The position numbers were made by a program, and so were the translations under genes. DNA of 32,000 bases, from NCBI RefSeq assembly GCF_000014265.1, contig NC_008312.1, forward strand, positions 7,718,109 to 7,750,108, given 5' to 3'. The notes beneath the pieces were generated by a model. The model saw nothing but the letters and a program-made list of their open reading frames with translations, searched no databases and had not been told where the DNA came from. Source of the DNA: Trichodesmium erythraeum IMS101 (GTDB lineage: Bacteria; Cyanobacteriota; Cyanobacteriia; Cyanobacteriales; Microcoleaceae). Positions 1-32,000 of this stretch are shown one piece after another. Within the stretch, counting starts at the first letter, position 1. Each line of letters begins with the position of its first letter.

Positions 1-110
1 TTAGTATTTGAAACTTTATTAATGGAGAGTTGGTATGCAACACAAAGATTAATGGTATTGGTAGATAATATGCCAAAAATTTATTACTGTCCTTGAAAAA
101 TAAATCCAGA
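1..110 (-). pseudogene. Possible edge fragment of an IS630/Tc1-mariner-family transposase relic
   Basis: Nucleotide similarity to the interior of the IS630-like relic at 19.5 kb: 'ctttattaatggagagttggtatgcaacac' (14-43) vs 'cctttttaatggagagtctgaacac' (19558-19582). No intact ORF. Cut by the window edge. Confidence 0.25.
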
Positions 111-263
111 GCTTAGATGAGATTAGAGGTTTGGAAAAATCTAAAAATATTGGATAATTAAGTTAGAGTGAATCGGAAAAAATATCAGGTAAAATTATTA
201 AAATTAAAGGTTTTCTAAAAGATAAAAAAGTTCAGCTCCATACGGGAAAATGTTTCTAGCAAC

Positions 264-653
264 ATGACAGAATACATTGTAACAGCTGTAGAATTTGAGT
301 CTCAAGCCAGATGGAAGAGCGAAGAATTTTACACCAGAATTAAGCAATTAACGAATACAGAGTTTTGTCAATGCAGTCTTTGGTCAAATTCAAAAAACTA
401 TGTAGCCTATGCTCTGTTAGTTTGGAGTTTTCTCAAGAGGTTAGCAGTGAAAATAGGAAAAACTATTTACATAGTTAAACATGAATTACTCTCAGACTAT
501 TTGAGCCAAGAATTGAAGAAGCCCACAATACAATTCAGGGCTCGCAATGATTTTTTAATTATTTTTTACTCTAGTTTTAACAATGGTAATTTTCTTGAAG
601 CGATCGCTATAAATTTTAAAGGGTTCGCTCTATTTAGTATACGCTGTATATAG
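264..653 (+). CDS. Hypothetical protein (129 aa), no recognisable motifs
   Basis: ATG-initiated ORF in an otherwise ORF-free AT-rich region. Contains a HIP1 site at 600-607. No family recognised by eye. Confidence 0.3.
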   Translation: MTEYIVTAVEFESQARWKSEEFYTRIKQLTNTEFCQCSLWSNSKNYVAYALLVWSFLKRLAVKIGKTIYIVKHELLSDYLSQELKKPTIQFRARNDFLIIFYSSFNNGNFLEAIAINFKGFALFSIRCI

Positions 654-1886
654 TGTCTTTGCGTAAGTTCTGATTCAGTATCTTTGTTCTCCATTAATTC
701 TAGAAACTAGGATACTAAAATCATCTTAGCAGTAGTATGAAAAAAAACAATATACATTATTAAAATTAAACTCCTAAAATATGCGTTATTCATTTTTTTA
801 AAGCTTAATTAAAATGGTAAATTTAGTTAAATTAATTAGGGAATAAAGATGATTTTTAAAGGTATTTAATTAGTTATCTCTAGGGATTAGAAAGAACAGT
901 CTCTAATCCTCATAACACAATTACTTAAGCTGTTTCTGAACACCGATATTTTTTTTAGTGCAGGATCTGAGTTAAATAGTGACAAATTTCAACACCAACC
1001 TACCTACAGTGTTTTGAAAATCAAATAAACACTATATATGGATTGTGTAGATATTATATTCCTGTAGGATGTAGGGTTTATTGATAATTAGCTCAAATTT
1101 ATTGACAATATGGGCCGTTCCAGTATCTTACAATTAATAACTTATTTGTAAACTTAACTAAAAATTTTATATAACAAAGCTTTGAGTAATTTCAAGCCTA
1201 ATGAACTATAACTCCCATTACTTAAGTATGGTAAGGATAAGAGCATAAAAATATTTACTTTATAAATTAGGAATAATAAGCAATGCTAGAAGCTCGCATT
1301 AAAAATTAGCTAAGGTTTCTTTTTCGCTTTGGGAAATAAAAAACGACATGAAAAGTGGAGCTTTGAGCAATCAGCTATTTTTTTAACACTACATCTACTC
1401 CATTTATATAAGTCCTGATATATGTAACTTAATCTTGTAATTTTATGCATAGACATGGTAAAAATTAATTCCCAAAAATTTAAGTAGATAAAAAAAAGCT
1501 AAAGAGTAAATTTTAATGACTCTAAAATACTAGTAATCAGAGTAGAATTACTAACTCTCAATGGCCGGAAATCATTTTCGAGGAGTGTTAAATTTAACTT
1601 ATCATCATCATACAAGGCAAATATAAATTCTCATAAACATTCAGGTGTAGATAGTAGGGGGCTTATCAATTCAAAAGTATTCTTGATTGATTACACTTAA
1701 AGGAGCAGGGTGAGCCAAACAAGTAAGTTAAATCTACAAAGATTGATTATTTATTTTAACTCGACCTTCGCTAATAGACTAAATAGATATAAATATTGTA
1801 GGAGAATTAAAATAAAACCTCTCCACCAGGAGATCAAACTTTGATTCTTAATTCTTTATAAACTAAGCAATTAGAGATAAATAACA

Positions 1887-3134
1887 ATGAAAAATACAAT
1901 GGGCAAAGTATTTTGGAAACAACCTTTAACTTATTTATTACTACTAGCAGGAGCAGTCGGAGCATTATTAGGTGAGCGACTAATATTACAGACAAGTAGC
2001 TCTCCAGAAAACTCAAGTCAGCTTACTGAACTATCAGTGACTCAATCTCTTAGCAAAACTGATAATACTTCTAACTCAGAAAAGTCCACTTGGTTACCAG
2101 TTAGAGCCCCCATTTCCAATAGCAATTTTATTGTAAATGCAGTCCAAAAAGTTGGTCCAGCAGTAGTCAGGATTAATGCTTCTCGAGCTGTCAGCCAAAG
2201 ACCTAATATGTATGGATTTAGGGTACCAGAAGATTTCTATGGTTTTGAATTACCTAGATCGCGTAATAGTCCAATTGAGCAAGGAACTGGTTCTGGTTTT
2301 ATCATCAGTTCTGATGGTAATATTCTTACAAATGCTCATGTTGTCGAGGGTTCAACTACTGTAGAAGTGGTCCTTAAAGATGGTCGTCGCCTTCAAGGTA
2401 AAGTTTTGGGCACAGATTCTCTAACTGATGTAGCAGTAGTTAAAATTGATGCTGGTAGTCTTCCAACTGTTAAGATCGGAGATTCAAATAATCTGCAACC
2501 TGGAGAATGGGCGATCGCTATTGGCAACCCCCTAGGTCTAGATAATTCTGTGACGGTGGGCATAATTAGTGCCACAGGTCGTTCTAGTAATGATGTGGGT
2601 GTTCCAGATAAGCGGGTAGGATTTATTCAAACAGATGCTGCAATTAATCCTGGTAATTCTGGTGGTCCTCTGTTGAATCAAAATGGTGAGGTAATTGGCA
2701 TTAATACAGCTATTATTGATGGTGCTCAAGGTTTAGGATTTGCAATTCCTATTAATAATGCTCAACAAATTGCTAAACAATTAATTAAGGTAGGTAAAGC
2801 AGAACACGCTTATTTAGGTATTGCTATGCAAACTCTTACACCAGAACTTAAGCAAGAACTGAACCGAAATTTCAATACAAATATGTTTAGTGACCAAGGG
2901 GTATTAGTAATACAAGTTGTTCCTGGTTCTCCTGCTGATAAAAGTGGTTTAAAACCAGGGGATATAATTCAAAGAATTGATAATCAAACTATTACTACAT
3001 CTGAAAATGTACAGCAAATTGTTCAGAACAAAACAGTAGGTAGTTTGTTGGAATTAGAAATTAATCGGAATGGTAAAAGCTTGAATTTGGATGTACGAAC
3101 TGGAAATTTACCACCTAGAAGATTCAGAGGATAG
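1887..3134 (+). CDS. htrA: HtrA/DegP-family (Deg/HhoA-like) serine endopeptidase with C-terminal PDZ domain
   Basis: N-terminal hydrophobic anchor 'LTYLLLLAGAVGALLG'. Catalytic triad contexts 'ILTNAHVV' (His), 'DVAVVKI' (Asp), 'GNSGGPLLN' (Ser). PDZ-like 'GVLVIQVVPGSPADKSGLKPGDIIQRIDN'. Confidence 0.93.
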   Translation: MKNTMGKVFWKQPLTYLLLLAGAVGALLGERLILQTSSSPENSSQLTELSVTQSLSKTDNTSNSEKSTWLPVRAPISNSNFIVNAVQKVGPAVVRINASRAVSQRPNMYGFRVPEDFYGFELPRSRNSPIEQGTGSGFIISSDGNILTNAHVVEGSTTVEVVLKDGRRLQGKVLGTDSLTDVAVVKIDAGSLPTVKIGDSNNLQPGEWAIAIGNPLGLDNSVTVGIISATGRSSNDVGVPDKRVGFIQTDAAINPGNSGGPLLNQNGEVIGINTAIIDGAQGLGFAIPINNAQQIAKQLIKVGKAEHAYLGIAMQTLTPELKQELNRNFNTNMFSDQGVLVIQVVPGSPADKSGLKPGDIIQRIDNQTITTSENVQQIVQNKTVGSLLELEINRNGKSLNLDVRTGNLPPRRFRG

Positions 3135-3641
3135 TTTGGAAATTATAATGAAAGAATCTTTTAAAATATTATTCATAGAGACAAGTCTGACAGAGATATT
3201 GTTGTGAGGATGAACTAGCACAAAGTTAAAGATGAATAAATACACAAAATTAATTATACATTTTGTTAAGCTTAATCTCTTATACTATATATCTCACATA
3301 AAATTAGCCGATGCTTGCATGAGTGTTTAAGTGCTTAACATTCACAGTTCAAAGAAAAAAATAGAATGTATAGTTGCAGCTAAACTAGGTAAAGATGATG
3401 ATTTGACTGGCCTCTATTTATTTCTTTTTTTTGATGAGTATGGATAATAAACTAGACAATGGGAAATTATTCCCATAACTATTGCGAGCCTTGGCTTACA
3501 GCTATCTCAAGATTAGAAACTTTCAATCTTAACTGTAAATGGTGTAAGCAAAGTCCTATCATACTTTCAGCCTTTAAAGTTAATAGTTTTTTAGGATAAC
3601 TTTGTACTCTCCAGTAATAAAAATTAGTGGAGGAAAAAATA

Positions 3642-4175
3642 ATGGAAGTCTTACAAGTAGCTCAGTTAGGCAATAAGATATTACGATATCAAGCTCAAAC
3701 TGTTAATAATATTTTGGATCAAAATGTACAGCAACTAATTGATAATTTAATTTTTACAGTAATTGAAACAAATGGTGTGGGAATTGCTGCTCCACAAGTT
3801 TCAATTAGTGATTGCTTATTTATTATTGCCTCAAGACCAAATATTAGATATCCCAATGCTCCAAAAATGGAGCCAATAGCTATGATAAACCCTAGATTAA
3901 TATCTCATTCAGAAGATAGAGTCAAAGGATGGGAAGGTTGTTTAAGTATACCAGGAATTAGGGGTTTAGTACCAAGATATAGAGTAATAAATGTAGAATA
4001 TACTAATCGAGAAGGAAAACTAGAAAGACAAGAATTAACAGATTTTGTTGCTAGAATTTTTCAGCATGAATACGATCATTTAGAAGGTCTAGTATTTTTA
4101 GATCGTGTAGAAAGTACCACAGATTTAATCACAGAAGATGAATATCAGAAACAAATTATTCAATTAAGGAATTAG
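3642..4175 (+). CDS. def: Peptide deformylase
   Basis: All three PDF motifs present: 'GVGIAAPQV', 'EGCLSIPG', 'QHEYDHLEG'. The ORF track starts at GTG 3627. ATG 3642 sits 8 nt after GGAGG (3629-3633) and is the more likely start. Confidence 0.92.
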   Translation: MEVLQVAQLGNKILRYQAQTVNNILDQNVQQLIDNLIFTVIETNGVGIAAPQVSISDCLFIIASRPNIRYPNAPKMEPIAMINPRLISHSEDRVKGWEGCLSIPGIRGLVPRYRVINVEYTNREGKLERQELTDFVARIFQHEYDHLEGLVFLDRVESTTDLITEDEYQKQIIQLRN

Positions 4176-4861
4176 GATATAGGAATTAACAGAGCATTTC
4201 CGTAGTATTCAGCAAAATCTTTATAGCAATAGAAAAAAAGCTTAGGACGCTGAATTATTCCAGATTTGGGAAAAGCCAAAATTGATGTCTTAACCTATGC
4301 TTGGACTGCTATACCTTTCTATTCCTTAACTTGTCAGTCTCTGCCAGAAGTCTCACTACAAATGATAGCTAAGACTTTGACCTTCTTTAGAGCAACTTCG
4401 GGGATTAATGCTAAGTCTCTAACCCGTTGCCTAGGTTGTCAAACCAACAACAAGGTGGTAAGAATTTCACTTACAAAGATGTAAGAGTTATCTATAAATC
4501 TAGGTTTTCCTCATATATTGATTTGGGAAAGCCTTTTATACCTAATTTTATTGGTTTAGTAGGCAAGGATTTAAACATTTGATTTGATAACTTGACTCTT
4601 CCTTGAAAGTTTAGTAAATAGCACTTTTTATTTTTCTCAGGTACAATTTTTCCCTATTTCCTATTTTCTGTTCTCTATTTTCTACTTCCTATTCTCTATT
4701 CCTTAAAAATCTATAATTCCTCAAATGAAAATAAGATTTATATCAATCAGCTCATTGGTTATGCCAAAATTCTATACTTATAAAGTTTAGGAAAGTCGAA
4801 TATTTGACCATAGCCCAAGAAACTTCAATAGCTACTTAACTATTTTCAAAGAACTGCAACA

Positions 4862-4996
4862 ATGATAAGATTGTTTTATAAAATTTTGGGCTGGAAACTA
4901 AATATCTTCTATAGAGTTTTGTTCAGGGGTATTCGGGGGAAACCTTGTAAAATTTATTAACCATTCCTCTTCTGATAAATTTTGATTAATTGTCAT
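4862..4996 (-). pseudogene. Short relic of a DDE transposase (IS630-like C-terminal motif)
   Basis: The minus-strand reading gives 'MTINQNLSEEEWLINFTRFPPNTPEQNSIEDI*'. 'FPPNTPEQNSIEDI' resembles the LPPYSPELNPIE..W signature of IS630/Tc1 transposases. Only about 32 codons are open. Confidence 0.35.
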
Positions 4997-5299
4997 CAAA
5001 TATTCTTACAATTATATCAAATTATTATCAGTGCCTCTATCCCGAAATATTGCACATTTTTTTCTTAGTCTTTGCTGTTGCAAATATTTAATAAATTCAA
5101 TAATGATTTAGGATTGCTATATATCTATAATCATTATCAAAGAATAATTATCATTGCTTAAATGTGGGAATTTAGAATGACAATTTTCTTTGACGTTCAA
5201 ACCAAATTTTTTCCCTTATATAGCAGGTTGTGTAAAAATCCCATACTTAAAAAGTTTTGGAAAATAGTTCAAAATAGTAAATAAATTGAGGAAATATTT

Positions 5300-5869
5300 A
5301 TGAGTATTAATCTCAGCAAGGGTGAAAGAATTAGTCTATCTAAAGAAGCGCCTGGAATGAAAAAAGTTGTAGCAGGTTTAGGATGGGATGTAAATGTTTC
5401 AGATACAGGTTCAGATTTTGACCTTGATGTTTCTGTGTTTATGTTAGGAGCAAGTGGCAAAATTCCTCAAGAGAAATACTTTGTTTTTTACAATAATCTT
5501 AAATCTCCTGATGGTTCAGTAGAGTCTATGGGAGATAGTCGTACAGGAAAAGGAGAGGGAGATGATGAGACTATTACTATAGATTTATTAAAGGTTGATT
5601 CGATAATTGAAGAAATTATTTTTGTTGTTACTATATATGAAGCAGAAAAAAGAAGGCAAAATTTTGGGCAAGTGAGAAATTCTTACATCAGAATTTATGA
5701 TGAGGAAAATGAAGAAGAAGTAACTAAGTATGAACTAGAAGAAGACTTTTCTAGGGAAACAGCTATAGAGTTTGGGAAACTGTATAAAAAAAATAGTGAA
5801 TGGAGATTTCAAGCTGTAGGAGAAGGTTATAATTCTGGCTTAGAAAGTTTTGTACAAAAATATAACTAA
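5300..5869 (+). CDS. terD: TerD-family stress/tellurite-resistance domain protein (paralog 1)
   Basis: 'GLGWDV', 'DFDLDVSVFML', Ca-binding-type 'GDSRTGKGEGDDETI', C-terminal 'EWRFQAVGEGY'. GAGGA lies 8 nt upstream of the ATG. Confidence 0.9.
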   Translation: MSINLSKGERISLSKEAPGMKKVVAGLGWDVNVSDTGSDFDLDVSVFMLGASGKIPQEKYFVFYNNLKSPDGSVESMGDSRTGKGEGDDETITIDLLKVDSIIEEIIFVVTIYEAEKRRQNFGQVRNSYIRIYDEENEEEVTKYELEEDFSRETAIEFGKLYKKNSEWRFQAVGEGYNSGLESFVQKYN

Positions 5870-5929
5870 TTAATTTATTTATAGCCTTTATCAAGTTACT
5901 ACTAAAAAAATGAATTTTCTAACTTATTA

Positions 5930-6194
5930 GTACGGGAATTGCTATAGTGAATTCTTAATAGTTGACATCCTCCCTGGTTGTTAGGCGCGGGGAGGTTTTT
6001 GTGAGCAGAAGTTCCCATCTGGGTTGACGTTTTATAGGCCTTGTATAATTTGTCGCGAGGGCAAAAGTTGATGCTAGTCAAGTCCCTTGCCTGGTAAGTC
6101 CGTTTTTTGTCCCAGACTGCCCACCCGGGAATAATTAGGGTTAGCCCATCTATTGTCTAATGGAGTGAGGTTTGTTGGAGGTCAGTACGGAATT
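5930..6194 (+). repeat. GC-rich repeat element, copy 1 (unknown family; candidate MITE, structured RNA or gene relic)
   Basis: GC content is clearly above the flanks. Bounded by 'gtacgggaatt' (5930-5940) and 'gtacggaatt' (6185-6194). Collinear with 29593-29916 in four blocks. Partly matches 13445-13625 in inverted orientation. Contains hairpin 'cctccc-N15-gggagg' (5969-5995). Confidence 0.6.
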
Positions 6195-6196
6195 AT

Positions 6197-6259
6197 GGAG
6201 GCGCAGAGACACAGAAGCGCAAAGACACGGAGGCACGGAGGCACAGAGGCAAAGAGCCA
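6197..6259. repeat. Imperfect 8-nt tandem repeat, consensus CRGAGRCA, about 7-8 units
   Basis: Units cagagaca/cagaagcg/caaagaca/cggaggca/cggaggca/cagaggca/aagagcca read directly from 6204-6259. Abuts the 3' end of repeat copy 1. Confidence 0.7.
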
Positions 6260-6880
6260 TTGATTTTTATTCTTAGATGCCTGAAATAATATCTATACAT
6301 TATCTTGAGCTACAAAAATCATACTACTTTTCACCCATTCAGAATTTTGCTTGAGCAACATTTGTTTCAATGCTTTGAGAATTAATTAGACAGCCCTAAT
6401 TAATTAAAATTTAGGCTAACATATATATTAAAAAAATAACTAAAAAGTCGACTGCTTATGGATAATGCTTTAGACCCAATTTTTTTGTAAAGCAATTCGC
6501 CTATAGGTTGTTATATTTTATAGTTAAAGCGTGTGCTATGTAAACTAAAGCGCAAATGGGACTTAGAAACTAAACTCTTACAATTTTTTTTACTAATCAT
6601 TTCATATTGCTATAGATATTACTTCAACTCAAAGTTTAATTAATCTGCTATTTGCTAAACTTGAGTCTTATGAATTATGATCACAAAAAAATAAGGAGTC
6701 AAGACTCCCCTTGAAAAGAGATACAAAAATAAAATTCAGCATTTAAAGCCTTCTACTAAAATGCAAGGTATTAATAACTGATAACTGAAATTATTTTAGT
6801 ATAATTATGATGAATCAAAACTAATATAAATTATCTTTTTCAAGGATTATTAAAGTTATTTATTAAGAGAGGGAAAATCA

Positions 6881-7456
6881 ATGTCTGTTAAACTCAGTAA
6901 AGGTCACAGAATTAATCTTTCTAAGGATACACCAGGGTTAACAAAAGTAGCTATTGGTTTGGGATGGGACGTTAATCCTACTGATACAGGTACGGAATTT
7001 GATTTAGATGTCTCTGTATTTATGTTAGGAGATAATGGAAAAATTCCAGAAGATGAATACTTTGTTTTCTACAATAATTTAAAATCTCCAGATGGTTCAG
7101 TAAAGCATTGGGGAGATAACAGAACTGGAGAGGGGAAACAGGATGATGAAACAATAGAAATAGATTTAACTAATGTTAATTTGAGTATTGAAGAACTACT
7201 TTTTGTTGTAACTATCCATGAAGCAGAAAAAAGAAGGCAAAATTTTGGGCAAGTTAAAAATTCTTTTATTAGAGTTTATGACTTAAACACTCAAGAAGAA
7301 ATAACAAAGTATGAATTAGAAGAAGATTTTTCGAGAGAAACTGCTATAGAATTTGGTCGTCTTTATAAGAAAAATAGTGAATGGAGATTTCAAGCAGTCG
7401 GAACAGGATACAATACTGGTTTACAAACTTTTGTAGATAAATACGTTTACTCATGA
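6881..7456 (+). CDS. terD: TerD-family stress/tellurite-resistance domain protein (paralog 2)
   Basis: Same motif set as paralog 1: 'GLGWDV', 'EFDLDVSVFML', 'GDNRTGEGKQDDETI', 'EWRFQAVGTGY'. Roughly three-quarters identical to paralog 1 by eye. GAGGG lies upstream of the ATG. Confidence 0.9.
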   Translation: MSVKLSKGHRINLSKDTPGLTKVAIGLGWDVNPTDTGTEFDLDVSVFMLGDNGKIPEDEYFVFYNNLKSPDGSVKHWGDNRTGEGKQDDETIEIDLTNVNLSIEELLFVVTIHEAEKRRQNFGQVKNSFIRVYDLNTQEEITKYELEEDFSRETAIEFGRLYKKNSEWRFQAVGTGYNTGLQTFVDKYVYS

Positions 7457-7899
7457 GTAAAAAAAGTATTTTTGGTATAGTAATAACTAATACAAAAAAA
7501 ATTAAAAAATTAAAGTTAAAAATACTGGTTAGTTAATCAATAATTATAGACATTAGGGAAAAGTGTAAGCATGAAATTTGTTAGCAATTAGCTATAATCT
7601 ATAAGTTATTAACTAATTATTTTAAAGGATAAACTATACCAAGCTCGTAAAATATTGAAAGGGTATTTTTTTCAAGTTACAGCCATTTTGCTAAATATAA
7701 AGATTAAGCCATGGGATAAGCATACTTTACATACCCCAATTTGCTATTAATCTCTAAAGAAAATTAAAAATTATGAATAAAACTATTATCTAACTCTAGT
7801 AATTGCTTTATTTTTATAAAAATTTAAATCTGGATACTTACAAGAAATAGGAACAAAAAACAGGAAATAGTTATAATAATATTTATACTTATTTAAGTT

Positions 7900-8719
7900 A
7901 AGCATGAGACATTCAGCCACACAATAATCACAGATAATTTCATCTAAGGCTGTATTTGAATTAGCATACATTTTGCTCTCTTTAAGACACTAAAATTATT
8001 TTTAATATCCTTCAAATCATGAGAATACTTAGGGAGGAATATGACCTGATGATTTCCATCTTCAACTATTTTTTTAATAACTATTTTTCGATGAATTGGT
8101 GCATTATCTATAACCAAAACTGATGTGATAGTTAATGATGGTTATCAATATATGAATAACCAGCCTTCCAAACCTTCTGCATTTAAACTTCCTGTGAATA
8201 TTATTGGTGGGATTAAATCTTTTTTTCATTTTATTCTACCAAGGACTAAGTTTTCTCTTTTTTCCTCTTTCCTTGCCTATCTCCAAAAATTTTTTTCCCT
8301 CTTTTTAACTACACATAAATACAATTTAGAAATTCTTCAATTCCTGACTCCAAAACGAATACTAAACTTTTACCATCATATATTTTGATTAATTTCAGTA
8401 AATCCTAATAATATTTTATCCATTATTATCTACTTCTTTGCGCGATAACGTGCTTCTTTTTTTCTGGTCATTTTCATTTTTTTGATGTCCTTAAAAATTG
8501 CAGTATTTTTTAGCTCTCTGTTTTAATCTAGCTTCTGGATTTTCTTGTATCTAGGGAACGCTAGATATATTTTACCTTTGTTGCTGCCATTGCCTTTCTC
8601 TTGAGCCATCTTTATATTGACCCTCTTCGTATTCCAAACACTTGCGCCACTTTGGTGACTCTACCGCCATTTTCTATTATTACTATTAATTTTTGTCTTA
8701 AATCTAAACCACAAGCCAT
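7900..8719 (-). pseudogene. IS630/Tc1-mariner-family transposase pseudogene (multiple frameshifts and stops, internally deleted)
   Basis: Minus-strand reading from ATG 8719 gives 'MACGLDLRQKLIVIIENGGRVTKVAQVFGIRRGSI*', an HTH N-terminus typical of IS630. Reading through 8120-7944 gives 'VIDNAPIHRKIVIKKIVEDGNHQVIFLPKYSHDLKDIK', which carries the DNA..H and LP.YSP.LNPIE signatures. No long ORF survives. Confidence 0.8.
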
Positions 8720-9003
8720 GATTTCTACTCCCATACCTTCTCTTTTCAATCTCATGCTCTTTTTGTTTAATTCTTAAGTTAAATGAATATACTTGTTTAC
8801 TATGACAACTTTTACAAGTTATAGTTTTACCATTAATCCAGAGGGAGTAAAAAGCCTATACTTATCAATTAATGGAACATTAATTCCTACTAATTGACCA
8901 CCATAAATTTACCTTACGGTAAATTAAAAATTATGGTGTTATATCTATGAATAATTTAGCTTCCGAAAAGATTTTTAGTCCTATTTTAATAAGAAATAAA
9001 ATT

Positions 9004-9023
9004 GCTTGATTTTGACATCAAGC
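9004..9023 (-). terminator. Candidate intrinsic terminator of pdhA
   Basis: Inverted repeat gcttgat-tttgac-atcaagc with a 7-bp stem, about 32 nt downstream of the pdhA stop. On the transcribed strand it is followed by the T-rich 'aattttatttcttatt'. Confidence 0.45.
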
Positions 9024-9054
9024 TTAATGAAAATTAAATCAATAATCCGACTAA

Positions 9055-10095
9055 CTAATCCTCTGCAAAAATATACCGATATAGTTCATCTGAACCTGGT
9101 TCTGGACTATTTGTAGCAAAATCAACAGCTTCAGTAATTAAATTCTCAATCTTTTTATCAATTGCCACTAATTCTGCAACATCTACCAAATTATTTTCTG
9201 TTAAGTAAGTTGTAAATTTTTTAATGGGGTCACGAGAAAACCAATATTGCTTTTCTTCTTGATCTCTTAATTCATCAGGGTCTGCCAAAGAATGTCCTCG
9301 AAAACGATAAGTCAAAGCTTCAATTAAAGTTGGTCCTTCGCCAGCACGAGCCCGAGCAACAGCCTCTTGAGCAGCAGAATGTACTGCTAATATATCCATA
9401 CCATCAACTTCTACACCTACCATGCCAAAAGCATGAGCTTTTTTATAAATTTCCGGTTCAGAAGTAGCGCGTTCGTGAGCCATACCAATTGCCCATTTGT
9501 TATTTTCTACTACATAAATAATTGGTAGTTTCCACAGTGCAGCCATATTTAGGCATTCAAAAAACTGACCATTATTACAAGCTCCATCTCCAAAGAAACA
9601 AGCCGTTACTTGGTCAGCCGCTTGATTTCCCATAGTTTCCCGACGATATTTACTCTGAAAAGCTGCCCCAGTCGCGACAGGAATACCTTCAGCAACAAAA
9701 GCATAACCCCCTAATAGATTATGCGTAGCTGAGAACATATGCATCGAACCACCACGACCTTTAGAACAACCTGTAGCTTTGCCAAATAATTCAGCCATTA
9801 CTTCTCGTGCAGGTACACCAGCACTTAGAGCATGAACGTGGTCTCTATAGGTGCTACTAACAAAATCTTCATCTTGACGCATAGCTTTAATTACACCGGA
9901 AGAAACTGCTTCTTGTCCATTATAAAGATGGACAAAGCCAAACATTTTGCCTCGGTAATACATTTCAGCACACTTATCTTCAAATAAGCGCCCTAAAACC
10001 ATATCTTCATATAGAATTAATGCTTTTTCCTTAGTGATTTTTACACTATTAGTATCAAATTTAGGTACGGTGCGTTCTTGGATCATTTTATACAT
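9055..10095 (-). CDS. pdhA: Pyruvate dehydrogenase (acetyl-transferring) E1 component, alpha subunit
   Basis: 346 aa. TPP-binding region '[36 protein letters not shown]'. Also 'YRDHVHAL' and 'GGSMHMF', typical of heterotetrameric E1 alpha. Confidence 0.93.
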
Positions 10096-10313
10096 CCTAA
10101 GGTAGTATAATAAGCGATAAATTTTGTGTAATGTTTTGCAAAAGTCTAAAATGACCTTATAATTATTAGCTTATATGGGAATGGTGTCTTACAGCAAACA
10201 AATTTTACTGGTTTTATGACAAAAAATGCTGTAGAATAATATAAAGCCTCTGTTAGTAAGTAAGAAGCGATATTATTAATTAGTATAGTAACTCCCCTTT
10301 GAGGAAATGCACT

Positions 10314-12683
10314 GTGCGGATTCCATTAGATTATTATCGAATTTTAGGTTTACCAATTCAGGCTACTGCTGAACAGTTGCGGCAGGCACATCAAGACCGC
10401 ACTCAGCAGTTTCCTAGAAGGGAGTATTCTGAAGCCACAATAGTTGCTCGTAAACAGCTTATAGATGAGGCTTATGCTGTTCTTTGCGATCCTGAACAAC
10501 GTCAAACCTATGATGGTAACTTTTTAGCTAAAACCTACGAGCCAATAGTAGAAGAACTCAATCCAAGTTCTCAGATAAATTTTGATCAAGCACAAGAAAA
10601 AGAAACCACACTTAAGGAGACTAGAGAAGTTCTTCCGGAAATAGCTTCTAAACAGTTAAAAAAAAGGACAAGTTATCAAAACAGAGAGACTAAAGCTGCC
10701 TCTGATTTTCATTCTAATACCCCTAGTATAGAAATAGAATATCCACAATTTGTGGGAGCCATCCTAATTTTACATGAGCTAGGAGAATATGAGCTAGTAT
10801 TAAAAATAACTCACCCTTATCTTCTTAACAATAGTATAACTATTAAAGATGGACGTTTTGGAGACCCAGCATTAGTTTTGCCAGATGTTGTCCTTACAGT
10901 TGCTCTAGCAAATTTAGAATTGGGCAGAGAGGAATGGCAACAAGGACAATACGAAAGTGCAGCTACAGCTTTAGAGGCTGGCCTAGGGTTATTGCTACGA
11001 GAAAACCTATTTGTCCAAATACGAGGAGAGATACAAGCTGACCTTTATAAGCTACGTCCTTATAGAATAATGGAGCTAATAGCACTACCAGAGGAAATAG
11101 CTCTAGACCGTAGCCGTGGACTAGAAATTCTTCAAGATATGCTCAATGAACGGGGAGGAATTGATGGTCAAGGTGAAGATAGCTCTGGACTTGGGATAGA
11201 AGATTTTCTAAAGTTTGTTCAGCAGCTACGTCAATACTTAACTACAGCAGAGCAAAAGAAGTTATTTGAGGCAGAAGCCCTTCGCCCTTCCGCAGTTGGT
11301 GCATATCTAGCGGTTTATACTTTTTTAGCTCAAGGGTTTGCTCAAAAACAACCAGCCTTTATTCGTAAAGCTAAGTTGATGTTAATGCAATTGGGTCGGA
11401 GTCAAGATGTAAATTTAGAGAAATCTGTCTGTGCTTTACTTTTAGGGCAAACTGAAGAAGCTAGTCGTTCATTAGAACTTAGCCATGAAAATGAACCTCT
11501 ATCCTTTATTAAAGAAAATTCTCAACAATCTCCAGATTTATTGCCAGGTCTATGTCTCTATGCTGAACATTGGTTGACAGAGGAGGTTTTTCCACATTTC
11601 CGTGATTTGTCTGACAAGTCAGCTTCTTTGAAAGATTATTTTGCAGATCAACATGTTCAAGCTTATCTAGAAGCTTTACCTACAGAAGCAGAGGTAGCTA
11701 ATCAATGGGTAGTCGTTCAGCCTCGTCGTAGTAATCACAATAAAAAACAAATGTTCGACCCCAAGGAACTTGAGAAGTTGAATGTATCAGATTTGGAGGA
11801 TAAAGATATTTCTCGGGTAGATGCTACTGCTACTGGTATTGTTGCTTCTGGAAGTCAAGGAAGTTCTAATTTACTAGGGGCTAGTTCTGATGGGTTGCTT
11901 CAAGAATTAGAAAAATCATCATCTACTAGAGGTGGGCCAAAACAAGTAACTACTAAGAGTTCTAGTCACTATTTAGGAAAAATTAGGGAAAAGAGTATAA
12001 GTGGTTTACCTGAGTTTAATGAAAGTACATCTATTGAGAGTGGGGGGTTACCCCAATCTATCCAAGAGCATAGTTCACGTAGAACTTCTGCTAGAAGAGA
12101 ACCTGTTAAGTTTGGTCGTTTAATATTAATCGCAATTGTGGGATTTTTGTTAATAGGATTTATTGGGTTGTTAACAATTAAAACTATCGGCTGGTTAGTA
12201 AATGCTTTAGGATGGGAAAGAGAAAAACTGATGATACAATTGGATAGGCCTCCTATAGAAATCCCAGAACCTGATCGGGTTAACCTCGCAGCATCAGGAC
12301 CGATAACAAAAGAAGTAGCAAGGCGAACAATTCAAAGTTGGTTAGATATCAAGGCTTCTGCTCTTGGTCCTAATCATAAAATTGAACAATTACCAAATAT
12401 TTTAGTAGAACCGGCACTTTCTCGTTGGTTACCTACAGCTAATGCCCTGAAGCAAGAAAAGTCATACCGTAGGTATGAGCATGATTTAGAAATAAGTAAT
12501 ATAAAGATGAGTAATACAAATTCTAATCTCGCTCAAGTAGATGCTAAAGTGATAGAAAAGGTAGAGTTTTATTCTGACAATGGTAGATTAACTAATACTA
12601 ACAATGAAAACTTATTTGTTCGTTATGATTTAGTTCGTAAAAGTCAAAAATGGCAAATTAGTAATTGGAAGGTATTGAGATAA
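10314..12683 (+). CDS. zipN: Cell-division protein ZipN/Ftn2 (ARC6 homolog): J-domain N-terminus, single TM, C-terminal ARC6-type domain
   Basis: The 'RIPLDYYRILGLPIQATAEQLRQAHQDR' J-like domain is the characteristic cyanobacterial Ftn2/ZipN N-terminus. TM 'LILIAIVGFLLIGFIGLLTI'. The ORF track starts at TTG 10299. GTG 10314, 8 nt after GAGGA, gives the canonical MRIPLDYY start. Confidence 0.85.
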   Translation: MRIPLDYYRILGLPIQATAEQLRQAHQDRTQQFPRREYSEATIVARKQLIDEAYAVLCDPEQRQTYDGNFLAKTYEPIVEELNPSSQINFDQAQEKETTLKETREVLPEIASKQLKKRTSYQNRETKAASDFHSNTPSIEIEYPQFVGAILILHELGEYELVLKITHPYLLNNSITIKDGRFGDPALVLPDVVLTVALANLELGREEWQQGQYESAATALEAGLGLLLRENLFVQIRGEIQADLYKLRPYRIMELIALPEEIALDRSRGLEILQDMLNERGGIDGQGEDSSGLGIEDFLKFVQQLRQYLTTAEQKKLFEAEALRPSAVGAYLAVYTFLAQGFAQKQPAFIRKAKLMLMQLGRSQDVNLEKSVCALLLGQTEEASRSLELSHENEPLSFIKENSQQSPDLLPGLCLYAEHWLTEEVFPHFRDLSDKSASLKDYFADQHVQAYLEALPTEAEVANQWVVVQPRRSNHNKKQMFDPKELEKLNVSDLEDKDISRVDATATGIVASGSQGSSNLLGASSDGLLQELEKSSSTRGGPKQVTTKSSSHYLGKIREKSISGLPEFNESTSIESGGLPQSIQEHSSRRTSARREPVKFGRLILIAIVGFLLIGFIGLLTIKTIGWLVNALGWEREKLMIQLDRPPIEIPEPDRVNLAASGPITKEVARRTIQSWLDIKASALGPNHKIEQLPNILVEPALSRWLPTANALKQEKSYRRYEHDLEISNIKMSNTNSNLAQVDAKVIEKVEFYSDNGRLTNTNNENLFVRYDLVRKSQKWQISNWKVLR

Positions 12684-12905
12684 TTTGAAATGAAGAAGTA
12701 ACTATCACAGCAAATCCCAGATCAAAAGTGAATAATTTTGATGTTGCTACTTAATTTATTTAACTTCAAAATTTTAATTTGATTGTAAAACACTATTTTT
12801 AAAATGAAATAGTGGAGTATATTATCAGTAACAATAGATGTTTAATAATCATAAACAGGGAATAGATGACTTATGAGAGAATAGTAAGTTTAAATAAACT
12901 TCTTA

Positions 12906-12938
12906 CTCCTAAAAAAATCCTTAGCTGAACTGTATTAA
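12906..12938 (+). repeat. Dispersed ~30-nt motif, copy a (AAAAAATCCTTARCTGAACYGTATTAA family)
   Basis: 'ctcctaaaaaaatccttagctgaactgtattaa'. Near-identical to 13941-13974. Related to 21244-21280 (inverted) and more weakly to 4231-4259. Confidence 0.55.
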
Positions 12939-13444
12939 TTTATAATTCCTATTTATATCTATTCCCTACTTCATAAAAAGACATTTTAAGCCAGAGACAT
13001 AAAACTCACTGTTCCCTTAAATTATTCCCTAAGAATTTCTAATAATGCTTACACAGTTTACCGTATATGATTTTCTACAAATTGGGTTACCAAATAGAGT
13101 AATACTAACTCTCATAAGTAATGGTAACTTTTTTTCAAATTTCAGTTATTAAATAATTAATATAAAAAAAATATTTTTTAACTCTCTTTAGCTAATCTAA
13201 AGTTAATTGTTATTATGTTTACTTACTTTATACTGTTTTACCCCCCTACTTTTCTACTCTACTAAATAAAATATAGAAAAGTTTTTGATAAATAGTATAA
13301 GTTAGTGATCGCCAATTTACTCCCTTAAAATCTAATAAACTCCTTGAATTGTCAATCAGTTGTTTTCAATTGATAAATTTTTGCTTTCTACCTCAATTCC
13401 AATACCAGAAATGATTTGGGTATATTTTAAAAATTTTTAATTGG

Positions 13445-13625
13445 AGAAACAGGCGAAGCTTGAGAAAAAATAAACGCACCACCAAAAAGATAACCTATCC
13501 TCAAAAGAGTTAGTTGCAGCAGCCTGTGAAACGTCAACCCATCCTTGGGCTTTGCTTTTGTAGAATTACTCCTAAACTTAACAGCCAGGCGTGATATCAA
13601 TATTAATGGAACTGTGTGCCACAAT
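13445..13625 (-). repeat. GC-rich repeat element, partial copy 3 (inverted relative to copies 1 and 2)
   Basis: 'gaaacgtcaaccca' (13528-13541) is the reverse complement of S1 'tgggttgacgttt' (6020-6033). 'ttaacagccaggcgtgatatcaatattaa' (13578-13606) approximates the reverse complement of S1 'ttaatagttgacatcctccctggttgttag' (5955-5984). Spacing between blocks is 37 vs 36 nt. GC-elevated patch. The 73-aa TTG-start ORF here is probably an artefact. Confidence 0.45.
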
Positions 13626-13940
13626 AAACTAGACTCAAAATTTTTCAAACCCTTGACTATTTATAAATTTTCTTGAGTATAAAAATCCCTGAAACTAAAT
13701 CATTTCAATGTTTTCACTTAATAGATTTAAGCCCATTTTACTGTAATAATCTTTTTTTTTAATTGGTATGACTCAATATACTCTTAAATAATTTCTTTAC
13801 TTAAATCCTTCCTATTTTCTGACTTCTTATTTCTGACTTTCTTTGTGATATTATAATTATTTACTGTGATTATATATCAATACGATTCAGGTAAGACCAA
13901 AGACTATGGAGACAGAATTATAAGCTTTTCAGATTACAGA

Positions 13941-13974
13941 ACTGCAAAAAAAATCCTTAACTGAACCGTATTAA
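13941..13974 (+). repeat. Dispersed ~30-nt motif, copy b
   Basis: 'actgcaaaaaaaatccttaactgaaccgtattaa'. Confidence 0.55.
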
Positions 13975-14366
13975 ATAATGTATGATGATTGACTGAATTT
14001 TAAGGGTTACTGATTCCCAGTAGTCACTCAAAATTGATTTGATAGTTAATCTATTAAATTTTTCTTTTGTTTACTTTTCCCTTTGTATTCTAAACATAGT
14101 AGTCTGTCAATCTTTGATTGAGAGGTAAATCAGTTCTCAAAAAACTGATTTACTAGCTTTTTAAATTTTATTAACCCGTGATTTTTTCCTAGACAGACCA
14201 CTAGTATCTACCTATCATGAGAAAACTGCTCAACCACTAGTATAAGTTAGTAAATACATGTAGTTGAACTTCTGCCCACAAAAAAATCAACCTATATCAA
14301 CTCATATCATTATTCAGCAACGCTAATTGCTCAAAAACCTAGCTAATAGACAACCAAGCAACTTTT

Positions 14367-15527
14367 CTAGCGGATATATTCTTTGAGAATACTGTTTCGG
14401 TTTGGATGTCGTAACTTTCTAAGGGCTTTTGCCTCAATTTGTCGAATTCGCTCACGAGTCACATTAAATATTTGCCCAATTTCTTCTAAAGTCTTCATTC
14501 GACCGTCATCCAAGCCATACCTTAACCGTAATACATCCCGTTCACGGGGACTCAAACTATTTAAAACACTTTCTAAATCTTCTCGCAATAGATTTTTGGA
14601 TACTTCATCTTCAGGAGTCTCCCCATCTGACTCAATAAAATCTCCAAGTCGAGAGTCTTCTTCTTTTCCAATGGGAGTTTCTAAAGATATGGGAAGTTGA
14701 GCAGATTTAGCAATGAAACGCAACTTTTCGATAGTCATTTCCATGCTAGTTGCTATTTCCTCTTCTGTGGGTTTACGACCCATTTCTTGGGAAAGAAGCT
14801 TAGTAGTTTTCTTGATTCGGGATATTGTTTCGTATAGATGAACTGGTAGACGGATAGTACGAGACTGATCAGCTATAGCTCTAGTAATAGCTTGACGAAT
14901 CCACCAAGTTGCATAAGTACTAAATTTATACCCCTTTTCATGATCAAATTTTTCTGCTGCTCGAATTAACCCCAAACTACCTTCTTGAATCAAGTCCTGG
15001 AATGATAAACCTCGGTTCATGTACTTTTTGGCGATCGAAACCACCAAACGCAGGTTAGACTGTACCATCTTTTCTTTAGCTCTACGCCCAAGTATTAAGC
15101 GACGCTTAAACTTTGGCAATTCCATATCTACTGCATTTGCCCACTCACTCACTTGGGGTTCTCGATCTAAGTGATAAATTAACTCTTCTCGAATTCGTTC
15201 CAATTCTAGTAAGTCAGCAATCTTACGGGCTAATTCAATTTCTTCATCAGCTCGTAATAGTCTGATTCTTCCTATTTCTTGTAGATAAAGGCGAATTGAG
15301 TCTTCTGTATAATGCTTTTTTTTGCCCGCAGTCCGAGTACGAGATTTAGCAACTTTACCAGACTTTAGATCGTCCTCATCAGACTGAGCATCTATATATT
15401 CTTCTCTATCTCCAATTAAAATCTCTAACTCATCGTTTACTTGTCTGGTAGGGGTTGGCTGAAATAACTCACTAGATTCTAGCTGAGGCTGAATAGTGGT
15501 TTCAATTACTTTGTCAGTCTGGATCAT
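14367..15527 (-). CDS. sigA: Principal (group 1) RNA polymerase sigma-70 factor SigA/RpoD1
   Basis: 386 aa. Region 2 '[31 protein letters not shown]'. Region 4.2 '[30 protein letters not shown]'. C-terminus '...[11 protein letters not shown]' is typical of cyanobacterial group-1 sigma factors. Confidence 0.93.
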
Positions 15528-18500
15528 GTCGCGTTCCTCATGCTCCTTAAGTTGAAGAATAAATTATTTTACAGAAGTTTTCTGTCTATCTTAAGACAGT
15601 ATAGCTATTGACCAAACCTATAAGGTTTATGTTTTTTTTATAGAAACTGGGAAATTACATTAGGTTGCCAATAAGACTTACTTTTATGACAGCAGTTTTG
15701 AAGTTTATGAGGTACAAAATTTTACAAGAAATTTTACCAGTTTAGGGAATAGAGATTAGTAATAAAACTATACCTCACAATCATAAAAAAAATTACCATA
15801 ATATTGACTCTTTTTCCCAGTCTTCAGAGTTCTGATTTCTGACTGGTTAATGGTCATGCTAGTATCATATTCTACATTTTAAGTACCTCAACTCAACTTT
15901 TTTATAGTCACTCTTATAGAAGGGAAACCTATATAGTGTTGATTTTTCCATAGCTTGTTTCCACTTCAGTAGCAGGTAGTTTTTCATCACTACTCTAAAA
16001 GATTACTGGGCTTTAAACCCAAGCTTTTTAGTAAAATTTTCTGATACAGGTATCAGACAAGCGAGTTTTACTATAAAACTTATTTTATCCCCGTTTATTT
16101 TAAGTTGACATTCTGCCTACTGTATTAATTAATAGCTTAAGCTATGATAATAGCTATTTTTTATCTGAGCATATCCAAAGAGTTTTTATTTTTATGAAAA
16201 CTATTCGGATTTATTTAGGTTTACCTTTGCACTTTTACTGATTATCCTTTTATCCTCACCTAATTATGAATACTGTCTGGGTAATTGCCAGGAATTTATA
16301 TTCAACACCATCAAAATATTATTTATTTAGTGATTAGTTATTGTGAAACTATTAGGGAATTAACTACAGAATTAGACGTTGCTGAAAAGGTCATGAAAAT
16401 AAACACTCTTACGTATTTGTTCTTCAATAAGATTAGCAATTGATAATTAATATAAGTCATACCCACATATTCAGCAAAGGCTACAATACTTATAGTTAAT
16501 AATGCCACTAGATATAATAATATCTAATTTAGCTAAGTACTGAAACTTTAAAAAGAATTATACTCTAGCCATAAATCTTTTTCCCAAGGAGGGGAATAAT
16601 ATATATTTAAGTTTGTACTCTCTTTTTTTGAACCTCCTAATTAAAGTTTTCAATACTTTTGCTGAATCTTTCTATTTACTCCTATATTATTATATATTGT
16701 TAGTATACATGTCATAATTGTGATATTTTTTCTGGATCTTATTAATTTAGGTAAGCATTCAACTGAAAGTTATCAGCTATTACTTTTAGGGTGTAATATA
16801 AAGCTTTATTAATTGAATTCTAATTAAATCTTAACTACGAAAGTCGGTTTCCTTAACCTTAAAGTTGACTTTTATTTAAATACTGTCCTCATGGAAATAG
16901 TCTTATTGCTTAGATATGACTGCTTATAGCTGAATTTACATACTTTAGTTTTTCCCCTGACTATATACTATGGGAAGCTAATTCTATGTTTGTGGTCAAA
17001 CTCAAGTTTTTTATTTCACTATAATACTATTGATACTACAATAATAACTGTAATTATTTAGCTAGATACTAACTTAATTAAAGACAACTCTCAGTAGGTA
17101 TATATCTTTTAGTTTAACAGATTATTTTATTAAACGCTACTTAGATTATGCCAAAATTATTATTTTTGATCGAGCACTATGGTCATTACATATTAATCTT
17201 TGGTATTTTTTCTATATTTTTTATTCATCAGTATATGTTAATTCATCCTTTTCATTCTATTTTCATGCTTTAGAGTGGATATTTGATTAGTCTTAAGTGC
17301 TGTGATGAGATGCCAACACTTCAATAAACATAAGTAGATAAACTTAATACTAGATTTCTTAATAGTAAAGTTTTTAACTATCCTATTGTTACAGAAAAAT
17401 TATCTCTCAGCCCAAGTTATGTCAAAGTAGGCTTCACATTAATTTTTTCTACCTTATTAGATAGATGATAAATTTACTTATCTTATTGTAGTTAATACTC
17501 TTCATATGCAAGTTAGATTAAATTTTAGCAATATATAACTAAATATTACGTTAAGAGAAATGAAGTTTTTGATGTTAAGCTGTCATAATACAGACTAAGC
17601 AGCAACTTTGTGTACATAAAATAGGCTTTTCTAGAGTAGTTATGATAATTTAATAATAAAAAAATTACATTTTCCTTAATACTTTTTAAGCAAAGTTTTG
17701 TCAAACCTTTGCTAGATATTGACTAATCCTAGAATTCAATGTTATTAAATATGTTCAATTTTAGCAACAAAAATGAACTTACAGTAATATGCCATTTACA
17801 CCTAACTCTATTTCATCACTCAAATAATTAAATTTGAAAACAATAATAGTAACTAATTACCATTTTATTACTTATTAAAGCCCGTAAATAAAGCCTCAAC
17901 TGCAACTTGCCCTTGTTCTTAAAAGACTACAGATAAAATATATTAATCTCATTGATATAGAGTCAGAGATATTTATATTAGTAGCTTTAATGTTTTACTA
18001 CTTTGTTGATTGCTATAAATTTATATTTCAAAACTGTAAGTATGTTTTTCAAGGGAATTAAAATTTTTCAAAAAAACAGAATAATCTATAGAAAAAATTA
18101 TCCCAAAAAGTAGTAGCTAACATAAGTATTAAAAATAGATTTTATTAATATTGGAAAAACAAATAAAATGACTCTAGTACAAATAAGTACGTAAGTATCA
18201 ATAAAGGTGAAAATAAAAAAACTGATAAAATACCTATAACCTAATTATCAAAAGGTTTTCACCAGTTTAATTTTTATTGCTATTGTACAGATAGTTAAAC
18301 CAATTTACTTATAAACTATGCTTAAAGAGAAAGTTATTACTCCTTGTAGAAGTTAAACATATTGGTTGATATCAATGCCTATTTAGGCTACCCCAACAGT
18401 CGGGGTAGGTATGGTTTAGTTGAACCCAAAATATAAGAATGTTTTTTATGGATTTAGTCATCTAGATATCCCAGGGCGTTGTAATTTTCAGTGAAAAAAA

Positions 18501-19139
18501 AATAAAATAGCTCTTTTTTACAAAATAATTAAGTAGTTGTGCAGAATTAATTATACATAAATAAATAAATAAGAACTAGATGTCAAATTATCTAGGCTTA
18601 AAGTACTTACAAATCAAGATAAAAAAAGGAAAAATTTATTAAGTATGTTTAGATAAAAGTAATTTTTATTTGAGGCGATCTATTTTATATAGATGGCAAA
18701 AAAAAGGAAAAGTAATAACTTCTAAAAATTATTAGAGTAAACAAGCAAATGTTTTAGGGTTAATGAATTGCAAAAATGAATTCTATTACTAAATAATCAA
18801 GGTATATATATATAAATTAGTAAAGTTATGGTGAATTCTTGAGATAAATTGAGTCATGACTTGTCAAAAAGAGCTTTATTAGTTCTGGACTAAGTAGGTA
18901 GGCGTTAAAATTTATTTCTATGTAACAAAATGTAAATTTTGTCTCCTGTCAATTGTCTAGAGAGTCTTGGAGTCTCTTTACAAAATTTAATATAGTTAAG
19001 CTTTTTTTGTGAATATCTACTTAAACTTCAGTTCATACTAGTGGTCGTATACTGAATAAATTAGAAGAATGGAAGTAAAAAAAAATGGAAATATTTTGCT
19101 TGCCTATCTATGTTAGCAAAATCTAATATAGTAGAAATG

Positions 19140-20140
19140 TGATAGAAACTTATGGCATTTTTCAGCATTGATGAGGTGCAATAGCAGCACTTGGTAAACC
19201 AATGTCCATGTCTGAATATTTAATTATGTCGCTTGGTGCAAAAGCTTTGTTAATAGATTCTTCTAAGTCTTTATAAGTTCACAGCATCTAAAGACAATAA
19301 GTTAATTTTTTATCTTTGACCATATTTGTTCAATGGATAAAAATTCCGGGAAGTACGGAGGAAAAAAAACAGCTTGGATCCAACTTCCTGGTTAGCTTTT
19401 TCTATTTCTTTCCCATTATGAATACTACAATTGTCAATAACTAGACAAGCACCAGGTCACAATTGAGGTATCACTTTAATTGAATAAATGTTTCGTATGT
19501 TTGCTGATAAAACTATTCCTTTGCGAGTGACAGCTCAATAAGAATGAAATTCTTTTTCCTTTTTAATGGAGAGTCTGAACACGATCTATTTTAGCCTTAT
19601 TTTACTGTGTATATAAGCCAGCCATTGCCATATCTACTTCAGGTTAATTTATAAAGATTAAATCTTCAACCAAGATGTTTTTGATTATTTCCTAATACTA
19701 TAATCTCAATTTTTGTACTTTTTTATTTATTTTTTTTTCTCAGCATAAGTTGTTTTTTTACTGTTGATTTGAGTATTTTTTTATTATACTATATTGATTG
19801 TCTGCTGACTCTAAATCCGGCTTTTTAATTATTAATTTGCAACAGTTATTCATTAGTTAAATCATGATTTTTTCTATTAATTGTCCTTGTTAATTATTCT
19901 GACTTATTTGTTAAAATTTAACTCCTATAACCTTAGGTTTAGGGCTCATATTTCCAGTCTTTATGTATGGCTTTAAAACTTTACTAATCAAACTAAGGGT
20001 AACTTTAAAATTCTCTGCTAGTTGACCATAAAAAATCCTTTAAAAATAGTAAGATTCAATAATTTTTTTCTGAAATATATTGAGTATTTCAACTTTTTTT
20101 ATTCTGATAAAGGTATTGTTTATACTGTACCTCATAGATT
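19140..20140 (-). pseudogene. IS630/Tc1-mariner-family transposase pseudogene (about full length, heavily decayed)
   Basis: Minus-strand fragments: 'GQLAENFKVTLSLISKVLKPYIKTGNMSPKPK' (HTH region, ~20030-19930), 'LLTIVVFIMGKK' in one frame, i.e. 'V.DNCSIHNGKEIEKA', then 'LFFLPPYFPEFLSIEQIWSKIKN' (~19440-19300). Many stops and frameshifts. Confidence 0.75.
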
Positions 20141-20339
20141 TGATAATTGCTATATCATGCTATGAATGGATTTAAAGTAGGATACCTAAAAATTGCATTA
20201 GCTTACTTCCATATCTTAAAAAGTGCTTGAGAAAAAACGGAACAGAATATGTAATTAATTCTGTTTATACACTTAAAACTAAAAAATACAAAGACAATTA
20301 GTGTAAGTAATAAATAGGAAAAAGTTTTAGCATTTATCT

Positions 20340-21107
20340 TTAATAAGAACCTTTTCTCAAAAATTTGATGTAATTCTCAACAAGAGGACGGGTGATTTTC
20401 CTGTTAGTAATTCTCTGTCCACTATGATAATGAATCTGAGCATGGACATGATAACCAGAGGTTCTTCCTGTAAGACCTTGGATACCAATTAATTGTCCTT
20501 TATTAATTCTTGTTCCTCTTCTTGGTGTTGAACCTTGTAACAAATGACCCATTAACCAATAATAATTAGTCCCATCACACATAAGTTCAACTATCTGACC
20601 TGCACCTTGGGCTACTCTAAAACTTCCATTTCGGCCTTGAAATCTAGTTCCGCGAATAGTGCCTTTGCAAGGCGCTGGAATAGGAACTTGTAATTTACCA
20701 TTTAGCTCTAGGGTAAAATCATAAGCTCCCGGAGGGGTATTATCAATGAAATAAGGAGTATGAATTACATAAGGTAGAAATTTATCTGATTTGCCATAGT
20801 ATGGAATCAAAAAGGGAGTAATTTTGGGGAAGTTATGTTGTATCTTCTCTTGCACAATGGCTATTTTTTTTGCTACTTCTTCTATTATTTGAACTCCTGT
20901 TTTGATTAAGGGAGCTAACACAGTTATATGTATTAAAAATATAAATATCAAAAAAACAAAAAAACTTTTAACTTTACCACTATAGTGATTGTATTTTTTT
21001 TGTAAGATTAGTTGTTTTATGAGAAAAATAACTAATGGCGTTGAATATTGGTAAAAAAACTTTTTATAGGGCAATATTTGTGATTTTTTTTGTCTAAAAA
21101 GTTGCAT
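20340..21107 (-). CDS. M23-family (LytM-like) peptidase-domain protein with N-terminal membrane anchor
   Basis: C-terminal 'YYWLMGHLLQGSTPRRGTRINKGQLIGIQGLTGRTSGYHVHAQIH' fits the M23 G.(S/T)G..tG.H.H block. TM 'FFVFLIFIFLIHITVLAPLI'. The upstream H...D zinc motif is not obvious. The exact start is uncertain. Confidence 0.7.
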   Translation of the reverse strand: MQLFRQKKSQILPYKKFFYQYSTPLVIFLIKQLILQKKYNHYSGKVKSFFVFLIFIFLIHITVLAPLIKTGVQIIEEVAKKIAIVQEKIQHNFPKITPFLIPYYGKSDKFLPYVIHTPYFIDNTPPGAYDFTLELNGKLQVPIPAPCKGTIRGTRFQGRNGSFRVAQGAGQIVELMCDGTNYYWLMGHLLQGSTPRRGTRINKGQLIGIQGLTGRTSGYHVHAQIHYHSGQRITNRKITRPLVENYIKFLRKGSY

Positions 21108-21243
21108 AATATTGCTTTTTTTGTAATAACTAATAACTCAATATTATATTATGATTTGAGGGGGTATAAATTTAGGGATAGTAATTCGGGTTCTGTGGGA
21201 ATAGAAAAATAAAAAGAATATAATTCAGTTACTTGAGAAACAC

Positions 21244-21280
21244 TTATAGTAGGGCTTAGTTAAGGATTTTTTAGCAGTTA
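21244..21280 (-). repeat. Dispersed ~30-nt motif, copy c (inverted)
   Basis: The reverse complement reads 'aactgctaaaaaatccttaactaagccctactataag'. Confidence 0.45.
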
Positions 21281-21719
21281 TGTAATATTAATTGCTCATA
21301 ATTCTGGTTCCATACCTTGTTAATTTTGGTTTGATATGAACCCTATTCGCTATAACACTTGAAACAGATAATTAAACAGCAATAGAGCGAAGTGAAATAT
21401 TCTGGGCAATCAAAAAGTTTTATTATTGCATAATAGTCTTATAACCCTGACTCAAAATGATTGATTGACAAATAGCTGTAATGCTTCTGGCAAAAAAAGG
21501 TTTTGGTTGTAGAGATTCCCAGGGACTGTTCTTACTAAGTTAGTATTCGATCTTTGGGCATATATTACTCTAAATTCTAGCAAGATTAGGCGATAACAAA
21601 AAAATCAACTAGCAGTTGCCTAATTTTGGTTGGTATTACTTATGGTTTAGCTGATTGAATATAAAAGCATATAGTTACTAAATCTATAGATAAATAAACC
21701 TTGACCTAGTTTTAATATA

Positions 21720-21962
21720 GGGTAACCATTACGGGGTGAACTACAACACCCATTATCATTATCCCATTACTAAAAGCGTTTGGGAATGCTTTTCGTAATA
21801 TGTTAAACTTCCATTGACATCAGCATTGTATTTGAGACCATTTGAAGCTTTATAAAGTCTTTTTCTCACTCGTTTACCACTCAATCTATATTTGACACCT
21901 TTGTGATAAACTGGTAAATCTTCCAAGTCTAAAAAACTAGCAATTGAAGTCTTATCAAGCAA
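21720..21962 (-). pseudogene. C-terminal remnant of an IS200/IS605-family TnpB (OrfB) transposon-associated nuclease
   Basis: The 67-aa ORF 'IASFLDLEDLPVYHKGVKYRLSGKRVRKRLYKASNGLKYNADVNGSLTYYEK' matches the ..ASFLD....Y.GKR..RGL.....G..INADVNG..NI.RK tail of cyanobacterial TnpB. There is no upstream RuvC or zinc-finger part. The frame breaks after 'LLVMG'. Confidence 0.6.
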
Positions 21963-22254
21963 ATACCTCTTATAGTATAAATACTTACTAAACTGCCGTT
22001 TTTATATTACTTTTAATCCACATTTTATGTTTAAAATATAGCATGAGAGAGAGATTATAATTAATTCAGTATTAATATTTTACAATTCTAGTAGAACGGG
22101 AAAAACAAAAAATTAAGTAGAAATCTTGAGGTATGTCAAGAAAAATGTATGAGAGTTTATATGTAAAAATAACTCTGTCAAATAGGGAAGATATAAAAAT
22201 AAAGAAAAATGTCAGTAAAAATAAAAAATGTGTGACATAAGTTCTAAAACTCCT

Positions 22255-22653
22255 TCAATTTGAATTATCTTGAATTACCCATTTCCATAGAAGATGAGTT
22301 GGTCCTTGATGTTTAATCTGACGTACTTGTTGTTCTAAGCCCTTTTGTTCTTCTGGAGATATACCCCAAAGAATGTTTCTACTTTGCCAAACTAAAATAG
22401 CAGTTGTAGTACCAAGACACAAACCTAGACCAAGAGAAGATAGCCTATTATAAGCCAGAGCGTAACGTACAGAAACCCAGGTAAAATGCTCTACCCATAA
22501 ATGAATTTCTCTGCGTAAACTCCATATACTTAGAGAACCAATACTGATCCAGAGAAACACAGCTATTAACCATCTACAATAGATTTTTAATCTGTAAAGT
22601 CTCTGTACTTGAACTGGTAAAACTGACTCATCTTTACATATTATTCTAGGCAT
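22255..22653 (-). CDS. Hypothetical membrane protein (132 aa, about 3 predicted TM segments)
   Basis: ATG ORF with hydrophobic stretches 'WLIAVFLWISIGSLSIW' and 'LGLGLCLGTTTAILVW'. No family recognised. Confidence 0.5.
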   Translation of the reverse strand: MPRIICKDESVLPVQVQRLYRLKIYCRWLIAVFLWISIGSLSIWSLRREIHLWVEHFTWVSVRYALAYNRLSSLGLGLCLGTTTAILVWQSRNILWGISPEEQKGLEQQVRQIKHQGPTHLLWKWVIQDNSN

Positions 22654-23343
22654 AGATATAAGTGAGAAAAGAAACTGGTTTAACTGCCCATATAAAAAAT
22701 TTAAATAATACTTTACTTTAAAGAATTATCCCTATTGCCAGGAAAAATTTATCCTTTTCTAAAAAATTAGAAAATTATTTGGTAGGTGCAGATCTTATCC
22801 ATTATTTTATCCATTATTATAATGAAGCATTTCATTGGGGGAGATTAAAGATAGAGTAAGTATGGCAACTATATCGCTTTACCCTAATTTTATTGCTATG
22901 TTTACAGGAGTATCGAATTTTTTCTATGTAAGAATAGAAGCTATATCAAATCCGGTAGTATAGGTATAAAAAAAGTATATTATTCCGGGGAAAGTATTAA
23001 ATGCTCTACTATAGCAATTTTATTTAGGTTGTGACAATTTAACAACTAAAAATCTACTCCGAAACTCTTGAGCATTTATTAATTATTGCCCCAAACCCCT
23101 ATCTCAAAAAGCGATAATATTTTGGACCCTAATAAAACAGGATTACTATATACTAACATCTACTTCTTATTATAAATCCGGTTTATAATAATACTTCAAA
23201 GCAAGCAGATTTGATGTTAGTCTAATTTTTTTACTAAAGGTATAAGAGCTAATTTATAGACTTAATATTCTTTATAGATAGGGGTTTTCACATCCTTGTT
23301 CCAGGAGCTGTCATGACGTCCTCTTTTAGCCCTAATTTTCTTC

Positions 23344-25143
23344 CTAATATGGGTTTAACCTCATCCATCTACATTCACCATTTTCCTCGCAATATGGTTT
23401 AATTAAATAAAAATTAGCACCTTGGCGATCGCCTTTATTTGGCCCATCTTTAATAATTTTAACTTTTCCTGTCATCCCTATAAAATCAGTATTTAACAAA
23501 GCATTATTGATTCCTTCTGGTGTAGGAGTTCCTACGCTTTGATGTTGTTGAGAAATTGCTCGAATGAACATTTCAGTCGCATCATAAGATGTGCCAATGC
23601 GCGTGATTAAATAATCCTCTGTCTTCCAAAAACTCTGAAAATTTTTAAATTTTTGATCTGACTCAGAGGGTTCCCAAAATCTTCTAATTATTATGTTATT
23701 CAGTACTGACTTGTCGAATTTTGTCAAAAAATCTGGAGTATACACAGGACTATTACCAATCAGTAAAAAATCTCCTTTATTTTCTTCAATAATTGCTTTA
23801 ACTTGACCTCTTTGGGATTCAGTGTATGCACCCATAAATAAAAAAATAACTGTATTTGTCTCATTACGTAAAGGATTATTTTTGTATCTTTTAAGTGTTT
23901 CTCTCAAATCTAATGGATTTTTTTGAAATAATTCAACCTCTGTAATATTGTCTTTCTGTATCCTTTCTAGGAGTTGTTTTTTTGCTTCAGAAGATGAAGA
24001 AAGAGAAAAAACATCGGTACTATTCCTAAAAATAATTACATTTTTTATTTCTAGATTCTCATTATCAATGTACTTTCTAACTGCATCCATCGCTTCTTTT
24101 GTTGTTCCAATAGTTCTAAAGAAAAATGAAAAATTTAGTTGAGAATTCGACAAATTTTCACTTTTAAATACCTTTTTATAAGTATCTTTTAGGTCTGCTC
24201 TAGTAGAGGTAGCACTTGGTGTAATTTGATTTATTTTAAGTTTATGATATTTATTAATTACATTGATTGTAGCTCTGGAAGAATAATGACCTATAAATCC
24301 TAAAATAGGATTATCTAAAGTAGAATTATAGGTTCCTATTTCGTCAGCTATTTTTTTAGCTTGTTCTCCGTCGTTAGAATCATCAGCCATTAACACTAAT
24401 AATTTCCAATCTTCATTATTATCATCAGATTTATTATTAAACTCCTCTTGTTTCCAAGCTATCCCTCTAAGTATATTCTTACTTACATATCTTAGGGTGT
24501 GACTAAAAGGAATAGCAACACTGATTGCATAGACCTGGTTTCTAGGTAAGTCTCCTTGTTGAATATCTAGCATAACTTTGGCATTATTCAAAGCAATTAA
24601 AAGAGAAGGATCTTTATCTCCATCCTCTCCTTCCCATGCTTCTTTTAAATATTCAACAGCTTGTTTATAATTCCTTTTAGCTAATTCATCTCTCCCACGC
24701 CTTTCTTCTGTTGAAAATGCGCTGTTTACAGGAAAATTAATAGTAATACCTTGCTCTTTTTCACCACAAGTTAAGAACTGAAATTCTGTAGGACAAAGAT
24801 CATAAATACTTTTACTTTTAGGATTATTTTCAGAATTATTTTGAGAAATATTTTGAGGTTGATTTGTATCAATTTTCTTAAATATGTCTAATATTTTCTG
24901 ATATATTACTAATAGAAAAACGAAAAAAAGACAGTAAGGCAAAAAATGTGTAAGCCACCACTTTGGTATTTTATTTCCATGAGTTGAATCAATAGGATTC
25001 TTTAGTGATTCTCGTGTAATTTTCCGAGAAATACTAGCAGGTATTTCAGGCCAAATTTTTTCTAAAGCTTCTATTGATATCGCTACACCAGACTTTCCTT
25101 TTCCTTTTCCATCAACATCAATTTTATGAGTAACTAGACCCAC
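23344..25143 (-). CDS. C-terminal part of a frameshifted gene: trypsin catalytic-Ser segment, TM helix, and LivK-type (PBP type 1) extracytoplasmic ligand-binding domain
   Basis: The frame stays open upstream of the nominal GTG start and reads 'GILRSGYSGAPVYDINKKSVVGLVTHK' (G.SG.P serine motif). TM 'FLPYCLFFVFLLVIY'. PBP1 hallmarks: 'TCGEK', 'NYKQAVEYLKEAW..DPSLLIALNNAKV', 'ILRGIAWKQEEFN', 'LLVLMADDSNDGEQAKKIADEI', 'ILGFIGHYSSRATINV', 'ITPSATS'. Confidence 0.8.
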   Translation of the reverse strand: MGLVTHKIDVDGKGKGKSGVAISIEALEKIWPEIPASISRKITRESLKNPIDSTHGNKIPKWWLTHFLPYCLFFVFLLVIYQKILDIFKKIDTNQPQNISQNNSENNPKSKSIYDLCPTEFQFLTCGEKEQGITINFPVNSAFSTEERRGRDELAKRNYKQAVEYLKEAWEGEDGDKDPSLLIALNNAKVMLDIQQGDLPRNQVYAISVAIPFSHTLRYVSKNILRGIAWKQEEFNNKSDDNNEDWKLLVLMADDSNDGEQAKKIADEIGTYNSTLDNPILGFIGHYSSRATINVINKYHKLKINQITPSATSTRADLKDTYKKVFKSENLSNSQLNFSFFFRTIGTTKEAMDAVRKYIDNENLEIKNVIIFRNSTDVFSLSSSSEAKKQLLERIQKDNITEVELFQKNPLDLRETLKRYKNNPLRNETNTVIFLFMGAYTESQRGQVKAIIEENKGDFLLIGNSPVYTPDFLTKFDKSVLNNIIIRRFWEPSESDQKFKNFQSFWKTEDYLITRIGTSYDATEMFIRAISQQHQSVGTPTPEGINNALLNTDFIGMTGKVKIIKDGPNKGDRQGANFYLIKPYCEENGECRWMRLNPY

Positions 25144-25180
25144 AACTGATTTTTTATTAATATCATAAACGGGGGCACCA

Positions 25181-25660
25181 CTATAACCTGAACGAAGAAT
25201 TCCTTTTTTTTATCTCTAACTTTCCAACTGCAACTTTTTCTGTTACATTCTCTATTATTTGTAATGCTTTTTCTCCATCAACCTCAACTATCATTTCTCC
25301 TCTTATTGTTTGACGACGAAGCGCGTTATTTTGTCCAAAAAGATAATAGCCAGGAATTTTAACTTCTAATTTTTTTCCTTCCTTTCCATCTAAAATCCTT
25401 AAGTTCAAGGATGAAGCTAAAAAAGTTGTATTGATTTTTAAAATAGCTACATCAAAACCTTGAACATCTCCTATTTTTATAACTTCCGCTGGAAGATTAT
25501 TCACCCTTATATTTTCTTCTCCACCCACACCCTCAATAACATGAGCACAAGTAAGCAGATAACTATAATTCTGTTGTTTATGAAATATAAATCCAGTACC
25601 AATAACATTTGCTTTTTTTGCACTTCTGATTAAAACAATAGAATCTTCTAAGTTACTCAT
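25181..25660 (-). CDS. N-terminal part of the same frameshifted gene: trypsin-fold (S1-like) serine protease His/Asp segment, no signal peptide
   Basis: 'IGTGFIF...YLLTCAHVIEG' (His) and 'GFDVAILKI' (Asp). The ORF ends 'EIKKRNSSFRL*' just after an A8 run. The catalytic Ser is encoded in the +1 frame that continues into 23344-25143. Confidence 0.8.
   Translation of the reverse strand: MSNLEDSIVLIRSAKKANVIGTGFIFHKQQNYSYLLTCAHVIEGVGGEENIRVNNLPAEVIKIGDVQGFDVAILKINTTFLASSLNLRILDGKEGKKLEVKIPGYYLFGQNNALRRQTIRGEMIVEVDGEKALQIIENVTEKVAVGKLEIKKRNSSFRL
25204..25211 (-). other. A8 homopolymer (T8 on + strand) at the frameshift junction of the protease-receptor gene
   Basis: With A8 the sequence reads gag ata aaa aaa agg aat tct ... 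tag. Removing one A gives gag ata aaa aaa gga att ctt cgt tca ggt tat agt ggt, i.e. EIKKGILRSGYSG. Confidence 0.85.
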
Positions 25661-25976
25661 TTTCTAACTTTTTAGGTTTCAAAACTAACTTAACTTTTAA
25701 ATTCGTACCCCCCTTTCCTTTAGTAATATAGATGTTACCCTGCCCCTCAAAATTTAAACCTACTTCTACCTCAGCTTGTTCAATTTCCATATCTTTATTG
25801 ATTTCTTGCCAAGCTTCAGCAATAGGACGACTAATACTAATTAATATAGGTTTAATCTGAGCAAAAGCAGATTTAACTCCTTTAATAAAATTAGTAGAAA
25901 TAGTTTCTGATTCATCCTCTGAGGCTCCTGAATAAACTAAAATACCATTTTCTAGTTCAATTAATCTGGTAGCCAT
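25653..25976 (-). CDS. Small trypsin-co-occurring protein (Trypco2-like / 'CU044_2847-like' family, assigned from memory)
   Basis: 107 aa. N-terminal 'LIELENGILVY'. C-terminal 'IEQAEVEVGLNFEGQGNIYITKGKGGTNLKVKLVLKPK' matches the ..evEfGlkl..e.g..i.k.....n.kv.L.w. pattern of small proteins encoded next to trypsin-like proteases. Its stop overlaps the protease start (ATGAGTAA, 25653-25660). Confidence 0.7.
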   Translation of the reverse strand: MATRLIELENGILVYSGASEDESETISTNFIKGVKSAFAQIKPILISISRPIAEAWQEINKDMEIEQAEVEVGLNFEGQGNIYITKGKGGTNLKVKLVLKPKKLENE

Positions 25977-26286
25977 ATATAATTATTATTGCTAAATTTG
26001 ACTTGTATTTTATTGTAGAAGAAATAGAGCCTAAAAATCTTCGTAGTGCACCATTAAAAACTTCGTGGGAATTATTAAGAGCAAATCCGTTGGCCTCGGA
26101 GTTATATAACTCCTATCGTCATTATAAGCCAAAGGCCCTTAGACCTTAGAATATAGACTTACAGCAATGCATGAGGATGGTGAGTTACAACTGACAGCTA
26201 TGAGTAAACCAATTTCTAATATCAGTTAAAGTCACTAAAAATAAAGCATTAACCTTATATATGCCAACACTTGTATAATGAATCAA

Positions 26287-26318
26287 CAAGCTCTAATTAA
26301 AACTTCTATCAGAGCTTG
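26287..26318 (-). terminator. Candidate terminator hairpin downstream of secF
   Basis: caagctct-N16-agagcttg with an 8-bp stem, about 20 nt after the secF stop. The loop is large and the T-tract is weak. Confidence 0.3.
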
Positions 26319-26340
26319 AGTTCTTTAGCTGTATTTATGT

Positions 26341-27327
26341 TTAAACAGTATCCTTTTGACCTTCTATTAACTGTGAATTTTCTTCTAAGGGGTTGGGGAT
26401 AAATTCTCCAATACGCTCACGCCACCAAGCTAAAAGCGTACTAGCAATAAATATACTAGAGTAAGAACCTGCCACAAAACCAATAATTAAAGCCAAAGCC
26501 AAATATTTTAAAGTTTCTCCACCGAATATAAGAATACCAACTAAAGGTAATAAAGTAGTTACAGTGGTATTAATTGACCGTGTTAAAGTTTGATTGACGG
26601 CATCATCAACTATCTGATTAATTGGTTTACCTGGATAGCGCTTAATTACTTCCCGAACTCGGTCGTAAATTACTACTGTATCATTAACAGAAAATCCAAT
26701 AATAGTTAATAGAGCAACCAAAAATAAACTATCTACTTCCACACCGGCGACCAAACCAAGAATTGAGAAAATGCCAACGGTAACTAATATGTCGTGAAAT
26801 AAGGCAACAAAAGCAAATACGGCATAGTCAAACTGAAACCTAAAAGTCAGATATATTGTAATACCAAAAAAAGCAACCAGTAGAGCTGATAGTCCAGAGG
26901 TAAAAATTTGTCGTCCTAAAGTAGGACCGACTGTATCAATTTGAGTAGAATCTGGGTCAAATTTACCAAATTCTGTACTTAAAGCAGTTATTAACTGAGT
27001 TCGAGTATCAACATCTAAAGTTTTTGTGCGTATGTCAATAGCTTCTTTCTCTTCTCCTACAACTTGAATCTTACTGTTAGGGAAACCTTCCTTGCTTATT
27101 ATTTCTCTGACAGCAGCAACTTTGATAGGTTGATTACAGTTATTGGGTATAGTGCAATCTAATTCTAGTTGTAACCGAGTACCGCCAACAAAATCTAAAC
27201 TTGGACGTAAGGGGGCACTAATATCTGGCCGAGTCCAAGAAATGGCCATAGCAATTAAACCACAAAGTATAATAGACCCTGAAATTGTCCACCAAAGCGA
27301 TCGCTGTTTAATAATATTTATCTTCAT
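26341..27327 (-). CDS. secF: Protein translocase subunit SecF
   Basis: 328 aa. '[12 protein letters not shown]', multiple TM segments, '[12 protein letters not shown]' motif. Lies directly downstream of secD. Confidence 0.93.
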
Positions 27328-27467
27328 TAAAATCTCCTGATAGCTTCTTTGACCCCTACTTCAACTGGGAGAGGAAAAGAGACATGGTGGTTCCAACAAC
27401 TACCAGTGAAATATTAATTGTATTGATATTCATGTGAGTTTTATAGATGAGTGGGCAATATTTGAGG

Positions 27468-28853
27468 TTACTTTAGTTCTGGACAGAATAATTCTGGTTT
27501 ACGGAATTGAGAAAATCCAATTGTCCAAAACATCAAAGTTCGACTACAAGTCAGGGCGGTAAACATACTTATTGCTACACCAATTCCCAAAGTTAGGGCG
27601 AAACCCTTGACTAAACCAGTTCCTAACCAGAATAGTGCTACGCAAGCAATCAAAGTTGTGACATTACCATCTAGAATACTAGAAAAAGCCCGATAAAAGC
27701 CAGACTCTACAGAACGATATAAAGTTTTGCCAGCTCGTAACTCTTCCCTTGTCCGTTCAAAAATTAAAACGTTGGCGTCTACTGCCATACCAATACTCAG
27801 GATAAAACCAGCAATTCCTGGCAATGTTAAAGTAACCCCCAAGATGGAAAAACTAGCAATGGTAAATAGGGCATAAATAACTAGGGCTACGTCAGCAATG
27901 ACGCCAGGTAGTCTATAGTAAAGAACCATAAATATTAATACCAGAATTAAACCACCTATTCCGGCGTAGACACTACGCTGAATACTATCTCTGCCCAAAG
28001 TGGCCCCAACAGTTCGATTTTCAACTATTTCTACAGAAACAGGTAGAGCGCCACCCCGCAGTTGTACAGCTAGATCATTAGCTTGTTGAGGGGTAAATGT
28101 ACCTTGAATAACTGCACTACCACCAGTAATTCCTGTCTCTGCAAATTCAACACTAACCGTAGGAGCGCTTAATAGTTTATCGTCTAGGAAAATACCGATA
28201 CTACGCCCAGTTCCTGCTAAATTTTTGGTCAATTCAGCAAATTTTTGTCCTCCTTCAGAGGTGAAACGTAAAGCTACATTCCAGTTATTAGACCCAGGAG
28301 CTTCTGGTTCCGCTAAAGCATCTCTGAGGTCTTGGCCTTTAATAATTGCTTCTTTGAATAGTTGGGCGATCGCTTGATTTGTTTTTTCGATAGATTCTAA
28401 ATTTTTTTCTATAGCTTCTTGGTCTTCACTATTTTTAAGTAATTCTTGCTCTACTAATAGTTGTCTCTGTACTTGATATTCAATTGCTAACTGCTGCTCG
28501 GTACTTTGTAACTGTTCTCGAAAGTCAAGTTGAGCTGTCCCTCCTAAAACCCGTTCTGCTTGTTCAGGGTCATTTACTCCTGGTAATTGAACTAAAATTT
28601 GGTCTTGTCCTAAAGATTGAACTACTGATTCTGATACACCTAAAGCATTAACCCTATTTTCAACTATTTTTAGGACTCCTTCCATTACACGTTCGTCAAT
28701 GGTGGGAATTTCCTCAGAGGTTTGTAGTTGAATAGTGAGTTGTGACCCACCTCTGAGATCTAATCCTAAACGAATTGGAATTTGACTTAATACTGTAACT
28801 GATGCGATAACTAGAACTAAGATTAAAGCTATATAAGAATTTTGTCTACGCAT
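27468..28853 (-). CDS. secD: Protein translocase subunit SecD
   Basis: 461 aa. 'LGLDLRGGSQLTIQLQ', large periplasmic domain, C-terminal TM bundle with 'GMAVDANVLIFERTREEL'. Confidence 0.93.
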   Translation of the reverse strand: MRRQNSYIALILVLVIASVTVLSQIPIRLGLDLRGGSQLTIQLQTSEEIPTIDERVMEGVLKIVENRVNALGVSESVVQSLGQDQILVQLPGVNDPEQAERVLGGTAQLDFREQLQSTEQQLAIEYQVQRQLLVEQELLKNSEDQEAIEKNLESIEKTNQAIAQLFKEAIIKGQDLRDALAEPEAPGSNNWNVALRFTSEGGQKFAELTKNLAGTGRSIGIFLDDKLLSAPTVSVEFAETGITGGSAVIQGTFTPQQANDLAVQLRGGALPVSVEIVENRTVGATLGRDSIQRSVYAGIGGLILVLIFMVLYYRLPGVIADVALVIYALFTIASFSILGVTLTLPGIAGFILSIGMAVDANVLIFERTREELRAGKTLYRSVESGFYRAFSSILDGNVTTLIACVALFWLGTGLVKGFALTLGIGVAISMFTALTCSRTLMFWTIGFSQFRKPELFCPELK

Positions 28854-28948
28854 AATTTAATTAAATTAAAGTAGCATTTAGAGGATTGTATTGATAATTA
28901 ATACTAATTTCATCAAATTAAAAATTCACTTATAAATATTTTTATAAA

Positions 28949-28969
28949 CTTGAAATCCCAGATTTCAAG
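28949..28969. promoter_or_regulatory. Perfect 9-bp hairpin in the secD 5' region
   Basis: cttgaaatc-cca-gatttcaag, about 95 nt upstream of the secD start. Its right arm begins the 36-nt direct repeat. Confidence 0.35.
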
Positions 28970-28996
28970 TAATGTGTAGTCTAACTTTAGGAAATT
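28961..28996 (+). repeat. 36-nt direct repeat, left copy
   Basis: 'gatttcaagtaatgtgtagtctaactttaggaaatt' vs 30046-30081 'gatttcaagttatgtttagtttgactttaggaaatt': 32 of 36 positions match by my count. Confidence 0.6.
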
Positions 28997-29592
28997 GGTA
29001 ATATATATGGATATTTTTTTGTATAAGGTCAATATAAATGTTTAAGTCATATAAAAAATATCTAGGCTTTTTAGGGAATGAGCAATAGGGAAGGGTTTAG
29101 TATATTATTTACTTTGCATTTAACCCTTTAAAAAGATGTCGTATAACTTTAACACAAAGAAAGTGATGTCACCAAATTTGTTCATAGTTTTTAGGAATAA
29201 GATAAGTCTTCCCTAATCAATTTCTCAGCCTTATATTTCTGCCCATCCAATTTTGTTTCAAAGCTTGAGTATTCAATTTGAAACCTCACTTTGCAGTAGA
29301 GATGAATTTTGAGATTTTGTCTAAAAAAAAACAAGGGCACTGCCAGTTCAATTAACTCAGAGCAGGTAATTGTTGGATTGGAATTGCTCAAGTATCCTCA
29401 AGTGGATTGATTCTTACAGGGAGAATTGGTAAATATAATGGCCAATGAGATTGGATAACTCATAGTTAATACAGAAGGTAAAACTAACTGTCAATATTGG
29501 CATACCGATAATTGAGTCGGATCTAAAAAAGTTATGCTCCCTGAAATTTAGCATATTATTGCAAAAGACCAGACACAGCAATTAGAGCGAAC

Positions 29593-29916
29593 GTACGGAA
29601 TTGTTGGACAATAGAAGGGTCGATGGCATCCCCGAGATGCAGAAATTTGCTAAGGTTTGGGAGCAGATATTAATAATACTGAGATTAGCGATCGCGGAGC
29701 GTGGGGTCAGCTATATCGCCTATTTCAATTAGATTTGGATTCATACTTCTAAGGACAATACAGCAGGAGAAAGGACAGGTTTAGGGTAATACAGCAACTG
29801 CAGCAGCTATATCAATTCCTAGAACTGGTATGACTTAATTGTCTATCCCACACTTTGCCCTGTGCAAAACCTATGTGTCTAATGGATAGCAATTGTAGTA
29901 GGTAGGTACAGAAATT
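29593..29916 (+). repeat. GC-rich repeat element, copy 2
   Basis: Collinear blocks with copy 1. 'gtacggaatt' (29593-29602) matches 5930-5940. 'aggtttgggagcagatatt' (29653-29671) matches 'aggtttttgtgagcagaagtt' (5993-6013). 'tgtctaatgga' (29876-29886) is identical to 6154-6164. 'ttgtagtaggtaggtacagaaatt' (29893-29916) matches 'ttgttggaggtcagtacggaatt' (6172-6194). Confidence 0.55.
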
Positions 29917-30045
29917 GCTTAACTATATTAATTTTTGTAAACTAACTTCAAGTTTCTCGAAATAGTTGACTTGAGAGGTTATACCAATTTCATAAACTTA
30001 AAACTTCAATTAACTGATCAAAATATTTACAAGTTTGACATCTTG

Positions 30046-30081
30046 GATTTCAAGTTATGTTTAGTTTGACTTTAGGAAATT
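30046..30081 (+). repeat. 36-nt direct repeat, right copy
   Basis: See 28961-28996. Confidence 0.6.
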
Positions 30082-30487
30082 TATATTATTTACATTTTAT
30101 TACATAGCAACAAAGTTTAACTCCTACCTACTTAGGAAGGTTAAAAAACAAAAAGTTGCCCGCTTGAAGGAAAAGCTTAGTAAGCATTAAATTTGCTCCT
30201 CTTCAACACTCAGATTCTGAAAGAATTCAGTAGCTTAGCAAGGTTAGCAAATAAGCAATGTTATTTATATTTCATCATTCCTGGGAGACCAATTCCTGCT
30301 TAGGGTGTGATAATGAGTTAATAACTCATAGCTAAACTGCGAAGTTAGAACTCTGGAGGATAGCTGATAGCTTATAGCTAAATCCTTACAAAGCTTGAAT
30401 CGTTTATGTTATCAAAAAATTTAATTAGTCTTCTTGCTTCTTCTTTCTCTCCTAGATAACTAAAGTCTTCCTCCTTCTTGCTTCCAG

Positions 30488-31471
30488 TTAAACTTTAATT
30501 GCCACCATTTTTTGTACTGCTTCAACAATTTGCTCTGGTTGTACAATTGTTAATCTTTCAAGTAAACCATTATAAGGTGTAGGAATGTCTTGAGAAGACA
30601 ATCGTAAAATAGGAGCATCTAGTTCATCAAATAATTTTTCATTAATTGAGGCAATTAACTCAGCAGCAATACCACCTGTTTTCATACACTCTTCAACAAT
30701 AATCACCCGGTGAGTTTTCTTAATAGAAGCACCAATAGTTTCAAAATCTAAAGGTTTGAGAGATATGAGGTCTATTACCTCCGGGTCATAACCCTGTTTT
30801 TTCAAAGTTTGTACTGCTTGGGTAACGTGATGACGCATTCTCGAATAGGTCAAGATAGTAACATCTTTTCCAGTTTGTACCACTTCTGCTTTATCTAGAG
30901 GTAACAAATACTCATCTTCTGGCAAGTCTTCTTTGAGATTATAAAGAAGGACATGCTCAAAAAATAAGACCGGATTTTCATCACGGATAGCTGATTTAAG
31001 TAAACCTTTGGCGTTGTATGGAGTTGAACAAGCTACTATTTTAAGACCAGGAACAGCTTGAAAATAGGCTTCTAATCTTTGGGAATGCTCTGCACCTAAC
31101 TGACGACCCACACCACCAGGGCCACGAATCACTAATGGAATTTTGAAATTACCACCAGAGGTATAGCGTAACATTCCAGCATTATTGGCAATTTGGTTAA
31201 AGGCCAATAATAAAAATCCCATATTCATGCCTTCAATGATAGGCCGTAGTCCAGTCAGGGCTGAACCTATAGCCATTCCTGTAAAGCTATTTTCTGCAAT
31301 AGGAGTATCAAGAATACGTAGTTCCCCATATTTTTCATAAAGACCTTTGGTCACTTTGTAGGAGCCTCCATAGTGACCTACGTCTTCACCAAGAACATAT
31401 ACAGTTGGGTCGTGAGCCATCTCTTCATCAATAGCTGCACGGAGAGCATTAAATAATAAAGTTTGTGCCAT
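30488..31471 (-). CDS. pdhB: Pyruvate dehydrogenase E1 component, beta subunit
   Basis: 327 aa. '[19 protein letters not shown]', '[27 protein letters not shown]', and a transketolase-like C-terminal domain, typical of E1 beta. Confidence 0.93.
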
Positions 31472-32000
31472 TTAACAGGTTGGTTATGTGAGTTAGGTAA
31501 CAATTTCCACTCTGACTTGAGAATCAGATATAGACTTCTAGGGTGAGTTCACCTAATTGTTTTATATATATATTCTAAGATTTGCTTTTAATTCCTCATG
31601 CTTTCCCACGGTGTTAATCAAAAATTACTCAGAATTTTAGCTAATAGCTAATTAAATGTTAATATTAACCTTTTACTGTCTTATCTAAGCAGCTTTTTAA
31701 CTAATTTGACTTGACTTCTGTTTAGCTTTGATTAAAATATTATTATTTATTATTACATATAATTATATCATAAAAAACTATATTTGTCAAGCTAAGATAT
31801 AATTACTATACAAGGCAATATAAGTTATCTTCTTAAATAATTATGTTTAAACTAACTGTTCTATTAGCTAAGTTTTTCGAGAACCTATGTACAAAATTTA
31901 ACTGGATATTGTCAGCAGTATTTTGAAAAAAAATAACTTGTTTGGTAGTTCTGAAAAACAAACTTTTATTGAATAATTTATAAATTTAATTTGCTTTGTT

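Follow-up and report, generated by a model that had tools for sequence, protein, structure and literature searches.

Pepco proteins, also called Trypco1/2, are pore toxins activated by proteases (Evans et al., 2025; bioRxiv 10.1101/2025.11.14.688446). The characterised SsPepco forms SDS-stable barrels of 9-10 subunits and is cut after Ile97 by its partner protease; toxicity requires the catalytic Ser of this protease, and the trimmed form kills E. coli (bioRxiv 10.1101/2025.11.14.688446). In filamentous cyanobacteria, Okeania among them, Trypco1 is paired with a trypsin-FGE (CLec) protein (Kaur et al., 2020; PMC7159879), and the same work describes, as 'System 4', two-gene EACC1 membrane systems of conflict context, in which a transmembrane (TM) helix and an extracellular periplasmic-binding protein (PBP) occupy the variable position. 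Finally, surveys of orthocaspases have noted cyanobacterial proteins with the layouts CHAT/orthocaspase-TM-ANF_receptor and TIR-TM-ANF_receptor (PMC7475262).

Here we describe a locus of Trichodesmium erythraeum IMS101 that combines elements of these systems. It lies within a 32-kb stretch of DNA (the window) and is probably a stand-alone two-gene effector cassette of the Pepco/Trypco1-trypsin type, equipped with an unusual extracytoplasmic sensor and frameshifted in this strain.

A Trypco1 gene coupled to a protease-receptor gene

As an earlier note based on the DNA letters had described, three co-directional ORFs occupy the minus strand: Tery_5075 (25653..25976, 107 aa, an exact match to the annotation), Tery_5074 (25181..25660, 159 aa) and Tery_5073 (23344..25143, 599 aa as annotated). 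The last two are the 5' fragment and the 3' ORF of a split protease-receptor gene. The stop of Tery_5075 and the start of Tery_5074 overlap by 8 nt (ATGAGTAA, 25653..25660, minus strand), and this overlap, together with the profile matches given below, upholds the claim of translational coupling between a small trypsin-co-occurring protein and a protease of trypsin fold. The small-protein gene lies directly upstream of the trypsin-like peptidase gene and in the same orientation, an arrangement kept in Trichodesmium orthologs and in the Trypco1/trypsin-FGE pair of Okeania; the geometry of the 8-nt overlap recurs in both. In one genome (MAG_R04) a Trypco1 pseudogene and the fusion are found together at a different locus. 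The overlap shared with Okeania and this joint occurrence elsewhere suggest that the Trypco1 and protease genes behave as a unit; the protease family can nevertheless exist without the small protein, since a trypsin-FGE paralog of MAG_R02 has no adjacent Trypco1.

The cassette is flanked in IMS101 by secF on one side and by a gene for a small membrane protein on the other. Its neighbours are housekeeping genes (secDF, a sigma factor, Ftn2/ARC6) without a defence island, and coding density is low (17 ORFs of at least 100 aa in the 32 kb of the window). The earlier note had seen no NTPase gene in the window; we found none there or in syntenic loci, nor any VMAP, MoxR or vWA gene. The VMAP/MoxR-vWA ternary conflict system (Kaur et al., 2020) was consequently rejected, as MoxR ATPase, vWA protein and VMAP-C are all absent from both. 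VMAP-C (PF20028) is present on some paralogous proteases (P0056-P0058) and absent from the Tery gene. PADLOC had no model matching the cassette.

The small protein had been taken for a Trypco2. It is instead a Trypco1, matching Pfam PF19493 (35.5 bits, E 1.5e-8, cut-off 24.6) and NCBIfam NF041216 (49.2 bits, E 6.6e-13, cut-off 23); the Pfam 'Pepco' profile PF24393 gave a match under its cut-off of 27 (16.3 bits, E 0.014), and the Trypco2 profile gave no match even at E<=1. In its predicted fold, N-terminal strands precede a long helix and an amphipathic beta-hairpin; the motif KLVLKP near the C-terminus and an 8-aa charged tail complete the protein. An AlphaFold2 (AF2) monomer of low confidence (pLDDT 49) places the helix at residues 30-62 and strands at 68-76 and 91-99, and polar/apolar alternation can be read in the strands EVEVGLNFE and NLKVKLVLK. 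Across 31 homologs (alignment A2) residues K96, L97, L99, K100 and P101 are invariant and are followed by a variable tail of 2-17 aa. Neither Trypco1 nor the protease has a signal peptide. We infer that the KLVL-KP position is the equivalent of I97/R98 in SsPepco. By homology to the characterised Pepco, the likeliest role of Tery_5075 is that of a pro-toxin, a beta-barrel pre-assembled in the cytoplasm and silenced by its short C-terminal tail. The role that the earlier note had left open (substrate, inhibitor or pro-effector) is thereby outdated, as Pepco, stated to include Trypco1/2, is a protease-activated pore toxin (bioRxiv 10.1101/2025.11.14.688446); the transfer of function from the Streptomyces SsPepco to a cyanobacterial Trypco1 is based on that statement of the preprint and on the family profiles. 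The cleavage logic may differ, since the tail has 8 aa in Tery_5075, and 3 aa in some homologs, vs about 20 aa in SsPepco.

Once repaired, the second gene encodes 771 aa, and all the protease, TM and ectodomain motifs that had been quoted were found at the coordinates checked. On the minus strand, the protease carries its catalytic His40 (codon 25541-25543) in LLTCAHV (25538-25558), Asp70 (codon 25451-25453) in FDVAILKI (25433-25456) and the Ser motif GYSGAPVYD (25162-25188); Trypsin_2 matches residues 21-175 with 29.6 bits (cut-off 27.6). A single TM helix follows (24889..24960, minus strand; residues 234-257), with a Kyte-Doolittle 19-residue maximum of 2.03. The juxtamembrane region (24565..24885, minus strand) comprises a low-complexity linker, a Cys pair (C289/C298, LCPTEFQFLTCGEK, 24757-24798, minus strand) that is nearly invariant in alignment A1, and a three-helix TPR-like cap (residues ~312-365); AF2 shows disorder at 259-310 and helices at 312-362, and TPR/MIT profile matches are weak. 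The remainder is a type-1 PBP (PBP1) or Venus-flytrap domain (23371..24549, minus strand; residues ~371-763) with GHYSS and TPSATS loops and, at its C-terminus, a second conserved Cys pair, C757/C763. The motifs TCGEK, LNNA, GHYSS and SATS are all found in the ectodomain. In the AF2 model of the repaired fusion (pLDDT 83) the protease spans residues 1-200, the TM helix 229-259 and PBP1 371-760.

The earlier assignment of the downstream domain to PBP1/LivK-type profiles held: it scores 40 bits against ANF_receptor PF01094 (cut-off 25.4), and its family profile matches LivJ (E 5e-15) and PDB 4mlc (E 4e-22). The Trypsin_2 and ANF_receptor scores exceed the curated cut-offs and are hence not due to chance. 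Foldseek pairs the ectodomain with the Leu/Ile/Val-binding proteins 4q6b, 4nv3 and 3ip5 (target-normalised TM 0.80-0.83), and also with mGluR and ANP-receptor ectodomains; its GxYSS and SP(T/S)xTS loops align with the matching loops of Leu-binding proteins. Among its 47 closest relatives, 46 of which match Peripla_BP_6, the partner domain is CHAT/caspase in 15, AAA_35 in three and TIR in two. Ser/Thr kinases, which the earlier note had given as the best-known partner of this ectodomain, account for 6 and are not its main partner. Kinase, TIR or CHAT is placed N-terminal to the shared TM-PBP1 module. This placement, the lone TM helix after a domain without signal peptide, and the confinement of both conserved Cys pairs to the C-terminal part of the fusion all point to an N-in/C-out topology, with the protease predicted to be cytoplasmic and the PBP1 ectodomain, on a Cys-bonded stalk with its helical cap, periplasmic.

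The frameshift in IMS101 and the intact alleles

The protease reading frame does not continue into the receptor in IMS101, contrary to what had been noted: Tery_5074 and Tery_5073 occupy different frames, separated by a +1 frameshift at an A8 homopolymer (25204..25211, minus strand; T8 on the plus strand). Intact orthologs have A7, AGAAAAA or CAAAAAA at this position, and only the deletion of one A from A8 restores the 771 aa. Tery_5074 ends with 7 out-of-frame residues and a stop, while the frame of Tery_5073 is open from about 25210 and has its first start codon, a GTG, at 25143. The codon of the catalytic Ser160 (AGT of GYSGAP, 25180..25182, minus strand) shares nucleotides with the stop codon of Tery_5074 and lies upstream of this GTG. 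His40 and Asp70 are thus split from Ser160, and the complete triad is in neither product. As encoded, the protease-receptor switch cannot operate in IMS101. Because the extra A falls between the triad Asp and Ser, the IMS101 cassette is a recent pseudogene, in which the toxin gene is intact and activation is lost. The same frameshift recurs across independent assemblies (IMS101, GBRTRLIN201, ALOHA_ZT_67 and several metagenomes).

The proposed protease-TM-PBP1 fusion, which fails for IMS101, stands for the intact orthologs. These encode 746-769 aa in MAG_R02, MAG_R04 and three metagenomic Trichodesmium lineages, most of them with an intact Trypco1, so that protease and receptor are not always-separate genes; the full His/Asp/Ser triad is found in one polypeptide in orthologs L001, L003, L004 and P0001. 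Among 1.84 billion protein representatives, no such fusion was found outside Trichodesmium. At least three independent events have disabled the cassette: the A8 frameshift, a pair of nonsense codons in the protease of L017, and a nonsense codon plus a frameshift in the L002 Trypco1. An additional stop is present in L006.

In the intact alleles, selection holds the frame open while dN/dS is at least 1, as expected of a conflict or immunity gene. Nearly every substitution that separates intact copies is nonsynonymous. In the comparison of L001 and L002 (350 differences) there are no stops vs 19.4 expected, and 10 of 10 indels are in frame. The window and L004 differ at 68 positions, with a single synonymous change vs 13.5 ± 3.2 expected (P<0.0003), and the L004 branch together with the stem of the A8 clade carries 50 nonsynonymous and 2 synonymous changes. 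Control genes treated by the same method gave an omega of 0.05-0.12 (secF, secD). The nonsynonymous excess is strong across the ectodomain and in protease loop residues 108-133. Allelic variation is spread across 2.3 kb with an A-biased spectrum. The gene was rejected as the target of a DGR: the window holds no repeat of it, and variation over 2.3 kb is not a short variable region.

A probable death module and its alternatives

The best reading of the cassette is a Pepco-protease death module with a role in suicide or defence. The receptor would change its oligomeric state when a small periplasmic ligand resembling an amino acid binds, or when the ectodomain is disturbed, and this altered oligomerisation would activate the cytoplasmic protease through proximity. 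Trypco1 would then be cut after the invariant aliphatic residue, between KLVL and KP, and the trimmed barrel would permeabilise the membrane, killing or arresting the cell. It is reasonable to suppose, as the earlier note did, that proteolysis in the cytoplasm is licensed by a ligand from outside. We see the trypsin-PBP1 fusion as a new variation on the known Trypco/protease theme, and infer its gating ligand and mechanism.

A broader proposal, speculative and as a whole rather unlikely, is that filamentous cyanobacteria own 'outside-in' death switches, in which a periplasmic Venus-flytrap gates a cytoplasmic executioner: trypsin plus a Trypco1 pore in Trichodesmium, a caspase-fold or TIR enzyme elsewhere. 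The Trichodesmium cassette would sense a periplasmic or extracellular signal of danger or kinship (such as wall fragments or amino acids leaked by lysing trichome neighbours) and answer with death by pore formation. ON, OFF and rapidly diversifying alleles would persist side by side as a polymorphism, the OFF alleles being those with the A-tract frameshift or nonsense codons. Programmed cell death and bloom collapse are known in Trichodesmium, and such a switch, if real, would tie the cassette to both.

The pattern of diversification could also mean that the PBP1 ectodomain is a guarded bait or anchor, perturbed by an invader (a phage protein at entry or lysis) so that the protease is tripped, with diversification reflecting an arms race. 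The nonsynonymous excess in the ectodomain and protease loop fits this idea, as does the joining of the same ectodomain to other death-type effectors (CHAT/caspase, TIR); the pocket motifs GHYSS, TPSATS, FFFR and YDAT are invariant across alleles, so variation lies on surfaces and not in the pocket. We consider it unlikely, however: the amino-acid-binding loops common to LivJ and mGluR are conserved, which argues, partly from knowledge of the fold, for continued binding of a small ligand; no partner on the phage side is known; and relaxed constraint could equally give surface diversification.

It is highly doubtful that A8 is a reversible OFF/ON switch or a recoding site, through which the 771 aa would be made in a fraction of cells and the IMS101 cassette would still be a phase-variable suicide or defence module. 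This would require slipped-strand mutation, slippage during transcription, or ribosomes that shift to the +1 frame at AAA-AAA-AGG. Several features are suggestive: a homopolymer hosts the break, the P-site Lys codon can re-pair perfectly in the +1 frame, and AGG, which follows in the zero frame, occurs at 5 per 1000 in the genes of the window, where just one Arg codon is rarer. The gene has eight A/T runs of at least 7 nt, its 771-codon frame is entirely open in IMS101 except for A8, and the two A8 sub-lineages, with 34 differences, show few synonymous changes (1-2 vs 5.4 expected, P 0.02-0.06). Yet A8 is present in all IMS101-type contigs examined, with no A7 variant at ~100% identity, and a run of 8 nt is short for efficient transcriptional slippage. 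The losses in relatives are not reversible (the L017 nonsense, the L006 extra stop, the L002 Trypco1 pseudogene), which indicates plain loss. Divergence after the frameshift is too low for the otherwise open frame to be informative (~2.3-2.4 stops expected, P ~0.08 for none). Counting against a dead cassette, the post-frameshift branches carry 21 nonsynonymous changes and 1 stop vs 2 synonymous, a ratio unexpected for a pure pseudogene, although not significant.

We find equally improbable a non-lethal signalling or processing role, in which periplasmic amino acids would lead to the processing of Trypco1 or other substrates with a regulatory or channel function. Kinases, which are ordinary signalling enzymes, do occur in 6 of the 47 ectodomain relatives, and the neighbours are housekeeping genes. 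Against this, the characterised Pepco member is toxic and kills E. coli once trimmed, repeated independent knock-outs with a dN/dS of at least 1 typify costly conflict genes, and both modules are otherwise partnered with death-associated domains (TIR, CHAT, SIR2 and SAVED). That the gene family is junk decaying without selection, its high dN/dS reflecting neutrality, is very improbable indeed and already contradicted by the stops and indels, despite an omega of ~1.0-1.1 in the deepest comparisons, disrupted copies in several lineages and the low coding density of the window: neutrality predicts ~18-19 stops between L002 and the other alleles, 0 were found with all 7-10 indels in frame (P<0.0003), and synonymous changes on the recent branches (50 nonsynonymous to 2 synonymous) are far scarcer than under neutrality.

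Comparison with known systems

The favoured reading, a Pepco-protease death module, has a parallel in SsPepco-SsAvs4 of Streptomyces subrutilus. Both place a small Trypco/Pepco protein directly upstream of a sensor-fused trypsin-like serine protease, and the small proteins appear alike in a conserved aliphatic residue with a basic one directly after it, a charged Pro-containing C-terminal tail and amphipathic beta-strands. They differ in tail length and in the sensor: a cytoplasmic STAND (Avs4) NTPase that recognises phage portal protein in Streptomyces, a TM helix and predicted periplasmic PBP1 without NTPase in Trichodesmium.

In the Okeania Trypco1 and trypsin-FGE (CLec) pair (locus L021), Trypco1 is 79% identical and the 8-nt overlap recurs. 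Identity of the protease domain is 43-44% with the Okeania proteins and 73-74% with the trypsin-FGE paralogs that Trichodesmium itself carries. A soluble FGE-sulfatase/CLec domain stands at the C-terminus there, in contrast to TM-PBP1 here, so the sensor has been swapped.

The sensor half resembles the CHAT/TIR-TM-ANF_receptor proteins (P0127, P0133, P0134, P0130, P0054), whose ectodomains are 30-40% identical, share the Cys motif, helical cap and GxYSS/SPTST loops, and come after a cytoplasmic death-type domain and a TM helix. In these proteins the enzyme is caspase-fold or TIR rather than trypsin-fold, and there is no Trypco1 partner. The CHAT version in L019 has a DUF1822 neighbour. In EACC1 systems, too, an extracellular PBP comes after a TM helix, although their constant component is EACC1 rather than Trypco1, and no trypsin-PBP fusion is described in 'System 4'. 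Lastly, natriuretic-peptide receptor guanylate cyclases and class C GPCRs also couple a PBP1/Venus-flytrap ectodomain to an intracellular output (Foldseek E 1e-16 to 1e-19); these are eukaryotic, with cyclase or 7-TM outputs, and the likeness is one of fold and receptor logic only.

A Trypco1 gene coupled to a split protease-receptor gene

Three co-directional ORFs form a compact unit on the minus strand of the window, as the earlier note had read. ORF listing and exact-sequence look-up gave a 107-aa Trypco1 ORF (Tery_5075, 25653-25976), a 159-aa ORF for the 5' part of a protease (Tery_5074, 25181-25660) and a 599-aa 3' ORF with a GTG start (Tery_5073, 23344-25143), the first two joined by the 8-nt overlap ATGAGTAA. 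The G+C content of the window (~30%) is consistent with Trichodesmium erythraeum IMS101 identity of these ORFs. All the motifs quoted previously were found and their coordinates confirmed by translation, but protease and receptor, thought to share one continuous frame, are split in the window by a frameshift. By three-frame translation, a minus-strand A8 run (GATAAAAAAAAGG, 25204-25211) ends the 159-aa ORF in ...VGKLEIKKRNSSFRL*, and the frame that follows reads KKGILRSGYSGAPVYD... and continues into the 599-aa ORF. Deleting one A from the run yields a single 771-aa protein. The codon of the catalytic Ser, located by translation at 25180-25182 on the same strand, shares bases with the TAG that closes the 159-aa ORF, and the 599-aa ORF does not begin until its GTG further downstream. 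No product encoded in the window carries His, Asp and Ser together. The earlier observation is real and needs correcting on Trypco1, on the frameshift and on the position of the Ser codon. The annotation needs changing too: Tery_5073, labelled 'branched-chain amino acid transport periplasmic component-like', and Tery_5074 together make up a single frameshifted gene rather than a transporter component and a separate small peptidase. The cassette (23344-25976) contains eight A/T homopolymer runs of at least 7 nt in 2.6 kb, compared to 0-1 per housekeeping gene in the window, and is hence unusually prone to slippage frameshifts.

The small protein had been labelled Trypco2-like, and this proved wrong. 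It matches Pfam Trypco1 (E 1.5e-8; 35.5 bits, cut-off 24.6) and NCBIfam NF041216 'CU044_2847 family' (E 6.6e-13), and its match to Pfam Pepco is weak and below threshold; the Pfam search returned no match to the Trypco2 profile, ruling out that identity. It lacks a signal peptide. The C-terminus K96-L97-V98-L99-K100-P101 varies little or not at all among 31 homologs and is followed by a variable tail of 2-17 aa, while polar and apolar residues alternate in the strands EVEVGLNFE and NLKVKLVLK. Confidence in the AlphaFold2 (AF2) monomer was low, which is what one would expect of an obligate oligomer, and the model was left out of the fold search.

Profile searches of the translations and of the repaired fusion placed both expected domains above cut-off: Trypsin_2 at residues 21-175 (29.6 bits, cut-off 27.6) and ANF_receptor at 405-739 (40 bits, cut-off 25.4). 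An AF2 model of the intact ortholog P0001 (88% identical; 51-sequence alignment; mean pLDDT 83) shows a two-barrel protease (1-200, with a low-confidence loop at 125-137), a helix (229-259), a disordered stretch (259-310), three helices (312-362) and an alpha/beta domain (371-760). In Foldseek searches of the PDB, this last domain groups with the Leu/Ile/Val-type solute-binding proteins 4q6b, 4nv3 and 3ip5 (target-normalised TM 0.80-0.83) and further resembles mGluR and ANP-receptor ectodomains (E values as low as 1.7e-19). As a single sequence the ectodomain gave only spurious weak matches to the PDB, and a family profile was required: built from 47 relatives, it matches 4mlc (E 4e-22) and LivJ (5e-15), its GxYSS and SPTST loops aligning with the equivalent loops of these binding proteins. 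The proposed link of the protease through one transmembrane (TM) helix to a LivK-type PBP1 ectodomain is thereby borne out in intact orthologs by profiles, AF2 and Foldseek. The sole hydrophobic segment spans residues 234-257 (19-residue Kyte-Doolittle maximum 2.03). From the absence of a signal peptide on the protease domain or on Trypco1, the position of the only conserved Cys pairs (289/298 and 757/763, both C-terminal to the helix) and the kinase, TIR or CHAT domains found N-terminal to the same TM-ectodomain module in relatives, we infer an N-in/C-out topology.

Intact alleles, recurrent loss and genomic setting

A search of 5.8 billion protein clusters retrieved intact fusions of 768 aa (P0001, Logan assembly, 88% identical to the repaired fusion; P0002, Trichodesmium MAG_R02, 83%), 763 aa (P0003, JGI metagenome, 82%; P0004, Logan assembly, 78%) and 746 aa (P0007, Trichodesmium MAG_R04, 68%). 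The window's own 90% cluster also holds a 769-aa allele (P0102, ~93% identical). The Trichodesmium loci L001 (MAG_R02), L003 and L004 are syntenic with the window, each with an intact 107-aa Trypco1 and an intact fusion. Gene order in L001 and L003 is dnaA, PDH-E1beta, secD, secF, Trypco1, fusion, orf132, M23, sigma-70; L004 is shorter, spanning secD to M23. At the frameshift site these three loci read GATAAAAAAAGG, GATAGAAAAAGG or GATCAAAAAAGG, while A8 is what the window and 12 further fetched loci carry. The identical truncated proteins are encoded by IMS101, T. erythraeum GBRTRLIN201 and the ALOHA_ZT_67 MAG as well as by several metagenome assemblies, and A8 is also present in a sub-lineage 1.5% divergent at the DNA level. 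This recurrence makes a sequencing error unlikely, with only three or four sources clearly independent, as some Logan runs may be re-sequenced IMS101 cultures. Two metagenome-contig scans yielded no additional Trichodesmium alleles, and a genome-contig scan returned MAG_R02 only. The exemplar in the window is a pseudogene.

Three independent inactivations are visible among Trichodesmium loci. The first is the A8 frameshift; on top of it, L006 has a second stop, in the ectodomain, and L005, of the A8 clade, has one three codons early. The second is in L017, which differs from the window by 1%: here the tract is in frame (GAGACAAAAAAAGG) and the protease carries the nonsense codons G47* and L87*. 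The third is in MAG_R04 (L002), where the fusion is intact and the upstream Trypco1 has W57* and a frameshift near its 3' end. The MAG_R04 pair sits at a different chromosomal locus, and this joint relocation indicates that the two genes travel together.

The cassette's neighbours in the window are all housekeeping genes: an HtrA-like protease, def, two TerD genes, PDH E1alpha, Ftn2/ARC6, sigma-70, M23, secF, secD and E1beta. The earlier note reported no NTPase near the cassette in the window, and this stands: neither the window nor the syntenic loci contain NTPase, VMAP, MoxR or vWA genes, which rules out an NTPase-dependent (VMAP, STAND) system there. PADLOC gave no significant match, Rfam and tRNA scans of the window found nothing, and a promoter/terminator scan returned counts equal to shuffled expectation and was hence uninformative. 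At 690 nt downstream of the cassette, all syntenic loci encode a conserved 132-aa predicted membrane protein (22255-22653, minus strand, in the window), which does not adjoin the relocated MAG_R04 copy. This protein has no Pfam or PADLOC family, and 6 of its gene's 8 differences between window and L004 are at codon position 1. The M23-peptidase ORF (20340-21107, minus) measures 255-257 aa in the window as well as in L003 and L004, against 193 aa as called in MAG_R02 (L001 12208-12789), a discrepancy that could reflect start-site or integrity differences. On the plus strand, the HtrA/DegP-type protease (1887-3134; Trypsin_2 + PDZ, 415 aa) is housekeeping and unrelated to the cassette, and the tandem TerD-domain paralogs (5300-5869 and 6881-7456; 189 and 191 aa) are 72% identical over their first 300 nt (300-nt DNA repeat, family D1). 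Coding density is very low, with 17 ORFs of at least 100 aa in 32 kb and kilobase-scale stretches free of such ORFs (15528-20339, 12684-14366, 28854-30487). Long intergenic stretches carry direct and inverted interspersed repeats of 48-95 nt and 72-90% identity (18890-19036, 28923-29007, 29882-30135), which may be miniature repeat elements.

Modular origin and divergence of the fusion

An exhaustive HMMER scan of 1.84 billion representatives matched protease and ectodomain together only in the Trichodesmium cluster. Other candidate trypsin-PBP1 fusions were rejected: by domain scan, three of four two-stretch matches are duplicated trypsin domains or trypsin with STAND/TIR, and the fourth (P0126, 180 aa) is too short for both domains. 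Both halves are nonetheless highly modular. Set against Trichodesmium trypsin-FGE paralogs, the protease domain shows 73-74% identity; the figure is 41-57% for Okeania, Dapis and related proteins in which the fusion partner is FGE-sulfatase, GUN4 or VMAP-C, and ~31-37% where it is a SIR2, TIR, CHASE2, SAVED or NTPase domain. Okeania sp. SIO2F4 has a Trypco1 (79% identical) whose gene shares the same 8-nt overlap with a trypsin-FGE gene. The ectodomain's 47 nearest relatives, which have its Cys motif and helical cap at 30-40% identity, carry CHAT (12), Peptidase_C14 (3), Pkinase (6), AAA_35 (3) or TIR (2), and none has a trypsin domain. Kinases, previously named as the best-known partner, are thus represented, but CHAT and Peptidase_C14 are commoner (15/47). 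Trichodesmium has thus combined a Trypco1-trypsin cassette with a cyanobacterial TM-PBP1 module whose partners elsewhere are caspase-fold, TIR and kinase domains.

Unlike the Okeania trypsin-FGE gene, the MAG_R02 trypsin-FGE paralog (L018 4001-5623; 74% identity in the protease domain) is not preceded by a Trypco1 gene or by what is left of one, as judged by tblastn. Its neighbour is an intein-rich ribonucleotide reductase gene, and within a few kb lies a group II intron-type reverse transcriptase (RVT_N, RVT_1, GIIM, HNH; L018 7198-8835), as one also does near the relocated MAG_R04 cassette (L002 1059-2804).

Nei-Gojobori estimates, used for all comparisons, set the fusion apart. Between window and L004 it has dN 0.037 and dS 0.003 (omega ~12), a synonymous divergence ~30-fold below that of adjacent secF (dS 0.09, omega 0.06); secD between window and L001 has dS 0.18 and omega 0.09. 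Differences at codon positions 1:2:3 are 38:21:9 in the fusion and 11:6:40 in secD. Compared to spectrum-matched random placement of the same substitutions, the 68 differences between window and L004 include 1 synonymous change (13.5 +/- 3.2 expected; P <0.0003), and the 180 between the intact L004 and L001 include 21 (35.8 expected; P 0.0003). In the deep pair L001-L002 (350 differences), synonymous changes are neutral-like (65 vs 68 expected), with no stops (19.4 expected) and 10/10 indels in frame. Polarised with outgroups, nonsynonymous:synonymous counts are 29:2 on the L004 branch, 21:0 on the A8-clade stem, 17 (+1 stop):2 on the L005-only branch and 4:0 on the window-only branch. The post-frameshift branches, L005 and window pooled (21 nonsynonymous + 1 stop : 2 synonymous), show no significant departure from neutrality. 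The locus is mosaic: secF of L004 is nearly identical to that of L001 (dS 0.004), while its fusion most resembles that of the window. Alleles do not differ in the putative pocket motifs (GHYSS, TPSATS, FFFR, GAYT, YDAT); their variation is concentrated in a loop of the protease (108-133), in the region of the TM helix and linker, and in patches of the ectodomain. In our reading, selection acts on the open frame and the surface of the protein diversifies, as conflict genes do. The synonymous deficit relative to the flanks is extreme, and the spectrum is strand-asymmetric and A-biased on the coding strand (43 A<->G/C vs 6 T<->C/G, P ~5e-5; 23344-25660 vs L004, L005 and L001). This spectrum resembles DGR mutagenesis, yet changes dispersed over 2.3 kb and the lack of a DGR template repeat within the window disfavour it.

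A candidate toxin that may be licensed from outside the cytoplasm

Pepco, for which Trypco1 and Trypco2 are given as other names, forms SDS-stable 9-10-mer beta-barrels in Streptomyces (SsPepco); a neighbouring trypsin-like protease cuts SsPepco after Ile97, removing a charged, Pro-rich tail, and the exactly trimmed protein kills E. coli (Evans et al. 2025, bioRxiv 10.1101/2025.11.14.688446). For Trichodesmium it is established which domains are present, that intact orthologs carry the fusion, that the genes are coupled, that the frameshift and the other knock-outs exist, and that dN/dS is high with the frame kept. We propose that Trypco1 would be a pre-assembled pro-pore. Binding of an amino-acid-like ligand to the periplasmic Venus-flytrap domain, or its perturbation, would change receptor oligomerisation and switch on the cytoplasmic protease, which may clip Trypco1 after L99 (KLVL|KP) and so permeabilise the membrane. 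The interpretation in the earlier note is partly supported.

The ectodomain could instead be a guarded bait and not a ligand sensor, which we consider unlikely. Less credit still goes to the cassette serving non-lethal signalling, and we are just as sceptical that the A-tract is phase-variable or recoded. That the cassette is pure junk seems highly implausible. The IMS101 cassette itself is most likely inert, given that its protease is split inside the second barrel; the intact IMS101 toxin gene is harmless without its activator.

To our knowledge, known protease-effector defence modules sense trouble within the cell. With a predicted extracytoplasmic receptor as sensor, the licence for a suicide toxin could come from outside the cytoplasm. 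Caspase-fold and TIR proteins of other cyanobacteria share this receptor module, and hence the principle may hold generally among multicellular cyanobacteria. Blooms of Trichodesmium, a nitrogen fixer of global importance, end by programmed cell death. A putative ligand-gated protease-pore cassette, present in intact and broken forms and evolving fast in natural populations, represents a concrete, testable candidate for the trigger of this death.

Trypco1 and Trypco2 were defined as neighbours of trypsin-like peptidases in VMAP ternary systems, each excluding the other, and EACC1 systems have TM helices followed by an extracellular PBP domain downstream; a trypsin-PBP fusion is absent from these descriptions (Kaur et al. 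2020, PMC7159879). 'ANF receptor' is listed as an accessory domain in a review of cyanobacterial orthocaspases (PMC7475262), and the words periplasmic, extracellular and substrate-binding are absent from the text of Evans et al. 2025. VMAP/STAND systems carry an NTPase, whereas the window and syntenic loci have none around the Trichodesmium cassette. In the Trichodesmium cassette a predicted extracytoplasmic ligand-binding receptor occupies the position of the sensor. The cassette is a known protease-effector module with a new sensor; it is confined to Trichodesmium, is polymorphic and evolves fast.
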